From Candidatus Kaiserbacteria bacterium RIFCSPHIGHO2_01_FULL_55_37 (GTDB taxonomy: Bacteria; Patescibacteriota; Minisyncoccia; Phycocordibacterales; UBA2100): a stretch of 58,477 nucleotides of DNA. How positions within the stretch are numbered: the stretch's first letter is position 1; every line of letters starts with the position of its first letter. Below are positions 1 to 58,477 of this stretch, piece after piece. Made by a program: the position numbers and the translations under genes. The stretch is from assembly GCA_001781175.1 (NCBI GenBank), contig MFKY01000048.1:1-58477 (forward strand), given 5' to 3'. The notes under the pieces were generated by a model. It was given only the letters and a program-made list of their open reading frames with translations. It made no database searches and was not told where the DNA came from.

Positions 1-10400: not shown

Positions 10401-13400
10401 GTTTTGGAGTTGCTGCAGGTGCAGCTTCAGCGGACGGGGCCTCAGCGAACCGTCCCGTCTTCGGATCTCTCCAGCTGCCGGCGTTGGCATCCCATACCGG
10501 ACTTTCTGAAATGGGAGCCGGGCGGGCGGCTGCGACATCCTTCCCTGCCGCCCGCAGACCAACCTCGCTCGCATCCAACCCCGAAACAGCCCCGGCTCTA
10601 GCGCCGGTCACTCCCCCGCCGAGAGCATCTCCGCCCGCTGCGGCAACTCCCGATTCGGTTCCAGCCGCTAATCTGGCCTCACTTGCAAGCATGCCGATCG
10701 CGCGACCAGCTCCCGGAGCTCCCACTTCAAGCCAAATCATCGCAATGTTTCCAGCCCTGTCCGCGGCCGTCGACGGGTTGACATAGTTTTCTACTTGCTC
10801 CTTTTGCGTCAAATCTGTCCATCCTTGAAGCGCGAGCTCCACTCTGGAGCGGTCTACCAGGTCCGTTGCCCAGAACGCGCCAAATTGGCCGATGACCGAA
10901 GCCCGCGGCTGAGCTTGTTCATAAGCGGCTCGAAGCTCAGGCGACAGCGCATTGACGTCAACCGCACTACTCAACAAGGATTTCACATTGAACGCTCCCT
11001 TGATGAACTCCGAAGTGACACGCATCCCTTTTGCCAGGTAGCCTTCTTGACCGTCGGCCAACGCTTTTAACTCCGGGGTCATGTTGCCCTTCGCGACATT
11101 CGATATATCGTCTGCAATTTTATCTCTTTTTGCGGTTGCAGCATCAAGGCGGGCCTGCGCATCATCCGTTAGGTCCTTTTGCGTCAGGCCCGATGCCATA
11201 TCGATTACCGCGCTCTGATCTGCGCTTCTTGCGACCACAAGATCCTGCCTTGCCCTGTCCACTTCAAGGTCCGCTGTTTTCAAATTGCTTTCCAGGTGCG
11301 TTTTGAGATAGACAGCGCCAAGGTCAGGTGATTTATCATTTTGATCAATGTAACTTCGCAGCTCGTTATCGGCGTTACTCTTCGCATCGAGAGCTGTTTT
11401 GTAGTCGCTGATAGAGCTGCGCGCACTGTTGTTTAGCTCGGTGAACTTGTCGGTGTCTTCTTTACTCCCAAATCTATACTTCGTGATACCGTCCTTGTCG
11501 GTCGATACGTCGACTGCCCTGTTGTTGATGAAATCATTGCGCAGTTCCACGTCGTAACTGGCCTTTTTCTCGCTTTCTGAGAGAGCCCGGGCGGCTGCGT
11601 TTTGCCTGTCTTTCAAGTATTGCTCGTTGCTCGCAATAATCTTATTTTCCTCGAGCGCTTTCTGTTTGTCATATTCTTCAATAGCCACGCGTCTCTCGGC
11701 GTCGTTCGCGGCGATATCGACATTGTTGCGTGCCTCTTCAAGTTTCCTCGCCTGTTCAGCTTCGGCCGCTTTTTGATTGTCGTACTCAACGAGGGCCGCG
11801 CGTCTCTCGGCGTCGTTCGCGGCATTGTCAATATTGTTACGTGCGGCTTCGTCCGCCGCCGCTTTTTGTTTGTCATATTCGGCAAGTGCGGCAATTCGCT
11901 CGGTGTCGTTCGCGGCATTGTCAACGTTGTTTCGCGCCGCTTCGTCCAAAGCCGCCTGCTTGTCCGCCTCGTCGTACACCCTCTGCTCGTTGTCTATAAG
12001 GACGGCGAGGTCCGCGTCCCGTTTTTGCTGATCTATGACGGCTTGGTCGTCACGCTTGGCCTGTTCCCAGGCGTCGGCATTGTCGCCGGAGAGATAGTCG
12101 TTACTTGCGAAATTTTCGTTTCGCGCAACCTCGGCCCACGCGGTGTCGTTGTTGTTTGAAAAGAAATTGTTCGTGGCCAATTTATCATCGCGCGAGACTT
12201 CATCCCACGCGGCAGCGTTGTCACCAGATAAGAGATTATTGCTCGCGAGATTTTCAGTGCGAGCGACTTCGGCCCACTCGGCAAAGTTGTCGGCGGAGAG
12301 GATATCCGGCACTTTGGCCGCAGGTGAAACATCGGCGGCTAAGCTACCGGACAACCCGCCGGATAACCCGGCGCTCGTATTTACCGTCAGGTCCTGCCGG
12401 GAATACTCCGGCTGGTTCATTCGAAGCGCGTCATTCGAGGGATATTCGAGTGCGAGGCCGGATAACCCCGCGTCATTAAACATTTGCTGCCGCACCGCCT
12501 CGTCGTTGAGTTTGACCTCATTCCACGCGGCAGTGTTATCGTCGTTAAAATAGTTGTAAGCGGCCAGATTGTCGAATCCGGACGCTCCTCCCGGACCGTA
12601 TGAGTACGAGCCGCCGACAAGCGGATTGTCCTGCGGAAGCGGCACTTGGGAGACGGCCAAGGAGTCGCCCTGAAAACCGTAATTCTGCGCGACTGCCTGA
12701 TATGCGCCGATTATTTCCCGCGACGGCATTACGTCGGTCGCGCGTACGCTATGCTCGAGAAAGGCTTTCTCGTTGAATAAGTTGACTATTTGCGTTTCGT
12801 TGCCGAGATCAAGCCTGGTGTTTGGCGAGATGCCGAGCTTATCCGAAAGATAATTCACCATGCCCCTCGTGTCATTGCCATCATTGGACGGCGAAAGCCT
12901 GTTCATCAGCTTGTTGAGCGTATCGTCGCCACGATCAACCCATTTGGCAATATTATTTATGTCCGCCTTGGCCCCCTCCTCCGGCGTCGAGAACGATTGA
13001 TATCCGCTGCATATGCCGCCGCTGCAACTTTTCATGTTGCCGAAATTCCAATTCGACTCAAGCTTCCGGGCCTTCGCTTCTTCAAGTTCGCTGGGATTGA
13101 ACAACGTGCTCACCTTTTCTCTCATACAGCTCATCCAGCCGTCGCATGTCGGCGTTCCTGTAAGTTGCATTTGTTCCTTGTTTTCCGTAAACGTCGAATC
13201 CGCACCGATAAACGAATCCGTCTGCGGACCGACGGTCTGCGGAATCTCATTTCCGAAGTCGTCGTATTTCGTCGGCTGGAGCTGGAACGTATCTTGATTC
13301 GGATTTAGCGGCGCGGGCGAGAAGAAGTCGCGGATTTTGTCTATAACCCCGGGCTGCGTGTCGGCTCGTTTTAGTACCTCACCCACGGAATTTGCCGAGG

Positions 13401-13911
13401 GGGGGGGAGTATCCTTTTGTTCGGCGAGCGGCGTCGGATTGAAGAGCGCCTGATCCACCAACGACTGGTTCGTACCCGGCGGTATGGGATTCTGCGGCAG
13501 CCCGCCGCTTACGTCCCCCCTATCGGAAAGCGAAGGTGGCGGTACGACCGCCGGCGGTGGTGTATCTCCGTACACGGCCTTTTTGACATCCTCGACTTTA
13601 ATCGGCGGCAAGGCACAGGGCTTGTCGTCGCAGAGATCCGCTTTGCAGTTTTTCGGTCCCTCACAGTGTCCTTTGGCTGCGACATCTTTATTCTCAAGAG
13701 AGATGCATGTCTTGCCGTACAAATTTGGTTTGCCATCGATGACCTTTCCACCGCCCTTAACGTATACATAAAAGCTCTGCGACGGACAGTCGAGATTGCC
13801 GTCGGAATTACCCTCCGCATCGACTGGTGCCGCATATACAGTCGTCGAAAAAGCGAACAGGAGCAAGGCGCACAGAGGTACGAGAAAAATTACCCGCAGG
13901 GCGGTCGGCAT
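7483..13911 (-). CDS. Giant repetitive surface protein (~2140 aa)
   Basis: The ORF opens at GTG 13953, but its first 14 codons overlap the groEL terminator hairpin. Met at 13911 precedes the anchor PTALRVIFLVPLCALLLFAFSTTVYA. Contents: six-Cys module, SLT-like motif, several tandem repeat families, Pro-rich spacers, a second TM helix (MWGVVGGLTAWVYF, ~8150-8215), a PT linker and a C-terminal Ig-like domain (7483-7740). Confidence 0.85.
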   Translation of the reverse strand: MPTALRVIFLVPLCALLLFAFSTTVYAAPVDAEGNSDGNLDCPSQSFYVYVKGGGKVIDGKPNLYGKTCISLENKDVAAKGHCEGPKNCKADLCDDKPCALPPIKVEDVKKAVYGDTPPPAVVPPPSLSDRGDVSGGLPQNPIPPGTNQSLVDQALFNPTPLAEQKDTPPPSANSVGEVLKRADTQPGVIDKIRDFFSPAPLNPNQDTFQLQPTKYDDFGNEIPQTVGPQTDSFIGADSTFTENKEQMQLTGTPTCDGWMSCMREKVSTLFNPSELEEAKARKLESNWNFGNMKSCSGGICSGYQSFSTPEEGAKADINNIAKWVDRGDDTLNKLMNRLSPSNDGNDTRGMVNYLSDKLGISPNTRLDLGNETQIVNLFNEKAFLEHSVRATDVMPSREIIGAYQAVAQNYGFQGDSLAVSQVPLPQDNPLVGGSYSYGPGGASGFDNLAAYNYFNDDNTAAWNEVKLNDEAVRQQMFNDAGLSGLALEYPSNDALRMNQPEYSRQDLTVNTSAGLSGGLSGSLAADVSPAAKVPDILSADNFAEWAEVARTENLASNNLLSGDNAAAWDEVSRDDKLATNNFFSNNNDTAWAEVARNENFASNDYLSGDNADAWEQAKRDDQAVIDQQKRDADLAVLIDNEQRVYDEADKQAALDEAARNNVDNAANDTERIAALAEYDKQKAAADEAARNNIDNAANDAERRAALVEYDNQKAAEAEQARKLEEARNNVDIAANDAERRVAIEEYDKQKALEENKIIASNEQYLKDRQNAAARALSESEKKASYDVELRNDFINNRAVDVSTDKDGITKYRFGSKEDTDKFTELNNSARSSISDYKTALDAKSNADNELRSYIDQNDKSPDLGAVYLKTHLESNLKTADLEVDRARQDLVVARSADQSAVIDMASGLTQKDLTDDAQARLDAATAKRDKIADDISNVAKGNMTPELKALADGQEGYLAKGMRVTSEFIKGAFNVKSLLSSAVDVNALSPELRAAYEQAQPRASVIGQFGAFWATDLVDRSRVELALQGWTDLTQKEQVENYVNPSTAADRAGNIAMIWLEVGAPGAGRAIGMLASEARLAAGTESGVAAAGGDALGGGVTGARAGAVSGLDASEVGLRAAGKDVAAARPAPISESPVWDANAGSWRDPKTGRFAEAPSAEAAPAATPKPVEPVRIPTEAELDRAAVERMAGEGPTPVKTPAAEPVAPKAVEPAAPAPEVASAAEKPWYQRLRESIFGKSETPPAAVEVPRPVEPAPRISEPVRAPTQAELDQAAVERMAGEGPTPVKTLASAPESTIGRSYPVSSDSPVRSVAAVPLDDAIATKTLTNGQPDTVTLYRGINQKYDPNFAGPDPFFTPDKNEAVRYALRNGGSEQEIVAIQVDKNALRDLQAYRELEGASGGRPPGFGEQTNGYVQVPQDWIAPGTKTPSLTAEIEGAGSRLQQITKGYNDEANAAISARGAAGQRVEFDYKAAGGDWSKLSSAEKRALIESNPDYIAAQQRVDIVAANEKQAVKKLAKEYFPPAPTDVVPAAEKSWLGKKWEDLKSSFGYGENPPVVETPKAAVAPETVPAPKVDAPAPRVEPAPPEIAPTPKPAEAPAARAEPAPVETIPPAPAAESKSWWQWTKERLGLSEKPPVAEPPAAAETPKAAVVPESAPAPKVDAPAPRVEPAPAEVAPAPKAVEPVPPTPELATAPEKSWWQGMKERLGFSEKPPAQAPLTQAERDALVAGDQGPVVERAAAAPRSAEPPAPKAEPAPAETTPPARAATEPAPIEPVKRGSGDVSRPNAEITMGDEGPVALRSGAENPSGKVWNDRTLTRDEFIADYKAVYPKTSLTDAQLAERYAAGKRLNPQTGQLKVPETPAPAAATTPAGTPAAPAVAGTPSLLSRAASWVGDNKKITMWGVVGGLTAWVYFTPPLVRAPLDSLPPENKAPAAPVPPVVEPPAKTEVPPPVVRKEVLPPVTRRDVVQTGYPDNRNGGSGDFCISSVNPVVVIPNVKPGPGCYNNPGQNSAWRTFPPMPPPPPPSTPSPTPTPTPTPTQLPVSPKPTPTPTSTPPVLQPYATLIANPSTVLPGGKSRLIWSSVNTSGCELFAPGSVSMATTTRGSTSTLPLATTTQFTLNCSATSGATTSAQTTVTVH

Positions 13912-13924
13912 ACGTACATCATAA

Positions 13925-13955
13925 CAGTGCGACCCGCCGTTGGCGGGTCGCACTG
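13925..13955 (-). terminator. groESL operon terminator hairpin
   Basis: Perfect 14-bp stem CAGTGCGACCCGCC / GGCGGGTCGCACTG with a 3-nt loop, downstream of groEL. The U-tract is weak. Confidence 0.55.
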
Positions 13956-14087
13956 TGGATGTCTTTCAAAATTTCAACCTCTAGTGAGGTGTGGCCCCTG
14001 GCCCGCACAAGCTTGTGCGTGCCTGACCCGCCTCGTATCTGCCTCCGGCAGACACTCGGCCCCTGCGGGCGCCCTCTTCGGGCGGGG

Positions 14088-15734
14088 TCACATTTCCTCC
14101 ATCCCACCCGGCATTCCGCCGGGTGTGGCCTTCTTTTCTTCAGGAATATCGGCAACGGCCGCTTCGGTCGTGAGGAGCACGGCAGCCGCAGATGCGGCAT
14201 TTTCTACACAGCTTCTTGTGACTTTTACCGGGTCGAGTATGCCCGCTTCGTACATATCTACGATAGATGCCTCGTCTGATTCAGCAGAGGCGTTGAATCC
14301 GAACGCGGGCCCTTTGTGAACGACATCCCTAAGGACGACCGCAGCATCTTCGCGTCCGGCGTTCTTGGCAATTTGCAAGAGTGGTGCTGAAAGCGCAGTA
14401 AGAAGAATTCTGTAACCAACAGTGTATTCATCGTGTGCTTTCGCATCAATTTTCTTTCCCAATTTCTCACCGACTTTCGCAAGAGCCGCGCCGCCGCCCG
14501 GCACGATACCTTCGGCGATAGCAGCCTTGGTCGCATTGACCGCATCTTCAATTTTGTCCTTGAGATATTTCATCTCGGTCTCCGTCGCAGCGCCGACGCG
14601 AATGACCGCGACGCCGCCCGAGAGTTTCGCGATGCGTTCATCCAATTTCTCTTTGTCGAATTTCGAATCCGTATTTTCAGCCTGTTTGCGCAGCTGTGAA
14701 ATGCGCGCCTCGATTTCAGAACGCTTCCCCTTGCCTCCGACGATGATGGTCGAATCTTTCGTCGCGACCACGCGATTCGCACGACCGAGCATCGTTACTT
14801 CGGCCTTCTCGAGCGAAATGCCTAGGTCCTCTGTGATTACCTGACCGCCGACCGTGATGGCGATGTCCGCGAGCATCTCTTTTTTGCGGTCGCCGTAGCC
14901 CGGCGCTTTGACCGCGAGCACGTTGAATACGCCCTTCAATTTGTTGACGACGAACGTCGCAAGCGCCTCCCCGTCCACATCGTCCGCAATGATGACGAGG
15001 TCCCTCTTACCGCTTTGCGCCAGCTTCTCGAGCAACGGCAAAATGTCTTTGACCGTTGATATTTTTTTATCAGTGATGAGGATAGAGACATCTTTTGCTT
15101 CAGCTTCCATGCGCTCCGCGTTCGTTATCATGTAGGCGGAGACGTAGCCCTTGTCAAATTCCATGCCGTCCACGAAGTCAGAATCGATGCCGAATGACTG
15201 CGACTCCTCCACAGTGACGACGCCATCTTTGCCAACCTTCTCCACCGTATCCGCGATTATTTTGCCGAGCTCTTCCGATTCCGCGGAAATAGTCGCCACT
15301 TGGCGGATATCGTTCTTCCCCTTCACCTCGCGCGCCATTTTCTTTAATTCATCAACAGCGTCTTTGGCGGCCGCTTCGATGCCGCGGCGCACCATCATCG
15401 CGTTGGCGCCGAGCGCCGTGCGTTTCAAGCCCTCATGAATAATGGCCTGCGTGAGCACGACCGCCGTCGTCGTGCCGTCCCCCGCTTTGTCGTTGGTCTT
15501 GGTGGCGACTTCTTTCACAATGCTCGCTCCCATGTTCTCGAATTTGTCCGCGAGTGTTATCTCTTTGGCGATGGAAACGCCGTCGTTGGTAATGGTCGGC
15601 CCGCCCCATGATTTGTCGAGGGCGACGTTGCGGCCTTTCGGTCCGAGCGTGACTTTGACCGCCGCCGCGACGATGTCTACTCCGCGCTTCAGAGCGCTGC
15701 GTACTGCTTCATCGAATATTACCTGCTTAGCCAT
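14088..15734 (-). CDS. groEL: Chaperonin GroEL (Cpn60)
   Basis: 548 aa: MAKQVIFDE...AGDGTTTA...ends [10 protein letters not shown]. Full-length and unmistakable. Confidence 0.97.
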
Positions 15735-15741
15735 ATGACTT

Positions 15742-15782
15742 TTTGAATTTTCTACCAGCTACCAGCTACCAGCTGCAAGCTA
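15742..15782. repeat. 41-nt element: TTTGAATTT + four tandem CTAC(C/A)AG-type heptamers
   Basis: TTTGAATTT T CTACCAG CTACCAG CTACCAG CTGCAAG CTA fills the groES-groEL spacer, and its final CTA is the groES stop codon. 33 of 41 positions are identical to 31402-31442. Confidence 0.8.
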
Positions 15783-16097
15783 TTTAATAATCGCTTTGAC
15801 ATCGCTCTCGTGAATAAGGTGGAGTTTTTCGTCGTCCACTTCTATCTCGCTCTCCCAGCCGGGATTGAAATATACTTTTTGCCCGACCTTCAGCGACATC
15901 GGTAAAACCTTTCCGTCGTCGTTCATCCTGCCGGGACCGACGGCAAGCACCACGCCGCGCGTCGCTTTCTCTTGCTTGGCGGCGTCGGGAATGAGAATAC
16001 CCGATGCCGTTTTTTTCATCGCTTCCTCCGGACGCACCAACACCCGGTCGCCGAGAAGCTGCATGTTCATCTTTGATTCTTTCGCGACTTTTTTCAT
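15780..16097 (-). CDS. groES: Co-chaperonin GroES (Cpn10)
   Basis: LLGDRVLVRPEE...GILIPD...GVVLAVGPG. The true start may be the internal Met (MNMQLL) 9 codons downstream. Confidence 0.95.
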   Translation of the reverse strand: MKKVAKESKMNMQLLGDRVLVRPEEAMKKTASGILIPDAAKQEKATRGVVLAVGPGRMNDDGKVLPMSLKVGQKVYFNPGWESEIEVDDEKLHLIHESDVKAIIK

Positions 16098-16193
16098 ATC
16101 AAATGCTTCTTATTAATTATTTCTTATAACGTTCGCCTGGAGGGTCTGTCCCGTCGAGTGCTCAATATAGTTGAATGTCGTGCATGCGGCAAC

Positions 16194-16221
16194 TTGACAG
16201 TGCCCCGTGGGATGATATAAT
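16194..16221 (+). promoter_or_regulatory. Consensus sigma70-type promoter for secG
   Basis: TTGACA (16194-16199), a 16-nt spacer, then TATAAT (16216-16221), about 40 nt upstream of the secG ATG. Confidence 0.6.
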
Positions 16222-16261
16222 TAATTTGATTGTTTTAGAGAGCTGTGCTAGGCTCTTCGGG

Positions 16262-16495
16262 ATGGTTTGGCTCCAGACAGCACTGCCTTTTATACAGATA
16301 GGCCTCTCCGGCCTTCTTATCGTTGCTATTCTTTTGCAGCGCACAGGCGCATCGCTCGGCGGGGCATTCGGTGCGGACAACTTCTCGTCGGGTTTCCACA
16401 CGCGTCGTGGTTTGGAGCGGACCCTGTTCCATGTTACTATCGTCCTCGGTATCCTCTTCACACTCTCGGCACTCATCAATTTAATCATCAGCTAG
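16262..16495 (+). CDS. secG: Preprotein translocase subunit SecG
   Basis: Two-TM small protein with LLIVAILLQRTGASLGGAFG, the SecG hallmark. I chose the start at MVWLQ because it lies downstream of the promoter. Confidence 0.75.
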   Translation: MVWLQTALPFIQIGLSGLLIVAILLQRTGASLGGAFGADNFSSGFHTRRGLERTLFHVTIVLGILFTLSALINLIIS

Positions 16496-16553
16496 GCGCT
16501 AACGCGCATGTCCGCCGTTTCGGTGGGTACATACGTAGGAGCGCTACCATGCT

Positions 16554-18476
16554 ATGGATTCTGATTACGACTCCTATTCCGACAAAACTCAAGACGTAAA
16601 CCAGTCCGGTCCTCGGACTCCTCGGCTCGAAGGTACGAAAGCCGAGCTTTCGCACCTTACTCGCTCTACGTCGCCGGTAAAAAAGACACTCATCAAAGAG
16701 CGCTCTATCTGGCGCGTTTCGCTCTTGGAGGACCTTCTCCGGGCGCTCTCTCCGGGTGAACGGCTCGCCCTCTACGGTCTTACGGTCATTCTCGGGTTTT
16801 CTACCCTCGCACTTCTTGCGGGACTGAACTCCGCGGTCTCCGTCACGGTACCCGCTTCCGGCGGAGAGCTCATCGAAGGAGAGGTCGGCCCGGCGCGGTT
16901 CGTGAATCCGATTCTCACACTCTCGCAGCCCGATGAAGACCTTACACAGCTCGTCTACTCGGGCCTCACGCGCTCACTTTCGGGCGGCGTCGTCCCGGAC
17001 CTCGCGGAAAGCTACACGATCTCGGAGGACGGCACGACATACACCTTCAAGCTCCGTGAGAACGCAACCTTCCACGACGGCACGCCCGTCACGGCAGACG
17101 ATGTACTTTTCACGATAGCGGCAGCGCAGAATCCCGACATCAAGAGCCCGCGACGGGCCGATTGGGAGGGAGTCCGAGTATCCTCTCCAGACCCGCGCAC
17201 GGTGGTTTTTAAACTTTCGCACGCTTACGCGCCGTTCATCGAGAACACTTCGCTCGGCATTCTGCCGAAACGCGTCTGGCAAAATGTATCCGCTGAAGAA
17301 TTTCCTTTCAGTCCGGTCAACACACACCCGATCGGAAGCGGGCCGTACCGTATTGAGAGCGTGTCGACCGACAGTACCGGTTCGGCAACCCGCTACCAAC
17401 TCGTTCCGTTTTCGAAATTCGCACTCGGCAAGGCTTATCTCAAACGTATTACCTTCATTTTTTACCCCAACCGGGAATCGATACTCAAAGCATTCGAAGC
17501 CGGCCAGATAGACGCGATAGCGGGCATGACACCGTCGGATCTTTCCGCCGTGAAGCGGACGGACTTTAGTTTGGCCAACGTCGCATTGCCGCGGGTCTTC
17601 GGCGTCTTTTTCAACCAAAGTCGTGCTCCCGTTCTTGCCGACGCCTCCGTACGCGCGGCGCTTGAAGCGGCTGTCGACAAACGAAGTATTGTGGACGCGG
17701 TCCTCGGCGGATATGGTGCGGTTCTCGACGGACCCATTCCGCCCGGAGTTATCGGTACGACCGTACCGGCAACTCCGACTCTTTTCCGCAAACGAGAAAC
17801 TGGCGCGAATGCGACGAGCACTCCGGATAGCGCATCCGTTGACGCTGCGCGCTCCATCCTTGCGCGCGGCGGTTGGACGTTCGACGAGAAGGCCGGTGTG
17901 TGGAGCAAAAAGTCCTCCGGAGGAGGATCGGCCTCCGGCGGAAAGCTGACACTGTCCTTCGCACTGGCGACCGCCGACGAACCTGAGCTGGTCGCGACGG
18001 TAAACGCGCTTGCGGCGGCCTGGCGTGCCGCCGGAGTCGCGGTAACCGTGCAGGTGTACCCGCTTTCAGACCTGAATGTGAACGTCATCCGCCCGCGGCA
18101 GTACGACGCGATACTCTTCGGCGAAGTCGTCGGACGTACGGCAGACCTCTTCGCGTTCTGGCACTCTTCTCAGCGCAACGACCCGGGACTCAATCTTGCA
18201 CTCTATACGAATTTGCGGGCAGACTCGCTGCTCACGCAGGCGCGCGCGACGACCGACAAGGACGAGCGCGAGAAGCTCTATACGCAATTCTCAAGCACGG
18301 TCGCAAAGGACGACCCCGCGGTATTTTTGTATGCCCCCGATTTCATTTACGTAGTCCCCACGTCGGCCAGCGGCATAGAGCTCGGTGCTCTCACGACGCC
18401 GTCCGAGAGATTCCTGAACGTGTACCAGTGGTACACGGACACGGAAGAGGTCTGGAGTATTTTTTCGCGTAACTAA
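16554..18476 (+). CDS. ABC transporter substrate-binding protein, family 5 (peptide/nickel type), membrane-anchored
   Basis: N-terminal TM anchor followed by LVYSGLTR...DLAESYTISEDGTTYTFKLRENATFHDGTPVTADDV, which fits SBP_bac_5. Confidence 0.85.
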   Translation: MDSDYDSYSDKTQDVNQSGPRTPRLEGTKAELSHLTRSTSPVKKTLIKERSIWRVSLLEDLLRALSPGERLALYGLTVILGFSTLALLAGLNSAVSVTVPASGGELIEGEVGPARFVNPILTLSQPDEDLTQLVYSGLTRSLSGGVVPDLAESYTISEDGTTYTFKLRENATFHDGTPVTADDVLFTIAAAQNPDIKSPRRADWEGVRVSSPDPRTVVFKLSHAYAPFIENTSLGILPKRVWQNVSAEEFPFSPVNTHPIGSGPYRIESVSTDSTGSATRYQLVPFSKFALGKAYLKRITFIFYPNRESILKAFEAGQIDAIAGMTPSDLSAVKRTDFSLANVALPRVFGVFFNQSRAPVLADASVRAALEAAVDKRSIVDAVLGGYGAVLDGPIPPGVIGTTVPATPTLFRKRETGANATSTPDSASVDAARSILARGGWTFDEKAGVWSKKSSGGGSASGGKLTLSFALATADEPELVATVNALAAAWRAAGVAVTVQVYPLSDLNVNVIRPRQYDAILFGEVVGRTADLFAFWHSSQRNDPGLNLALYTNLRADSLLTQARATTDKDEREKLYTQFSSTVAKDDPAVFLYAPDFIYVVPTSASGIELGALTTPSERFLNVYQWYTDTEEVWSIFSRN

Positions 18477-18521
18477 TTTATCAGGTAATTACTAACCGTC
18501 CTCTAATCAGACACTCATTAT

Positions 18522-20459
18522 ATGGAACCACTGCCACCATCCAACGATTCTGGACACGCCGGAGGCGCAACTCCCGGACCGCGCCGCACTCAGAGCCCCG
18601 CACGCCCGCACCACGCCCGCCCGGGGAGCCGCCCGCCATCCCGCCCCGCAGGAAGGCCGGGGACACGGACAGGCCGGCCGGCCAGACATTTCGGTCGTCC
18701 CAATCATCCGCCGCGCCGCGGAAAAACCCGCGTCGAGCACCAGGCGCCCTCCCAACGTAAACAAGCGGGCGCTCCCATTCCACCCCCCTCACCCGACACC
18801 GTGCGCATTATTCCTTTGGGCGGCGTCGAAGAGATAGGACGCAACATGACGGCCGTGGAATTCGGCGACGATATTTTCATCCTCGACTGCGGATTCGCCT
18901 TCTCCGAAGGAGAAACCCCGGGCATCGATTACATCCTGCCGAACACCGGCTACCTCGAGGAGCGCCGCGACAAGATCCGCGGTCTGCTCATCGGACACGG
19001 TCACCTCGACCACATCGGCGGCATCCCCTACATCATCGACCGCATCGGCAACCCGACCATCTACACGCGCAAACTTACGGGCATGATGATAAAGAAGCGC
19101 CAGGAAGAATTCACGCAGACATCGCCCGTGAACATCCGCGAAGTAGAGAGGGACGAAGTCATCAAGCTCGGCGCCGCGACGATACGATTTTTCGGCGTCA
19201 CGCACACAGTGCCTGATTCGATGGGCATCATCATCGAGACCCCGTGGGGCGACGTGGTGTATACCGGAGACATCAAGTTGAACCACCTCGACGGCGAGCC
19301 GTCGGCCGAGGAGAAGCGCGAATTCGGTATATTCAAGAACCGCAAAGTACTCGCCCTGCTCATGGACAGCACGAACGTCTGGCAGCCGGGATTCTCTATT
19401 CCTGAATCAACTGTCTACACCACTCTCGAAAAAATAATCAAAGATTCAAAAGGCCGGCTTGTTATCGCGATGTTCGCTTCCCACTTGGAGCGGCTCATCC
19501 GCGTCGTGCATTTTGCCGAGGAGTACGGCAAAAAAATCGTCATCGACGGACGCAGTATGCGCACCAACATCGAGATAGCGCGGGAAATAGGTATCATCAA
19601 ATACAAAGATGACACCGTCGTCGCCGTCGAGAACATGAATCAATATCCGCCGGAACGGCTCATCATCCTTGCGACAGGCGCTCAGGGAGACGAGTTCGCA
19701 TCGCTCGCCCGCATCGGCAACAAGACGCACAAATACATCCGTCTTCAGCCGACCGATACCGTCGTGCTCTCTTCGTCGGTCATTCCCGGCAACGAGCGCG
19801 CAGTGCAAAAGCTCAAAGACAACCTCTCGCGTCAGGGAGCACATATCATCACCTACCACGCCTCCGATGTGCATGCATCCGGCCACGGCAACCGCGAAGA
19901 AGCGGCATGGATACACAGCCAAATAAGGCCGAAATTCTTCATCCCCGTTCACGGGTATCACTACATGTTGCGTGTGCACGCCGACCTCGCCGTCGAAATG
20001 GGTGTCAAATCGGAGAACATTTGTATCCCCGACAACAGCTCCATCATTGAGATAAAAAATGCCGAGAAGATATTGAAGCATGCGCTCAAAGCACCTGCAG
20101 AACTGCGCGTCGTTGAAGGCACGACCGTCTCGGAACTCTCCGATGTCCTGATGCGTGACAGAAAAGCGCTCGGTCAGGAAGGCTTCTGTGTCGTCGTCGC
20201 GACGGTAGACCGTCGCACGGGCAAGCTCCACAAATCCCCCGACATCATCTCGCGCGGGTTCGTCTATCTGCGCGACAACAAAGACCTCATGGACCAGACG
20301 CGTCTCATCATCCGCAAATCAGTAGAGACGTCGCTGCGCAACCCGCGAGCCGCAGACCTCGACGCCGCAAGAGAAGACCTAGCCGACGCGGTTTCCCAAT
20401 TCCTGTTACAACGTACAATGAAAAGACCTATTGTTATCCCCGTAATAGTCAGTATCTAA
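18522..20459 (+). CDS. rnj: Ribonuclease J (beta-CASP metallo-beta-lactamase) with Arg/Pro-rich N-terminal extension
   Basis: IGHGHLDHIGGIPY, a beta-CASP region and HASGHG. About 90 aa of R/P-rich leader precede the conserved VRIIPLGG start. Confidence 0.9.
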   Translation: MEPLPPSNDSGHAGGATPGPRRTQSPARPHHARPGSRPPSRPAGRPGTRTGRPARHFGRPNHPPRRGKTRVEHQAPSQRKQAGAPIPPPSPDTVRIIPLGGVEEIGRNMTAVEFGDDIFILDCGFAFSEGETPGIDYILPNTGYLEERRDKIRGLLIGHGHLDHIGGIPYIIDRIGNPTIYTRKLTGMMIKKRQEEFTQTSPVNIREVERDEVIKLGAATIRFFGVTHTVPDSMGIIIETPWGDVVYTGDIKLNHLDGEPSAEEKREFGIFKNRKVLALLMDSTNVWQPGFSIPESTVYTTLEKIIKDSKGRLVIAMFASHLERLIRVVHFAEEYGKKIVIDGRSMRTNIEIAREIGIIKYKDDTVVAVENMNQYPPERLIILATGAQGDEFASLARIGNKTHKYIRLQPTDTVVLSSSVIPGNERAVQKLKDNLSRQGAHIITYHASDVHASGHGNREEAAWIHSQIRPKFFIPVHGYHYMLRVHADLAVEMGVKSENICIPDNSSIIEIKNAEKILKHALKAPAELRVVEGTTVSELSDVLMRDRKALGQEGFCVVVATVDRRTGKLHKSPDIISRGFVYLRDNKDLMDQTRLIIRKSVETSLRNPRAADLDAAREDLADAVSQFLLQRTMKRPIVIPVIVSI

Positions 20460-20472
20460 GCGCATCGACTTG

Positions 20473-20502
20473 CCCCGTTAGAAGCGAAGCTTTCTAATGG
20501 GG
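20473..20502 (+). repeat. Short-form CCCCG...CGGGG hairpin (family A)
   Basis: CCCCGTTAGAAGC-gaa-GCTTTCTAATGGGG forms about 13 bp with one G-U pair and one bulge. It starts 13 nt after the rnj stop. Confidence 0.75.
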
Positions 20503-20543
20503 TGAGGCGCCCTATCGTGATTCCGGTGATCGTCAGCGTTTGA
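20502..20543 (+). other. Ghost (recoded) copy of the RNase J C-terminal 13 codons plus stop
   Basis: GTG AGG CGC CCT ATC GTG ATT CCG GTG ATC GTC AGC GTT TGA = VRRPIVIPVIVSV*, in frame with rnj, which ends MKRPIVIPVIVSI*. Confidence 0.8.
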
Positions 20544-20621
20544 CATTGAACATTACATGTTATATAACGGTGTCCGGAGGCACGCCTCTGGTCAAAATTA
20601 ACTCTCACCCGGAGTTCGCAA

Positions 20622-20840
20622 ATGGATCCTTCGCAATTATCTTTGCTTACGCAAATACTGCTGCTGTTCGCTCTTGGCTCAGCGGCCTTCGCTGCATGGA
20701 GTTTGTGCGCCATAATTTGGCGCACGTCGGGCTTGATTCTCGCCAAGAAAGCGTATTGGGAACAAAAAGCTCGACACATGCAACTTACGGCCGACGCGCG
20801 CGAGAAGCAAACGTCAAGCGACGGAAAACCCAAAGGCTAA
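20622..20840 (+). CDS. Small single-pass membrane protein (72 aa), hypothetical
   Basis: GGAG lies 7 nt upstream of the ATG. The protein has a TM helix LLTQILLLFALGSAAFAAWSLCAIIW and a charged tail, and a terminator follows. Confidence 0.45.
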   Translation: MDPSQLSLLTQILLLFALGSAAFAAWSLCAIIWRTSGLILAKKAYWEQKARHMQLTADAREKQTSSDGKPKG

Positions 20841-20887
20841 CTCGCTGACAATTTCCTGTTCTGAGAAGCGCGCTGGCAGCTATATCT

Positions 20888-20925
20888 GCGGCAAGGCGGC
20901 AAGACCTCCTTGCCGCTTTGCTTTA
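20888..20925 (+). terminator. Rho-independent terminator
   Basis: GCGGCAAGG / CCTTGCCGC 9-bp stem followed by TTTGCTTTA. Confidence 0.6.
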
Positions 20926-20938
20926 TATAGTATCCATA

Positions 20939-20970
20939 TTCCTTATTCTCGCGGCCGCGGCAATAAGGAA
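20939..20970 (-). terminator. Hairpin directly after the MutY-like gene
   Basis: TTCCTTATT ... AATAAGGAA arms enclose the CGCGGCCGCG palindrome, 3 nt from the stop codon. Confidence 0.5.
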
Positions 20971-20972
20971 CA

Positions 20973-21839
20973 TCAGGCAATCCGCCACCCTGGCCGGGCA
21001 GGCTTCCTCTTTTCCTTCACGATAAGCCCATCGCGCGCGAGCCCTTCCAACGCCTTCCCTGCTATTCGCTTATTCGCGCGAATTAGAGAATAGAGAGTTA
21101 ACGCTGTTTTCGAACCGGAATGCAATTCGCGCAAAATGGTCCCGCGGACTTGGCGAAGCGAACCTTCGAATTTTGATTGCTTCGTGTAATGCGCACTGCG
21201 GTGGTTGTTGCGGACGCCTGACCGTTTGAGGTATGCGCCATAATCCATAAGCGCCCAATGCCACTTTCTTGGGTCTTGCCCCTCTGCCGCCTCCGTTACG
21301 ACCGGCAACAAAGCCGCATCTGCTATTGCAGTCTTTTGCAAAACACTAGAATAGAAGTGGTGGATGAAAGCGGCGCGGATGTTGGTTTCGATGAGCATAT
21401 CGGGTTCGTTGTATGCGAACACGCGCACGGCCGACGCGGTGTACGGACCAATTCCCTTGTACTTATCTAGGACGACCGCATTAGATAAGTACGGACGCTC
21501 ATGGTCGCGAATGATTGCTTTTGCCGCGTCGTGCAGGTACTTCGCCCGCCTGTTGTAGCCGAGCCCGCTCCACGCTTTCAACACATCCGCGAGTGACGCT
21601 TTGGCGAGCGCGTGAACGGTCGGGAACTTTCTCAAGAATTCTTTGTACTTTTCGATGACACGCGGCACCTGCGTTTGTTGTAGCATCACTTCGGAAACAA
21701 GAATGCGGTACGGGTCTTTTGTTTTCCGCCACGGTAAATCATGTCGTCCGTGCGCTTTCCAGTATTGCCAAACAGTTTGTCGGAACTTAAGGATCCGACT
21801 AGAGCTCATAGACAACATCCTTTCTTTCAACAACGACAT
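20973..21839 (-). CDS. MutY-like HhH-GPD DNA glycosylase, lacking the Fe-S cluster cysteines and the NUDIX-like domain
   Basis: VSEVMLQQTQVPRVI...AWSGLGYNRRAKYL is MutY-type HhH-GPD. There is no C-x6-C-x2-C-x5-C motif. The 5' end overlaps the next gene, so the start may be an internal Met. Confidence 0.75.
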   Translation of the reverse strand: MSLLKERMLSMSSSRILKFRQTVWQYWKAHGRHDLPWRKTKDPYRILVSEVMLQQTQVPRVIEKYKEFLRKFPTVHALAKASLADVLKAWSGLGYNRRAKYLHDAAKAIIRDHERPYLSNAVVLDKYKGIGPYTASAVRVFAYNEPDMLIETNIRAAFIHHFYSSVLQKTAIADAALLPVVTEAAEGQDPRKWHWALMDYGAYLKRSGVRNNHRSAHYTKQSKFEGSLRQVRGTILRELHSGSKTALTLYSLIRANKRIAGKALEGLARDGLIVKEKRKPARPGWRIA

Positions 21840-22491
21840 CCCATTTCATACGTTTGGCATAGCGATAGAGTTTTGAATTCGGATTGAAGCAAATCGGCTT
21901 CGCTACCATTTCGAGGAATGGGATGTCCGTCTCGGTGTCCCCCACCCCTATCGAGTGCTGGAGCGTCAAGTTTTCCTTTTCGACGGCGCGGCGGACGATG
22001 GCGGCTTTATTGAGTATCAGATGTTCTTCAACGATATTTCCCGTAAAGCATTCTTGCGGCCCCAGCTCGTAGAGCATGCCGTACGTTTTGTCGAATCCGA
22101 GACGCGGACAAAATTTGTCCAGTACCGTCTTTGGCGAGTGCGATACGGCGAGCAGGAAGTGGCCGCGCTTCTTGAGATCCTTCAGGAGATCCCGCGTATA
22201 CCGGTACACGCGCTTCGACTGCTCGTCAACGACCTCCTCTGCGGCGTCGGCAAGCGCGCTGTAATGCACACCCTTTAAATGTTTAACGAACGCTCTCACG
22301 ACAGCGCCTATGTATTCGTCGTAATCGCCCTCACGGTTGAGCCACCGCTCGTATTCGCGCTCATATACGCGGCGCGTCGACGGCGGAAAAACCTCTTTTT
22401 CGATGAGCCGGTTAACGACTTGGATGAGAAGACTTGAACGAAAGATGGTGCCGTCCACGTCGAATATCGCAACACGCCGCTTCTCTTTCAT
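21799..22491 (-). CDS. HAD-IB family hydrolase (SerB-like phosphatase)
   Basis: VAIFDVDGTIF (motif I) and GVGDTETDIPFLE (motif IV). Confidence 0.8.
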   Translation of the reverse strand: MKEKRRVAIFDVDGTIFRSSLLIQVVNRLIEKEVFPPSTRRVYEREYERWLNREGDYDEYIGAVVRAFVKHLKGVHYSALADAAEEVVDEQSKRVYRYTRDLLKDLKKRGHFLLAVSHSPKTVLDKFCPRLGFDKTYGMLYELGPQECFTGNIVEEHLILNKAAIVRRAVEKENLTLQHSIGVGDTETDIPFLEMVAKPICFNPNSKLYRYAKRMKWDVVVERKDVVYEL

Positions 22492-22557
22492 GCAGTCATA
22501 CTACCGCCACGCGCGACTCATGGCGAGGGCGTCATTAATTTAGTATTCTGGGGCTTA

Positions 22558-23823
22558 ATGGTGCAACAAATAAAGACCGCCCTTCATTTCACCGTAGCCC
22601 GATATTTCAGGTTTTTCGCCCGTATCCGCCTGCGGAGGTGGGACCCGCACGTCGTCCTTATTACCGGCTCCAACGGGAAGACCGTCTGCTTGCATCTCAC
22701 CGAAGCACAGATCGGTGCGAGTGCGAGATATTCGCACCATGCCAACAGCGCCTTCGGAGTCCCCTTCGATATCTTGGGATTGAAGCGCTCCAGCTTCTCG
22801 CTCGTAGAGTGGATTTGGCTTGCCTTCGCGGCACCGCTTGTGGCGTGGAAGAAACCTTACGACGAAAAGATATACGTCGTGGAGGTGGACGGCGACAGGC
22901 CGGGTGAGGGCGATTTTTTGGGCTCGCTTTTGCGCCCCGAGGTAAGCGTTTGCCTGAGCGTCGCGCGTACGCACAGCATGCTCTTTGAGAAAACTGTGAA
23001 CAACGGTCCGTTCAGGAGCATCGACGAAGCAATAGCGTATGAATTCGGAGGCTTCATAGAGCACACGACGCGACTCGCTATCGTGAATGCCGACAGCCCC
23101 CTCATCACCCGGCAGTTGCACCGGACGCGTGCCAAAGTCCACGAGATGAAAGAGGAAGAGCTGCTCGTGAGTCACGCCGTCAGCACAAGCGGCAGTGAAT
23201 TCAATATCGGCGGAATAGCGTATCGCACACCATTCTTGCTCCCCAGAGAAACGTTCTATGCGATTGCCGCGTCCGTCAAAATCGCCGACTATTTCGGCGT
23301 GCAACCGGGCGACCTCTCGGGGCTCACGATGCCTCCGGGCAGAAGCTCGTTATTCCGCGGGATTAAGAACACGACCATCGTAGATAGCAGTTACAACGCG
23401 AACGTGGATTCTGTCGCTGCGATAGTACGCATGGCGGAGAAATTGCCCGGAGAAAAATGGCTGGTGCTCGGCGATCTCACCGAGCAGGGCGGGTTTGAGA
23501 AAGAGGAACATGAGCGGCTTGCGCAAATTCTTAATACGATCGACCTCACGCGCATCATTATGGTGGGGCCCCGCATGCGCGCATACACCAAGCCCGCGCT
23601 CGATGCCGCAGGCTTCGGCGGAGTCACCGAATCGTTCATCAACCCGAAGGAGGCGCTACAATACCTCGCATCTGAAATACGCGGCGGAGAAATAATTGTC
23701 TTTAAAGGCGCGCGGTTTTTGGAGGGTATCATAGAGAACCTGCTTCTGGATGAAGACGACGCGGCGAAGTTGTGCCGGCGCGAAAAAGTATGGGAGAAAC
23801 GCAGAAAGAATTTTGGACTATGA
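22558..23823 (+). CDS. Mur ligase family protein (MurF-like)
   Basis: P-loop ITGSNGKT, VDSSYNANVDS, and a C-terminal Mur ligase domain. First gene of a three-gene plus-strand operon. Confidence 0.75.
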   Translation: MVQQIKTALHFTVARYFRFFARIRLRRWDPHVVLITGSNGKTVCLHLTEAQIGASARYSHHANSAFGVPFDILGLKRSSFSLVEWIWLAFAAPLVAWKKPYDEKIYVVEVDGDRPGEGDFLGSLLRPEVSVCLSVARTHSMLFEKTVNNGPFRSIDEAIAYEFGGFIEHTTRLAIVNADSPLITRQLHRTRAKVHEMKEEELLVSHAVSTSGSEFNIGGIAYRTPFLLPRETFYAIAASVKIADYFGVQPGDLSGLTMPPGRSSLFRGIKNTTIVDSSYNANVDSVAAIVRMAEKLPGEKWLVLGDLTEQGGFEKEEHERLAQILNTIDLTRIIMVGPRMRAYTKPALDAAGFGGVTESFINPKEALQYLASEIRGGEIIVFKGARFLEGIIENLLLDEDDAAKLCRREKVWEKRRKNFGL

Positions 23824-23881
23824 ATCCCGCCCTTTCATATATTTTTTGCATGAAAACCATTACCGGTATAGAAAGAGTGGG

Positions 23882-24568
23882 ATGAAAATGTTTATCTTGC
23901 ATGGGTGGACGTATCAGACCGACACCTGGCGGCCCCTTTTGGAGATACTTTCCTCCCGCGGCGTCGATTACGAATTCCTCCTTATTCCCGGGCTTACGGA
24001 CGGCACAAATCCCGTGTGGACCATGGAAGATTACGTGAAATGGCTGGAAGAGAAAACGGCCGCTCATGACAAAGTCGTACTCTACGGACATTCCAACGGC
24101 GGACGCATCTCGCTCGCGTTCACGGCGAAACATCCCGAAAAAGTCGCACGTCTCATACTCGAAGACAGCTCCGGTATTCCGCCGACCGGACTGCGCCGTT
24201 TCAAGAGAGACTTCTTCAGAGTAGTATCCAAGGTCGGGCATGTACTTACGCGTTCGGAAACGATGCGGGATCTTGTGTACAAAGTGATACGCGAGAACGA
24301 CTACCGCGCCGCAACCCCTGAAATGAGAAAGACCATGGCGAATCTTATGACTACTGACCTCTCCCTTGTCCTGAACAAGATACAGTGTCCGACGTTTATC
24401 ATCTGGGGTGAGGGCGACGCGACGACGCCGCTTTCCGCAGGTAAAACGATACACGAAGGTGTTCGCGGCTCGCGGATGGTCACCGTCCCCGGCGCGCGGC
24501 ACTCGCCGCATATCACTCATCCCGAAAAGGTCGCCGAGCTGCTTGTAAGCGAGCTCTCAATGCAATGA
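23882..24568 (+). CDS. Alpha/beta hydrolase
   Basis: MKMFILHGW start, nucleophile elbow GHSNGG, C-terminal GARHSPH. Its stop overlaps the next start (ATGA). Confidence 0.8.
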   Translation: MKMFILHGWTYQTDTWRPLLEILSSRGVDYEFLLIPGLTDGTNPVWTMEDYVKWLEEKTAAHDKVVLYGHSNGGRISLAFTAKHPEKVARLILEDSSGIPPTGLRRFKRDFFRVVSKVGHVLTRSETMRDLVYKVIRENDYRAATPEMRKTMANLMTTDLSLVLNKIQCPTFIIWGEGDATTPLSAGKTIHEGVRGSRMVTVPGARHSPHITHPEKVAELLVSELSMQ

Positions 24569-26784
24569 GTACGTTCAATTCACTTGGTTCGAATCACACT
24601 TTTTCTTCCGCTCTTCGGATACTTTTCGCCGGCGGCGGGGCTTCCGCCAAGAAGCGTCTGACGGAATACCTGGAAACGCGTTATGGCGGCCGGGCAATTC
24701 TCATGTACAAAGGCCGCGAAGCCTTGCGGTTGGCGCTTTCTTCTGTCCCTGAAAATGCCGCTGTCGCTATCAACGGCTATACCTGCTGGGCCGTGTATCA
24801 GGCGGTTCAGGAGAGCGGTCACACATGCCACTATCTCGATATTTCCGACACGTCACTCAACTTCTCCGCACAAATATTGCGGGAAGCACTTACATCAAAC
24901 CCGGCCATCAAGGCGGTGGTCATTCAAAACACGCTCGGCCTTCCGTGTGATATAGAAGGAATAGCTTCGTTGTGTAGGGAGCGCGGACTCGTGCTGATAG
25001 AAGACGTCGCGCATTCTATCGGCACAACGTACGCAAACGGAGCGGAAGCCGGAACAGTCGGAGACTTCGTCATTCTTTCGTTCAGCCAGGACAAAGTGAT
25101 AGACGCGGTCGCGGGTGGCGCACTCATCATTCGTAATAAGAAATATCAGGAAATGACCGCGCTTCCAAAAAAAGTCCCCCTTACACAACAACTCAAAGAC
25201 CGCCTGTACCCGCTGCTCGCCTGGAAAATTCGGGCAGCACATTCTCTGTACATCGGTGCGATTGTTCACGGTTTATTCCGCGGCCTTCGCATCCTCTCGC
25301 GGCCGCTTCCCGATGCCGGCTCCAGCGATGCCCACGAACTCCCGTCGTGGTACTGCACAGAAATACTGCGTCAATATTCGACCTTGGAGAAAATTACGCA
25401 GCACAGGCGCGAGATTGCAGCGGTGTATGCGGGAGTCATAGACAAAAGTCTGCTTGTATCCGAAGATGTCGCTCTTCTTGCGCGGTCTACTAATCTCCGA
25501 TTCCCCATCCTCTTTGAACAACGTGATGACCTCATCGAATACCTGAAAGCGAGGAATGTGTACGTCGGCGACGTCTGGTATGACGCACCGGTGGGACCGA
25601 AACGATTCTTGAACCGCACTGATTACCGGGGACAGTGCCCTACCGCGGAGAAAATTGCCCGGATGATGGTAAACCTGCCGACACATATCAACATATCAGT
25701 CGCGGATGCGGAGAACATTGCGATGCACGTGAACCAATGGCTCCGGTCAGAAGGAAGCAACGAGTATCCGGTGCAGCTCATTCAAGATGAAGAGGTTTGG
25801 GAAAAATTCTTGAGCAAACAACAACCGCATAGTTTTTTACACTCTTGGAAGTGGGGTCAACATTACGAACAGACGGGTTCTAAAATATTCCGCGCCGGTG
25901 TCTACCAAGACGAGACATTGGTGGGGATCGGATTGTTCATAAAGATAGGTGCGCGGCGCGGAACATTTCTGGTATGTCCGCACGGTCCCGTAATCTCGAG
26001 GGCGGCGGACGAAGAGCCGACTCTCTCCGAACTCGTGCGTTACTCAACCCACATCGCACGCGAAGAAAAGTGCGATTTCATCCGCTTTTGCCCCCTCTCG
26101 GAAGCGAACGATGCGAATAAGGCGATGTACCGGCGCCTTGGTTTCCGCGACGCGCCGATACACATGCATCCGGAAATTTCGTGGATGCTCGACATAACGA
26201 AGCCGGAAGACGTGCTTCTCAAAGAGATGCGCAAAACGACCCGCTACCTCATTAAGAAAATGGAAAGGGAAGGAGTGGAAATTACCCAGAGCTCCGATCC
26301 GGCAGATATGGAACAATTCGCCTCGGTCTATTCGGCAACTGTGCAGAGACAACAATTCACTCCCTTTAGCAAAGAATACCTGAAGACAGAATTTGAATTA
26401 TTCAGCCAAGGCGGTCAGGCCGTATTCTTCTTCGGGAAATACCGTGGTGAGCTCACCGCTGCGGCGATAATTATTTTTTACAACGGACAAGCTTTCTACC
26501 ATCACAGCGGCTCGCTCCAAAAGTTCAACGACATCAACGCCTCTTACCTTCTCCAGTGGCGGGTCATTCAGGAAGCAAAGAAGCGCGGCTGCACACTCTA
26601 CAATTTCTGGGGTATATCGCCGGACAATAAGCCGAAACACGCATGGGCGGGCCTTTCGCTCTTCAAGAAGGGCTTCGGCGGCTTCGCTGAAGCGTATCTG
26701 CATGCGCAAGACATGCCACTCACCGCCAAATATTGGCTCAACTACGGCATTGAAACCGTGCGCCGCATCCGTAGACGGCTCTAA
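24565..26784 (+). CDS. Fusion protein: DegT/DnrJ/EryC1-type PLP aminotransferase (N) + FemAB-family peptidyltransferase (C)
   Basis: N-terminal half: LIEDVAHSIG...ILSFSQDKVIDAVAGGALI (PLP-Lys context). C-terminal half from ~25780: FLHSWKWGQHYE...YHHSGS...NASYLLQWRVIQEAKKRGCTLYNFWGI (FemX-like). Confidence 0.8.
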   Translation: MSTFNSLGSNHTFSSALRILFAGGGASAKKRLTEYLETRYGGRAILMYKGREALRLALSSVPENAAVAINGYTCWAVYQAVQESGHTCHYLDISDTSLNFSAQILREALTSNPAIKAVVIQNTLGLPCDIEGIASLCRERGLVLIEDVAHSIGTTYANGAEAGTVGDFVILSFSQDKVIDAVAGGALIIRNKKYQEMTALPKKVPLTQQLKDRLYPLLAWKIRAAHSLYIGAIVHGLFRGLRILSRPLPDAGSSDAHELPSWYCTEILRQYSTLEKITQHRREIAAVYAGVIDKSLLVSEDVALLARSTNLRFPILFEQRDDLIEYLKARNVYVGDVWYDAPVGPKRFLNRTDYRGQCPTAEKIARMMVNLPTHINISVADAENIAMHVNQWLRSEGSNEYPVQLIQDEEVWEKFLSKQQPHSFLHSWKWGQHYEQTGSKIFRAGVYQDETLVGIGLFIKIGARRGTFLVCPHGPVISRAADEEPTLSELVRYSTHIAREEKCDFIRFCPLSEANDANKAMYRRLGFRDAPIHMHPEISWMLDITKPEDVLLKEMRKTTRYLIKKMEREGVEITQSSDPADMEQFASVYSATVQRQQFTPFSKEYLKTEFELFSQGGQAVFFFGKYRGELTAAAIIIFYNGQAFYHHSGSLQKFNDINASYLLQWRVIQEAKKRGCTLYNFWGISPDNKPKHAWAGLSLFKKGFGGFAEAYLHAQDMPLTAKYWLNYGIETVRRIRRRL

Positions 26785-26805
26785 ACCTGTACAAAACCAG
26801 GGGTA

Positions 26806-26834
26806 TTGCTTTTTGCAATATAGTGTGCTATGAT
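26806..26834 (+). promoter_or_regulatory. Promoter of the XRE regulator gene
   Basis: TTGCTT, a 17-nt spacer, then TATGAT preceded by TGc (extended -10). Confidence 0.5.
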
Positions 26835-26904
26835 ACGAGAGATCGGAAGACTCCGACACCGGCTCAGTGAGCCGTTTTTTGTTCCAACAAGAGGTAACGC
26901 CACC

Positions 26905-27447
26905 ATGGCGAAAGAGAAGAAGCCTGCGAAAGCGAAGGCGAAAGCGAAAACCGGCGCGACGAAAAAGAAAGCGCCGAATGCGATCGACAAACACGTCGGA
27001 TCGAAGGTCCGCATGCGGCGGATGATGCTTTCGATGTCGCAGGAAAAGCTTGCCGAGGCACTCGGTCTGACCTTCCAGCAGGTCCAGAAATACGAGAAGG
27101 GCACCAATCGCATCGGTGCGTCTCGCATACAGCAAATATCGCTGATCCTGCAAGTGCCGGTGTCGTTCTTCTTCGACGGCGCTCCGATCGAGTTCCACTC
27201 GAAGTCGAAGTGAGAAGGCGCGGAGACGACCGGCGAAGCGCCGTCGCCGACATACGTGACCGACTGCCTCGCGACGCCTGACGGGCTCGCGCTGATAACG
27301 GCATTCTGGCGGATTAAGGACTCGGACATGCGTCGCAGCATCGTCGGTCTCGTCGAGCGTATTGCGCCGCCTGCCGAGCAACAGCAGCCGGGCAAGCACG
27401 AGGTCATCGAGTTCCCCGAGCCCAAACGCAAGGCCGCGGCCAAGTAA
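26905..27447 (+). pseudogene. XRE-family HTH regulator reading frame interrupted by a single in-frame TGA (27211-27213)
   Basis: Lys/Ala-rich N-terminus, then the HTH SQEKLAEALGLTFQQVQKYEKGTNRIGASRI...VPVSFFF. The frame stays open after the TGA through ...LALITAFWRIKDSDMRRSIVGLVERIA to TAA at 27447. Confidence 0.6.
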
Positions 27448-27480
27448 GTTCTTCAAGACCGCCAAAGGCGGCACAAACAT

Positions 27481-27507
27481 GAAACCGTGGCACGCTGTCA
27501 CGGTTTC
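27481..27507. terminator. Bidirectional hairpin between convergent genes
   Basis: GAAACCGTG / CACGGTTTC 9-bp stem with a 9-nt loop. Confidence 0.55.
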
Positions 27508-27510
27508 GTT

Positions 27511-28446
27511 CTATTCAAGCCGATATTTCTTGATGAAAGCACCAATCGAGACCGGATCGTGTATTTTGGAAAGGTCGCTTGTAAAATCTTGCCCCATAAC
27601 TTCGTCCATTGCTGGCATGTCGCTGTCACCGACAAAGAGGTTACGGCCTTCAGTGATCGCGCGTCGAAGTGAATTCCGAATCGTTTTTGCTTCTATCCCA
27701 GTTTTTTCAGCCATAGAACGTGTAATGCCGTCGAGAAGCCGCTGAGATTCACCAAAATGGTCTCCTTGGCTTCTCCAGTTGGTATAAAAGGTATCCAGCA
27801 CGGCACTCGAGAAAAGACCGGTGGTGGAACATAGTTCACGTACGATTTCCTCTGCCAACTCGTCGTTCAACGTTTCGTCGAAAAATACCAGGAAATCCTT
27901 TGATTCCCGAGAGCGGCCTTCTGCAACAGATTCAATTACTTCACTCACGGGCGCAATTGAATGCCGAACGCCTTGCGTTTCATGGAGCACATACCCCTCC
28001 CCGGGCACGGCCTTGAGAGCCCTCCTTCGGACTGCAATTGAATGACTCACCTCATGGATGAGGCAATGCAGTGCTAAAACGCGAATATCCAACTTATTTA
28101 TAAAAGCTTCATTCCGCAGCCCTTCGTCGTTAACCAAAACAGTCTTTGCATCCGGAATAATTTCCATCAATGCGTTTTTATTCGCCCCTTTTCCGTGCTG
28201 GCTCCACGCGCGATTATCAAACTGAAATATTGAGTATGAGAGAAAATCTGGATCTTTAGATGTCATCGACCTATGGAGATGCTTTGACAAGATAGCGTGC
28301 AAAAGTTCCTTACTTTTTTGTACATTTGAAATAACGTTGCCGATGATCGGGTTCCCTCCGTAATTGCCACGTAGAGTCTGTAATTTGTCACGCAAAACTT
28401 TATTCTCTTCAGCGGGAAAGTTGAAGACGGACAGTTTCTCGGCCAT
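27511..28446 (-). CDS. Hypothetical protein with HExxH zinc-metallopeptidase-like motif
   Basis: 311-aa ORF visibly more AT-rich than its neighbours. It contains LHCLIHEVSHS, an acidic stretch ETLNDELAEE downstream, and no signal peptide. Confidence 0.6.
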   Translation of the reverse strand: MAEKLSVFNFPAEENKVLRDKLQTLRGNYGGNPIIGNVISNVQKSKELLHAILSKHLHRSMTSKDPDFLSYSIFQFDNRAWSQHGKGANKNALMEIIPDAKTVLVNDEGLRNEAFINKLDIRVLALHCLIHEVSHSIAVRRRALKAVPGEGYVLHETQGVRHSIAPVSEVIESVAEGRSRESKDFLVFFDETLNDELAEEIVRELCSTTGLFSSAVLDTFYTNWRSQGDHFGESQRLLDGITRSMAEKTGIEAKTIRNSLRRAITEGRNLFVGDSDMPAMDEVMGQDFTSDLSKIHDPVSIGAFIKKYRLE

Positions 28447-28460
28447 GTTGAAAGTATAAC

Positions 28461-29129
28461 TTATTTCGTCTTAGGCCAGCGTTTGGCGGCCTCTGGCCAG
28501 AGCTTGGTGAGCGGGTGCACGAGACAATCGTGCGGACGCGCCGGGCAAACGTAGCGGCCGTAGAGGACGAGGCCGTTGTTGACGTACTTCCAATCTTTTT
28601 TCGGAATCAATGTCTCAAGGTCTTTTGATATTTTCGTAAGGTCCTCGTTGTCGGTCAGGTCAAATCGCTTGGCGAAACGCTTTACGTGTGTGTCGGTCGG
28701 TATCCCCTCCCAGCTATCATAGAGCTCCCCCAATATCACGTGCGCTGTTTTGTAGCCGACGCCGGGGAGCGTCTGTAATTCCTTTGCCGTACGGGGTACT
28801 TTACCCGCAAAATCTCTCTCCACTTTGATTGCCGCCGCAATTATCGCCTTCGCCTTATTGCGGAAGAATGTGACGGACGAAATTTCTTTCTCTAAATCTT
28901 TCGGTTTAGCCCGAGCGAAGTCGAGGGCAGTCTTATATTTCTTAAATAGTTTGTCAGTCACGCGGTTTACTACTTTGTCCGTGCATTGTGCCGACATCAT
29001 GACCGCAACGACAAATTGGAAATGTGTCCGGTGTTTCAGCTCACTTTTCGGCACCGGATAGGCCTTTTTGAGGTACGCGACAAGCTTGCGAACTCGAAGT
29101 TTTCGTTCATTTTCTTTTGTCGCACTCAT
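28461..29129 (-). CDS. nth: Endonuclease III (Nth) family glycosylase/lyase, Fe-S motif incomplete
   Basis: FQFVVAVMMSAQCTD, HhH LQTLPGVGYKTAHVI, and the catalytic-region D. Only C-x6-C remains at the C-terminus. The start at MSATK overlaps the upstream stop (ATGA). Confidence 0.85.
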   Translation of the reverse strand: MSATKENERKLRVRKLVAYLKKAYPVPKSELKHRTHFQFVVAVMMSAQCTDKVVNRVTDKLFKKYKTALDFARAKPKDLEKEISSVTFFRNKAKAIIAAAIKVERDFAGKVPRTAKELQTLPGVGYKTAHVILGELYDSWEGIPTDTHVKRFAKRFDLTDNEDLTKISKDLETLIPKKDWKYVNNGLVLYGRYVCPARPHDCLVHPLTKLWPEAAKRWPKTK

Positions 29130-29593
29130 TGAATGACAACGGGTATGGAAACAGAATCGTCGTTTTCCGGCATTCCCGAAGGATTGTCGCGTAAGAGGAC
29201 AACGGTCGCTGGCCCCGAATATGTGCCATCGAGGGTGACCGTCGCCGTAAACGTAACGAGGTCGGTCGTCATCCACTCCCCCTGTGCCTGGGCGATACCC
29301 TGCCCTATGAAGTTGTTATCCTTATCAACGATTTTGATGGGAAACGAGGCCTCAAAGTACCACGGGCCCGGAGCTGACCCCGAAACGACAAAAATATTCC
29401 CTACGGTTGAATTGGCCTTCGGCGAAGTAACGACCACGCTTGCAGAAAGCGGCTGTGTGGATGTCGCTGCGGGCGGCGTGGATGTGGCTGTGGGCGCTTC
29501 AACGCGCGCGGGCATCGCAAAAAGAACCCATGCAAGGACGACGATGACGATAAAAAGAAGGATTATAATCCCCCACCAGGTGCGTATTCTCAT
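29126..29593 (-). CDS. Membrane-anchored Gmad2 Ig-like domain protein
   Basis: N-terminal TM helix, then VTSPKANSTVGNIFVVSGSAPGPWYFEASFPIKIVDKDNNFIG. Confidence 0.6.
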   Translation of the reverse strand: MRIRTWWGIIILLFIVIVVLAWVLFAMPARVEAPTATSTPPAATSTQPLSASVVVTSPKANSTVGNIFVVSGSAPGPWYFEASFPIKIVDKDNNFIGQGIAQAQGEWMTTDLVTFTATVTLDGTYSGPATVVLLRDNPSGMPENDDSVSIPVVIQ

Positions 29594-29602
29594 ATGTAAA
29601 GG

Positions 29603-30580
29603 TTACAACTCCGATATGATCTTGGCAATCTTTTCAGAATCATGCCGGGCGATATCCGCTTCTGAGAAGAAATCGCCGGTTATCAGATTTGCCGTATAAT
29701 CACCCAACGCCGCATCGCATTTCATCGGATACTTCTTTTCCTCCTCATACGCCGCGGCAAGCTTGGAGCTCATGGTCTGTATATTACAAATGACGTAATC
29801 GAACTTTTCGATGCCGCTATAGTGCAAAAGTTCTTTTATCATATCGGAACAGGCGAACCCGTGCGTCTCTCCCCACTTCGTCATCAAATTGCAGACGGCT
29901 ACCTTCTTCCCTTTGCTGGCCCGCAAAGATTCTTGCATTCCCCCTACGCAAAGTGTCGGGACAAGCGACGAATAGAGATCTCCCGGACCGATAACAATGA
30001 GGTCAGCCTCACGTATCGCCTTGTCGGTTTCCTCGTAGATGCGCGCCTCCGGTTCCAGAAATATATTCTTGATGCATAAATTACCGTCGTGTTTCGGAAT
30101 GTCGATGTTGGTCTCGCCTACTATCTCGGTGCCGTCTTCCAGTACCGCGTGTACATGCGATTTGTCCAAAGACACGGGCAGGACCTTTCCCTTGATATTG
30201 AGGAGCTCCGAGGCCTTGCGGATGCCTTCTATCTCGCCGCCGTAGATAGAAGAGAGCGCCGCAAGGAAAAGATTGCCGAAACTGTGGCCATGCAAAGCGC
30301 TGTGACCATTTTCTCCTCCGGAGGAGGACCTGCCTCTGGCGGGAAAACGGTAATTGAAAAGTTCTCGGAGAATCTCCGCCTGCCCTTCGTCCGCGAGCGC
30401 AAGCAATCCCCGGCGCACATCGCCCGGCGGCAAAATGCCGAACTCGTCGCGCAAAACCCCGGCAGAACCGCCCGAGTCGAACGAGGTGAAAACCGCCGTA
30501 ATATCGAGCGGAAACGCCTTGAGCCCGCGCAAAAGCGTGTATCCGCCGCTTCCCCCGCCTATCCGGACGACTTTTTTCAT
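29603..30580 (-). CDS. yvcK: YvcK/CofD-family gluconeogenesis factor (UPF0052)
   Basis: IGGGSGGYTLLRGLK...FDSGGSAGVLRDEFGILPPGDVRR. Confidence 0.85.
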   Translation of the reverse strand: MKKVVRIGGGSGGYTLLRGLKAFPLDITAVFTSFDSGGSAGVLRDEFGILPPGDVRRGLLALADEGQAEILRELFNYRFPARGRSSSGGENGHSALHGHSFGNLFLAALSSIYGGEIEGIRKASELLNIKGKVLPVSLDKSHVHAVLEDGTEIVGETNIDIPKHDGNLCIKNIFLEPEARIYEETDKAIREADLIVIGPGDLYSSLVPTLCVGGMQESLRASKGKKVAVCNLMTKWGETHGFACSDMIKELLHYSGIEKFDYVICNIQTMSSKLAAAYEEEKKYPMKCDAALGDYTANLITGDFFSEADIARHDSEKIAKIISEL

Positions 30581-30602
30581 AATGGCTTATTGTATACCCC
30601 TA

Positions 30603-31172
30603 TCACTCCACGCCAAACTTCTTGAGTGCTTCGAGTACGGCCGAAAGCGGCAGACCGGCGATGTTGTTGTGGTCCCCCGTCGTTCTTTCTATCAACGCGG
30701 CACCCTTCCCCTGAATGACGTACGCACCGGCGGCTTTGAGCGGTTCACCCGTCTTTACGTACCAGGAAATCTCTTGCGGCGATAACTTCCGGAATTTCAC
30801 GCGCGTCCCTACCGTTTTCGAAATATGCTTACCGGTTTTAGAGTCCACGACAGCAAACCCCGTAAGGATAGTGTGTGTCTTACCGCTCAACATCTCGAGC
30901 ATCAGGGCGGCGCGCTTTGGAGTATGCGGCTTCCCGAGGAGCGCGCCACGGTACACAACGAAGGTATCCGCACCGATAACGATTGCATCCGCGTGACGCG
31001 CCGCTGCGGTCTTTGCTTTGCCGAGCGCAAGATGCCGCGCGAGTACGCGCGGCGCAAGCGGGATGCGCATGTCTTCCTTATAGCCGCTTTCTTCCACGGT
31101 GAACGGAATGCCCGTCGTCGAGAGTATCTTTTTGCGCCACGGCGAGACGGAGGCGAGAATAATTTTCCGCAT
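30603..31172 (-). CDS. maf: Maf-like nucleoside triphosphate pyrophosphatase
   Basis: KIILASVSPWRKKIL...IGADTFVVYRGALLGKP...GAYVIQG. Start chosen at MRKII. Confidence 0.85.
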   Translation of the reverse strand: MRKIILASVSPWRKKILSTTGIPFTVEESGYKEDMRIPLAPRVLARHLALGKAKTAAARHADAIVIGADTFVVYRGALLGKPHTPKRAALMLEMLSGKTHTILTGFAVVDSKTGKHISKTVGTRVKFRKLSPQEISWYVKTGEPLKAAGAYVIQGKGAALIERTTGDHNNIAGLPLSAVLEALKKFGVE

Positions 31173-31261
31173 CGCGACAGTATTGCATCCCGCCCTTTCT
31201 GGGTAAAGGGTGGGATTGCACGAACGAAATGACCTTGCTAGAATGCTCGCACACACCCCAT

Positions 31262-31396
31262 ACGTATCAAGAGTGCGACGAGAGTTCCGGCTTTATGACT
31301 CGCCAGCAACCTGCCGAAGGTAAGGTGCTCCATCCGGCCCCTAGCGGGAAGATGCTTTTGTCGAAAGAATCTCCCTATAAGGGAGATATTGTTTAT
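31262..31396 (+). promoter_or_regulatory. SAM-I (S-box) riboswitch with terminator, upstream of metK
   Basis: UAUCAAGAG...GAGAG..GGC..UGA..C.CAGCAACC...AGGUGCUC..CC...AGAUG follows the S-box core order. Terminator: ATCTCCCT-ata-AGGGAGAT (31369-31387) plus a T-rich tail. An extended -10 box TGCTAGAAT sits at 31236-31244. Confidence 0.75.
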
Positions 31397-31401
31397 AGGT
31401 G

Positions 31402-31442
31402 TTTGAATTTACTACAAGCTACAAGCTAATAACTACAAACTA
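31402..31442. repeat. Second copy of the 41-nt TTTGAATTT + heptamer-repeat element
   Basis: TTTGAATTT A CTACAAG CTACAAG CTAATAA CTACAAA CTA ends 6 nt before the metK ATG. 33 of 41 positions match 15742-15782. Confidence 0.8.
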
Positions 31443-31448
31443 TTCCAT

Positions 31449-32504
31449 ATGTTCCACTTACTCGAACGATATACCGTTGAGAGCGTCACGTGCGGACACC
31501 CTGACAAAGTGTGTGACCAGATGTCCGACGCGATTCTTGATGCGATGCTCGCACAGGACCCTTTTAGCCGCGCGGGAGTAGAGACCTTCGGCAGCCACGG
31601 CACGCTCATGATAGGCGGTGAAGTGAAAACAAAAGCGAAAATAGATTTCGAAAAGATAGCGCGCAAAGTGTATAAAGACATCGGATACACCGAGAAGCTT
31701 GAGGTGTTTGTGCGCGTCGCGCAGCAATCCCCTGACATCGCGATGGGAGTGGATACGGGAGGCGCAGGAGACCAAGGCATCATGTACGGCTACGCGACGA
31801 ACGAGACAAAAGAATATTTGCCGAAAGGCGTCGTACTTGCGCACGCGCTCGCGAGACGGCTCGAAAAGTTGCGCCGCGACGGCACGCTTAAATGGCTCAA
31901 GCCCGACGGCAAGACGCAGGTGACCATTTCAAAAGGCAAAGTTATCACTGCGCTTTGCTCCACGCAGCACGACAAAAAAGTCTCGCAGGAAGAGATACGT
32001 AAGCAGCTCATTAAGCACCTCTTCACGCCTATACTCGGCTCGCTCAAAAATATCGAGATACTCGTCAATCCAACGGGGCGGTTTGTGCAAGGAGGATTTG
32101 AAGCCGATGCGGGGCTCACGGGCCGCAAAATCCAAGTAGACACCTACGGTGGGCTTATGCCACACGGTGGCGGCTGTTTCTCGGGTAAGGAGCCGATGAA
32201 GGTGGACCGCTCGGCCGCATACATGTGCCGTTTTGTCGCGAAGAACCTCGTCGCAAACGGCTATGCCAAGAAAGCGCTGGTATCGGTCGCCTACGCTATC
32301 GGCCGCGCGGAGCCCGTCATGATAGAGGCGTTCGACGAGAAAGGTAAGAACCTAACCCACATCGTGACCAAGAATTTCGATTTCCGCCCGCAAGCAATCA
32401 TCGAACGGCTGGACCTGCGCCGCCCCATCTACAAAGAAACCGCCGCCTATGGCCACTTCGGAGTAGCGGGAAGACCATGGGAGAAGATTGTGAAGCTTAA
32501 GTAA
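31449..32504 (+). CDS. metK: S-adenosylmethionine synthetase (short form, 351 aa)
   Basis: ESVTCGHPDKVCDQMSDAILD...GGAGDQGIMYGYA...VDTYGG. Confidence 0.93.
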   Translation: MFHLLERYTVESVTCGHPDKVCDQMSDAILDAMLAQDPFSRAGVETFGSHGTLMIGGEVKTKAKIDFEKIARKVYKDIGYTEKLEVFVRVAQQSPDIAMGVDTGGAGDQGIMYGYATNETKEYLPKGVVLAHALARRLEKLRRDGTLKWLKPDGKTQVTISKGKVITALCSTQHDKKVSQEEIRKQLIKHLFTPILGSLKNIEILVNPTGRFVQGGFEADAGLTGRKIQVDTYGGLMPHGGGCFSGKEPMKVDRSAAYMCRFVAKNLVANGYAKKALVSVAYAIGRAEPVMIEAFDEKGKNLTHIVTKNFDFRPQAIIERLDLRRPIYKETAAYGHFGVAGRPWEKIVKLK

Positions 32505-32591
32505 ATATTGGCCGCCCGCCTTCGCGAGGCCGCAGCCTCGCTTCGACGAGGCGAAGGCCCGTGGGAGAAAATAATCAAACTGAAAAAGTAA
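32505..32591 (+). other. Hairpin spacer plus ghost (recoded) copy of the MetK C-terminal tail
   Basis: After the TAA comes the GC-rich hairpin GCGAGGC-cgca-GCCTCGC with outer GCCTTC/GAAGGC pairing. It is followed in frame by GGC CCG TGG GAG AAA ATA ATC AAA CTG AAA AAG TAA = GPWEKIIKLKK*. The real end is RPWEKIVKLK*. Confidence 0.75.
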
Positions 32592-32728
32592 GCGGCACGG
32601 GTGTTACACCGGACATCATCGCGTGATATGTTATCCCACTGTCGCTGACTTCGTAAGAATGCCCGGGCAATCAACATTGAATTGAATTTTGCGCACATAC
32701 CGACCCGACATAAGCGCGCCCTTACACA

Positions 32729-32760
32729 CATGCAACTATGACGGCCGTCACAGTTGCATG
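32729..32760. promoter_or_regulatory. 32-bp palindrome (candidate operator) overlapping the promoter of the PaaX-like gene
   Basis: CATGCAACT AT GACGGCCGTC AC AGTTGCATG. Its right arm contains TTGCAT (-35-like), and TATGAT follows at 32775-32780. Confidence 0.6.
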
Positions 32761-32789
32761 TGGTCATGATATTCTATGATAGATAACGT

Positions 32790-33365
32790 ATGGGGAAACT
32801 CGAAACGGCTGCCCGATTTGAAAGACGCAAGGGATACGTGCAAAAGGCCGTCTTAGCGAGCATCGGCATTGCGGGAATACTGCTTGTCGCGATGGCCGCG
32901 CCGAATACCCTGCAACTACTGGGAAAACTCGGCAAAGGCAAAAAGAGATTCGGCGAGGAAACCCGGTCAGCACTTTCGCGTCTTGCCTACAGAGGTCTCA
33001 TTGCCTTCGAAGAGCGCGATGGAAAGAAGTACGCCCGTATCACCGAGAAAGGTCGGCGAGCCCTTGAATTCGAAGCACAGAAAGCGGCTGTTCGCGCCAA
33101 GTGCGGAGGGCGATGGGATAAACGTTACCGAATGGTGATTTTTGATATTCCTGAGCGGAAACGCAGTATTCGCGCTTCTCTACGCCGAACCATGCGCGAA
33201 TCGGGTTTCTTGTGCATTCAAGGGAGCGTCTGGGTATACCCATATGATTGCGAGGATCTCATTGCACTTTTGAAAGCTGATCTTCACATCGGCAAAGATG
33301 TTTTGTATACCATCGTTGAAAAGATTGAGAACGATGCGTGGATCAAAAGACATTTCGACTTATAG
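32790..33365 (+). CDS. PaaX-like / Cas2-fold domain protein with N-terminal TM helix (putative regulator)
   Basis: TM helix AVLASIGIAGILLVAMAA, a winged-helix-like segment LAYRGLIAFEERDGKKYARITEKG, and a C-terminal YRMVIFDIPERKRSIRASLRRTMRESGFLCIQGSVWVYP. Confidence 0.55.
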   Translation: MGKLETAARFERRKGYVQKAVLASIGIAGILLVAMAAPNTLQLLGKLGKGKKRFGEETRSALSRLAYRGLIAFEERDGKKYARITEKGRRALEFEAQKAAVRAKCGGRWDKRYRMVIFDIPERKRSIRASLRRTMRESGFLCIQGSVWVYPYDCEDLIALLKADLHIGKDVLYTIVEKIENDAWIKRHFDL

Positions 33366-33382
33366 AAACAAATCATCAAATA

Positions 33383-33414
33383 CATACAAATCGGACGGCC
33401 GTCATATTTGTATG
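33383..33414. promoter_or_regulatory. Second 32-bp palindrome of the same design, upstream of the HAD phosphatase gene
   Basis: CATACAAAT CG GACGGCCGTC AT ATTTGTATG, followed by TATATAA. Confidence 0.6.
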
Positions 33415-33493
33415 TAGGTATATAAAGGGCTGTATGTGTTATGCGTCAGAGTAGAACTGTGCAACGAAAGTTGAAATCAGGTATCATGCGGGG

Positions 33494-34153
33494 ATGCACA
33501 AGGCATTCATCTTCGACATGGACGGTGTGCTCATCGACAGCGAACCTGTTTGGGACGAACTCGAACGCACGCAGCTGCCGAGATTCTTCGGGGCTGATAT
33601 TTTCGCGCGTATGGGAAGCTTTGTCGGCATCGGAGTTATCGACGTTATCGAGCGTGCCAAGTCGTTAGGTGCAGTCTTCGAACCGGCCGAGTATCTCAAG
33701 ATCGCCGACGAAATGGCCCGGGAAGTCTACGCTCGCGCTCCTATTACGAAAGATGCCGATGTCCTTGTACAAAAATTGCACGATACGGGTTTTCGCCTTG
33801 GTCTCGTAACTCAATCACCGCAGCAGTGGCTCGATCAGGCCCTACCGCGCCTGCCGTTCAAGGATAAATTAGAGGTCGTCATGTCGCTCTATGAACATCC
33901 CGAGCTTAAGCGCAAACCACATCCCGACGGCTACGTATCTGCACTTGCAACACTAAACGCCGACCCAAACCACTCTATCGTGCTTGAAGACTCGAATTTT
34001 GGTATACAAGCCGGAAAAGCTTCTGGAGCATATGTAATCGGCTACCGTGGCAACCTCGTGCACGGCTACGAGCAAACCGGCGCGGACGCGTATGCGGAGA
34101 CGATGGACGACGTAATCAAATTAGTCGAAAAATTCACTATTACTGAGCCGTAA
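33494..34153 (+). CDS. HAD-IA family hydrolase (beta-phosphoglucomutase/phosphatase-like)
   Basis: FIFDMDGVLIDSE, LVTQS, and VLEDSNFGIQAGKASGAYVIG. Confidence 0.85.
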   Translation: MHKAFIFDMDGVLIDSEPVWDELERTQLPRFFGADIFARMGSFVGIGVIDVIERAKSLGAVFEPAEYLKIADEMAREVYARAPITKDADVLVQKLHDTGFRLGLVTQSPQQWLDQALPRLPFKDKLEVVMSLYEHPELKRKPHPDGYVSALATLNADPNHSIVLEDSNFGIQAGKASGAYVIGYRGNLVHGYEQTGADAYAETMDDVIKLVEKFTITEP

Positions 34154-34412
34154 CGGTTCCTGAGTAACGAATTTTTAATCCAATTTGCACAACGCTGATA
34201 GCAAGCGCGATTGCATTCGTCATCGCCAGCGGCGTCGACACAATTAACACGCCATACGTGAGCCAAAGACTACAATTGAGAAAATACATGACCAACATAC
34301 CCCACGACACATCTTCAACGCTTTTCGTTTTAAAAGATTTGTACACCTGAGGAAGCATCAGAGACGTCCCGATAATCGTTGCCGCATAACCAACAATATC
34401 TACTAACGCCAT
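34140..34412 (-). CDS. SemiSWEET / PQ-loop family transporter (90 aa)
   Basis: Three TM helices with LMLPQVYKSFKTKS, the PQ motif. Confidence 0.7.
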   Translation of the reverse strand: MALVDIVGYAATIIGTSLMLPQVYKSFKTKSVEDVSWGMLVMYFLNCSLWLTYGVLIVSTPLAMTNAIALAISVVQIGLKIRYSGTVTAQ

Positions 34413-34417
34413 ATCGT

Positions 34418-36244
34418 TTATTCGACGGTAACTGACTTCGCGAGATTGCGGGGGCGGTCCACATTGAGGCCTTTTTCTTTGGCGAAGTAATAGGCGAACA
34501 GCTGGAGCGGTACGACATTCAGTATCGGCGATAGCATTTCAAGCGTCTCAGGTACGTAGATGACGTCATCGGCAAGTTTTGCTATCTCTTTGTCCCCTTC
34601 TGTCGCGACCGCAATGACCGGCCCTTTGCGCGCTTTTATCTCGTGGATATTGGATATCATTTTTTCATACATGCTGTCCTTCGGCGCGATAGCCATCGTC
34701 GGGAAATTCTCGTCTATCATCGCGATGGGGCCATGCTTCATCTCACCCGCGCCGCAACCTTCGGCGTGGATATAGGAAATTTCCTTGAGCTTGATGGCCC
34801 CCTCATACGCGATGGGATAATTGTATTTGCGACCGATGTACAGAAAATCGCGCGCGTGCGCATATTTCTTGGCCAGCTTCTGTATCTCCTCTTTTGTATC
34901 CAGTATCGCCTGGATTTTTTTCGGGAGCTCCTTGAGCGCGCGGGCAATTTCCTTGCCTTGCGCGGCTGTCATTCCACGCTGCCGTCCGAGGAATATCGTA
35001 AAGAGCGCGAGCGCAGTAAGTTGCGAGAGAAATGCTTTGGTGGAGGCGACGCTTACTTCCGGCCCCGCATGATTGTAAACGCCGGCATCCGTTTCGCGGG
35101 CAATTGTCGAACCGACGGCGTTCACTATGCCGAGCGTGAGCGCTCCGTGCCGTTTACCCTCGCGGACAGCCTCGAGCGTATCAAGTGTTTCTCCCGACTG
35201 GGAGATGGCCAGAACAGCTGTTCGTTCGTTGACAACAGGTTTCTTGTAGCGAAATTCGGAGCCAATCTCGACCTCCACCGGAATGCGGGCGTGTTCTTCG
35301 AGCATATACTCGCCGACCTGCGCCGCGTAGGATGCTGTCCCGCAGGCAACGATAATGATGCGGTCAATCTTTTCCAGCTGCTTCGCGACGGTTTCCAATC
35401 CACCGAGCTTCGCCAATCCTTTTTCGGGAATGAGCCTCCCGCGCAACGTATTTTCTATCACCTCCGGCCCCTCCATAATTTCCTTCAGCATGAAATGTTC
35501 GTAGCCGCCCTTTTGCGCCGCTTCCGCGCTCCAATCGATGTCGGTGGCGTCACGCTTTACCTTTGTCGAATCAAGCTTGAATATTCTGTGTCCGTCGGGC
35601 GAAATGACGGCGACCTCGCCATCTTCGAGAAAGACAACCTTGCGAGTGTGCGGGAGGATGGGCGTTGGGTCCGATGCGATGAAGTGCTCGCCATCGCCGA
35701 GCCCCAATACGATTGGCGAACCCATGCGCGCGGCGATGATGCGGTCCGGTTCTTTCTTGTATTGCAGCGCGATACCGTACGTCCCGCGCACTTCATTGAG
35801 TGCCGCGAGTGCGGCCTTCTCGAAACTTTTCTCGTGCTTCAAGTGTTCTTCAATCAAGTGCGTGAGCACCTCGGTGTCGGTATCCGAGCTGAATGTGTGC
35901 CCCGCCCTTTCGAGCTTTGCCTTTAATTCTTTAAAATTCTCAATGATGCCGTTGTGTACGACCCATATCTCACCGTCGCAACTCCCGTGCGGGTGGGCAT
36001 TCTTTTCGGTCGGCTCGCCGTGCGTTGCCCAGCGCAAATGAGCGATGCCGCTCTTGCCTGCAAAGTCCTTTGGCATTTTCTTGCGGAGTTCCGCGACCGC
36101 TCCAGGCGAACGTACCGAGCCCGATTCCGGCGTAAATATCCCGGCTGAGTCGTATCCGCGATATTCAAGAGAAAGCAGGCCGTCGAGAAGTACTCCGCCC
36201 GCTTCTTTACCTTTGTTGCCGGTGTATGCAAAAATGCCACACAT
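34418..36244 (-). CDS. glmS: Glutamine--fructose-6-phosphate aminotransferase
   Basis: MCGIFAY start, two SIS domains, and a ...AKSVTVE end. Confidence 0.96.
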   Translation of the reverse strand: MCGIFAYTGNKGKEAGGVLLDGLLSLEYRGYDSAGIFTPESGSVRSPGAVAELRKKMPKDFAGKSGIAHLRWATHGEPTEKNAHPHGSCDGEIWVVHNGIIENFKELKAKLERAGHTFSSDTDTEVLTHLIEEHLKHEKSFEKAALAALNEVRGTYGIALQYKKEPDRIIAARMGSPIVLGLGDGEHFIASDPTPILPHTRKVVFLEDGEVAVISPDGHRIFKLDSTKVKRDATDIDWSAEAAQKGGYEHFMLKEIMEGPEVIENTLRGRLIPEKGLAKLGGLETVAKQLEKIDRIIIVACGTASYAAQVGEYMLEEHARIPVEVEIGSEFRYKKPVVNERTAVLAISQSGETLDTLEAVREGKRHGALTLGIVNAVGSTIARETDAGVYNHAGPEVSVASTKAFLSQLTALALFTIFLGRQRGMTAAQGKEIARALKELPKKIQAILDTKEEIQKLAKKYAHARDFLYIGRKYNYPIAYEGAIKLKEISYIHAEGCGAGEMKHGPIAMIDENFPTMAIAPKDSMYEKMISNIHEIKARKGPVIAVATEGDKEIAKLADDVIYVPETLEMLSPILNVVPLQLFAYYFAKEKGLNVDRPRNLAKSVTVE

Positions 36245-36256
36245 TGAGCCACTGTA

Positions 36257-36382
36257 GCACCCCGTTAGAAATTGCGGAAGTTCGGTATTTTCTGTTACGG
36301 AGATACTTTTTGCAAACGTGATTACAGTTGTAAACTCGACGTGCCGTTCGGAAGCGCAGGCTTCCTATTTCTAACGGGGAGC
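36257..36382 (-). repeat. Long-form family-A element: 16-nt inverted arms (15 of 16 match) around ~94 nt in the glmS leader
   Basis: On the plus strand, GCACCCCGTTAGAAAT (36257-36272) pairs with ATTTCTAACGGGGAGC (36367-36382). The arm sequence is the same as in the rnj hairpin. An inner hairpin reads GGAAGC-ctgc-GCTTCC. Confidence 0.75.
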
Positions 36383-36399
36383 ACGTTTGTTTCAAAAAA

Positions 36400-37389
36400 T
36401 TAACGGAGTAGGATGTCGGCAATATCAGCCCGAAAGATGTTGACGGCAGAGTGTATCGAGGCGGCGTCGGGTGGACGCTTTGGGTACGTACGATTCGAGA
36501 GAACGACGAACGCGACCCCGTGTTCGGGGTCAACGGCGACCGACGTTCCCGTAAAGCCCGTTTTGCCGAAAGCGCCAGTGCCGAAGTGAGAGCCCATAAA
36601 CCACGGTTCAGCTTTCTGCCAGCCCCAATGTTTCCTCGCGCCGCCCATCACTGCCGGAAGCTTGCCTTGGAGTAATGCTTCGAGAAAATTGAGTGTATCG
36701 GGTGCGGTCGAGAATAATCCGGCGTGGCCGACGGCGCGATGCCGGGCAGAGAATACGCGCGCGCTTTCGTCGTGAACGACGCCGCAAACCTCTTGGCCGC
36801 CAACAACTTCAGTCGGGGGAATCCGTGAAATATCCGCGGAAAAAAACGTCGTGTCCTTCATGCCAAGTGACCCGAAGAAATATTTCCGCGCGAGAGCATC
36901 GAGCGTGTCGCCTGTCACCCGTTCGAGAACAACGCCGAGTAAGAATGCCGGAATGTTCGTATACAAATGTTTCCCGGGCGGACCATCAAATCCGCGCTCA
37001 AACACGTGCGAAAGCACCTCATCGGGCGTCTTATCTTTCAGCGTCGAGAGCTGCGGCCCGCGGACGCGATAGGTCAGCAAATTTTCGATGGTCGCGCCAT
37101 AGTCATTCTTCAGCTCCGGCAAATATTTCACTACTTTATCCGCGGGCCGCAATTTCCCCTCTCCCATCAACGTGAGCGCGAGCGATGCCGTGGGGATGGA
37201 CTTGGTTATAGAGGCGAGGTCGTAGACCGTGTCTTCGCAAACCACCGGAGAATCCAACTCATACGTAAAACGCCCGAACGGCGAAATCTCGCGTTCCCCA
37301 CCGGCACGAACAACGCCGATAACGCAGCCGGGAAATACTTTTTCCTGTATTGCACGGAGAGAGCTCTCCGCTATCGTTTCTTGTATCAT
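36400..37389 (-). CDS. Serine hydrolase, beta-lactamase/PBP4*-like family
   Basis: S-x-x-K motif in DLASITKSIP, with class C-like overall length and pattern. Confidence 0.85.
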   Translation of the reverse strand: MIQETIAESSLRAIQEKVFPGCVIGVVRAGGEREISPFGRFTYELDSPVVCEDTVYDLASITKSIPTASLALTLMGEGKLRPADKVVKYLPELKNDYGATIENLLTYRVRGPQLSTLKDKTPDEVLSHVFERGFDGPPGKHLYTNIPAFLLGVVLERVTGDTLDALARKYFFGSLGMKDTTFFSADISRIPPTEVVGGQEVCGVVHDESARVFSARHRAVGHAGLFSTAPDTLNFLEALLQGKLPAVMGGARKHWGWQKAEPWFMGSHFGTGAFGKTGFTGTSVAVDPEHGVAFVVLSNRTYPKRPPDAASIHSAVNIFRADIADILLR

Positions 37390-38225
37390 TGTGGCGTCAA
37401 ACGATAGAGTATTACTTTGAGTTTCATATTGCCGATCGTATCCACGACCATTTCTTTTTCATCGGCAATCTCGATTGCATATCCGTATTTAGCTGCTTCA
37501 CCTCGAATAATATCGTGCCGTACCATTTCGCTCGCCCCTAACAATATCTCTCCTTGCGGGTTGAGATGGTCGCGTCCCTCCCGTATGAATCTTCGCAGCG
37601 CCTCATACTGCTTATCGAGTCCCGCTCGAAGTTGCATGACTTTTTCCGGTGTTATTGGCATGTCGTGCTGCTTTAGTATTTCTTCGATATCTTGATCAGG
37701 AGCATTCCATGGAAAATTCCAAAACAGGATGTCGAACTTCTCGTCCTTGCCAACTCCTGAAAACACATTGCCTTCCCGTACGCTGAAAAAGGGCTCTTTC
37801 AAGGCATATTGTTCGGCATTGGTCTTACAGTTGTCGACAGCTAGCGGCGAGATATCAGTCGCAACTACTCGGGTCGGCTCGCCGTGCTGTGCGACGTATA
37901 TCGCAGCAATTCCCGTACCTGTGCCCATATCGAGAAACGATTTTCCACGTGACTGAGCAGCAATATATGTCGGCCACGCCAATCCGATGTTGACATGTTC
38001 AGGAGAGTACACATATTTCTTGATGATGAAGTGATCAAGCCCTGGTAGGTCGACGACAATTTGTCCGCGCTCGGCGAAACGCGGGTCATTCTCCTGTCCG
38101 TCGTACATTCTTATAACGTACTCAAGAAATTGCCTTCGATTCTCATCTATCGGCGGATACTCGTAGCCATCATCGTTCGGCTTATTTTGAGGAGGATGGA
38201 ACCTCTGTAACCCATCGAGCATCAT
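37386..38225 (-). CDS. Class I SAM-dependent methyltransferase (HemK/RsmC-like, NFPW motif)
   Basis: FLDMGTGTGIAAIY (motif I), VVATDIS, and FDILFWNFPW, an NPPY-like motif IV. Start placed at MMLDG. The upstream part of the ORF overlaps the ghost tail. Confidence 0.75.
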   Translation of the reverse strand: MMLDGLQRFHPPQNKPNDDGYEYPPIDENRRQFLEYVIRMYDGQENDPRFAERGQIVVDLPGLDHFIIKKYVYSPEHVNIGLAWPTYIAAQSRGKSFLDMGTGTGIAAIYVAQHGEPTRVVATDISPLAVDNCKTNAEQYALKEPFFSVREGNVFSGVGKDEKFDILFWNFPWNAPDQDIEEILKQHDMPITPEKVMQLRAGLDKQYEALRRFIREGRDHLNPQGEILLGASEMVRHDIIRGEAAKYGYAIEIADEKEMVVDTIGNMKLKVILYRLTPQ

Positions 38226-38227
38226 AG

Positions 38228-38324
38228 CTACGCGTCCGGGTAGGCATCCTTTATCTCTTTTGCGAGGTATGGATTCCACCCCGCAGTGAAGCAAAGCTTA
38301 CTACGGGGCAGGCATGGCACCCGT
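38228..38324 (-). other. Short-form family-B hairpin plus ghost (recoded) copy of the DHOD-like C-terminal 16 codons
   Basis: Read on the minus strand: TAA, 16 nt, CCCCGTAGTAAGC-ttt-GCTTCACTGCGGGG, then TGG AAT CCA TAC CTC GCA AAA GAG ATA AAG GAT GCC TAC CCG GAC GCG TAG = WNPYLAKEIKDAYPDA*. The ghost stop is 2 nt from the methyltransferase ATG. Confidence 0.8.
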
Positions 38325-39401
38325 TTATGCGTCTGGGTATGCATCTTTGATTTCCTTAGCCAAATAAGGATTCCACATGGCTCCGGTCGCCGTCATAACG
38401 ACATCGGCACCCGCTTCGCGGTACTCTTTGAAATCTTTTGGGGTGACCACACCGCCGACGCCGACTATCTTCCACGTGCCGCCGGTCTTCGTGCGGACCG
38501 CGGCAAGGCGGCGCGTCATGTCGAGGCCCGCCCACTTGATAGCCGTACCGCACACACCGCTGCGCATACGCATAGGACTGCCCGGCAGTGCCTGCTCCCC
38601 TTTTTCGTTCACGATGGGCGCCGATATTGTGTTGATGGCGGATATCGCATGAGCGTACCTCCCGGCGATTTTTGCGAGGTGTTCGATATCCGCGTCACTG
38701 CTGTAATAGCCGACCTTGAGAATGAGCGGGAGTTTTTTTATCTTCGCGCGTATCGCTTCGCACACACGCTCCGTCATGTGGAGGTTGTAGCAGACCAAGC
38801 CTTCGTTGCCGATGTTGGGACACGAAAGATTTGCCTCAAGGATGGGTGCACCGGTGCGAGCGGCAAGTGCCGCCGCTTGCGCGAAATCCGCGACGAACTC
38901 ATCCGCAGTCTGACCCTCCTTCACCGTGCCCATGAAACTCATCACCATTGCTTGCCCCTTGCGCGCGTACAGGGCGGCCTTCTCGGCGTCTGCGAGCCAC
39001 TCTTCTGCGGGGCGTGACGGAACTCCAAAAGAATTAGTTATCGAAAGCGGCTCCCGGTAGTCCTTGTCGGCGACAAGCGGCTTCTTCGCTTTTTCGAGAG
39101 TGAGGTCGCCGTCGATATGTACCGCGAGCACATTCGGATGCGGATGGCACGGGAATTCATTTGTGCGAACGGTCTTGTACACCGCGATGTCGAATCCTTT
39201 GTCGAAAGCGCCTTTCACGAATTTACTATCGAGCAGTGGCCCCGCCGGGATACCGAGCGGATACGCGAGTCTTTGGCCGAGAAACTCGAAACGTGGATCT
39301 CCCTCGGGCAAAACGACTCCGTCAATAAAACCATTAAAGGGGCCCTTTTCAAGGTTTTCGTAGTAGGACTTTGCGGGGTCGTAGAAAGGGGCTTGTAGCA
39401 T
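38325..39401 (-). CDS. Dihydroorotate dehydrogenase-family flavoenzyme (class 1-like)
   Basis: ANLSCPNIGNEG (active-site loop) and GVGGVVTPKDFKEYREAGADVVMTATG. Confidence 0.75.
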   Translation of the reverse strand: MLQAPFYDPAKSYYENLEKGPFNGFIDGVVLPEGDPRFEFLGQRLAYPLGIPAGPLLDSKFVKGAFDKGFDIAVYKTVRTNEFPCHPHPNVLAVHIDGDLTLEKAKKPLVADKDYREPLSITNSFGVPSRPAEEWLADAEKAALYARKGQAMVMSFMGTVKEGQTADEFVADFAQAAALAARTGAPILEANLSCPNIGNEGLVCYNLHMTERVCEAIRAKIKKLPLILKVGYYSSDADIEHLAKIAGRYAHAISAINTISAPIVNEKGEQALPGSPMRMRSGVCGTAIKWAGLDMTRRLAAVRTKTGGTWKIVGVGGVVTPKDFKEYREAGADVVMTATGAMWNPYLAKEIKDAYPDA

Positions 39402-39539
39402 ACGTTCATATTATCACTCGAAAAGCGCGTTTAAAACCTTCGGATGCTAGGCGCGGAGAAAGCGGCGCGCGAGGCGTACAAGTGTACGGTGAACGCGACG
39501 CAGAGGCTCCGCAACGACGCAGGCGAAGGTTTTGACGCG

Positions 39540-40136
39540 CTATTTCCCGGCGCTGGGTATCTTCTTCCACTTGTTCGCATCCATGTGCCACTGCGATACA
39601 TTGGCTTTTTGCAGCTCATTCCAGAGTTTTTTTGCCGTCTTTGTATAGAGTTTTTTGTCTCGCACGAACTTGCGCATCGCCTTCCACTTGGCCGGCAATT
39701 TATGCCCTTGCTCCTCAAATTCTTTCAGCTCAAGGTCTATGTCGAGATTGTCCGCATCTTTCACAATTTTCGCTTCAATAGAATCGCGCTTCTTATACCG
39801 GGTATGAATAGCCTCAAGATCACCGAACGAAGTTCCGGCAAAAAGATCGTGCGCCGCACGCAGGTCATCGGTCTGCGAATACACTTTGTGGACATATGCG
39901 AGATCGGCCGTGCGCGTCTCCACAAGGTCATGCACAAGCGCCATCTTGATGATGGTGCCTTCATCACCCTTTCCTTCACGACGCGCGATAACGAGTGCCA
40001 AGAAAACGACGCGCATCATGTGCTCGAGATTACTCGCCACCGGTACGCCGAGGTGCTGTACCCAAGCCCGAGGGATATTCCGCATCGAGCCTACCTCAAA
40101 AAGAAATTCGACGTCACGATTCTTTCCGCGTTTCAT
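39540..40136 (-). CDS. HD-domain phosphohydrolase (YfbR-like)
   Basis: NLEHMMRV...ALVHDLVETRTADL. Confidence 0.8.
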   Translation of the reverse strand: MKRGKNRDVEFLFEVGSMRNIPRAWVQHLGVPVASNLEHMMRVVFLALVIARREGKGDEGTIIKMALVHDLVETRTADLAYVHKVYSQTDDLRAAHDLFAGTSFGDLEAIHTRYKKRDSIEAKIVKDADNLDIDLELKEFEEQGHKLPAKWKAMRKFVRDKKLYTKTAKKLWNELQKANVSQWHMDANKWKKIPSAGK

Positions 40137-40175
40137 TTCCGCCAGTATAGGCGCTCTGCCGATTCCTGCAAACGC

Positions 40176-40574
40176 CTACCTGGTCGCGCGCTTTATAGCA
40201 GCCTTCCCCCGTTTGGTCGCCTGTTTTGCCGCACTCTTCACCGACGCGCCGCCTTTCTTCAGTTCGGCTGCTATCTTCTGCCAATTCTTCTTCAGCTCGG
40301 AAGCGGCGCGTTCTACCTCGCCGCGGTCGAGACCACGGATGCCTTTGTAGGCGCGCGCCGATTGTTCAACGATGGCGGCTACCGCCGCACGGTCCACGTT
40401 CTTGAGCGCCTTCGCGCGTTTGACGACATCCCTTTTCATGTCTACCGCCCACTTCGCTGCTACCCGGCGGTTCTTTTTTGCGTCCTTACTTGCATAAAAA
40501 TAGTATCCCACCGCAGCCAAAGCGGCCGCTGCAAGCACACCCTTCGTTAATCGTCCTCTTCCTGTATCCGCCAT
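40176..40574 (-). CDS. Membrane-anchored YtxH-like hypothetical protein
   Basis: 132 aa with a TM helix GVLAAAALAAVGYYFY followed by a Lys/Ala-rich helical region. Confidence 0.5.
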   Translation of the reverse strand: MADTGRGRLTKGVLAAAALAAVGYYFYASKDAKKNRRVAAKWAVDMKRDVVKRAKALKNVDRAAVAAIVEQSARAYKGIRGLDRGEVERAASELKKNWQKIAAELKKGGASVKSAAKQATKRGKAAIKRATR

Positions 40575-40604
40575 ACGTTTTGTTGAGTGAATAAAGCGTC
40601 TGTC

Positions 40605-40910
40605 CTATTTTCCTTTCTTGCCCCAGAAGCGCGCAATCCTGCTCCCAAAGAGACTCAAGACCTGGGAGAATTTGAACCCTTCGCTCTTGATGCGTGCACG
40701 CATCTGCGCAACATCGTTGCGCAAAAGAGCGCTCTCTTCCGAGATGTCGCGTGATATTTCCTCAATATGCCCGAGGATTCGCCACACGCGGAAGAGAATG
40801 AGCGTGACGACGATACCAAGCATAATGACCGCCAATGTGGTTACGATGAAGAAGATATCCATTTTGAGAAAATCGTTCATAGAAGTGGCCGTGCCGCTAT
40901 TGTACGCCAA
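40605..40910 (-). CDS. Small membrane protein (DUF948-like)
   Basis: TM helix IFFIVTTLAVIMLGIVVTLILF followed by a charged helix. Confidence 0.5.
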   Translation of the reverse strand: MAYNSGTATSMNDFLKMDIFFIVTTLAVIMLGIVVTLILFRVWRILGHIEEISRDISEESALLRNDVAQMRARIKSEGFKFSQVLSLFGSRIARFWGKKGK

Positions 40911-40934
40911 AACGGACGCTGTGCACGCCTTCGC

Positions 40935-41105
40935 TTATTTCATCTTCACACCCTTGAATGCGCGACCTTTCTTTTTCATTTGGTCCATAAATTTTCCTGT
41001 CTTTGCGTCCACTTTCGTCCAGCGCTTGTTACGGCCGGAGAGAACTTGCGTGCGCTTTTTCACTTCACCTTTGCGTCCACGCCCCTTGGGACCGTTCTTT
41101 GCCAT
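40935..41105 (-). CDS. Small highly basic protein (56 aa), hypothetical
   Basis: MAKNGPKGRGRKGEVKKRTQVLSGRNKRWTKVD.... Start chosen at MAKNG. Confidence 0.4.
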   Translation of the reverse strand: MAKNGPKGRGRKGEVKKRTQVLSGRNKRWTKVDAKTGKFMDQMKKKGRAFKGVKMK

Positions 41106-41252
41106 ACCAGAATTGTACATTCCTCTCTCACAATGCAAGAGATAGGGCGCAGGGGCTGTGTATAGCCACATTGCATCTACCCGCGCATCGCTTTCCACCT
41201 GACCGTGGAGCGCTATACTGATAACAAGTCATTAGCATTAAAGGTTATTTAT

Positions 41253-41597
41253 ATGGATGAACAACCGCAGGGTCAGCCGCAGGTGCATCAGCCGAAGCCG
41301 GGGCACAAGACGCTCATGGGCGTCCTTTCCTACCTCGGCATTCTCGTTATTATCCCGCTCCTCATGGCGAAGGACGACCCATTTGTGAAGTTCCACATCA
41401 AGCAGGGTCTACTCCTCGTCATCGTTGAGATCGCCGTGTGGGTCCTCGGCAGCTCGATGTGGCAGCTGTGGATGCTCTTGAACCTTGTGAACCTTGCGAC
41501 TTTGGTCTTTTCCATCATCGGCATCGTGAATGTCGTCCAAGGCAATCAAAAAGAGCTTCCGCTCATCGGCGGGCTCGCCAAGAATTTCAGCTTCTAG
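41253..41597 (+). CDS. DUF4870-like membrane protein
   Basis: LSYLGILVIIPLLMAKDDPFVKFHIKQGLLLVI. Confidence 0.65.
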   Translation: MDEQPQGQPQVHQPKPGHKTLMGVLSYLGILVIIPLLMAKDDPFVKFHIKQGLLLVIVEIAVWVLGSSMWQLWMLLNLVNLATLVFSIIGIVNVVQGNQKELPLIGGLAKNFSF

Positions 41598-41604
41598 TCC
41601 GCGC

Positions 41605-42138
41605 TCAGTCGTACACCACAACGACCCGGCGCAGTTCTGCGCGGGTCGTTTTGTGCTCCGGGACCGTCTTTGCTACAAGGTCCCAAAATTTCTTGCCGTG
41701 GTTCATTTCGGCGAGATGGCATAATTCGTGGACGACAATGTAATCCGCGATGTGCGGCGGGAGTACCGCTATTTTGTAGTTGAAGCTCAAATTGCCTTCG
41801 CGCGAGCAGCTTCCCCATCGTGACTTTTGCGCGCGTACTGTTATCTTCTTGAGCGTACATCCGTACGTAGCGGCGAAATGCGCGCAGCGCTCGCTCGCCA
41901 TCACGAGCGCGCGCTTTTTCAGCACTGGTATCTTGTGTCTCCAGACACGTATCACGATGCGTCCGCGCGTTTGCTTGACATGCCTCTCTATCCAATCCGA
42001 ATGTTTGACAACAAATCGTTCTATCGAATCTTGCCCGAAAGCATGCGGCGCCGTCACCACCACTCGCGCATCGGGATGAACCACGAGGCGCATCGTGCGT
42101 GCACGGGTGCTTCGTTTGAGCTGATACGGGATATGCAT
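41605..42138 (-). CDS. YgjP-like (DUF45/M48-related) metal-dependent hydrolase
   Basis: VVHELCHLAEMNHGKKFW. The start at MHIPYQ avoids overlapping the upstream gene. Confidence 0.8.
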   Translation of the reverse strand: MHIPYQLKRSTRARTMRLVVHPDARVVVTAPHAFGQDSIERFVVKHSDWIERHVKQTRGRIVIRVWRHKIPVLKKRALVMASERCAHFAATYGCTLKKITVRAQKSRWGSCSREGNLSFNYKIAVLPPHIADYIVVHELCHLAEMNHGKKFWDLVAKTVPEHKTTRAELRRVVVVYD

Positions 42139-42142
42139 GACA

Positions 42143-43096
42143 TCAAAATATTCCCGATGTGCACTTCGCATCAAGTGCGGCGATGTCTGCTTTTGTGAGC
42201 GCCAAAGTCTTGCCCTCATTTATCTTGTACATAATGGCCTCCGTATCCGCCACGTGCTCGAGCCCGAGCGCATGCCCCATCTCGTGCGAGAGGACACGCA
42301 CGAGGACGTTGTGACTGGAATATTCATAAATATCTATCTTCCGGACGCCCGCAGCACTCTCATACAGTCCCTCCTCAAATTCCCCCTGCAGAGCCCCCGT
42401 CTGATTGTACTGACTCACGTTCAGATTGAGCTGCACGATGAGCTGATTCAAGGTTGTCGCGAGCGCATTCAAAGTATCGATATCGTCGTTCATTCGTGCC
42501 TGTCGCGCATTCACCTGCGCCACCTCCCGTTCGAGCGCTTCCTTCTCTTGTTGAAGTCGCTCATACTCCGGCGCGGGAGCACCGCCCCGCCGGTTCCAAG
42601 ACTCAACTGCGGCGTTGTACGCGGCCTCGCGGCTCTGATATGCGGCTACCAAGCGTTTGAATTGTACTTGTTCCGCCTCCACTCCGGCGGCAAGTGAGTC
42701 GTATCTGGCTTTCAGTGAATCATATGAAGCCCTGCTCCTGTCTATCTGTATACCGGCAACTTTGAGTTTGTCTGTCGCCGCCTGACGGTTGTCGTAGACA
42801 AGGTTGACCGTCACGTCGCCACCGGACTCTTCGTACACAAACAGATCTTTGCCAGACGGCTTTTCCCATATCGCCTCCGCTTCTTTCAGATCGGAAATCA
42901 GAGTGCTTTTTGAAATGCCGAATCGCTTATCCACGGCACCTATGGAGTACGAAATGGTACTCTTGCAGGGGACAAACTCGGCCGTGACCTGTCTGCTTAT
43001 CTGCACTACTTGGTCGCGATAGGTGTAGCCGAAGTATGCGGCACCTCCCAAGACCGCCGTCATCAGGACTACATCAACTACGCGCCGCACCTGCAT
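42143..43096 (-). CDS. Membrane-anchored matrixin-type (metzincin) metalloprotease with coiled-coil insert
   Basis: N-terminal TM helix and LSHEMGHALGLEH (HExxHxxGxxH). Confidence 0.8.
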   Translation of the reverse strand: MQVRRVVDVVLMTAVLGGAAYFGYTYRDQVVQISRQVTAEFVPCKSTISYSIGAVDKRFGISKSTLISDLKEAEAIWEKPSGKDLFVYEESGGDVTVNLVYDNRQAATDKLKVAGIQIDRSRASYDSLKARYDSLAAGVEAEQVQFKRLVAAYQSREAAYNAAVESWNRRGGAPAPEYERLQQEKEALEREVAQVNARQARMNDDIDTLNALATTLNQLIVQLNLNVSQYNQTGALQGEFEEGLYESAAGVRKIDIYEYSSHNVLVRVLSHEMGHALGLEHVADTEAIMYKINEGKTLALTKADIAALDAKCTSGIF

Positions 43097-43121
43097 TACG
43101 CTACTATATCAAACCAGACAG

Positions 43122-43313
43122 TTACTTTTGCCGCACCCAGACGTACAAAATGTATATGAGCGCAATCGCAGCAACATCTACAAAAAAAGTGATGTAATCA
43201 GCAAAAAAGCTCGACCAGTTCGCGCCGACCGCCACTCCGAGAGAGAGTAGCCCTACTTTGAAAACCGCTATTTCAAACCATCGTAATCGCACCGTCTTAA
43301 ATATGTTGAACAT
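43122..43313 (-). CDS. Small two-TM membrane protein, hypothetical
   Basis: MFNIFKTVRLRWFEIAVFKVGLLSLGVAVG.... A TATACT box lies just upstream of the ATG. Confidence 0.5.
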   Translation of the reverse strand: MFNIFKTVRLRWFEIAVFKVGLLSLGVAVGANWSSFFADYITFFVDVAAIALIYILYVWVRQK

Positions 43314-43536
43314 CCGGAGAGTATAGCAGCTGCCGCACCACACAACGTCGCTATCCACATAACATTGGGATCACGGCACAGAAGTGCGCCGTGGTCTTTC
43401 TTAACGGGAGTATTCCCTGCCCTAAACTCGGGCCGCAGTCATTCCCATGTATCCGTGCATGAGTTTACGCCGCCGCCTCTTTTCTTCTTCCGCGCGGTCT
43501 TGCACGGCCTTCGCATGCCCTGCGCCGTTTTTCCCG

Positions 43537-44094
43537 CTATGTGCCCGATTGCCATGCCGCGATGAAGTCGAATTGGTGAAGCAAATTGACGATGTTGAGT
43601 GTGAGATTGTCGCGTATCTCGTACGCTACCCACAGCTCCAGGAAAAGCGCGAGCGCTATCACTGACCACACGGGCCATTTCCGTGCCGCGAGAAATCCGG
43701 CTACCATCGCCACGGTGTCCGATACGGAATTGATGATACTGTCGCCGGTGTATCCCTGCGCGAGCGCCTGCTCGCGATAATGCTGGATGACCGTCGGTGT
43801 GTTTTCCGCTATCTCCCAGGCAATCTCTACTCCCATTGCCATGAGAAGCCGCGCCCACACCGATATTCTCGGAAACAAAAATGTAAAGAGCGCATAAAAA
43901 AGAATGCCGTGAATGATATGCGAAAAGGTGTACCAATCAGTCAGGTGTTGTGAGTTGCCGGCCGATAGCACGACACCCTCCCACAGCTTCACATAACCGC
44001 AGGTGCATATCGCGGGCTGGCCGAAAAGAAAAAGCACGGATGCCTGCACGGCAACGAGGAGAGCGGCGCCGAGCATGTACGCCCGGGTGTTCAT
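43537..44094 (-). CDS. DUF2585 (UPF0314) membrane protein
   Basis: CTCGYVKLWEGVVLSAGNSQHLTDWYTFSHIIHGILFY. Confidence 0.7.
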   Translation of the reverse strand: MNTRAYMLGAALLVAVQASVLFLFGQPAICTCGYVKLWEGVVLSAGNSQHLTDWYTFSHIIHGILFYALFTFLFPRISVWARLLMAMGVEIAWEIAENTPTVIQHYREQALAQGYTGDSIINSVSDTVAMVAGFLAARKWPVWSVIALALFLELWVAYEIRDNLTLNIVNLLHQFDFIAAWQSGT

Positions 44095-44330
44095 GGACGC
44101 AGGAATGCGGTCCCCGCTTCAAATCCGCTGCGGATCCAATCTATCTGCGCGAACCACGGTCCCAGGATGCCGAGTGCAATGGTCGCGATGATGGCGGAGC
44201 CTACGAAGAAACCGATTCCGTAGACGATGCCGACCACAAACATGCGGGAAATAGAATTCTGTCGCGCCACTTGCCGGTTGAGCAAATCCAGATGCTCGAT
44301 TATTTTGTTGTGCTGGTCTTCGGGCCCCAT
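44091..44330 (-). CDS. DUF5665-like small membrane protein
   Basis: IIEHLDLLNRQVARQNS...VVGIVYGIGFFVGSAIIATIALGIL. Confidence 0.5.
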   Translation of the reverse strand: MGPEDQHNKIIEHLDLLNRQVARQNSISRMFVVGIVYGIGFFVGSAIIATIALGILGPWFAQIDWIRSGFEAGTAFLRP

Positions 44331-44358
44331 GTCACTGCAGTATATCAAATCTGCGGGC

Positions 44359-45057
44359 CTACACCTCCACCGACCTGAAGTCCGGCGGAAGCGGCGCTTG
44401 GAAGGTTTCTCTCTTCCCGTCAAGGGTCAGAGAAATACTTGCGGCATGCAAGGCGGGACGCGTAAAACCGAGGAGAAGTGCGCGATCGGGCGCGTATAGG
44501 TGGTCGGAGACGATGGGATGACCAATGGAGACGAGATGAACGCGGATTTGGTGAGTGCGACCGGTAAGGGGGTGGACTTCTATATATGCGGCTTCTTCAA
44601 GTTGCTTCAACAGCCGCCAGCCGGTAATGGCCGCGCGTTTATTTGTCTCCTCACATGCACGGGCATACCACCTACGCGGTGGTTCGGAACTGCGCTTGAT
44701 CTCCGCGGTAACTCTCCCCTCCTCTGACTCCATCCGCCCGTACACATACGCGCGGTAGATTTTTTCTACGCGGCGCTCCTTGAACTCGCTTTTGAGATAC
44801 GCGTACATTGCGTTTGTTTTTGCAACCACCATGATACCGCTCGTCGTTCTGTCGAGCCAGTGCACGATGCCGGGGAGAAGAATGCGTTCACCCTGCGGAG
44901 ATATCCACGGCCCCCCCACGCTTTCGAGCACGGGATAATTCTGCAGTATCCAACCGGCGACCGACGGCTCCTCGGTGCGCCCGTCGCTGTGTACGATGAG
45001 CCCGGCCGGTTTATCCAGAACCAGTATTTCATCCGTTTCTGCAATTACCCTTGGCAC
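44359..45057 (-). CDS. RluA-family pseudouridine synthase
   Basis: LVLDKPAGLIVH, HWLDRTTSGIMVVAKT, and GRTHQIRVH. Confidence 0.9.
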   Translation of the reverse strand: MPRVIAETDEILVLDKPAGLIVHSDGRTEEPSVAGWILQNYPVLESVGGPWISPQGERILLPGIVHWLDRTTSGIMVVAKTNAMYAYLKSEFKERRVEKIYRAYVYGRMESEEGRVTAEIKRSSEPPRRWYARACEETNKRAAITGWRLLKQLEEAAYIEVHPLTGRTHQIRVHLVSIGHPIVSDHLYAPDRALLLGFTRPALHAASISLTLDGKRETFQAPLPPDFRSVEV

Positions 45058-45062
45058 AAGTA

Positions 45063-45356
45063 CTATCCGAGCATTTGTTTGCTCTGCTCGGCTATCATTT
45101 TCTCAATACGCCCCTCGAACATCCGCATCATGAGCGGCAGTTTGGCATGAAGCTCGTATTCTTTGTCATGTACTTCGAGCCGGCCCGAGATACTTTTCCC
45201 CTGGATGGAAAAAGCAAAGTGGAGCACGTCTCCCTCCCAGCGTTCTTCTCCGAGCACGACCTTGTCGGCAAGTTGCGGCTTGGCCTCGAGGAGTAATCTC
45301 TCTACCCTCGCGACGGCTTCTTGTCGCGAGAATGAATGCGGGAGCTTCAAATGCAT
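45063..45356 (-). CDS. Polyhydroxyalkanoic-acid-system-like small protein (TIGR02610-like)
   Basis: MHLKLPHSFSRQEAVARVE...WEGDVLHFAFSIQGKSISGRLEVHDKEYELHAKLPLMMRMFEGRIEKMI. Confidence 0.55.
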   Translation of the reverse strand: MHLKLPHSFSRQEAVARVERLLLEAKPQLADKVVLGEERWEGDVLHFAFSIQGKSISGRLEVHDKEYELHAKLPLMMRMFEGRIEKMIAEQSKQMLG

Positions 45357-45358
45357 GA

Positions 45359-46477
45359 TTATGTAGTCCCGAACCGGCGACGGTCGAAGAGGTACGAGAT
45401 GAACGCAAGCGCGGCGAAGATGGCCGGTATCCAGTAGCCCGGCAAGTAGAGTTGCGCCATCTCCCAAAGGCTTATCCATTGAACACTGACCGTTCCGTTA
45501 ACGGTGGCGACGTTATCAAGCAGTGCCTGGTCTTGCGTCTTTACCGCCTTTTGCCAATCTTTGGCAGACTTGATATTGGCGTCGGCATTCTTGAGCTGTA
45601 CCCCATACGACGCATTCTCGTTGTTCAGCTGCGCCCGGAGCAACAACAGGTCGTTGGATACAGCTTGTATTTGTGCGTATATCTGCGTCTGCTGCACGGG
45701 ATCGCCGGTATTCGAGAGTGACGCACGCAAACTTGCCAATTGTTGCGTGTCACTGTCTATCTGTGATTGGTACGACTTCAGGGTGGTTGCGTGCGAGCTG
45801 ACCAATTTCTGCCTGGCTGTTTCATAACCGGCAAGCGAGGTGTCGGCCTGCTTTTGCTGTTCTTCGATGCTCTGCTTTTGCGGCAAAAGATTCTGGGATG
45901 AAATATTGACCGTAAGGAATCGGCTGTCCACGAGACTCTCCAACTCCGCACGGAACGCCTCGTACTTGCTCTGTGGAATGACGAAGCTTACATAACCTGA
46001 CCTCGGAGTACTCGATTCCTGATCAATGCGACCGTCGTAGCCGCGCACTGTCGTCTCCACACGGCGCGTGAGCCCCTGCACATCGCGGGTTTGCATCGAG
46101 GAGTTGTAATTCACCTTCAAAAATTCGCGCGTATCCGTGACCGGGACGTTGGGATTATAGTCCGGAGCCGGCGGCGGATAGTACACGCGCGAATCCGCAG
46201 TACCTCGCGCCATCATGGTTCCCTGTACCGACACAGGCGCGCCTGAAGACTCCGCGTAGTTCACCTGGATTCCTTGAGGAACTGCCGGGTCGGTTGAAGT
46301 AACTTTGAAAGTCGAGCCCGTAAATCCTTCCATCATCTGCGGCACGTAGTACTGCGCGTTGGGCTGTGCAATCGCGATGAAAGTGCCGACCGCAAGAAGC
46401 GCAAGAATAATGGTGAGCCATGAAACGCGGCGCGGATGTGCGACGTGTAATGGAGCGGATGTTTGATTATCAGTCAT
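45359..46477 (-). CDS. DUF4349-like protein (N- and C-terminal TM helices, coiled coil)
   Basis: 372 aa with anchors at both ends and a central Q-rich coiled coil. Confidence 0.6.
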   Translation of the reverse strand: MTDNQTSAPLHVAHPRRVSWLTIILALLAVGTFIAIAQPNAQYYVPQMMEGFTGSTFKVTSTDPAVPQGIQVNYAESSGAPVSVQGTMMARGTADSRVYYPPPAPDYNPNVPVTDTREFLKVNYNSSMQTRDVQGLTRRVETTVRGYDGRIDQESSTPRSGYVSFVIPQSKYEAFRAELESLVDSRFLTVNISSQNLLPQKQSIEEQQKQADTSLAGYETARQKLVSSHATTLKSYQSQIDSDTQQLASLRASLSNTGDPVQQTQIYAQIQAVSNDLLLLRAQLNNENASYGVQLKNADANIKSAKDWQKAVKTQDQALLDNVATVNGTVSVQWISLWEMAQLYLPGYWIPAIFAALAFISYLFDRRRFGTT

Positions 46478-46505
46478 AGCAAAATCCTACCACACGAAAT
46501 GAAGC

Positions 46506-46775
46506 TTACGCTTTCGGACCCCCGCCTCCCATGATGTCTTTGGTCTGAATAGGACTCTGGATGCCGGGCTTCCACTCCGCATTGATAACGCCGAACTGCT
46601 TTTCATAATCTGCGGTCTGGTGCGCGAGGTACTGCGCGAGGCGCTTCATATGCTGGGGCGTGAGCGCGTAGGCGATGCCGTTCTCGCCCGTGAGCATGCT
46701 CATCACAAAGAACTCCTGAGAGAACGCGCACGCGATATTCTCGCAGAACTGTTTGGGGATTTTGTTCATGTCCAT
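46506..46775 (-). CDS. DUF3467-like protein
   Basis: FCENIACAFSQEFFVMSML...LTPQHMKRLAQYLAHQTADYEKQFG. Confidence 0.6.
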   Translation of the reverse strand: MDMNKIPKQFCENIACAFSQEFFVMSMLTGENGIAYALTPQHMKRLAQYLAHQTADYEKQFGVINAEWKPGIQSPIQTKDIMGGGGPKA

Positions 46776-46824
46776 TTCGCGATTGTAGACCTAAAAGCGG
46801 GAATCCGCTAGTGGAATAATTAAC

Positions 46825-46846
46825 GCACCGCCCAACTGGGCGGTGC
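46825..46846 (-). terminator. Rho-independent terminator
   Basis: GCACCGCCC / GGGCGGTGC 9-bp stem with a 4-nt loop. On the minus strand GTTAATTATT follows. Confidence 0.65.
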
Positions 46847-46868
46847 GGGGATTTCAACTATGCGGCGG

Positions 46869-47657
46869 CTATCTGTTCTGTCCGCTCGACGAGAGCGCGC
46901 TTATACCCGGGAAAACGACCCATGCCCAAATGAAGAGATATATGAAGGCCGGCGCGTACCATGTGTGCATGTACGCGATGACCATACCGATGAGCACCTG
47001 CGCGACGAACCCGAGCCCGAGCGAAATCGCGCGCATTCTGAGCGGCGCTTGGGACCCGAAACCTTTGTAAATAAGATATAGTCCGAAGAAGCCCGAGGTA
47101 ATGATGCTTGCGAACGTGTAGAAGTGCGAGAAGAGCGGGTCGGCCGAGATAAGTGGATATTCAGAGCCCGGGATGTAAGCGAGGTGGTCAGGGAATACCG
47201 CCGAGAACGCGAGCGCGGCTACCATGAGGATAACGGTGAAGATGGTCGCCTTGGTCTTCAGGCGGGGGGCAAAGAAGGTCGTCGCAATGCGCGCTGCGAT
47301 AACGACCGTGGTAGCGAGGAAAATATGAGCCGTCCAGTGCGTGACCGTGAGGGTCTGCAAGCTCGCCCCACCCATGATGAGTAGTACGTGCGGGAACAGG
47401 TCAACCACCCAAAACGCGCAGAGGGTCACGAAATACCACTGCAGCTGCTTCAATACCTCCCCCTGCTGACCCGCCGGCGCGCCCGGACTTTTCCTCGCCC
47501 GATAGAGGCGATATGCGATAAAGCCTGCGAGCGAGGAGCCGACGACGAAAATAAATCCGATACCCGGAACCGGCGGCATATTGCCGGTAAAAAAGAGCGC
47601 CTCCATCGCTCCGAGCATTGCGAGTGATACCGCAACGAATTTGAATGTAATGCTCAT
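46869..47657 (-). CDS. Polytopic membrane protein, hypothetical
   Basis: About seven hydrophobic helices. Start chosen at MSITFKF. Confidence 0.6.
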   Translation of the reverse strand: MSITFKFVAVSLAMLGAMEALFFTGNMPPVPGIGFIFVVGSSLAGFIAYRLYRARKSPGAPAGQQGEVLKQLQWYFVTLCAFWVVDLFPHVLLIMGGASLQTLTVTHWTAHIFLATTVVIAARIATTFFAPRLKTKATIFTVILMVAALAFSAVFPDHLAYIPGSEYPLISADPLFSHFYTFASIITSGFFGLYLIYKGFGSQAPLRMRAISLGLGFVAQVLIGMVIAYMHTWYAPAFIYLFIWAWVVFPGISALSSSGQNR

Positions 47658-47780
47658 ATATTCAAAAAGTATACCGTGCGTGAATGCACACAAACGTGTT
47701 ATCCCCAATCCGGGGTGCGGAGTGGACGGGATACGCGAAGAGCCGCGCCATCGGCGCGGCTCTTTCAAAAAACCTTACAA

Positions 47781-48257
47781 TTAGTTCACCCTCGTGAAGG
47801 AGAGTATGTTGCCCCGGCCGCTCAAATGCACAAGCACGAGCTTGTCCGCGGTCGTATCTGCAGACACCGAGAAGTAGTACGTCTGGCCATCCAAGACAAG
47901 CTTCAGGAACGTCGCGCCGCCGACCGCCGGAAATTGGAACGGCTCAGCCGTGACGTCGACGACCTGCGACCACGTGCCGTTTGCGGTTGCCGATGCGTCC
48001 CCCTCGTACGTGTCGGTCACCGTGCCATCCGCACGGAACTCACGGGTAAACTTGGCGTCGTCGGTGCTCTTCCACTTCCCGACCGCGCGCCCCGCCTCGG
48101 GAGACATCTTCGCCTGTGCAGACTGAGGAGTCTGAGCGGTCTCGGTCCCGGTCTGGACCGCTTCCGGAGCAGCCGCCTTACTGTTGTTTATAAACCAGTA
48201 TGCCCCTCCGGCGAGCAAAAGCACGATGATACCTATCAGTACTCCTTTGCTATCCAT
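47781..48257 (-). CDS. Membrane-anchored extracytoplasmic protein, hypothetical
   Basis: TM helix GVLIGIIVLLLAGGAYWF followed by a ~120-aa beta-rich domain. Confidence 0.6.
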   Translation of the reverse strand: MDSKGVLIGIIVLLLAGGAYWFINNSKAAAPEAVQTGTETAQTPQSAQAKMSPEAGRAVGKWKSTDDAKFTREFRADGTVTDTYEGDASATANGTWSQVVDVTAEPFQFPAVGGATFLKLVLDGQTYYFSVSADTTADKLVLVHLSGRGNILSFTRVN

Positions 48258-48267
48258 ACAATATTGA

Positions 48268-48657
48268 TTATTTTTCTTCTAAGTTTAAACATACTGAGTT
48301 TATACAAAATCTTCTTCCTGTCGAGGTTGGACCATCGTCGAAGACGTGCCCCAAATGCGAGCCGCATCGCGCGCACGTAATCTCGATTCTCTCCATCCCC
48401 AATGTCCCATCGCGATGCTGCTCAATAGCGCCAGGAAGTGCCGCATCAAAAGATGGCCACCCGGTACCCGAATCAAATTTTGTATCGGAAGAAAAAAGCG
48501 GATTGCCGCACGCCTTGCATTCATACGTCCCATCAGCTTTTTCATGCACGTACTCGCCGGAAAAGGGCGCCTCGGTCTCCTTCTCGCGAAGAACCGCATA
48601 TTCTTCGGGTGTGAGCGTCTGCTTGAATCCTTCCTCACCGTCTGGTATCTGCTTCAT
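48268..48657 (-). CDS. msrB: Peptide-methionine (R)-S-oxide reductase
   Basis: CKACGNPLF...GWPSF...CARCGSHLGHVFDDGP...RFCINS. Confidence 0.92.
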   Translation of the reverse strand: MKQIPDGEEGFKQTLTPEEYAVLREKETEAPFSGEYVHEKADGTYECKACGNPLFSSDTKFDSGTGWPSFDAALPGAIEQHRDGTLGMERIEITCARCGSHLGHVFDDGPTSTGRRFCINSVCLNLEEK

Positions 48658-48677
48658 TCCCTCAGTATATCAAAAGG

Positions 48678-50462
48678 CTATTCCTTGCGTCGCGCGCGGG
48701 AACGGTCGATGTCCGTCAATTGCTGCTTGCGCAGGCGGACGGAGACAGGCGTAATTTCCAGGTATTCATCTTCCGCCATCACTTCGAGTCCGCGCTCGAT
48801 GGTGAGCTGGAACGGAGGAATGAGTGTAAGCGCTTCGTCGGTACCCGATGAGCGGACGTTGGTGAGATTTTTGTTCTTGGTCGGATTGACCGACATCTCC
48901 TCGCCCTTCGAGGTATTGCCGATGACCATCCCTTCATACACTTCGGTGGCGGCAGGAATGTAGAGAACCCCGCGGTCCTGCAAGTTCCAGAGCGAGTAAC
49001 CGAGTGCTTTGCCGGAAGCCATGGATATCATCGAACCCACCTGCCTCTTCTTTATCTCCCCTGCGAACGGCCGGAAACCGACGACACGCGAAGAAATGAT
49101 GCCCTCGCCTTTTGTATCCAGCACGAATTGGTTGCGGTACCCCAAGAGCCCGCGCGTCGGACCCTCGAAAATGAGGCGCACCTGATTTTCATGCACTTTC
49201 AGGTCTTTCATGACGAATTTGCGCGTACCGAGACGTTCGATGATGGCGCCCTGATATGTCGCGGGTGTGTCGACGACGACTTCTTCGTACGGTTCGAGTT
49301 TCTTTCCGTCCGCCTCGTGGAAAATCACCCGCGGCTGCGAGACCTGCATTTCGTATCCCTCGCGGCGCATGTTCTCGAGTAAAATAGCGATGTGAAGCTC
49401 GCCCCGGCCGGAGACGTGTGAGACGTCGCCGGAATCGAAGTCCACCTTGAGACCGACGTTGACCTCGAGCTCGCGCTCCAAGCGCTCCCGCAGTTGGCGC
49501 GACGTCACGTATTTGCCTTCGCGCCCGGCAAACGGAGAATTGTTGACGATAAAATTGAGCGTGATGGTCGGCTCATCGATGGCGATAGCCGGCAGCGGCT
49601 CAGCGTCAATGCTCGTAGTGATGGTCTCACCGATGAAGATATCCGGCAGACCCGCAATCATGACAATGTCACCGGAAGTGACTTCTTGCGCTTCAGCTTT
49701 CTTCAGTCCCTTGAACGTGAACATCTTCGTAATCTTCCCGCCCCGCATCTCGCCCGTCGGCTTTTTTACGAAGACAGGGTCTCCCATCTTGAGCACACCC
49801 TCGTACACGCGCGCAACTGCGAGTCGCCCGAGGAAATTGTCGTACCCGAGATTGAACGGCTGGAGTCGTGCGGGTACGTTCGCATCCGACGAGGAAGACG
49901 GCACGTGAGCAAGGATGGTGTCCAAAAGAGGCGTGAGGTCCGTGGAATCGTCATCGAGCTTCCGCTTGGCAATCCCCTGTTTGCCTATCGAGTAAACTAC
50001 CGGGAAGTCCGCTTGCGCATCGGAGGCACCGAGTTCGAGAAAAAGTTCTAGCACCTGTTCTTCCGTACGTGCCGGGTCGGCCGCCGGTTTGTCAATTTTA
50101 TTAATGACGACGATGGGCTTGATGCCGAGCTCCAGCGATTTCTTGAGGACGAATCGCGTCTGCGGCATCGGACCTTCCTGCGCGTCTACGACAAGCAAGA
50201 CCGAGTCGATGCTCCGCAGTACGCGCTCCACCTCGCTGCCGAAATCGGCGTGACCGGGAGTATCAACGATATTTATCTTCGTGTCATTGTAGTAAACAGC
50301 GGCGTTTTTTGAATAAATGGTGATGCCACGCTCGAGCTCGAGCGCGTTTGAATCCATCGAGACGCCCTCCTCGGCGACGCCCATTTGCCGCAAAAGTGCG
50401 TCGGTCAACGTTGTTTTCCCATGATCCACGTGGGCAATAATTGCAATGTTTCTAATTTCCAT
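48678..50462 (-). CDS. typA: Translational GTPase TypA/BipA
   Basis: [28 protein letters not shown], and NKID. The upstream 48 codons of the ORF are leader, not protein. Confidence 0.93.
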
Positions 50463-50570
50463 AGGTATGAGAGCCTTGTGCTTCGAAGCTGCCCCCGCTT
50501 CGCCAAGGCTACGCAGGGTACTTCTCGAAGTCTTGCCGCGCCTCGCAGCACAGCAATACTGGCGGAGAAG

Positions 50571-50593
50571 TAAAAATGCCCCGAAGCCGAGGC
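50571..50593 (-). terminator. Rho-independent terminator
   Basis: On the minus strand, GCCTCG-gctt-CGGGGC followed by ATTTTTAC. Confidence 0.5.
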
Positions 50594-50636
50594 ACCGTGG
50601 CTCCATTGTGCCTTAGTTTGCGCTTTCCGTCAACAT

Positions 50637-51059
50637 TTAGTTGACTGTTACAGTGCCTGCGTTATTGCCGTCGGAGTAGTCGAAGCTACCTGACGTGGCG
50701 AATGTGTATTCGAAGTATTCTCCTCGGTCGAGTATGGGAGGCTCCGTACCGGCGAGCGTAAGCTGTAACGGCGCGCTTGTGTTGTTGGTGAAGCGGACCG
50801 TCTCGCCTTTCTTCACACTGAGTGCGTTGGGCGCGAAGCCGCTAGCTGTATACGAGACGAGGTACTGAAAGCCTTTTTGTGCGGACACGTAGTCCTCAGG
50901 TTTCGGCGGCGGGACATACAACTCGGCGGGCTGTTGTTCTACAACGGGTGCCGGTTGTTGGAAGAGTTTGCGGTTGAAGACAAGCCCGGATACCACAAGA
51001 GCGGCGACGAGCAGACCGAGCCAGAGCAGGTAGCGGTGCGTGGAGTGCGTCTCAGGCAT
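50637..51059 (-). CDS. Membrane-anchored cupredoxin-fold-like protein (no obvious Cu ligands)
   Basis: TM helix, then GFAPNALSVKKGETVRFTNNTSAPLQL. Start chosen at MPETH. Confidence 0.5.
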   Translation of the reverse strand: MPETHSTHRYLLWLGLLVAALVVSGLVFNRKLFQQPAPVVEQQPAELYVPPPKPEDYVSAQKGFQYLVSYTASGFAPNALSVKKGETVRFTNNTSAPLQLTLAGTEPPILDRGEYFEYTFATSGSFDYSDGNNAGTVTVN

Positions 51060-51085
51060 TAAGTAAAGTATACGGCAGTAGAAGA

Positions 51086-51111
51086 GCCGCCGCCCATCAA
51101 GGGGCGGCGGC
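51086..51111 (-). terminator. GC-rich hairpin after the dsbA-like gene
   Basis: GCCGCCGCCC / GGGCGGCGGC 10-bp perfect stem. Confidence 0.55.
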
Positions 51112-51132
51112 GTGTGGACATGTAGCTCAACC

Positions 51133-51855
51133 CTACAGCTGCGGGTCAATGGCCTGCGTAAAGCTCGAGATTTCTGCGGCACCGGGTATCAAGGTCTTCC
51201 CCGTGATGAAGCCCGGAGTTCCGTTGATTCCAAAAGCGCTTCCCTCCGCGCGGTCGGCATCTATTCTCTTTTGGTATTCCGCCTTATTTGCCGCGACGTC
51301 CGCTTTCACCTTGGCCGCGTCCATGCCGGGAATTTTCTTGATGAGCGCGATGATGCTCGCTTCGTCGCCGAAACCGCCGTTCTCTTCATCTTGCGTACGG
51401 AACATCAACTCGTGCCATTCATAAAACTTGCCGGGATACAGTTTCCATACGGCGTTTTTGTACAAGGCGGCGGTCGTCGAGTCCGGTCCGAGAAACGCGT
51501 AATCTTTGAATACAATCTTGAGCTTGCCCGTGTCCACGTAGTCCTTTATGAGGATCGGCAGAGCGGGCTCGATCGGTATTTGCGGTATGCCCCCGACGTC
51601 AACGGCTTTGCAGTACGGGCACTGATAGTCAAACCAGTATGCGAGCACGACTTTTGCGTCCGCCTTGCCGATGAACGGGGCACCTTCGGTCTTCACATCC
51701 TTGATATCCACATTTGCCGCCGGCTGCGTATCGCCTTGCCCGACAGAGCCGCCGCTTTTGGAGAGGCCGAAATAAAGGCCGCCGCCAACGAGCAGACCCG
51801 CAATAATAATGGAGGCCGGGAGGAAAAGCTGCGAGCGGTCGGTGGTCGGTGTCAT
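51133..51855 (-). CDS. DsbA-family thiol:disulfide oxidoreductase, membrane-anchored
   Basis: TM anchor plus WFDYQCPYCKAV (CxxC). Confidence 0.85.
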   Translation of the reverse strand: MTPTTDRSQLFLPASIIIAGLLVGGGLYFGLSKSGGSVGQGDTQPAANVDIKDVKTEGAPFIGKADAKVVLAYWFDYQCPYCKAVDVGGIPQIPIEPALPILIKDYVDTGKLKIVFKDYAFLGPDSTTAALYKNAVWKLYPGKFYEWHELMFRTQDEENGGFGDEASIIALIKKIPGMDAAKVKADVAANKAEYQKRIDADRAEGSAFGINGTPGFITGKTLIPGAAEISSFTQAIDPQL

Positions 51856-51973
51856 AGTCTGCCCATTCTACACTATGTTTCCCGCGTTCGGGTGTTGATA
51901 ACCGACCCTAATTTTCGAGCGTTCTCGCGGCATAACGACATACGATGTCGATAAGGATTGGAAATCGTAGCAC

Positions 51974-52009
51974 AAAAAAATCGACCTCCGCGATACGCCG
52001 CGGAAGTCG
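51974..52009 (-). terminator. Rho-independent terminator
   Basis: On the minus strand, CGACTTCCGCG-gcgtat-CGCGGAGGTCG followed by TTTTTTT. Confidence 0.75.
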
Positions 52010-52046
52010 GAAGCCTCGATTATGGGCCGATGTGGTGGAACAGATT

Positions 52047-52574
52047 TCAGGGACCGGGGTCTCGGACTCTTTCGAGAACGAGGAAAAATAGACAAGGGTC
52101 GTCAAACCTCTCGGGCGCCCCCACCAGCAGGTCGTTGAGACACCGCCCCTCGCCGTGGCGGTTGAGGTACATCGCGCGGCGGTTGACGTAACCGTGCACC
52201 ACGGACACCTGCCCTGCCGCTACGAGCGGCATGACATCATCGAGCTTTGGCCGCGGATTATGGATGGCCGAGTCGATGAGTGGTTTCGATGTTCCGAGGA
52301 TTTTGCCTTCGGCCTCGACTAAGGCCTTCAGCAAGGTCCTTGGTATTTGTACGCCGAAATACCACGCGCTCGCGGCGTAGACGATTTTTCTGGTTTGCTC
52401 ATCCGGAAAATACTCGTCCGTGAGCCACGGCGTACTCCACGTGATGCCCTTCGGGCCCGTGTTCCTTGCGAGCTTCGCCGCAATTTTCTCGCCGTGGTCA
52501 ACCATGAGTTCCCCCAGGTCGACGATTTTTGCCGGCTTTACAATGCCCGGCTTTGTCTGCAGTAATGCCATCAT
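52047..52574 (-). CDS. Hypothetical protein (175 aa), no recognisable motif
   Basis: Clean ORF with its own promoter, leader and terminator. Confidence 0.55.
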   Translation of the reverse strand: MMALLQTKPGIVKPAKIVDLGELMVDHGEKIAAKLARNTGPKGITWSTPWLTDEYFPDEQTRKIVYAASAWYFGVQIPRTLLKALVEAEGKILGTSKPLIDSAIHNPRPKLDDVMPLVAAGQVSVVHGYVNRRAMYLNRHGEGRCLNDLLVGAPERFDDPCLFFLVLERVRDPGP

Positions 52575-52616
52575 GGCATCCTTTCTGCCGTGGCCATTCC
52601 TAGGCCATTCCTAGGA

Positions 52617-52737
52617 TTTGCCACAGCGGAAAATGGCCCATGATATCAAGGCGACGCCTTGATATTTTCTACGGGAAGCCGCTTTCCGCTGTGGCAAAAC
52701 TACCTTCTCTCAAAGAACAACGGTCGAGATTATACCA
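52617..52737 (-). promoter_or_regulatory. Extended -10 promoter plus nested-hairpin 5' leader
   Basis: On the minus strand, TGGTATAAT (52729-52737). The 16-bp arms TTTGCCACAGCGGAAA / TTTCCGCTGTGGCAAA (52617-52632, 52683-52698) enclose ATATCAAGG-cgacg-CCTTGATAT (52643-52665). Confidence 0.55.
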
Positions 52738-52805
52738 CCATATATAGAGAAAACGATGGTGAGTCTGGACACTTAACAGAGCCAGAATATTGGGTTTGAC
52801 CCCAT

Positions 52806-54011
52806 TCACTCCCACTTCTTCACCCCTTGGAGTACACCCCAGATAGCGGGGTCCTGTCCGCCGTCGAGTTTGAAGATGGAAATGCCGCGCACACCGAGCT
52901 TTTTAGCCAGGTCTATTTTCTGCTGCAGCGATTGCGCGTCCGGCCAGTCGACGAGACGGAAGTCAAGATGCGAATTATACGTATCGGCGTATGCCGTTGC
53001 GGCAAGCATTGCGAGCGCCGCCGACGTCGGGCCGAGCGAAACCGGCGTCGTACTCGTCGGAGCGTCGGCAGTATAGGTGAAGTACATTTCCCCCGCGCTG
53101 TTACGCTGCGGTGTAATGCCGTATTGCGCTGCGGTCGTTGAGGCGTATCCCGGGTTGAACGGCCACAGTAGCTTATAGATGTATTCTTTGCCCGCGTACG
53201 CGGTAACGGAATATTCGTAACCGTACGTTGGCACGCCTATCAGTATTTTGTTCTTGGAAATATCCTTCATCGCGAGCCGGATTGTCTTCTCCACCCACGC
53301 GGGATCGGCGACCGGCGCATAGAGCTGCGAAGAAGACGCCGCCGTGGCGGCAAGCTTCTGATCAATACCCTGCTGGTCGTACGCCATGATGCGCACCCTG
53401 TCGCAGTATTTATTTATCTGTTTCAGGTCATTCGCGTACAGACCGGCATCTTTCGGCGGCTTCGTGCCGTAGTATCTGTCGGCAAGCGGCGTGCGGGATT
53501 CGATGGTACACATGAGCATGGAACTTTTCGGCAAGCGCAGTACAAGTCCGCGGAGGAACGTCGAGAAGTAGTCTTTGTCCTTCGCGTACTTGCCCTCGAA
53601 ATCGATATCAATGCCGTCAAAGTTATTATCTTTCACGAGCTTCACGATGCGGTCTTCGAGCGCGATGCGGGCCTTTGTGTTGCTTAGTATCGCGTGGAGT
53701 GCCCCGCCGCTGCCGGACATGACGGTCGGAATAACGCGGACTTTTTTCTGTTTCGCCGCGGCGATGAACGAGAGCCACGGCTCGGCATCCAAGCCGCCGT
53801 TGTCGCGCAGGGTGCCGTCGGCCCGGATGGTATAGACGAACGGGTTTACTTCAGTAATCACATCAAGGTGCGGCAAGGTGTCGACGATACCGGTCGCGCT
53901 GCGCCAGTACGGAATCCATCCGGTAACCTCAAATTTCGTCGCTGTGGCGGCAGAGGCTGAGAGCGGAAGGACGAAAAAAAGCGCACAAAAAATAACCAAG
54001 GGATACCTCAT
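52806..54011 (-). CDS. Secreted glycoside hydrolase family 18 (chitinase/spore-lytic-like)
   Basis: Signal peptide plus FDGIDIDFEG (DxxDxDxE). Confidence 0.85.
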   Translation of the reverse strand: MRYPLVIFCALFFVLPLSASAATATKFEVTGWIPYWRSATGIVDTLPHLDVITEVNPFVYTIRADGTLRDNGGLDAEPWLSFIAAAKQKKVRVIPTVMSGSGGALHAILSNTKARIALEDRIVKLVKDNNFDGIDIDFEGKYAKDKDYFSTFLRGLVLRLPKSSMLMCTIESRTPLADRYYGTKPPKDAGLYANDLKQINKYCDRVRIMAYDQQGIDQKLAATAASSSQLYAPVADPAWVEKTIRLAMKDISKNKILIGVPTYGYEYSVTAYAGKEYIYKLLWPFNPGYASTTAAQYGITPQRNSAGEMYFTYTADAPTSTTPVSLGPTSAALAMLAATAYADTYNSHLDFRLVDWPDAQSLQQKIDLAKKLGVRGISIFKLDGGQDPAIWGVLQGVKKWE

Positions 54012-54012
54012 A

Positions 54013-54146
54013 CCCGGCTAGTACAATTTGGCATAGTTTCTGCCGCAGTTAATCCTATCAAAGTAAGATGTTCCAAAAGCATAATCTTATATTCGATTTC
54101 CTCAATCAAGACAACAACAAAGGCAATGCCAAATTGTCCTGCCGGG
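54013..54146 (-). promoter_or_regulatory. Long-range inverted repeat in the GH18 leader that abuts the start codon
   Basis: CCCGGCTAGTACAATTTGGCAT (54013-54034) pairs with ATGCCAAATTGTCCTGCCGGG (54126-54146) as 12 + 6 bp around a small internal loop. The 3' arm ends 1 nt before the ATG. Confidence 0.5.
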
Positions 54147-54201
54147 CATGTTCATCATGACGTATCAGTATAGCAATTCTTGCACAAAAAGATGCGCTCT
54201 A

Positions 54202-54567
54202 TTACTTGACCACGATAGTCGCAGAGAAATCTTTGTCAGTAAGCATGCATGTGCCCGGCGTCTTTGCTTCGAACGAGGCGACGTATGCCGGCGGCTCCGA
54301 ATCCGTGTATTGCCGGAGTTCTATTACCCCCTCCGGCGCGCAGCGCAGGCCGGTTTTTGGGTTATTGTTCTCGTCTAAAAAAATGCCGAAGCGGGCACCG
54401 ACGTTATACGCAAACGTCTTTCCCGAATCACTTTCGTGGAGCGAAAGCGGACATGCGCCGAGCACGCACGGTGTTTCGGCCGGCGAAAGGCTGTTGAGGC
54501 GATACGCTCCGAAGAGAAGGCCCGTGAGCAACACGCCCGGCACAAGGATGAGCAGCGATGTCCGCAT
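54202..54567 (-). CDS. Small secreted protein, possibly chagasin/I42-like inhibitor
   Basis: Signal/anchor LLILVPGVLLTGLLFGAY, then FLDENNNPKTGLRC, which resembles the NPTTG motif. Confidence 0.5.
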   Translation of the reverse strand: MRTSLLILVPGVLLTGLLFGAYRLNSLSPAETPCVLGACPLSLHESDSGKTFAYNVGARFGIFLDENNNPKTGLRCAPEGVIELRQYTDSEPPAYVASFEAKTPGTCMLTDKDFSATIVVK

Positions 54568-54580
54568 CCGTCCATTTTAT

Positions 54581-54732
54581 CACCCCGTCAGTGAAGTTTG
54601 CCTTAGGCGGACCGAGTTTCTCGTCTGTGCAAAGACAAAACTCTGGTACAGTTTCGGACGACAGCTTTCTTGTCTCGCCGCGGCAGGACGGCATGCCGCC
54701 TGCCGCAAAGGCAAACTCTACTGCGGGGCAGG
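54581..54732 (-). repeat. Long-form family-B element (arms split by ~107 nt)
   Basis: On the minus strand, CCTGCCCCGCAGTAGAGTTTGCC starts right after the sanA stop. Its partner GGCAAACTTCACTGACGGGGTG ends 13 nt before the next ATG. The arm sequences match the DHOD hairpin arms. Confidence 0.7.
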
Positions 54733-55386
54733 TCAATACCACGTCTCTTCACCGTTGCCCGATAGAGGAATAGTGGGGCCGAGATATTTCGGTTGACGAC
54801 CCGTGACGACGTCGAAAATCGCTTTGAACGACGCGGGTATCTCGCGCACATAATTATACGGAGAATGTTCTCTGCCCGGTGCGACAACGCCATACGCTTC
54901 GAGTCCGAGATCTCGCGCTATCCATAAGGCGCGGGGCAAATGAAAATCTTGTGTGACGATGGTGAGCGAACGCACCAGGAAAACATCGCGCGCGCGGTAC
55001 ATGCTGCTGTACGTGTCGAAGCCTGCGTGGTCGAGAAATATGTCCCGTGACGGGATTCCCGCACCCAGGAGATACTTGCGCACGGGGGTCACCTCGTCGT
55101 AGGAAAGCGCACCGTTATCCCCCGTCACAAGGATTTTAGAGACCCTATTCGCTTTGTAGAGTGCAATCGCTACATCAGCCCGCTCCGCAAGTATCGGCGA
55201 AGGACTGCCGCGGTACACCGACGCGCCCAGGACGAGCGCAACATCGGTGCGCGGCACCTCTTCGACGGATGAAGCGACAAAAGGTTCGACGTTAAAACGT
55301 ATCGCGATAGGCACTATCATCACGAGCGCAAGCAGCGCGAGTGTTGCTACGGCTCCGATTCCATAGAAACGGCGTAGGGAACGCAT
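54733..55386 (-). CDS. sanA: SanA/YdcF (DUF218) family protein
   Basis: TM anchor, VALVLGASVY, and ILVTGDNG...YDEV...FLDHAGFDTYSS. Confidence 0.8.
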   Translation of the reverse strand: MRSLRRFYGIGAVATLALLALVMIVPIAIRFNVEPFVASSVEEVPRTDVALVLGASVYRGSPSPILAERADVAIALYKANRVSKILVTGDNGALSYDEVTPVRKYLLGAGIPSRDIFLDHAGFDTYSSMYRARDVFLVRSLTIVTQDFHLPRALWIARDLGLEAYGVVAPGREHSPYNYVREIPASFKAIFDVVTGRQPKYLGPTIPLSGNGEETWY

Positions 55387-55426
55387 AGGGGCATAGTATG
55401 CCCGCTTTCAGCTGTGTTGGCGAGTA

Positions 55427-57247
55427 TTACTGGATGACCTGGAACTGCAGCGTCTGGCTCGTCCCTTGGCTGTTGGTGACGTAGACCGGATATGAACCCG
55501 GAGTGACCGACTGGGTCGCTTGCGCGCAGAAGGTGCCGTACGTCACGACATCGCACGGTGAGACCGAGTACGGAATAGTGTAGTAGATGGTCGTCCCGTT
55601 CTGAGATGGGACGTGCATCACGCCGCCCATCCCGAAGTGTACGGTGTTATCGAGCGCACTGAAGCTACTGCCCTGCAACACCACTTGCGTTCCGACGCGG
55701 CCCACGGCCGGCGAGAGGTACGAGAGCGAAATATTTCCGTACGTACCCGAACCGACGAGGACGGTCGCGCTCGCGGTGTTCTGTTGCCCCTGGTTGTTGC
55801 TGACCGTAAAGACGACGTTGTACGTACCCGGTGTGTTGTACGTGTGTGTGAACGTAAGTGTGTTCGTGCCCGAGTAGCTTGTCTGCGGCGCTGAAGCGTA
55901 GTTCGAGTACGTGCCTTCATCACCCCAGCGTACCGACGTCGTCATGTAGGTATTGTTCTGATTGTTGACCGTTATCGTCCAGGTGCCGACAGTGCCCGTC
56001 GGAAGAGTTGTCGGACCGTTCACACTCGTGATCGTCGGCGCTCCATACGAGCCGGTCGACGTCACTGAGAAGGGCACGCTGTTGCTCGTGAAGCCGGCGA
56101 AATTCGAGACCGACACGTTGTACGTACCGACTGTCACGAACTGCGAGTTGCCGCCCGAAAGTTGCGATGGTACGGTGAATGAGAGAGTGCGGCCGTCGTA
56201 CGAACTGACGCCCGTGATGACGCCGCCGCCGAAACGCACGGTATTCCCCGTCGGGCTGAATCCGTATCCGTTTACCGTGACCACGGTGCCGACCGTGCCC
56301 GAATTCGGAGCAAGACTCATGATGAACGGAGCGTTCCGGTTCGGCGGGCAGTACGTCGAGTTGTACATGCTGTAGTTGTACTGTGTCCCGCCGTAGCCTT
56401 GTGCGTAGGGGGACGGGTAGTCACACGCGGAGTAGCTCGCGATGATGTTGAACGTGAGCGTGTTGCTCGTGCCGCGCGAATTGGTGACGTAGATACCGAC
56501 GCCGCCCGGATTGATGCCCGTCGGAATAGTGACGTTAAGCGACGTACCGTTGCTCGAGGCAACATTTGCGACCGGTTGGCTACCGAAGTAGACGGTGTTG
56601 TTGTAGTAGTCGAGATTCGTTCCGTAGATAGTGATGTTCGTCCCACGCTCGCCGGAAACCGGTGTGATGGAGGTCAGCGACACGCCGTAGTTGTAGGGAG
56701 TATACGGGTTATATGAATTGTAAGGATTGTAAGGATTGTAGTTACTGTACGGATTGTAGGTGCTGTTCGGATTATACGTGTTATTGCAGGTGTACGGATA
56801 GGTGTAGTAACAGTTTATACTGTTGGAATTCGTGTAGTCGTAGAACGTAGGTGCCGTGTATGTGGACGGAGCTGTGTAGGCGAAGTTGAATCCCGTGCCG
56901 CCGCACGTTACGCGTACGATAGCTGCGCGCGTCGCAGCGTCGGCGACACCCGTGACCGGAAGGTTCTGTTCGGTTTGGAAATTGCGGAGAGCCGTCAGTG
57001 TACCGGTACGAAACGTACTGGTTATCATCCATGTGCCGCCTCCACGGTAATTGCGACTGACGAGGAACGTCTGAAGCTCCCTGACTTGGCTCCCGGTCGA
57101 GTTGAATGAGAGGTCGGTGCTGAGATTTACGCACGGACCATAGTACGCAGGAGCGGAATTGATAGGAGCGAGATAGGTCTGGGCCGAGGCGATATTGGCC
57201 CCAAGCGCCACGACGGCCACAAGCGAGGAAACGAGTATTTTGTTCAT
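55427..57247 (-). CDS. Secreted protein: PG_binding_1 domain + NPY low-complexity linker + IPT/TIG repeats + PKD-like domain
   Basis: GSQVRELQTFLV...FRTGTLTALRNFQTEQNLPVTG, then NPYSNYNPYNPYNSYNPYTPYNY. Three units of the form SP.SG..GT.V...G..F....NTV.FG, and HTYNTPGTYNVVFTV. Confidence 0.8.
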   Translation of the reverse strand: MNKILVSSLVAVVALGANIASAQTYLAPINSAPAYYGPCVNLSTDLSFNSTGSQVRELQTFLVSRNYRGGGTWMITSTFRTGTLTALRNFQTEQNLPVTGVADAATRAAIVRVTCGGTGFNFAYTAPSTYTAPTFYDYTNSNSINCYYTYPYTCNNTYNPNSTYNPYSNYNPYNPYNSYNPYTPYNYGVSLTSITPVSGERGTNITIYGTNLDYYNNTVYFGSQPVANVASSNGTSLNVTIPTGINPGGVGIYVTNSRGTSNTLTFNIIASYSACDYPSPYAQGYGGTQYNYSMYNSTYCPPNRNAPFIMSLAPNSGTVGTVVTVNGYGFSPTGNTVRFGGGVITGVSSYDGRTLSFTVPSQLSGGNSQFVTVGTYNVSVSNFAGFTSNSVPFSVTSTGSYGAPTITSVNGPTTLPTGTVGTWTITVNNQNNTYMTTSVRWGDEGTYSNYASAPQTSYSGTNTLTFTHTYNTPGTYNVVFTVSNNQGQQNTASATVLVGSGTYGNISLSYLSPAVGRVGTQVVLQGSSFSALDNTVHFGMGGVMHVPSQNGTTIYYTIPYSVSPCDVVTYGTFCAQATQSVTPGSYPVYVTNSQGTSQTLQFQVIQ

Positions 57248-57329
57248 AAATAGATAAAATATGGCTTAAAACCTTAATAAGTGACCGAAATCACCTTCTG
57301 ACGCCACCACTATGCAACAAGTTAGATTT

Positions 57330-58229
57330 TTATGCAAGCGGGGTCGTCTTTTCACGGGAAAAACCAATTTGGTCCGTCAAAAGCAATACTCCGAACACGA
57401 GCGGAGCGAGCGAGGCAAGCTGCCAGACACTTGGTGTTTGAGAGAGGATAATCCACGCGAAAAGCAACGTGACAAATGGACCAAAGCTCTGCAACGCAGT
57501 CCCTTTAGGTACCGACATGCGATGAATCGCCTCTATCCAAAAAATCTTTGACAGACCCAGCAGAAAAACACCGTTTATTATAAGGAGGAGTAGCGCAGGA
57601 CGAATATCCGCGGTGATATCGACGTGCACTACGTACGCAAGCCCTACGATGAACGGTATTGAGATGAGGCTGCGCAAAAACATTATCATTTCACTCGACG
57701 CAATCAGGCGCGCTTTCTGCTGAAAATAATTTCCGACGGGAGTGAACAGTGTTCCAGCAAGTACAAGCAGGTCGCCACTATTAAACCCGTTGAAATTAGG
57801 TGCAAGTATCACAAGGGCTCCGAGTACCATCAGCACGGAACCAAGGACATGCTGAAGGGAGATGTCACTGGAGCGCAACAATCTGAAAAACACGAACGCT
57901 GTAAAAACTTCAAATAGTACGATTATCGCCGCGTTTCCTGGCGTAGTCTTTTCTAGCCCAAGGAAGTAAAAACCGTAGAAGAGTACGCCTATGGAAATGG
58001 CTATGTAGAGAGAGTACCTCCACAAAACAAGGTTCTTTATCTCAGACCATCTTCGCTGATATGTAAGCATAATCGCGAAAAAAACGGTCGCGAAAACAGT
58101 ACTCCATAAAAACGAAATGGCGGCGGGGACTCCCGCGTATGAGAGAGCAGTAACAACTGGGAAGAGTCCCCAGATGAGAATGCCGGAGAATAGGTATAAC
58201 TCACCCTTTCGTGTCTCCGATAGGGCCAT
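57330..58229 (-). CDS. EamA/DMT-family transporter
   Basis: Ten predicted TM helices in a two-EamA-repeat layout. Confidence 0.85.
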   Translation of the reverse strand: MALSETRKGELYLFSGILIWGLFPVVTALSYAGVPAAISFLWSTVFATVFFAIMLTYQRRWSEIKNLVLWRYSLYIAISIGVLFYGFYFLGLEKTTPGNAAIIVLFEVFTAFVFFRLLRSSDISLQHVLGSVLMVLGALVILAPNFNGFNSGDLLVLAGTLFTPVGNYFQQKARLIASSEMIMFLRSLISIPFIVGLAYVVHVDITADIRPALLLLIINGVFLLGLSKIFWIEAIHRMSVPKGTALQSFGPFVTLLFAWIILSQTPSVWQLASLAPLVFGVLLLTDQIGFSREKTTPLA

Positions 58230-58249
58230 CGGGTGATTATACCAACGGG

Positions 58250-58477
58250 TTAGCGGGAAAAGCGGCGCGGGCCACGTGACGGTCCGCGGGACGGCGTTCG
58301 TGAATGCGTAGCGCGGCGTGGGCGGCTGCCGAATCCGGAGCCACCTCTCGGCGTGTAGCCCCCCGGCTGTGGACGGCTGAATCTGCGCGGGCGGTCGTCG
58401 TTTACGTATGGCTGCGCTGCGCGGGCTGGCGGGAGCGCGGGCAGTACGGAAATGGGAACGGTCTTGCGGATGAGATT
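58250..58477 (-). CDS. 3' fragment of a gene running off the window; Arg/Gly/Pro-rich basic tail (possibly an RNA helicase or RNA-binding protein C-terminus)
   Basis: The frame is open from the window edge to TAA: ...RPRRFSRPQPGGYTPRGGSGFGSRPRRATHSRTPSRGPSRGPRRFSR*. Confidence 0.35.
   Translation of the reverse strand, partial: NLIRKTVPISVLPALPPARAAQPYVNDDRPRRFSRPQPGGYTPRGGSGFGSRPRRATHSRTPSRGPSRGPRRFSR

Follow-up and report, generated by a model that had tools for sequence, protein, structure and literature searches.

Three genes of the window (the whole stretch of 58,477 nt that was analysed) carry two versions of their own 3' end. At rnj, the gene for RNase J, the coding sequence closes with a complete tail and a stop codon, and an untranslated second copy of the gene end, called a ghost here, follows after a short spacer. 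The translated tail (20418-20459) ends MKRPIVIPVIVSI*, the spacer covers 42 nt (20460-20501), and the second copy occupies 20502-20543. The two copies differ at 15 of 42 nt, with codon positions 1, 2 and 3 contributing 3, 2 and 10 of the differences, and they share 10 of 13 residues, exactly as the first-pass annotation had described. Its claim that the architecture recurs at metK and at a DHOD-like gene also holds, and analogous structures occur in further species. The metK ghost reaches 32591 and the DHOD-like ghost reaches 38228; a methyltransferase gene (a gene call) begins 2 nt past the TAG of the latter. The gap between the new stop and the right piece of the native tail is 42, 46 and 51 nt at the window loci, and there is no ORF within it.

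The rnj spacer had been read as essentially one hairpin, which turned out to be incorrect. It consists of 9 nt of the native tail, with one extra T, followed by a 34-nt palindromic element (Table 1). The stub corresponds to ..cag CGC ACG A.. (..Q R T and the A of ATG) with one T inserted at 20465, and the element splits the native Met codon between A and TG without a target-site duplication. When the stub is joined to 20503-20543, the sequence reads RTMRRPIVIPVIVSV*. This dissection corrects two details of the earlier description. Three conservative residue differences had been counted; the identity of 10 of 13 residues stands, and the M/V difference is an artefact because the GTG of the ghost is made of the last G of the element and the TG of the native ATG. 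The position of the ghost in frame with rnj is a coincidence, as the DHOD-like ghost lies out of frame with its stop (offset +1) and element lengths range from 34 to 37 nt (41 nt in a probable case, L163). The GC3 of the translated rnj copy is 0.36, against 0.71 for the ghost and 0.70 for the whole gene. In a codon alignment with relatives the low-GC3 patch begins at CTG/TTA, and the left edge of the replacement tail is approximate (20403-20409).

The rnj arrangement is 100% identical in five further assemblies (L001-L004 and L219), and the DHOD-like arrangement is identical in five others (L222-L226). Because these 10 assemblies, which represent different samples and at least 2 assembly pipelines, agree, the tail/ghost arrangement is not an assembly artefact, and the chimeric assembly feared at first is excluded. 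A terminator scan of 20380-20700 found no intrinsic terminator, and the rnj hairpin is followed by TGAGGCGCC, with no T tract. A true intrinsic terminator does lie after rnj in another genome (L067). Rfam covariance models returned only chance-level matches in 20300-20700 (E > 1), and a sigma-70-type promoter, TTGACA-17-TATAAC, overlapping the stop of the rnj ghost was not called by the tool.

Table 1. Coordinates of the duplicated gene ends and their parts in the window; tails are named native or replacement as comparison with relatives suggests.
Feature	Position	Strand	Details
rnj (RNase J) coding sequence, 645 aa, including the replacement tail at its end	18522..20459	+	ORF and translation; Pfam Lactamase_B, RNase_J_b_CASP and RNase_J_C on the identical protein
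rnj replacement (putatively xenologous) tail LQRTMKRPIVIPVIVSI and TAA	20406..20459	+	GC3 0.29-0.36; gene median 0.71
rnj stub GCGCATCGA, left piece of the displaced native tail	20460..20468	+	matches native CAGCGCACGATG of relatives
rnj 34-nt palindromic element CTTG-CCCCGTTAGAAGC-GAA-GCTTTCTAATGGGG	20469..20502	+	fold -16 kcal/mol, z -3.4
rnj displaced native tail, right piece, untranslated: TG AGG CGC CCT ATC GTG ATT CCG GTG ATC GTC AGC GTT TGA	20503..20543	+	GC3 0.71, like the gene body
metK coding sequence	31449-32504	+
metK replacement tail GRPWEKIVKLK and TAA	32469..32504	+	11 positions differ from the tail of a relative; gene body 89.5% identical
metK displaced native tail	32505..32591	+	stub and rest 33/33 identical to the functional tail of L210/L213
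metK 5 extra nt	32505-32509	+
metK stub GGCCGCCCG	32510-32518	+
metK palindrome, 39 nt, CCTTCGC..GCGAAGG	32519-32557	+	different from that of rnj
metK CCCG after the palindrome	32558-32561	+	4-nt duplication or part of the element
metK rest of the native tail TGGGAG..AAGTAA	32562-32591	+
DHOD-like gene coding sequence	39401-38325	-
DHOD-like replacement tail WNPYLAKEIKDAYPDA and TAA	38325..38375	-	PF01180 DHO_dh
DHOD-like displaced native tail	38228..38324	-	rejoined, reads TGAMWNPYLAKEIKDAYPDA*
DHOD-like stub ACGGGTGCCATG	38324-38313	-
DHOD-like 34-nt element CCTG-CCCCGTAGTAAGC-TTTG-CTTCACTGCGGGG	38312-38279	-	fold -23.8 kcal/mol, z -3.3
DHOD-like rest of the native tail TGGAAT..GCGTAG	38278-38228	-

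A mobile family of palindromic elements

The rnj hairpin belongs to a mobile palindromic family. Its members share the consensus CYTG-CCCCGTTAGA…TCTAAYGGGG, measure about 30-45 nt, carry a hypervariable inner stem and loop, and are inserted between a purine and T without target-site duplication. A pattern search, for which about one chance match or fewer was estimated, found the family on more than 120 metagenome contigs, and tandem and nested copies exist. The copies nearest to the rnj element are those of L106 and L157, and the hairpins that lie in the rnj, ychF and sigma ghosts are mutually closest relatives. Despite its hypervariability, the inner stem stays paired (0.52, compared with 0.28 in shuffled sequences, p = 5e-19). 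The family is very abundant in groundwater CPR bacteria and apparently undescribed; a literature search for the element or for the tail/ghost phenomenon gave no match. One copy of the hairpin was seen on a viral contig (L089). Around the ~120 copies on metagenome contigs, which come from incomplete genomes, no protein family was found to recur, and none of these copies had a Y1/HUH gene nearby.

Many copies lie within genes. Read-through ORFs contain 59 of the 117 copies, and in the stringent set the length of in-ORF copies is a multiple of 3 in 30 of 41 cases (p = 3e-7). In-frame copies give recurring peptides such as CPVR..SNG. Copies in ghosts behave differently from these in-ORF copies, as 8 of 9 break the frame (Fisher p = 0.001).

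The build seen in the window recurs outside it at rnj (three sites), at the sigma-70 gene and at ychF. At rnj the same element family was found in L006, L045 and L075, and a stem variant in L062. Removal of the element rejoins the exact native tail in eight clear cases and one probable case (L163). Excision of CYTG..GGGG restores the native sequence exactly at rnj (5 loci) and at the DHOD-like, sigma, ychF and AAA ATPase genes. Some ghosts contain other palindromes (metK in the window and a HAD gene in L030), and the GAPDH ghost of L124 has no clear hairpin, so that the family is not strictly required for a ghost. Microhomology is seen at the junction of some sites, for example GTGA in L075.

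Native and incoming tails

Comparison with relatives demonstrates that the ghost is evidently the native tail and the translated copy the newcomer, a polarity already proposed at first pass. The clearest evidence comes from metK, where the functional tail of the relatives L210 and L213 matches the ghost at all 33 positions compared and departs from the translated tail at 11 sites. Further evidence comes from rnj, where the ghost is on average closer to the functional tails of relatives than the translated tail is, in 5 of 5 rnj cases. For the DHOD-like gene the polarity is marginal: by manual count the tail of the closest species matches the ghost at 41 of 51 positions and the translated tail at 38 of 51, and L214 is uninformative. 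In GC3 the translated tails are outliers. Low-GC3 rnj tails are also present in relatives that have no ghost, and base composition is therefore weak evidence for a foreign origin. L007, a genome with no ghost, has an rnj tail resembling the replacement tail of the window.

The two copies evolved as coding DNA in different lineages. Third codon positions account for 10 of 15, 12 of 13 and 8 of 10 differences in the three tail/ghost pairs of the window. In simulations that placed equally many mutations at random (100,000 trials per gene), a residue identity as high as the real one came up 5 times for rnj, 0 times for the DHOD-like gene and 5 times for metK. Since an untranslated copy cannot stay synonymous, a decaying local duplicate is excluded, in agreement with the argument made from rnj at the outset. 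The identity between tail and ghost (0.65-0.75) equals the mean tail identity of any two of 80 Kaiserbacteria species, so a distant, A/T-rich donor is not required. Tail identity and body identity are uncorrelated (r = 0.03), which makes it impossible to trace the donor by nearest neighbours. No same-species empty site came to light at rnj, metK or the DHOD-like gene, the population being clonal at the first and the last of these, and neither the rnj nor the DHOD-like replacement tail was found on viral contigs.

The most direct view of transfer is offered by the sigma genes of L118 and L123. Their bodies are about 20% diverged (40-54 of 63 nt identical per segment compared, with 50% of same-residue codons differing) and their ghosts are identical at 53 of 63 nt, whereas their replacement tails agree at 59 of 63 nt, their hairpins at 31 of 33 nt, and their stubs completely. 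Because tail and hairpin are about 94% identical in hosts whose sigma genes are so diverged, the unit moves horizontally. These alignments demonstrate that replacement tail, stub and hairpin have travelled between species as one unit; the demonstration covers one host pair at the sigma gene, not rnj. In L118 a larger foreign segment (the sigma 3' end with the adjoining gene) also displaced an earlier tail, and no hairpin is present at that junction. The adjoining gene X was considered as an autonomous tail-replacing element and rejected, as it has no Pfam or PHROG family and is merely the ordinary convergent neighbour of the sigma gene in L217.

How the arrangement may have arisen

The arrangement is probably a tail-swap cassette, that is, a palindromic element lying inside the native tail and coupled to an upstream xenologous tail with its own stop, the whole being spread by recombination. 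According to this model, a small non-coding palindromic element would have entered the last 14 codons of the original rnj and broken the frame, and a short xenologous tail, with its own stop, would have been fused in frame to the rnj body directly upstream of the split native tail. The donor of the replacement tail is probably another member of the same bacterial family, which would be the reason that the same residues are written in different codons. RNase J would be completed on the replacement tail because that tail carries its own stop, and the native tail would stay untranslated. A cassette may begin with the capture of a homologous foreign tail, at a break or template switch some 10 nt on the 5' side of a newly inserted hairpin. 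It counts against the model that, before any rescue, a hairpin breaking the frame of an essential tail ought to kill the cell; insertion and rescue would thus have been near-simultaneous, or else the truncation was tolerated. Recombination would then carry the cassette to further hosts, where it would enter at the corresponding conserved gene end; the gene body and the ghost would provide the two homology arms, and a break near the insertion site may come first. Because the net effect on the protein is nil, it could persist as a selfish or neutral passenger in an essential gene with no need for splicing.

This model retains part of the initial proposal, in which the new tail, TAA and hairpin formed one unit inserted in front of the native tail. 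The new tail does lie upstream, but the hairpin lies inside the native tail, 6-12 nt from its left edge. Both mechanistic families put forward then, a miniature tail-carrying element and homology-facilitated illegitimate recombination (HFIR), are still live; no attL/attR-like core, as then suggested, is present, the longest identical run between the rnj copies being 5 nt. Three schemes were tried on paper: transposition by staggered cuts with duplication, integration of a circle in the Campbell manner at several possible cores, and simple HFIR with a donor hairpin after the stop. None of the standard transposition, integrase or HFIR schemes written out gives the order body, new tail, stop, stub, hairpin, rest. 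The idea that recoding protects against re-insertion was also rejected, as the DHOD-like replacement tail keeps 14 identical nt over the insertion point.

A bolder version of the cassette model is possible and is put forward tentatively. It holds that the units form a new class of miniature, non-autonomous, gene-specific homing cassettes, each composed of the synonymous last 10-25 codons, a stop, about 9 nt of target sequence and a palindrome. Such units would copy themselves into the corresponding conserved gene end in further species, and the enzyme that mobilises the palindrome would have formed them by cutting a set distance away from the hairpin. The recurrence across genes and genomes suggests that miniature selfish DNA can inhabit essential genes in a manner not described so far.

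An unlikely alternative to the cassette model separates tail and hairpin into two events. HFIR with the DNA of a related species would have added the tail and left the ghost, and a palindrome would have landed later in the neutral ghost, as palindromes tend to lie past stops. This tendency is real: in about 14% of copies a long ORF ends 6-15 nt from one side, compared with about 2% of random positions. The ghosts without the family hairpin (L124 GAPDH, L030 HAD and window metK) and the hairpin-free junction of L118 agree with such a history, and only 1 of 9 ghost copies has a length that is a multiple of 3, as for insertion into non-coding DNA. The coupling of hairpin and ghost argues against it. 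Only two family copies exist in the 58-kb window and both sit inside ghosts, which make up about 100 nt of it. The stub measures 6-12 nt in 9 of 9 ghost cases, compared with a spread over 0-19 nt for stop-proximal copies without ghosts. Orientation is equally uniform, CYTG pointing toward the new stop in 9 of 9 ghost copies, compared with 11:30 among in-gene copies. In addition, tail and hairpin of L118 and L123 are both young relative to their hosts and were co-transferred.

Improbable, and more so than two events, is the scar of an integrase-type element of the kind that e14 and phage 21 form at icd, from which the interior would have been deleted to leave attL with the new tail beside attR with the native tail, the hairpin being a leftover site. 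The logic is the same, since there too the element-borne 3' end is mainly synonymous and a displaced C-terminal pseudogene remains (PMC13626634), and the inverted arms of the hairpin resemble a simple recombinase site. Neither an integrase nor any other gene lies between the copies, though, whose spacers are 42-51 nt, and they share no core: the longest identical run is 5 nt at rnj and 8 nt at metK, and the 14-nt run of the DHOD-like gene is interrupted by the element in the ghost. The hairpin lies within the native tail rather than at its edge, and its family occurs at many unrelated places, some of them in frame within genes. Nine independent deletions would need the same few end nucleotides, and neither a distant ghost in the window nor the rnj and DHOD-like replacement tails on viral contigs were found.

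Two further explanations can be set aside as highly improbable. Local tandem duplication of the gene end followed by divergence would suit the tandem arrangement and the GTGA microhomology of L075, but it is contradicted by the synonymous third-position pattern of an untranslated copy and by metK, where the ghost is the copy that equals the tail of the relative and the translated copy holds all differences. Just as little can be said for an artefact or recoding signal, prompted by the metagenome source, the 42-nt rnj spacer free of in-frame stops and the hairpin after the stop: a strain chimera is countered by the 10 identical assemblies and the analogous structures in other species, a readthrough or bypass site by the out-of-frame DHOD-like ghost and by the native-frame stops within the L006, L075 and DHOD-like elements, and a diversity-generating retroelement by mismatches at all four bases in both copies, not only at adenines, and by repeats 42 nt apart with no reverse transcriptase between them.

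The cassette model, if true, has consequences beyond rnj. To our knowledge, selfish DNA survives inside essential genes in three ways: by splicing (introns, inteins), by in-frame insertion (Rickettsia palindromic elements, RPEs) and as a large integrase element that brings a spare gene end (e14). The cassette would be a fourth, minimal way, using less than 100 nt and no gene of its own. Because each ghost keeps the pre-transfer allele beside the incoming one, ghosts would be a countable marker of gene-fragment exchange between species in an uncultivated lineage with ultra-small genomes. Near gene ends, tail ghosts can also confuse gene prediction, dN/dS scans and the calling of strain-level variants. 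Moreover, a very abundant and apparently undescribed palindromic element of groundwater CPR bacteria is brought to light.

Comparison with known systems

Among known hairpin-forming DNA, integron attC sites were considered and rejected. An attC site carries RYYYAAC on its 5' side and G^TTRRRY on its 3' side and is 57-141 bp long, whereas the element is 30-45 nt long and, whichever strand is read, has GTTAGA in its 5' arm and TCTAAC in its 3' arm, a polarity opposite to that of attC. The element resembles MITEs in that the whole of it is an imperfect palindrome and thus has terminal inverted repeats, but not in target-site duplication, which is absent except that the metK palindrome may have one of 4 nt (CCCG). 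In the REP/RAYT and IS200/IS605 systems the enzymes recognise a single-stranded hairpin and make their cut a set number of nucleotides from its foot. The present element shares with them a small hairpin, the lack of target-site duplication and an orientation bias, and cutting at a fixed distance would explain the 6-12-nt stub. In contrast to REPs, it shows no GTAG/GGAG signature, its foot being CYTG-CCCCG, and its inner stems vary between copies instead of being near-identical. We know of no REP/RAYT or IS200/IS605 family that is coupled to gene-end duplication.

HFIR, a process of naturally transformable bacteria, reportedly joins DNA by one homologous and one illegitimate junction. The likeness is considerable, as the gene-body junction here is homologous and in register and the other is illegitimate, and HFIR can bring in foreign DNA while recipient DNA beside the anchor is duplicated or deleted; the larger segment of L118 resembles such an event. 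However, HFIR does not predict a foreign piece that in every case ends 0-5 nt past the stop, a palindrome at a fixed distance from the joint or the repeated transfer of the unit between species. The mobile cassette of T4 gene 60 is said to leave a gap that the ribosome hops over and to be driven by a homing endonuclease gene. There, as here, a stop and a hairpin lie within a coding sequence and the protein remains intact, but in the present genes the protein is finished upstream of the hairpin, and bypass is neither needed nor possible because the frames differ.

RPEs are short repeats that insert in protein-coding genes and persist when in frame (PMC10969869). The in-ORF copies of the present family are RPE-like in keeping the frame, but those in the ghosts of the window are frame-breaking and untranslated. 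Furthermore, RPEs are about 100-150 bp long with no replacement gene end reported, whereas the present elements, whose inner stem is hypervariable, are 30-45 nt long, lack a target-site duplication and include frame-breaking copies in tails that are accompanied by a recoded tail.

Together with RPEs, the closest parallel is icd of E. coli, where e14 or phage 21 brings a replacement 3' end and displaces the icdC pseudogene (PMC13626634). According to that paper, which cites Hill et al. 1989, the protein is unchanged save for synonymous and a few conservative differences. Whereas e14 is a 15-kb prophage with an integrase and att recombination, the copies here are separated by 42-51 nt that hold no gene, they share no identical core, and a palindrome 6-12 nt from the edge of the native tail splits that tail as well. 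What the two have in common is that the 3' end of an essential or housekeeping gene is interrupted by a mobile element, the interrupting DNA supplies its own copy of that end, and the native end is kept as a C-terminal pseudogene.

Recoded gene tails behind three stop codons

The window (58,477 nt, 55% G+C) comes from the lineage Candidatus Kaiserbacteria (Parcubacteria/Paceibacterota, candidate phyla radiation). Its RNase J has its best relatives in Kaiserbacteria MAGs, and an identical protein is on record from Rifle-type groundwater samples. A direct sequence check confirmed what the first-pass annotation had reported at the end of the RNase J gene (rnj): a 42-nt gap behind the translated tail is followed by a recoded second copy, GTG AGG CGC CCT ATC GTG ATT CCG GTG ATC GTC AGC GTT TGA, here called the ghost, in which 15 of 42 nt differ. 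The differences are distributed 3/2/10 over codon positions 1/2/3, and mutation of the same number of random sites matched the residue conservation in 5 of 100,000 trials. When each ORF of the window was searched for a repeat of its tail further downstream, exactly three genes were found, namely the rnj, metK, and DHOD-like genes that the annotation had named. The differences between tail and ghost are strongly third-position-biased in each of them. In the DHOD-like gene, 13 nt differ while 16 of 16 residues are identical, an outcome reached in 0 of 100,000 simulations. Could the arrangement be a chimeric assembly? The rnj region is base-for-base identical in contigs L001-L004 and L219, and the DHOD-like region is identical in L222-L226. 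Because these contigs stem from separate samples and from two or more assembly pipelines, an assembly artefact is ruled out.

Positions of genes, elements, and neighboring features (^ marks the borders of the hairpin within the native tail)
Feature	Contig	Position	Detail
rnj	window	18522-20459	ends ATG AAA AGA CCT ATT GTT ATC CCC GTA ATA GTC AGT ATC TAA; stub GCGCATCGA ^ hairpin ^ TGAGGCGCC…
RNase J N-terminal extension	window	18522-18810	~95 residues, Pro/Arg/Gly-rich
rnj element	window	20469-20502	34 nt; splits native Met codon between A and TG
Hexamer pair at rnj ghost end	window	20536-20564	TTGACA, 17 nt, TATAAC
Membrane-like ORF	window	20622-20840	72 aa
metK	window	31449-32504	tail ghost downstream
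Stretch behind metK ghost	window	32592-33492	~900 nt
36-bp palindromes	window	32727-32762, 33381-33416	centre GACGGCCGTC
191-aa ORF	window	32790-33365	PF20803, E = 2e-18
DHOD-like gene	window	39401-38325	tail ghost downstream; stub ACGGGTGCCATG ^ hairpin ^ TGGAATCC…
Methyltransferase gene start	window	38225-38230 (- strand)	2 nt past ghost's stop codon
rnj relative	L006		stub GTGATTCCGG ^ hairpin ^ TGATTGTGAGTGTCTAG
rnj relative	L045		stub GCCCGA ^ hairpin ^ TCGTCATCC…
DHOD-like junction in relatives	L220/L221	2277-2283	next gene 0-6 nt past stop
Element pair	L100	4766-4801, 6896-6931	inner loops AAAAATGGGGTTT and AAACCCCACTTTT
Sigma-70 tails in series	L118	1044-3560	three tails
GAPDH tail and ghost	L124	~2830-3010 (+ strand)	36 nt between copies
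In-frame hairpin in MetK tail	L085, L088	2470-2500	27 nt

The surroundings of the three genes display features of their own. The N-terminal extension of RNase J precedes the metallo-beta-lactamase domain, and its true start is uncertain: NCBI gene calls at the same locus begin later (537-547 aa). The TTGACA at the end of the rnj ghost overlaps the ghost's TGA, and the hexamer pair lies upstream of the membrane-like ORF; a promoter tool made no call for it because the second hexamer is without its final T. The closeness of the next gene to the DHOD-like stop, in the window and in relatives, suggests that the next gene may still be served by a translation-initiation region within the displaced native tail, which would favor retention of that tail. 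The stretch behind the metK ghost has no counterpart in the metK relative L211, where a HAD gene follows metK after 78 nt. It contains an ORF with a PaaX central Cas2-like domain, flanked by the two similar palindromes, and may be a small inserted module.

Native tails split by a palindromic element

What is the ghost? The annotation had taken it for an intact native tail behind an inserted unit. Instead, the rnj ghost is the native tail split by a 34-nt element. A DNA line-up shows a conserved hairpin base (CCTG-CCCCG…CGGGG, then T), and the native tail continues to the left of the hairpin as a short stub. When the element is removed, the pieces rejoin to RTMRRPIVIPVIVSV-stop and TGAMWNPYLAKEIKDAYPDA-stop, and in metK to GRPWEKIIKLKK-stop, with no target-site duplication at the rnj and DHOD-like sites and a possible 4-nt one (CCCG) at metK. 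The apparent GTG codon of the ghost is an artefact of the junction between element and native tail. The in-frame relation of the rnj ghost to the upstream stop, to which the annotation had given weight, is accidental: the ghost of the DHOD-like gene lies out of frame, and the ghost elements vary in length (34-37 nt, and 41 in the probable L163 case). The architecture is recurrent, as had been proposed: four further rnj genes among 80 species-level relatives carry tail ghosts (L006, L045, L062, and L075), and their differing lengths indicate independent events.

Which copy is the newcomer? Direct evidence comes from metK. In the relatives L210 and L213, whose gene is 89.5% identical to that of the window, the functional tail reads GGC CGC CCG TGG GAG AAA ATA ATC AAA CTG AAA. 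It is identical to the window's rejoined ghost at 33 of 33 positions and differs from the window's translated tail at 11, which argues directly for a native ghost and an incoming translated tail. More indirect evidence suggests the same for rnj. The translated tail has a GC3 (G+C at third codon positions) of 0.29-0.36, compared with 0.71 for the median of the gene; the patch of low GC3 starts one or two codons 5' of the left edge of the stub. In 5 of 5 filled rnj loci, the ghost is on average nearer relatives' functional tails than the translated tail is. One caution is that low-GC3 tails are also present in ghost-less relatives. Four such relatives (L017, L059, L028, and L044) have strikingly low-GC3 tails, which may be what is left of earlier replacements after deletion of the ghosts. 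Overall, the annotation's foreign tail and its recurrence stand, but its anatomy and its in-frame idea do not. A second caution is that, across the rnj relatives (L005-L084; 2,856 species pairs), nucleotide identity of the last 13 codons (mean ~0.74) does not follow gene-body identity (r = 0.03). The 65-75% identity between replacement tail and ghost equals the random-pair level in the family, so the donor need only be another Kaiserbacterium.

The element family and its coupling to ghosts

The hairpin is a mobile palindromic element. A pattern scan of public metagenome contigs, with ~1 or fewer estimated chance matches, located it in at least 120 metagenome contigs and one viral contig. Among the matches listed, copies have a common outer stem, CCCCGTTAGA/TCTAAYGGGG, with a 5' CYTG, and an inner stem and loop that are nearly always different (107 distinct in 110 copies). 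The inner stem is self-complementary (0.52 of inner bases paired versus 0.28 in shuffled sequence, p = 5e-19, same matches). Copies occur in tandem and nested arrays, with single arms nearby. Half of the listed copies lie inside read-through reading frames, and the length of in-ORF copies is a multiple of three in 30 of 41 (p = 3e-7). For example, a clean 33-nt insertion in an AAA-ATPase gene reads CPVRNGISNG. Rfam holds no model for the element, a literature search found no description of it or of the phenomenon, and no mobilising enzyme was identified among the genes near its copies.

In contigs L128 and L195, the element lies in frame at one shared position of a conserved AAA-ATPase/CDC48-like gene, a recurrent or inherited coding insertion; L195 has extra partial copies. 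The two copies in L100 have the same outer stems and flanks, and their inner loop regions are mutual reverse complements, a flip/flop-like arrangement that recalls hairpin-mediated replication.

Hairpin and ghost are coupled. Both copies of the family in the window lie inside ghosts. In each of the nine ghosts with this hairpin family (eight clear and one probable), the new stop codon and the element are separated by 6-12 nt of native tail (mode 9-10), and the foreign tail ends 0-5 nt past its stop. The CYTG side faces the new stop in every ghost-borne copy, whereas in-gene copies prefer the opposite orientation (30:11 among the matches listed). Eight of the 9 ghost-borne copies break the reading frame, in contrast to copies within ORFs (Fisher p = 0.001). 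The hairpins of the rnj (window), ychF (L157), and sigma-factor (L118/L123) cassettes are mutual closest relatives among the copies listed, with a common GCGAA loop and TAATGGGG arm. There is also a general ORF-end bias, with ~14% of listed copies 6-15 nt from an ORF end versus ~2% of random positions; ORF-end copies without a ghost are spread over 0-19 nt.

Recoded tail ghosts are a wider phenomenon in these genomes, of which cassettes with the CYTG-CCCCG hairpin are the most regular type. The window metK has a different, 39-nt palindrome. At the end of a HAD hydrolase gene (L030, - strand), a ghost with almost no native stub lies behind another perfect palindrome, TCATGTCAAGG-TGTCA-CCTTGACATGA; the architecture resembles the hairpin cassettes, but the element family differs. 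In the GAPDH gene of L124, the tail (…YDNEWGYSCRLAEFCEFVGEKM-stop) is followed by a recoded 22-residue ghost (…YDNEWGYSCRLAEFAEFVGKKL-stop) that lacks a clear hairpin; between the TGG and TAC of this ghost stands an odd CTG, which could be the footprint of a lost element. L085 and L088, which represent other lineages, have a small, translated GC-rich hairpin (e.g. CCCGCCTGCGCGCGGCGCGCGGGCAGG) inserted before T in the MetK tail (peptides PPARGARAG and PPPDGSRAG), the tolerated in-frame counterpart of frame-breaking insertions with replacement tails. Exact 18-24-nt repeats of gene-end DNA lie 60-90 nt downstream in L105 and L164 (ACCTGCGTATTTGATTGA; TACCTGTNTACCGACAGGTAGAT). Being identical rather than recoded, they belong to another phenomenon and may be att-like or duplication repeats.

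Spread, origin, and known systems

Evidence of transfer comes from L118 and L123, which share one cassette, inserted at an identical position in the primary sigma-factor gene (CAG A^TC GAA). Their gene bodies share 40-54 of 63 nt per window, and half of the same-residue codons differ. The ghosts are host-like (53/63), with every difference synonymous on reading the sequences. In contrast, the replacement tails match at 59/63 and the hairpins at 31/33, and the stubs are identical. The low-divergence tract begins at the codon matching the stub's left edge. The low divergence of tail, stub, and hairpin indicates a unit younger than the host split, each ghost being the host's own native tail. Such a pattern marks an element that spreads horizontally; it is seen in this one pair and not for rnj. 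Taken together, the sequences show translation of the protein ending on a xenologous tail, a native tail pushed aside and broken up by a mobile palindrome, and, in one host pair, transfer of the unit between species.

L118 also preserves, layer upon layer, the traces of two successive 3'-end replacements: a functional GC-rich tail, a 330-aa gene of no known family on the opposite strand, a displaced AT-rich earlier replacement tail, and the hairpin-split native tail. Elsewhere the 330-aa gene is an ordinary convergent neighbor of the sigma gene, and this layer thus resembles a larger foreign segment that entered by recombination, with one homologous and one illegitimate junction.

How would cassettes spread? 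We infer recombination into the same conserved gene end of a new host, in which the donor gene body would pair with the recipient body and the donor ghost with the recipient native tail, and all between would be copied in. This model would explain the host-level divergence of ghosts, the joint travel of replacement tail and hairpin, and the start of the recoded tract near the stub's edge. Two speculative routes may account for the origin of a cassette. A hairpin-recognising enzyme might cut 10-14 nt 5' of the hairpin foot, much as IS200/IS605 TnpA and RAYTs cleave some way from their own hairpins, and the break might then capture a homologous tail from imported DNA. Alternatively, a new palindrome might fold ~9 nt behind the polymerase and provoke a template switch. 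No scheme giving the observed order of body, new tail, stop, native stub, hairpin, and rest of tail could be drawn up from staggered-cut transposition, from Campbell-type integration at the plausible cores, or from simple homology-facilitated illegitimate recombination with a donor whose stop codon is followed by a hairpin. The DHOD-like replacement tail, which has 14 identical nt across the site, contradicts the idea that recoding gives immunity to re-insertion.

Identities of the hairpin as an intrinsic terminator, an attC site, a DGR, a bypass site, or a known RNA family (Rfam) were rejected. Its closest relatives are of the RPE (Rickettsia palindromic element)/intragenic-MITE kind; the described in-frame insertion behavior of RPEs is like that of the hairpin family (PMC10969869). 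However, the hairpin is much smaller, has a hypervariable centre, and lacks a target-site duplication. Tentatively, and at somewhat below even chances, each cassette may be a non-autonomous homing cassette specific to its gene. Functionally, e14/phage 21 in icd comes closest. In E. coli, e14 supplies the 3' end of icd, and the native end is left as the icdC pseudogene with mostly synonymous differences (PMC13626634). The cassettes carry no integrase, cargo, or att core and are not of the e14 type. By analogy, the system would be described as an e14-like tail replacement at miniature scale around an RPE-like palindrome.

Follow-up and report, generated by a model that had tools for sequence, protein, structure and literature searches.

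A second end behind metK in a Kaiserbacteria contig: a possible scar of allele replacement between diverged strains

How does a conserved gene come to be followed, just past its stop codon, by a second version of its own last codons, spelled with other bases and read as almost the same peptide? The metK gene in the 58,477-nt stretch of Kaiserbacteria DNA analyzed here (the whole of which we call the window) raises this question in an unusually clean form. The gene closes with CCA TGG GAG AAG ATT GTG AAG CTT AAG TAA, which encodes PWEKIVKLK and a stop, and a little further on, still in the metK frame, the DNA reads GGC CCG TGG GAG AAA ATA ATC AAA CTG AAA AAG TAA. We refer to such a displaced second end as a ghost. 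We argue that the metK ghost is the scar of a one-sided allele replacement between diverged strains, homologous at one end and illegitimate at the other, and we would give that reading a probability of roughly one half. Taken alone, the ghost is an ordinary pseudogene stub, non-functional and harmless.

That the end of metK is duplicated can be stated plainly. A repeat search returned the two tails as a direct repeat of 26 nt with 73% identity and a spacing of 84, and the MetK tail, when compared with the 200 nt downstream, reached a best ungapped BLOSUM score of 49, a value attained by none of 3000 dinucleotide shuffles (18.7±3.4, maximum 42). Eight of nine residues are kept; the eight base differences among 27 aligned bases produce one amino-acid change (V/I), the other seven being silent, and random substitutions gave so few amino-acid changes in 0 of 100,000 trials (P<1e-5). 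The ghost region is the same, base for base, in four independent metagenome assemblies (ERZ4903070, ERZ27254767, ERZ4903137, and JGI 3300025323). The preliminary description of this locus, which had presented the tail duplication as real and most third positions as changed, and had seen in it one more case of a repeated pattern, was right on these counts: the differences are non-random and synonymous, and the pattern has three instances in the window, at rnj, at metK, and at a DHO-like gene. Two of its other proposals have to be reworded or given up. The tail that it called “recoded” is better described as a different natural allele, both versions being native in relatives, and the shared block TGGGAGAA, offered as a possible recombination core, is indistinguishable from codon constraint (tryptophan has one codon, and glutamate and lysine have two each).

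The gene itself is a recognizable methionine adenosyltransferase (Table 1). Three S-AdoMet synthetase Pfam domains match it with E values of 1e-29 to 1e-53, the exact protein is present on five contigs, the closest MetK proteins and loci carry the names Kaiserbacteria or Paceibacterota, and a SAM riboswitch upstream of the gene is the sole Rfam match in the window. One might imagine that MetK is naturally longer, by about 28 codons, and that the ghost is the far end of a coding sequence interrupted by a nonsense mutation, a possibility that the preliminary description had itself raised. We reject it: all 120 of the best MetK homologues end at the usual place, in WEKI[IV]K[IL](K) and a stop, and none is longer.

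Table 1. Positions of the gene ends, hairpins, and ghosts in the window (nucleotides of the window) and, by locus, of further ghosts beside the 36-nt hairpin in metagenomes
Feature	Position or locus	Strand	Basis or content
metK (methionine adenosyltransferase, 351 aa), working gene	31449..32504	+	Pfam and exact-protein matches
Working tail of metK, PWEKIVKLK and TAA, probably imported	32475..32504	+	Least-matched part of metK
metK ghost, non-coding stub, apparently the last ~31–33 codons of another metK allele	32505..32591	+	Colinear alignments
GC-rich hairpin in the decayed 5' part of the ghost	32510..32559	+	RNAfold, z -2.6
Intact ghost end, GPWEKIIKLKK and stop	32556..32591	+	Repeat detection, score test, relatives' native tails
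rnj, working gene	18522..20459		Tail RPIVIPVIVSI and stop
rnj ghost locus	20460..20543	+	12-nt linker, 36-nt hairpin element, ghost tail after rnj stop
rnj hairpin, 31-nt stem-loop, then T at 20503	20472..20502		Hairpin z -5.6
rnj ghost tail	20502..20543		VRRPIVIPVIVSV and stop
DHO-like gene, working	38325..39401	-
DHO-like ghost locus	38228..38324	-	15-nt linker, hairpin, ghost tail after stop
DHO-like hairpin element	38309..38279		Same element as at rnj
DHO-like ghost tail	38278..38228		WNPYLAKEIKDAYPDA and stop; frame +1
Tail ghost, RNase Y-like protein	L111		Reading of C-terminal motif
Tail ghosts, Xer-like recombinases	L121, L148, L209
Tail ghost, DHO-like gene	L201
Head ghost, EF-G	L139		N-terminal peptide
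Head ghost, TsaD	L127		N-terminal peptide
Head ghosts, transketolase	L112, L167		N-terminal peptide
Head ghost, MurC	L129		N-terminal peptide
Head ghost, UvrA	L149		N-terminal peptide
Head ghost, GAPDH	L181		N-terminal peptide
Head ghost, MsrA	L100		N-terminal peptide
Head ghost, ribosomal protein L28	L152		N-terminal peptide
Head ghost, ribosomal protein S20	L107		N-terminal peptide
5' part of a tRNA	L145
In-frame hairpin copy within uvrA	L153, L180
Double array	L160

Which of the two ends, then, belonged to the gene? Here, the rest of metK is informative, for the gene is a recombination mosaic with patches from diverged strains. Over the first ~230 nt it is 100% identical to one relative (L006), and the remainder matches that relative at 69–92% per 48-nt window; when the gene is set against 54 relatives in 60-nt windows, the best-matching relative shifts along it. 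The best match among the 54 lies between 0.82 and 1.00 in every window except at the gene end, where it is 0.80 over the final 60-nt window and 0.75 over the last 48 nt. Against the native tails of relatives, the working tail shows 0.67–0.80 identity and the ghost 0.77–0.85, and one relative (L040) natively ends in PWEKVIKLKK and a stop, so the KLKK ending of the ghost occurs in nature. Judged by their sequences, both tail versions are natural alleles of a type native to relatives. Because the working tail is the least-matched part of the gene and the ghost lies nearer to native tails, the working tail looks like an imported piece, and the ghost looks like the displaced end of the resident gene. 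A donor lineage with the working tail did not come to light, nor did a near-identical strain that lacks the stub. The collections hold no near-identical genome for fine mapping of the imported blocks, the nearest being ~80% identical. The almost purely synonymous divergence of the two tails is what one would expect had each been under purifying selection in its own lineage before the event; both having once worked, their silent differences can be explained without any selection on the ghost.

What lies between the two tails was first described as a hairpin spacer, in effect a separate element. The hairpin arms are detected as an inverted repeat, and the fold is moderately unusual (-28.4 kcal/mol, with 4 of 200 shuffles folding as well in RNAfold). 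As an independent element, however, the hairpin does not survive, for a second copy turned up neither in the window nor in 2.2 Mb of related loci, and the hairpin resembles decayed metK coding sequence. The 57 nt that run from the metK stop to the TGG of the ghost are colinear with the coding sequence that precedes the tail in the metK genes of relatives, aligning with the native 3' ends of four of them (L039, L035, L021, and L041) with several gaps of 1–4 nt. With the alignment anchored at the ghost, the observed score was reached in 7 of 1000 dinucleotide shuffles, and in an unanchored local test, it was reached in 63 of 1000, which is only marginal. On this moderate support, the spacer of 51–57 nt is probably decayed metK coding sequence rather than something inserted; if it is colinear with upstream metK coding, the stub would be 87 nt long and would start right after the TAA.

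Other identities for the metK hairpin were considered and set aside. A consensus scan makes no call of an intrinsic terminator, and a T-tract is absent on the 3' side; Rfam has no family that matches at the site; the hairpin matches neither the family found at rnj and the DHO-like gene nor the palindromes linked to RAYT-like genes in relatives; and the several copies with conserved borders that mark a dispersed element of the REP or MITE type were not found for it.

The DNA beyond the gene tells its own story. In the relatives with 97% (L005), 98% (L006), and 92% (L007) MetK identity, metK has a single tail and is followed directly by glmS, by a HAD hydrolase gene, and by glmS, respectively; all three are without the ghost and without the PaaX-like gene. 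In another relative (L213), a 195-aa ORF and PaaX lie 3' of metK, and in the window, ghost and PaaX lie there. Since the downstream content varies in this way among relatives, homology ends at the metK stop codon, and the joint is a synteny break against other strains, much as had been suspected when the junction was proposed as the edge of an acquired segment. The PaaX-like cassette that had been placed immediately beside the ghost is indeed present downstream, but its conserved part starts ~50 nt past the ghost. This distance, together with the native look of the ghost, weakens the idea that ghost and PaaX-like unit were imported as one block.

A course of events that would produce this arrangement is not hard to imagine. 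Diverged Kaiserbacteria strains would exchange short patches of DNA. In the exchange that made the ghost, homologous recombination within metK would have settled the left end; the right end, falling where the DNA 3' of metK differs between strains, would have met no homology and been joined illegitimately, out of register, at a point ~100 nt upstream of its counterpart. The product would be a complete metK carrying the last codons and the stop of the incoming allele, with the last ~31–33 codons of the resident allele left immediately behind it. That stub would have been decaying ever since, small deletions in its 5' two-thirds having left a GC-rich hairpin by chance. The locus has the marks that one would look for in such a scar—imported patches, a synteny break at the joint, and a short duplication made of two alleles—and a published account (PMC3240628) has one-sided homologous plus illegitimate recombination as an established process in transformable bacteria. 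The order of the steps, the choice of the resident copy, and one-sided (homology-facilitated illegitimate) recombination as the mechanism are what we infer from these marks.

We might have stopped there were it not for the neighbors. When all long ORFs of the window were scanned for ghosts, exactly three stood out—rnj, metK, and the DHO-like gene—with the rest within noise; the same scan of 80 related genomes, 1.2 Mb in all, gave one case, which is the DHO-like insertion in a relative (L024). At rnj, the ghost has a period of 84, and it is missing in 18 of the 18 relatives with rnj. At the DHO-like gene, tail and ghost are identical in 16 of 16 residues, with 12 silent differences, and the period is 97; because this ghost lies out of frame, the frame shared by the two tails of metK, which the preliminary description had pointed out, is incidental. 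The window shares the DHO-like insertion with two distant hosts (L024 and L201), and closer ones (L028, with 94% amino-acid identity, L010, and L025) lack it. Its ghost in the window is 0.97 identical to the native tail of a relative, the working tails of the three hosts cluster together, and the block of tail, linker, and hairpin is 80–84% identical between the window and L024, compared with only ~65–70% for the gene bodies. Both the rnj and the DHO-like cases sit at synteny breaks, and in both, a conserved hairpin ends exactly where the joint lies, at its foot. The two insertions have in common a motif, GCCCCGTnnnAAGCnnnGCTT...GGGG, that in the window and its relatives occurs at ghost loci only.

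Trimmed to its sharp borders, this hairpin is a unit of 36 nt, (G)CCT-GCCCCGTAgGAAGC-TTT-GCTTTCcTTCGGGG-T, and its stem arms, by inspection of the copies among the matches listed, covary at their variable positions. A scan of metagenomes found it at a minimum of 118 loci. Among the matches listed, 56 of 89 copies have the working gene end on their CCT side, and at least ~25 copies have a duplicated gene head or tail, different chiefly at synonymous positions, abutting the GGGGT foot; a stricter score threshold gives 17 distinct gene-end pairs, again among the matches listed. The genes concerned are collected in Table 1, where the names at head ghosts come from reading N-terminal peptides, not from a family search. 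At these head ghosts, the working gene has a new ribosome-binding site and start codon. Across the copy pairs of the family, 75 of 176 codons are identical, compared with 71.5±6.2 by chance, so synonymous sites are saturated; a few pairs look young (identical codons 11/11 at L194, 8/9 at L181, and 7/11 at L171). The notion that codon identity is actively avoided is unsupported, for without the three young pairs, the deficit is only ~1.9 sd.

The 36-nt hairpin is common in groundwater Patescibacteria, and its coupling to recoded gene ends appears to be an undescribed pattern; its sequence was not found in the searchable literature, where a keyword search gave nothing relevant. Neither the 36-nt hairpin nor the metK hairpin turned up in the viral contigs of IMG/VR, and a phage origin was rejected for that reason. 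In three relatives (L007, L018, and L022), RAYT-like Y1 transposase genes with their own, different palindromes lie beside maf–metK; the window contains no match to this gene, and no copy of it was found with the 36-nt hairpin at its flanks.

These sister cases are awkward for the account of metK as a recombination scar. With three scars in 58 kb and a single one in the 1.2 Mb scanned in relatives, the density in the window is far above the rate expected of random accidents; joints placed precisely at the hairpin foot, at rnj and the DHO-like gene, point to a directed process, for which illegitimate joining alone does not account; and saturated synonymous sites in the hairpin family imply very distant donors, with which homologous anchoring would be inefficient. 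All three considerations favor a different explanation, in which a self-compensating mobile cassette made of replacement tail, stop, linker, and hairpin was inserted in the last codons of the gene. Such a cassette would bring its own copy of the codons that it displaces and would spread by using the conserved tail as homology arms on both sides, the metK hairpin differing from the common type.

We regard the cassette as a possible, if doubtful, explanation of metK. In architecture, the metK locus is as the other two, with a stop, 12–15 nt, a hairpin, and a ghost abutting its 3' foot. The DHO-like block of tail, linker, and hairpin, more alike than the genes that it ends and missing in closer relatives, is what a traveling unit should look like, and the clustering of the working tails speaks for the same thing. 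The copies of the 36-nt hairpin lie beside many housekeeping genes and a tRNA, at least ~25 of them with ghosts, and the working tail of metK is an orphan sequence. But the metK hairpin is not the 36-nt element and is without a second copy in the 2.2 Mb, the metK spacer resembles decayed metK coding, the neighborhood in the window has no linked recombinase or transposase (the RAYT-like gene of relatives being unmatched there), and no known mechanism would build units of this sort for so wide a range of genes. At its most general, the idea would unite the three ghosts of the window and the ~25 of groundwater metagenomes (among the matches listed) as products of one undescribed process in Patescibacteria: a small hairpin-ended unit would invade the first or last 5–30 codons of a conserved gene or tRNA and substitute the end of a foreign lineage, complete with a stop in the one case or with a ribosome-binding site and start in the other; the displaced native end would persist as a ghost against the GGGGT foot, and the metK hairpin would be a degenerate member or one of another type. 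We offer this generalization tentatively.

Could metK have made its ghost without any outside help? Slippage or unequal exchange might have duplicated its last ~100 nt in situ, in tandem, and recombination patches from other strains might then have overwritten one copy, making the two look like different alleles. Such a ghost would begin directly behind the stop and run colinear with the end of the gene, as this one appears to; patchy recombination is evident in metK, and the hairpin family does contain young, near-identical pairs. We nevertheless think it unlikely. Two steps are needed where one suffices, a neutral copy with 8 differences in 27 nt should not hold eight of nine residues unless it were overwritten, and the fact that it is the working tail, rather than the ghost, that is the orphan would go unexplained.

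Very improbable, in our judgment, is programmed recoding, in which readthrough of the stop or bypass of the hairpin by the ribosome would yield a second MetK isoform. A stable hairpin after the stop and an open in-frame stretch of 28 codons do invite the thought, and as in the bypass of phage T4 gene 60 or in readthrough, the frame resumes ~50 nt later. The extension, however, would only repeat the same nine residues, the ghost is absent in 120 of 120 orthologues as well as in the closest relatives, the sister case in the DHO-like gene is out of frame, and Rfam is silent at the site; neither the conservation in orthologues nor the constancy of frame across instances that marks recoding is found here. 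Scarcely credible is the remaining pair of ideas, that the ghost serves a diversity-generating retroelement as its template or variable repeat or that two strains were fused in assembly: of the eight differences, five do have A in the downstream copy and another base in the gene, but three are without A, the differences are synonymous (diversification by such an element would show the opposite, A-specific and non-synonymous changes, with a reverse transcriptase nearby), the repeat is ~30 nt long, no reverse transcriptase domain was found among the neighbors, and the four independent assemblies agree in every base.

If the metK ghost is a scar of allele replacement, it means that Kaiserbacteria strains differing by 15–30% in their DNA exchange short allele patches and sometimes do so imprecisely, and the ghost would be a record, at the level of sequence, of recombination in uncultivated bacteria with reduced genomes. 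It carries a warning for annotation as well, since such stubs mimic readthrough extensions. The hairpin-linked ghosts at rnj and the DHO-like gene are the interesting part, and they merit a study of their own: if a dedicated mechanism made them, it would be a new way for mobile sequence to enter essential genes without killing them, and a self-compensating insertion, if true, would be in effect a natural version of the “recoded rescue” design.

How do these ghosts compare with systems already known? The 36-nt hairpin has much in common with the REP elements mobilized through RAYT (Y1/HUH) proteins, with MITEs, and with the palindromic elements of Rickettsia (RPEs): it is a GC-rich imperfect palindrome with sharp borders and compensatory changes in its stem, and its many dispersed copies stand at the ends of genes and now and then within one, in frame, as in uvrA. 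Unlike REP elements and their RAYT genes, it was not found flanking a RAYT gene, and the metK hairpin is no member of its family. We know of no report of REP, MITE, or RPE elements with a recoded duplicate of the first or last codons of a neighboring gene.

Another parallel is with integrative elements that restore the 3' end of the gene they enter, examples being e14 and phage 21 in the icd gene of Escherichia coli and islands in tRNA and tmRNA genes. There, as at metK, the working tail is imported and synonymously different, and the displaced native end stays behind as a non-functional direct repeat; the two diverged direct copies of the 3' end that such an event leaves are present at metK. 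In e14 and icd, however, kilobases and an integrase separate the copies, whereas those of metK are adjacent, 0 nt apart or 46–57 nt apart counting the hairpin, and no integrase lies between or beside them among the neighbors (Maf, CofD, PaaX-like, and HAD).

The parallel on which our preferred reading draws is homology-facilitated illegitimate recombination, worked out originally in Acinetobacter, Pseudomonas stutzeri, and Streptococcus pneumoniae and, to our knowledge, never shown for Patescibacteria. The scars described here differ from it in that they recur, three in a single window, and in that two of the joints coincide exactly with the foot of a conserved hairpin. The products of that process and metK are alike in other features: one end resolved in the homologous gene, the other joined without homology at the place where homology stops, and small duplications or deletions at the illegitimate joint.

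Like the ghost that follows metK, by which we mean a non-coding duplicate of a gene's last (or first) codons that differs from them mostly synonymously, the ghost after the DHO-like gene, too, sits at a break in gene content. In four relatives (L010, L025, L032 and L026), the DHO-like stop codon is overlapped by the ATG of a beta-lactamase-like gene, whereas here (37386-38325, minus strand), the beta-lactamase-like gene is separated from the DHO-like gene by a methyltransferase gene that starts 2 nt past the ghost's stop. This ghost lies in the +1 frame, that is, out of frame, and its case and that of rnj have in common the conserved hairpin GCCCCGTnnnAAGCnnnGCTTnnnnnnGGGG.

Features in and around the ghost-bearing regions
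Feature	Position	Strand	Remark
Stop, hairpin and recoded ghost tail after rnj	20460-20543	+	
SAM riboswitch RF00162	31261-31358	+	Rfam, 45.3 bits, slightly over gathering score
Small hairpin directly past metK ghost's stop codon	32593-32611	-	scan: terminator-like
Two related 34-nt palindromes, core GACGGCCGTC	32728-32761 and 33382-33415		bracket PaaX-like ORF
PaaX-like / Cas2-like-domain gene	ORF 32790-33365		
Stop, hairpin and recoded ghost tail after DHO-like gene	38228-38324	-	
RAYT-like Y1 (HUH) transposase gene	L007 1-580; L018 8603-9184; L022 8641-9213		

What happened on the other side of metK? The riboswitch, the sole Rfam match in the window, lies directly 5' of the gene. Over its opening ~230 nt (31449-31680), metK is 100% identical to that of its close relative L006, as are the 116 nt upstream, which is as far as the L006 sequence reaches; the remainder of the gene differs by 8-31% per 48-nt window, a sharp recombination breakpoint within metK. 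At the 3' end, the small hairpin runs on the minus strand into the complement of the Lys-rich ghost, which is rich in T; the hairpin's terminator-like call is probably a coincidence.

The PaaX-like gene has 2247 homologues, many of the best-scoring ones on contigs just ~1-2 kb long, as would be expected of multi-copy or strain-variable DNA, and its 5' palindrome is kept ahead of the homologue in locus L213. Elsewhere, a PaaX-like gene lies downstream of a ghost (L201) or ahead of a hairpin (L123).

The 36-nt hairpin element of the rnj and DHO-like cases, (G)CCTGCCCCGTAGGAAGCTTTGCTTTCCTTCGGGGT, occurs at no fewer than 118 groundwater metagenome loci (L095-L212; e.g., L111, L139, L127, L145, L153 and L160); it had no match in viral contigs, and its sequence was absent from the literature searched. 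Most of the matches listed have the working gene end on their CCT side; the duplicated head or tail of this gene, where detectable (~25 copies), is on the GGGGT side. Other settings include a tRNA 5' end, an in-frame position within uvrA and a double array.

Just 5' of maf-metK in the relatives L007, L018 and L022 stands a RAYT-like gene, with no counterpart in the window, that carries palindromes CCGAGGACGGTCCTCGG on both flanks. Another RAYT-like Y1 (HUH) transposase gene, in hairpin locus L158, is flanked by ACCCCATAGG...CCTATGGGGT, and the outer stem of this flanking palindrome is similar to the 36-nt hairpin.

Follow-up and report, generated by a model that had tools for sequence, protein, structure and literature searches.

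A putative non-autonomous mobile element in the glmS promoter of a Kaiserbacteria genome and its relation to GIY-YIG nuclease elements on host start codons

The repeat and its position upstream of glmS

The window, the whole stretch of 58,477 nucleotides analysed here, is contig C48 of a Kaiserbacteria (CPR) assembly (G000; 862 kb in 58 contigs, 90% complete, GC content 55%). Among named glmS loci, those of Candidatus Kaiserbacteria and Paceibacterota MAGs are the closest. A gene for a serine-hydrolase-like protein lies upstream of glmS on the minus strand, and the gap between the two genes reads, in plus-strand order, AGCA / CCCCGTTAGAAAT / 94 nt / ATTTCTAACGGGG / AGCA (Table 1). The two arms are complementary at 13 of 13 positions and enclose exactly 94 nt, in agreement with an initial annotation of this DNA that had noticed arms recurring about 94 nt apart in front of glmS. 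Its count of 15 complementary positions in 16 is obtained when the flanking 4-mers are included, which add two pairs beyond a T.T mismatch. The inner hairpin described there was also found (GGAAGC-gcag-GCTTCC), and the end of the GGGGTG motif indeed lies 13 nt from the glmS ATG (minus strand, 36244).

Table 1. Features of the glmS locus and of the related hairpin at rnj (window coordinates)
Feature	Position	Strand	Remarks
Putative non-autonomous (MITE-like) element, 120 bp	36260..36379	+ (own sense; antisense to glmS)	Assigned from arms, flanks and 3'-end matches
Left terminal inverted repeat, CCCCGTTAGAAAT	36260..36272	+	Encodes P-V-R, close to the N-terminus of the nuclease, in intact elements
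Right terminal inverted repeat, ATTTCTAACGGGG	36367..36379	+	In intact elements, codes for ..SLTG, then the stop codon
Subterminal stem GGAAGC-GCAG-GCTTCC, followed by TATTTCT	36350..36365	+	Counterpart of the GAAGCGCTTC palindrome
Target-site duplication, copy 1 (AGCA on +, TGCT on -)	36256..36259		Contributes TG and the first T to the extended -10 box of glmS
Target-site duplication, copy 2 (AGCA on +, TGCT on -)	36380..36383		
glmS extended -10 box, TGcTACAGT	36251..36259	-	6 nt from box end to ATG; leaderless geometry
glmS coding sequence	34418..36244	-	608 aa, MCGIF...
Serine-hydrolase-like gene, upstream of glmS	36400..37389	-	329 aa
Short 30-bp form of the arms, 3' of rnj	20473..20502	+	No target duplication; between two 13-codon rnj tails

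Two readings of the paired arms had been put forward, a MITE-like palindromic element and the conserved closing helix of a structured leader RNA. In the second reading, a cis-regulatory glmS 5' leader would hide a ribosome-binding site within the helix and open on binding a metabolite such as GlcN6P. RNA folding is compatible with such a structure: RNAfold closes the arms stably at -46 kcal/mol, although the gain over shuffled sequences is modest (z = -2.1). Rfam gave no match at the locus, the glmS ribozyme included, either at the gathering threshold (whole window) or at E<=10 (36100-36550). The element shares with the glmS ribozyme (RF00234) its location upstream of glmS; it differs in not being conserved among glmS orthologues, in lying upstream of the promoter's -10 box and in having no Rfam match. 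The initial annotation had likewise set the ribozyme aside. The only Rfam match in the window is a SAM riboswitch (RF00162) at 31261-31358, upstream of the metK region, whose 45.3 bits are barely over the gathering score.

The promoter bears directly on the leader reading. An extended -10 box of the type TGnTAnAnT is present upstream of glmS in nine of the 11 genomes inspected; it stands exactly 6 nt from the ATG in the source genome and in G011, G010 and G001, and G005 has a TACTCT box at equal spacing. Across the whole genome, TAnnnT ending 5-9 nt before the start was found at 24% of 762 called starts and at 4% of random positions, an approximately 6-fold difference, whereas Shine-Dalgarno-like motifs precede 7.6% of called genes compared to 8.6% of random positions and are thus not enriched; the genome-wide statistics on promoters, Shine-Dalgarno motifs and start codons rest on crude gene calls. 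The missing enrichment agrees with the loss of the anti-Shine-Dalgarno motif in part of the Parcubacteria (PMC9297842). Judged from sequence, translation in the source organism appears largely leaderless, and the glmS mRNA is probably leaderless as well, because the conserved extended -10 box sits downstream of the element, 6 nt from the ATG. With this box between element and start codon, the element would not be part of a glmS leader and probably lies outside the glmS mRNA altogether. Since the genome shows no Shine-Dalgarno enrichment, the proposal that the helix sequesters a ribosome-binding site in GGGGTG is left unsupported. A -10 box or a Shine-Dalgarno site within the gene-proximal arm was also considered by eye, and neither fits.

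The two readings were also compared against related genomes. The occupied site reads ...ttaattttttgaaacaaacgTGCT[120 bp]TGCTacagtggctcaATGtgtggc, and the same site is exactly empty in the congeners G010, G111 and G085 (caaacgTGCTacagt). In G010, which has the same gene order and a GlmS that is 81% identical, the empty site reads ...caaacgTGCTacagtggcgcaATG, or in fuller context ...ttaattttccgagccaaacgTGCTacagtggcgcaATGtgtggc. The insertion point in the glmS promoter is acgTGCT / ACAGT, so that the duplicated TGCT re-forms the extended -10 box; glmS expression is therefore probably little altered. No element was found upstream of glmS in any of 11 congeners inspected, three of which have the precise empty site, and among 115 congeners searched only G044 carries one there.

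The related element at the same place in G044 would favour a leader RNA, as would the co-variation of arm positions 11-13 across copies (at least nine variants). However, such covariation is equally expected of inverted repeats bound by one protein, or of a DNA or RNA hairpin, and is by itself no indication of a leader RNA. The precise empty sites, the absence from the other eight congeners inspected, the antisense orientation, the intervening -10 box, the lack of Shine-Dalgarno enrichment and of an Rfam match, and the presence of the same element at more than 20 unrelated genes all argue against a conserved glmS leader, which we regard as extremely improbable. For glmS itself the outcome is deflationary: there is no new riboswitch, and the promoter insertion was probably made harmless by the duplicated TG.

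A dispersed family with target duplications and empty sites

The arms belong to a family that is dispersed through the source genome. With up to one mismatch, the arm 11-mer CCCCGTTAGAA occurs five times in the window, compared to 0.89 occurrences expected, and five or more were seen in none of 100 shuffles; the 862-kb genome contains 17 exact occurrences. A genome scan for arm pairs of the pattern [C/T]CCCGTTAGA...TCTAACGGG[G/A] identified 27, spread over 18 contigs, of which 21 are long (59-122 bp) and six short (about 27-32 bp). The modal perfect arm length is 13 nt across 61 detections, palindromic arms being counted on both strands. Identical 4-nt flanks are present in 15 of the 21 long copies (binomial P ~4e-32), and flanks shifted outward by 4-16 nt, which served as a control, gave no match among the long copies. 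The duplicated 4-mers of the long copies, given in one reading direction, are TGAA, TGGA, TGTA, TGAG, TGGG, TGCT and TAAA. None of the six short copies in the source genome has a target duplication.

Further empty sites were sought with a 15-kb query of joined flanks, followed by inspection of the fetched regions. Clean empty sites were recovered for eight more copies (C9:6098, C34:5324 at rpmJ, C34:19783, C34:21262, C36:31260, C45:1614, C56:21850 and C58:9554), supplied by the genomes G011, G059, G103, G046, G010, G068 and G036. Presence/absence polymorphism, by which the initial annotation proposed to recognise a mobile element, is thus seen at glmS and at eight additional loci, and its MITE-like reading is borne out by target duplications, empty sites in relatives, some 27 genome copies and intact parents that share the arms. 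From its sequence features, the element at the glmS locus would be classed as a MITE: it has terminal inverted repeats and a duplication of fixed length, its site is empty in relatives, its family comprises many small copies without an intact gene, and a putative autonomous partner is found in congeners.

Start-codon occupancy and the intact nuclease elements

In at least 13 cases, a long copy directly adjoins a long ORF in such a way that the last base of the element (A or G) and the TG of the duplication form an ATG or GTG start. The original A-TGNN survives on their far side, preceded at 3-11 nt by a TGnTAnnnT box. That the start codon was the target is confirmed by the empty sites, as for taaTATGGAgcg in G011 and G059, which corresponds to ...aTGGA[82 bp]TGGAccg in the source genome. 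ATGAA-like 5-mers are about seven times more common in non-coding sequence than at called starts (1910 versus 260), and yet all 13 clean copies are at starts, so survival of random insertions alone is not a sufficient explanation. Pure survivorship, that is, random insertion at ATGAA-like 5-mers followed by selection, was rejected on these 13 of 13 cases, for which the gene calls are crude.

Two copies lie within genes and supply a new in-frame start. In dnaG, the copy (C4:31490-31576) was inserted after codon 3 and provides an ATG within the arm variant ATGTCTAACGGGG, with a TGtTACATT box ahead of it; in a membrane-protein gene, the copy (C55:4669-4769) follows codon 12 and provides a GTG preceded by AGGTGAG. 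Both N-termini have therefore been replaced. The glmS copy and one on contig C25 are atypical, both being promoter insertions in reverse orientation. The C25 copy lies in the TGCT of an extended -10 box (TGCTACGAT-N6-ATG) and has an orthologous counterpart in G011. These two look like off-target events in the other conserved TG of a leaderless promoter.

The start-codon geometry is also seen in longer, intact elements of related genomes. In G077 (locus L150), a gene matching PF01541 forms a 277-bp element with the arms TCCCGTTAGAGAT...ATCTCTAACGGGA and TGAA flanks. The reading frame, 94 codons long, opens at the host ATG (ATG AAT CCC GTT AGA, or MNPVR) and closes at a TGA overlapping the rebuilt ATG of the host, which consists of the last base of the element and TG (junction ..GGGA / TGA). 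The protein of 94 residues is a single GIY-YIG domain (Pfam PF01541, E = 6e-19), and among solved structures the UPF0213 proteins BH0048 and EF2693 are closest to it. In these intact elements, the arms are the coding ends (PVR... and ...SLTG*) and thus serve both as inverted repeats and as coding sequence.

A search with the G077 protein recovered intact copies in 15 congeners, with 72-100% identity across the 94 residues, including G011, the closest relative of the source genome. All intact copies in those congeners are 277 bp long and sit on a host start codon with a duplication of TGAA, TGAT or TGAG, and their frame is open from the host start to the ATGA. Element variants of 282-283 bp carry GAAGTCAG arms. 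Class-wide, matches at E<=1e-18 were found in 109 of 301 genomes and 92 of 221 genera, and a 277/280-bp architecture likewise occurs at nine loci from other families of the class. With about one-third of the sampled Paceibacteria genomes carrying it, the family will distort automated calls of start codons and N-termini.

No intact arm-flanked nuclease gene was found in the 90%-complete source assembly. The sole GIY-YIG gene of this genome (C54:17342-17587, 81 aa) was considered as an autonomous copy and rejected; it is UPF0213-like and has no arms nearby. This unrelated type also accounts for most of the 30 best PF01541 loci in the genus. Such UPF0213/YhbQ-like genes (~80-95 aa, MYFVYIL...) reach nine copies per genome of less than 1 Mb in the genus; they have their own start codons and none of these arms, and may form a separate class of selfish genes.

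The glmS copy can be aligned with these parents at its ends. Its 3' 21 nt are 95% identical to the 3' end of the intact 277-bp elements (blastn), and the 3' end including the GGAAGC..GCTTCC stem is the sequence that codes for ..LKRFLSLTG*, the 3' coding end of the nuclease gene, where the GAAGCGCTTC palindrome lies. This correspondence sets the sense of the element as the plus strand of the window, antisense to glmS. The interiors of short copies were considered as deleted nuclease genes, a derivation that was rejected: blastn shares just 13-21 terminal nucleotides with the intact elements, and the interiors are unrelated. Matches of 94-97% identity to the 3' 31 nt of the glmS copy were found in 23 of the 115 congeners, and a single genome can hold as many as ten matching pieces. 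Elsewhere, six of 11 loci of this subfamily that were examined are placed cleanly on start codons, in the sense direction and with TGAA or TGAG duplications.

The copy in G044 (C72:1989-2108, L195) is 78% identical, interior included, and lies upstream of a glmS gene in the same position and orientation, ahead of that genome's own box TGATAGAGT; its GlmS is 81% identical. Arms and subterminal stems are the same in both copies, and the interior and the flanks have diverged. G011 and G010, with GlmS identities of 91% and 81%, have no glmS element; in relatives that are closer or no more distant, the site is empty or rearranged. A single old insertion, later lost in some lineages but with its ends conserved, would hint at use by the host, and conservation of the arms in situ in G044 could reflect a host-level function; alternatively, the two copies could be separate hits at a hot spot.

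Host use could take the form of a mobile insertion that has since been co-opted, its hairpin ending or stabilising the hydrolase transcript and insulating glmS from read-through, or its end replacing the -35/UP region of glmS. The element begins 20 nt past the hydrolase stop codon (16 nt separate that codon from the distal copy of the target duplication), and the GGAAGC..GCTTCC stem with its TATTTCT tail scores as terminator-like, but it does so on the plus strand and faces the wrong way for the hydrolase transcript. On the minus strand, no U-tract follows the large hairpin. The identical arms and subterminal stems in the two genomes fit a retained function, yet independent insertions at a hot spot or conversion between copies could produce them as well, and congeners with the same gene order manage without the element. 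Co-option is therefore regarded as unlikely.

Based on these comparisons, the 120 bp upstream of glmS are very probably a non-autonomous copy of a mobile element that entered, in reverse orientation, the TG of the -10 box and duplicated TGCT, with the 277-bp GIY-YIG start-codon elements as parents. Arms, duplications, empty sites, copy number, start-codon geometry and parents together establish the architecture and population genetics of the family.

A simple model of its life cycle would be as follows. The autonomous 277-bp form sits on a host start codon, and its nuclease would be read from the host ATG (ATG-AA / T CCC GTT AGA, or M-N-P-V-R) and expressed from the host's leaderless promoter and AUG. 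The 94-aa GIY-YIG nuclease would mobilise short copies in trans, and targeting may read some feature of transcription or translation start sites. In the Kaiserbacteria/Paceibacteria family, one such derivative would have entered the TG of the glmS extended -10 box, duplicating the 4-bp TGCT. At occupied start codons, the host promoter and the 5'-terminal AUG would drive a relay frame, from which ribosomes may pass to the rebuilt start through ATGA coupling. A frame open from the old ATG to an arm TAA or to ATGA is present in six of 13 short copies, and the relay frame was accordingly rejected as a feature of all of them; as these copies are mutually related, the count is weak evidence for the relay.

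Taken further, the family may represent an undescribed class of element, a reading to which we give about an even chance. It would be a 277-bp transposon whose sole product is a 94-aa GIY-YIG nuclease, whose terminal inverted repeats are its coding ends and which, having no promoter or start codon of its own, targets leaderless start codons (occasionally -10 boxes), hijacks initiation and returns the ribosomes via ATGA; the glmS copy would be a by-product in a promoter TG. If this is correct, GIY-YIG would be a novel transposase chemistry whose targeting is directed to promoters or start sites, and nucleases of this type would join the enzymes that move elements with terminal inverted repeats. 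A literature search found no description of such an element, which is no proof of absence. Among the self-contained mobile gene architectures known to us, this appears to be the smallest, and it illustrates how selfish DNA can occupy essential start codons where genomes are below 1 Mb and mRNAs are leaderless. There could also be practical interest in a small nuclease that is site-specific and has defined hairpin arms.

Short hairpins, related systems and other repeats

The hairpin 3' of rnj (CCCCGTTAGAAGC-GAA-GCTTTCTAATGGGG) is built from the same arm sequence as the glmS locus, as had been reported, and short hairpins of the form CCCGTTAGA[AG]GC-NNN-GC[CT]TCTAACGGG are present in 24 of 61 congeners. 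The initial annotation had taken the two as short and long forms of one element. The shared arms support this; the short ones, however, have no target duplication and sit inside ORFs or at gene ends. The short forms thus have the arms in common with the long form without being simply reduced versions of it. Two 29-bp short copies (C7:16327-16355 and C55:3142-3170) lie in frame within ORFs of 536 and 433 codons, with the predicted translations DPVRGVASNG and RPIRKKNSNG (pattern [DR]P[VI]R..SNG).

The region around the rnj hairpin (20418-20543) contains two in-frame versions of the last 13 codons, MKRPIVIPVIVSI* and, past the hairpin, (V)RRPIVIPVIVSV* (asterisk, stop). They differ mainly at synonymous sites, and the downstream version is nearer in nucleotides to the single tail of G094. 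The 13 nt that precede the hairpin (gcgcatcgacttg) resemble the left flank of the copy at C45:1614 (gcgcagcacgacttg).

Simple palindromes of 27-30 bp without target duplications are REP-like, and the genome contains a Y1_Tnp gene (C14:19791-20486; PF01797, E = 5e-8, 231-codon open frame), which raises the alternative that the arms are a REP/BIME-like palindrome moved by a Y1 (RAYT/IS200-like) transposase and not by a GIY-YIG nuclease. There are no arms within 1.5 kb of the Y1 gene, however, and neither repeat family flanks it. Y1 transposition gives no target duplication, whereas 15 of the 21 long copies have one, and the arms of intact elements form the two coding ends of a GIY-YIG gene. Mobilisation by the Y1 enzyme is therefore considered very unlikely, and the GIY-YIG elements are retained as the probable parents.

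Several known systems resemble the family in part. The Correia/NEMIS elements of Neisseria are bacterial MITEs with terminal inverted repeats that duplicate TA and derive from DDE-type transposons. Like them, the glmS family is short, non-coding and multi-copy, has terminal inverted repeats and a duplication, is polymorphic for presence and absence, is often adjacent to genes and can touch promoters. Unlike them, it makes a 4-bp duplication (TGNN), its copies occupy and rebuild start codons, and a 94-aa GIY-YIG nuclease lacking its own start codon is all that its parents encode. Rickettsia palindromic elements, of 100-150 bp, are tolerated within protein-coding genes, as are the two in-frame short copies described above; we know of no nuclease parent for them, they have no sequence relation to the present family, and the long copies here favour start codons. 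In phages, free-standing genes for GIY-YIG homing endonucleases bring a start codon of their own and invade the same allele through repair, and to our knowledge they have neither inverted repeats nor target duplications. The resemblance lies in a small selfish nuclease gene at or between host genes whose function is retained; unlike homing genes, the glmS family occupies many unrelated genes in one genome.

The nearest functional analogue of the parent nuclease is the Ssn family. These single-domain GIY-YIG nucleases act on single-stranded DNA, comprise about 94 aa, are flanked by SRM/NTS hairpin repeats and are associated with hundreds of short palindromic repeats; the authors of that study point out the IS-like repeat-gene-repeat layout (Chenal et al. 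2025, PMC11893778). The parent protein is likewise a single-domain GIY-YIG protein of about 94 aa tied to short palindromic repeats. In contrast to Ssn, the hairpin here forms between the two arms and not within each of them, the arms encode protein, copies occupy start codons and have a 4-bp target duplication, and UPF0213 proteins are the best solved relatives. The glmS-family arms were also considered as SRM repeats and rejected because the motif does not fit: the consensus HGTCWY...RNCYNB is matched neither by the glmS copy nor by the hairpins at rnj and on C7, and its three matches in the whole genome all lie outside the elements.

Two further repeats were noticed. A variant hairpin of the same style, CCCCGCAGTGAAGC-AAA-GCTTACTACGGGG, lies behind a gene end at 38283-38313 of the window. 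A second motif, CCCCGTGAGAT(A), occurs at 6150-6166 of the window and at approximately 15 sites in the source genome (for instance C54:13425, C54:13489, C58:13525 and C23:34344). Its CCCC end abuts TATA, so that the other strand reads TATCTCACGGGG-TATAcT-N7-ATG, immediately upstream of -10-like boxes; this motif may represent a further family of elements or a site associated with promoters.

Follow-up and report, generated by a model that had tools for sequence, protein, structure and literature searches.

The last 16 codons of a dihydroorotate-dehydrogenase-like gene occur twice on the minus strand of the window (the whole stretch of DNA that was analysed, 58,477 nucleotides), once as the translated end of the gene and once, beyond a conserved 30-nt hairpin, as a ghost. 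The ghost is the resident tail, with the divergence from relatives and the codon usage of the gene body; by the same measures the translated tail looks imported. The explanation that we favour, and consider probable, is that the resident gene received, by recombination at its 3' end, a short stretch of DNA from a related CPR bacterium, and that this displaced the resident tail. Relatives lack the insert, and elsewhere the hairpin recurs with the same polarity beside displaced gene ends.

The gene (38325..39401, minus strand) encodes 358 amino acids. Its product is predicted to be dehydrogenase-like from a match to the DHO_dh profile PF01180 (a precomputed Pfam hit for an identical product) and has 223 relatives; orthologues with 52-94% identity are present in 80 CPR genomes. 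The translated tail (38375-38325, TGG...GCA TAA) and the ghost (38278-38228, TGG...GCG TAG) both encode WNPYLAKEIKDAYPDA followed by a stop, which confirms the two tails reported in the preliminary description. A recount gives 13 nucleotide differences between them instead of the 14 reported there, and all 13 are silent: 12 fall in sense codons (11 codons changed, TTG/CTC counted twice) and the last is TAA/TAG. Of the 144 single-base changes possible in the ghost 28 are silent, and the chance that all of twelve random changes are silent is p ~3e-9. Between the tails lies a 46-nt spacer made up of 16 nt (ACGGGTGCCATGCCTG, 38309..38324, minus strand), the 3' end of which is the conserved 5' flank of the hairpin family (..GCCTG), and then the hairpin itself (CCCCGTAGTAAGC-TTT-GCTTCACTGCGGGG, 38279..38308, minus strand), whose GGGG side adjoins the ghost. 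The ghost TAG stands 2 nt before the ATG of a methyltransferase gene (TAG-CT-ATG). The only block common to the two copies is the 9-nt GTGGAATCC, at 38376-38368 and 38279-38271. Five independent metagenome assemblies (L001-L005), which come from ENA and JGI and from several different samples, show 100% identity over the 221-nt region; as the copies have only 9 nt in common, an assembly artefact is excluded. Read-through, as had been argued earlier, and frameshift are ruled out by the 97-nt offset between the copies, which puts the ghost out of frame with the dehydrogenase gene.

The two tails differ in their relation to the relatives L006, L033 and L007. Third-position differences to these three are 0.33, 0.37 and 0.55 in the gene body and 0.44, 0.56 and 0.31 in the ghost; in the translated tail they reach 0.75, 0.75 and 0.88 and are saturated (p = 7e-4 to 7e-3 against the body). 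The ghost keeps the codon style of the gene body, with a GC3 of 0.63 versus 0.67, and the translated tail has a GC3 of 0.375, a value reached in only 3% of body windows, and a codon-usage log-odds of -3.5. Divergence and GC3 thus agree with the earlier proposal that the ghost is the older tail and that the inserted piece consists of the new tail, TAA and the hairpin. The silent-only pattern is no evidence for maintenance of the ghost: silent-only divergence is expected because the C-terminus is almost invariant among orthologues, with saturated third positions, and selection on the ghost need not be invoked. Ghosts at other loci do decay, through stops, frameshifts and deletions, and the clean dehydrogenase ghost is therefore most simply young.

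Position 11 is Asp in both tails but Glu in the closest relatives, and this common residue needs a fairly close donor or a coincidence. The search for a donor sequence that combines this tail, spacer and hairpin found none; each of 18 orthologue tails is off the translated tail at 10 or more of the 51 positions, and a peptide search with the last 45 amino acids returned only short mis-called ORFs. Two of these, L213 and L214, have no hairpin and were rejected as donors. The imported tract may extend upstream of the repeat into an unduplicated part of the gene body (38376..38409, minus strand), which has an excess of window-specific differences. Counted against L006 and L033, such differences are enriched over the last 85 nt or so of the gene, and the best breakpoint falls near 38409 (uncorrected p = 9e-5). 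In the 39-nt segment that precedes the repeat there are 7 differences where 2.8 are expected; the sites are few, and this segment alone gives p ~0.02-0.04. These figures are suggestive of a tract that begins about 34 nt upstream of the repeat.

Beyond the ghost lie a SAM-dependent methyltransferase gene (279 amino acids, 37386..38225, minus strand) and a gene for a beta-lactamase-like serine hydrolase (36400..37389, minus strand). The methyltransferase ATG at 38225 agrees with the N-termini of its homologues; neither a -10-like box nor a Shine-Dalgarno motif was found upstream of it. The preliminary description treated the dehydrogenase and the methyltransferase as a native tight pair, which is not the native arrangement of this lineage: in relatives the dehydrogenase gene has an 8-nt overlap (ATGCTTAA) with its ancestral partner, the beta-lactamase-like gene. 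The methyltransferase gene is a lineage-specific insertion between the two and is present at none of 80 related loci, and its homologues occur in unrelated contexts beside other genes. Native coupling to the dehydrogenase was not found in those 80 loci or in six homologue contexts, and the comparison of synteny that had been proposed turned up no locus with a single tail and a 2-nt spacer among the 80. At locus L035 the same junction, GACGCGTAGCTATG, is followed by a different inserted gene. Judged from the 2-nt spacing, a stage of tight dehydrogenase-methyltransferase coupling just before the hairpin insertion is plausible; such an empty site would consist of the gene body joined to the ghost, TAGCTATG and the methyltransferase. 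Insertion would have broken the direct stop-start coupling from dehydrogenase to methyltransferase and placed a stable stem-loop between the two genes, which probably share one transcript.

The 46-nt spacer folds with -23.8 kcal/mol (z = -3.3). A stem is present, followed by TGGAATCC and not by a U-run, so that the hairpin does not qualify as an intrinsic (rho-independent) terminator, and it is absent from the terminator scan. It belongs to a conserved and covarying family, CCCCGTAnnAAGCTTTGCTTTnnTTCGGGG, defined from a metagenome scan and present in many contigs of uncultured, CPR-like bacteria (at least 119 metagenome stretches). Pairing at the free stem positions is kept in 81-87% of members, by Watson-Crick pairs of several types; shifted controls give 14-57%. 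The family has a conserved bulged T, a T.T mismatch, a 5' GCCTG flank, a fixed polarity and the ends CCCCG/CGGGG; CCTG or CTTG stands just 5' of 43 of 88 members. Copy number is low: two in the 58-kb window, none across some 640 kb of related loci and roughly one per fished locus. Rfam gave no match at the locus, its sole match in the window being a SAM riboswitch, and a literature search with the hairpin sequence found nothing.

In each of 24 cases examined, the hairpin lies between a real gene end and a ghost, the ghosts being protein tails, protein heads (EF-G, TsaD and ten loci of a Cys-rich gene), tRNA 3' ends (tRNA-Pro, tRNA-Ala) or the 5' end of 5S rRNA. In 23 of them the GGGG side of the hairpin faces the ghost, be it a head, a tail or the end of an RNA gene; L197 is the exception. 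In the tRNA and 5S rRNA ghosts the changes relative to the real ends lie in paired stem regions, which points to another orthologue and not to local drift. A control for flanking peptide repeats at random positions was not discriminating (9.1% vs 5.4%) and was replaced by a test anchored at the stops of ORFs, in which ghost tails followed 5 of 34 ORF ends with a sense hairpin after them and 5 of 2586 control ORF ends (p = 6.5e-8). Ghosts were found downstream of ORFs at 6 of 34 sense hairpins and at none of 23 antisense hairpins (p = 0.037). The metagenome tail cases with a measured ghost stop have it 54-101 nt past the real stop. Identical codons between the copies are fewer than expected for independent encodings (19 of 83 versus 28.6-32.3, p = 0.013-0.001), and at the loci of the Cys-rich gene nucleotide identity falls from 0.94 in the hairpin to 0.78 in the spacer, 0.73 in the head and 0.63 in the body. 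Insertions of vapBC in Daviesbacteria have the same ghost architecture without the family hairpin; L018 is an empty site for the vapBC insertion of L014, and in L029 successive tails are separated by a vapBC pair and a 685-aa gene.

The window contains two other tail pairs, with spacings of 84 nt each that leave their ghosts in frame, and neither ghost has a coupled gene downstream; no ghost heads were found within the window. The RNase J-like pair (20424..20543, plus strand) consists of the real tail RPIVIPVIVSI and its stop (to 20459), a spacer, a family hairpin (20473-20502) and the ghost RPIVIPVIVSV with its stop (20508-20543). In L211 and L212 the RNase J gene has a single tail and no hairpin, and these are empty sites. 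GC3 in the last 60 nt of the gene is 0.35 versus 0.69 before, and window-specific differences begin about 20 nt upstream of the repeat; the tails themselves do not decide which copy is nearer the relatives, and at the protein level they do not tell which one is native, ...VSI and ...VSV both being common. The metK pair (32475..32591, plus strand) has the real tail PWEKIVKLK and the ghost PWEKIIKLKK, each with a stop, on either side of a different GC-rich hairpin.

In the reconstruction that we favour, the donor would be a related CPR bacterium, probably of lower G+C. The imported piece would measure a minimum of 97 nt, maybe about 130 nt, and would have carried the last codons of the orthologous dehydrogenase gene, TAA, 16 nt of 3' flank and the polar 30-nt hairpin. 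The join on the gene side would be a homologous exchange inside the coding sequence, and the other join would coincide with the 3' (GGGG) edge of the hairpin, immediately before the resident tail, which would thus be displaced and not replaced. It would persist as an untranslated ghost that still adjoins the methyltransferase start. Possible microhomology at the hairpin edge amounts to at most 1-3 nt. The two tails would be orthologous, and because purifying selection acted on a nearly invariant C-terminus in each of the two lineages, they would differ only silently. That differences start upstream of the repeat, in both the dehydrogenase and the RNase J gene, fits a crossover in the gene body and not a target-site duplication. 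Two mechanisms are conceivable, homology-facilitated illegitimate recombination in which the hairpin defines a DNA end and an active system directed by the hairpin; passive illegitimate recombination by itself leaves the fixed-edge junction of a polar, conserved hairpin unaccounted for.

Integrating DNA classically leaves displaced gene ends as its footprint, usually that of large recombinase-bearing elements. Here the footprint comes with only a conserved 30-nt hairpin, across many housekeeping and RNA genes of uncultured bacteria with small genomes. The case resembles known gene-end displacement, as at e14/icd and in Rhs loci, but appears to differ in its 97-nt hairpin cassette and in having no recombinase. 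With e14 in icd/icdC of E. coli K-12, and with islands in tRNA genes, the gene runs into an element-borne tail and the native tail is displaced downstream, the differences being mostly silent or conservative (PMC13626634). A replacement end and a displaced native end would be present here too, but only 97 nt separate the copies, with a 46-nt non-coding spacer that holds no integrase or cargo (Pfam scans were run on the window), and many different genes are affected, including their 5' ends, always beside the same hairpin family. There is a 9-nt identical block here, yet the foreign-like tract seems to begin some 34 nt before the repeat. At Rhs, CDI and T6SS effector loci, as they are outlined in PMC5361080 (citing Jackson et al. 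2009), incoming DNA shares the conserved part and brings a new 3' end, and the old end is orphaned downstream. One homologous and one non-homologous junction and a retained old end would be common to both situations; here, however, the new and old ends encode an identical 16-aa peptide, without functional diversification or an immunity gene, and a conserved hairpin marks the junction. In fungal mitochondria, partial C-terminal duplications of atp6 and cob lie beside free-standing homing endonuclease genes (PMC6279837). The order of gene, insert and duplicated C-terminal segment is the same here, but there is no endonuclease ORF and the insert is the 30-nt hairpin with a short flank. The hairpin is also reminiscent of integron attC sites and REP sequences in being an imperfect hairpin with conserved ends, a covarying stem, an extrahelical base and a fixed polarity. 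Unlike attC it has no RYYYAAC/GTTRRRY boxes, is 30 nt long and ends in CCCCG/CGGGG, and no IntI appeared in the Pfam scans that were run; unlike REPs its copy number is far lower, its GTAG lies inside the stem, and no Y1 transposase (RAYT) is present among the window ORFs scanned. A diversity-generating retroelement was rejected: only 4 of the 13 differences are at A positions of the ghost, all of them silent, and no reverse transcriptase was seen in the Pfam scans that were run.

Tentatively, the 30-nt hairpin might be the signature of an undescribed CPR mobile element that propagates by overwriting the ends of conserved genes, from protein heads and tails to the 3' ends of tRNAs and the 5' ends of 5S rRNAs, with synonymously recoded copies, the resident end staying behind as a ghost, always on one side of the hairpin; the hairpin would perhaps be a cleavage or recombination site as a folded single strand, and the ghost a homology arm or guide, in a homing-like manner. 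That an active, dedicated system of this kind spreads a cassette of hairpin and recoded end between genomes, with folded single-stranded DNA as the site and the ghost as second homology arm or guide, is in our judgement rather unlikely. It draws support from the strong conservation of the hairpin in sequence and structure (bulged T, T.T mismatch, GCCTG flank, fixed polarity), the constant side of the ghost (23/24), its absence at antisense hairpins, the deficit of identical codons, and the fall in identity from hairpin to body at the Cys-rich gene. Against these stand the very low copy number per genome, the polarity exception L197, the different hairpin at metK and the Daviesbacteria insertions with the same ghost layout and no hairpin; nor did Pfam scans of the window ORFs (other than about ten small or unannotated ORFs and a 2156-aa gene) show a recombinase, transposase or nuclease.

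The layout and the 9-nt block at the left edge of both copies would also suit the remnant of a larger integrative element, a prophage or island of the e14 type that brought a replacement tail and was later lost almost completely by deletion: e14 lies in the same way between icd and icdC (PMC13626634), and L029 has genes between successive tails. This is improbable, since the spacings are short (84, 84 and 97 nt; 54-101 nt in the metagenomes) and repeated, nearly complete deletion down to the same hairpin is unlikely; no integrase was seen in the Pfam scans run on the window, and the imported tract seems to reach upstream of the repeat, which is not given by a core-site crossover. A local tandem duplication of the tail, after which the translated copy changed silently and the ghost was constrained as methyltransferase leader, would agree with the silent differences and with a ghost that adjoins the ATG of a methyltransferase gene lacking both a -10-like box and a Shine-Dalgarno motif upstream. 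It is very improbable, as silent sites would have to be near-saturated in one copy and unchanged in the other, the GC3 of the translated tail is foreign-like, excess divergence continues upstream of the repeat, the hairpin family is present in distant genomes, and ghosts elsewhere have no coupled gene downstream. Scarcely credible is the reverse polarity, in which ghost and methyltransferase were imported and the translated tail is resident; the lineage-specific methyltransferase and the junction shared with L035 would allow it, but it is the ghost, and not the translated tail, that agrees with the gene body and with the nearest relatives.

Should the hairpin do no more than mark where DNA that was taken up ends, such loci directly document very short patches of recombination between species of CPR bacteria and would show how these patches break tightly coupled genes. 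If it is active, it would represent a new minimal mobile element, with natural synonymous recoding that keeps a duplicated segment stable. Ghosts and hairpins can mislead gene callers, operon prediction and dN/dS analyses. At the dehydrogenase locus a possible 30-codon relay ORF (38228..38320, minus strand) begins with a GTG 4 nt past the TAA and runs in the frame of the ghost, through hairpin and ghost, to the TAG; it reads VPCLPRSKLCFTAGWNPYLAKEIKDAYPDA followed by a stop and might be used in translation.

The 3' end of the dihydroorotate-dehydrogenase-like gene (38325-39401, minus strand; hereafter the dehydrogenase gene) is present twice. The gene closes with ...ATG TGG AAT CCT TAT TTG GCT AAG GAA ATC AAA GAT GCA TAC CCA GAC GCA TAA, and 46 nt past this stop an untranslated second copy, the ghost (38228-38278, minus strand), reads TGG AAT CCA TAC CTC GCA AAA GAG ATA AAG GAT GCC TAC CCG GAC GCG TAG, followed by CT and the ATG of a methyltransferase gene. 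As the preliminary description had noted, the 16 codons repeated after 46 nt encode the same 16 residues; of the 14 nucleotide differences reported there, we count 13 (12 at sense-codon positions and one in the stop), and codon comparison confirmed that all are silent. Silent changes make up 28 of the 144 possible single changes, and twelve random hits would all be silent with p ~3e-9. The 46-nt spacer does carry the hairpin described, with 16 nt preceding a 30-nt stem-loop (38279-38308), and folds at -23.8 kcal/mol (z = -3.3). An assembly artefact is ruled out, because the region is 100% identical across five independent assemblies and the edges of the two copies have only 9 nt in common. The duplication is real.

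Several lines of evidence bear on which tail is resident. Third-position differences to three relatives (L006, L033 and L007, respectively) are 0.33, 0.37 and 0.55 for the gene body, 0.44, 0.56 and 0.31 for the ghost, and 0.75, 0.75 and 0.88 for the translated tail (tail versus body, p = 7e-4, 2e-3 and 7e-3). The codon style claimed for the two copies holds: GC3 is 0.67 in the gene body, 0.63 in the ghost and 0.375 in the translated tail, a value as low as which is found in only 3% of 16-codon windows of the gene body. Codon-usage log-odds are +1.5 for the ghost and -3.5 for the translated tail. Divergence, GC3 and codon usage thus support the original reading that a new tail with its hairpin displaced the old one: the ghost is the tail that came down by vertical descent, and the translated copy has the look of an import. 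An excess of window-specific differences sets in about 85 nt ahead of the gene end, with the best breakpoint near 38409 (p = 9e-5, uncorrected) and 7 such differences versus 2.8 expected in the 39 nt ahead of the repeat, which suggests that the imported tract already begins in the gene body, before the duplicated part is reached. The weight placed earlier on the silent-only differences needs correction. The C-terminal peptide WNPYLAKEIK-x-AYPDA is near-invariant among orthologues, so almost only silent differences would be expected between orthologous tails of different lineages, and the pattern can arise without selection on the ghost in situ. Even at 94% identity, relatives show 8-13 differences from the window over the 51 tail nucleotides.

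The window holds two further pairs. In the RNase J-like gene (18522-20459, plus strand; pair at 20424-20543) 13 nt separate the stop that closes the tail RPIVIPVIVSI from another member of the hairpin family (20473-20502), which precedes a stop-terminated ghost, RPIVIPVIVSV. Two relatives with 93% and 92% protein identity (L211 and L212) have a single tail with neither hairpin nor ghost and represent empty sites. GC3 is 0.35 in the last 60 nt versus 0.69 before, and the low-GC3, window-specific tract starts ~20 nt ahead of the repeat. In metK (31449-32504, plus strand; pair at 32475-32591), which is preceded by a SAM riboswitch (RF00162, 45.3 bits; 31261-31358, plus strand), the tail PWEKIVKLK and the ghost PWEKIIKLKK, each with its stop, flank a different GC-rich hairpin. 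In build this hairpin resembles the family, with a loop of 3 nt and one bulge in the 3' arm. The ghost adjoins the 3' base of a hairpin in 3/3 window pairs, and in all three the match to local codon usage is closer for the ghost than for the translated tail. The motif CCCCGnnnnAAGCnnnGCTTnnnnnnGGGG occurs twice in the window, each time between a tail and its ghost, and not at all in ~640 kb of related loci. Internal direct repeats are present in a 2156-aa gene (7483-13953, minus strand), at 8891-9234, 10038-10356 and 11591-11946, with periods of 261-267, 204, 111 and 93 nt.

The dehydrogenase pair is one case of a wider and apparently undescribed pattern in CPR bacteria, in which a conserved hairpin lies by displaced gene ends. 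A metagenome scan recovered the hairpin in at least 119 stretches, mostly on contigs of 33-47% G+C, with the consensus (A/G)(T/G)GCCTG-CCCCGTAnnAAGCTTTGCTTTnnTTCGGGG-T and a low copy number per genome. Free stem positions are paired in 81-87% of distinct sequences versus 14-57% in shifted controls, through CG, GC, AT, TA and GT pairs; a bulged T is present in 54/70 sequences, and many have a T.T mismatch. The sequence has no Rfam match, and a literature search for it was without result. Stop-anchored ghost tails were found at 5/34 ORF ends with a sense hairpin at most 60 nt downstream, versus 5/2586 control ORF ends (p = 6.5e-8), and at 0/23 ends with an antisense hairpin. The ghost tail of locus L118, VTMIRETRIIEFAR plus stop, differs in 10/13 changeable codons, all silently; others belong to RNase J (L112), PGK (L194), YchF (L164) and XerD-like genes (L139, L206), with one more in L098. 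Ghost heads occur on the opposite strand in EF-G (L178), TsaD (L154) and, at ten loci (L143, L167, L207, L109, L177, L203, L093, L103, L155, L205), a ~580-aa Cys-rich CPR gene (MEYKSQNVVCQNCKG...). In the latter an antisense copy of the hairpin precedes the ATG by 17 nt, with the ghost N-terminus farther upstream; the ghost always ends at TGC CA(G AA), that is, at Cys-Gln codons, and head types exchange imported and ghost roles from locus to locus. RNA genes are likewise affected (3' ends of tRNA-Pro in L141 and tRNA-Ala in L197, 5' end of 5S rRNA in L132), and their ghosts depart from the real ends within paired stem regions, as is typical of orthologues. The order real gene end, spacer, hairpin and ghost against the GGGG side of the hairpin is kept in 23/24 cases, the exception being L197. 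Some ghosts outside the window have decayed, by an internal deletion (L014, a locus without the family hairpin), a stop codon (L109), a frameshift (L167) or a Cys-to-Tyr change (L205).

The data agree with the import of an orthologous gene end, in which a homologous crossover of variable position on the gene side would be combined with a junction lacking homology at the 3' edge of the hairpin. Gene-end displacement of this type has been described for Rhs/T6SS loci, through homology-facilitated illegitimate recombination (PMC5361080); e14 in icd/icdC (PMC13626634) and the C-terminal duplications associated with fungal mitochondrial homing endonucleases (PMC6279837) are alike in architecture. 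The family hairpin is absent from two Daviesbacteria dehydrogenase loci (L029, 5012-8110; L014, 5009-5850) in which a vapBC-like pair lies between the real tail and the ghost; therefore displacement can occur without it. L014 has one ghost, and L029 has three successive tails, two of which have an identical 20-nt block at their left edge. The same cassette follows the dehydrogenase stop in L021 and L025, with no ghost at the scan threshold, and L018 looks like the empty site. An active, hairpin-directed system is a possible alternative, because passive recombination leaves unexplained the fixed polarity of the hairpin, its sequence conservation and its presence at heads and tails of genes as well as at RNA genes. 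Real and ghost copies also have fewer identical codons for the same amino acid than independent encodings predict (19/83 versus 28.6-32.3, p = 0.013-0.001; nine pairs from the window, L118, L112, L194, L098, L164 and L178), a deficit that could reflect loss of too-similar pairs or opposite codon bias in donor and recipient. Pfam scans of the window ORFs covered found no recombinase, transposase or reverse transcriptase.

Dehydrogenase orthologues (52-94% identity) are found in Kaiserbacteria and other CPR/Patescibacteria genomes, where the order HD-domain gene, dehydrogenase gene, beta-lactamase-like gene and glmS is kept and the middle two frequently overlap by 8 nt (ATGCTTAA). The methyltransferase is present at 0/80 related loci. 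Its homologues (56-73% identity) sit after ThrRS, an Exo_endo_phos gene, TrmB-like genes and others, often tight against whichever gene is upstream. The idea of a formerly coupled native pair is thus not upheld; the methyltransferase is an earlier, lineage-specific insertion, and the tight pair to which TAG-CT-ATG points was at most a passing stage. No locus retaining such a single-tail pair was found among the 80 related loci and the homologue contexts. The same junction holds a glutamine amidotransferase-like gene in L033 (identified from its N-terminal translation), a different, unannotated gene in L035 and a PfkB kinase in L214. A 20-nt junction, TACCCGGACGCGTAGCTATG, is common to the window (38222-38245, ghost to methyltransferase) and L035 (~5060-5095), a 61%-identical relative in which it joins the dehydrogenase gene to that unannotated gene.

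Shine-Dalgarno-like motifs precede 4/32 gene starts in the window, and in many of these genes a -10-like box lies 5-10 nt before the ATG, suggesting widespread leaderless mRNAs. The methyltransferase has neither upstream, so it probably shares a transcript with the dehydrogenase gene and once relied on stop-start coupling for its translation. The dehydrogenase stop now lies 99 nt upstream of its ATG, with a stable stem-loop lacking a U-run between them. A 30-codon ORF, opening with GTG 4 nt past the TAA and crossing hairpin and ghost to the ghost TAG, could act as a ribosome relay to the methyltransferase. On the other strand, a 368-aa ORF (39444-40550, plus strand) overlaps the HD-domain gene and a small membrane-protein gene in antisense and is unlikely to be a real gene. 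Finally, the 786-nt ENA contig P0167 has a 62-aa ORF in which a short-chain dehydrogenase N-terminus is fused to the tail of the dihydroorotate-dehydrogenase-like gene (…AGADVVMTATGAMWNPYLAKEIKAQYPDA) at an AGADVV motif common to both parts; this may represent a further displaced tail or a chimeric assembly.
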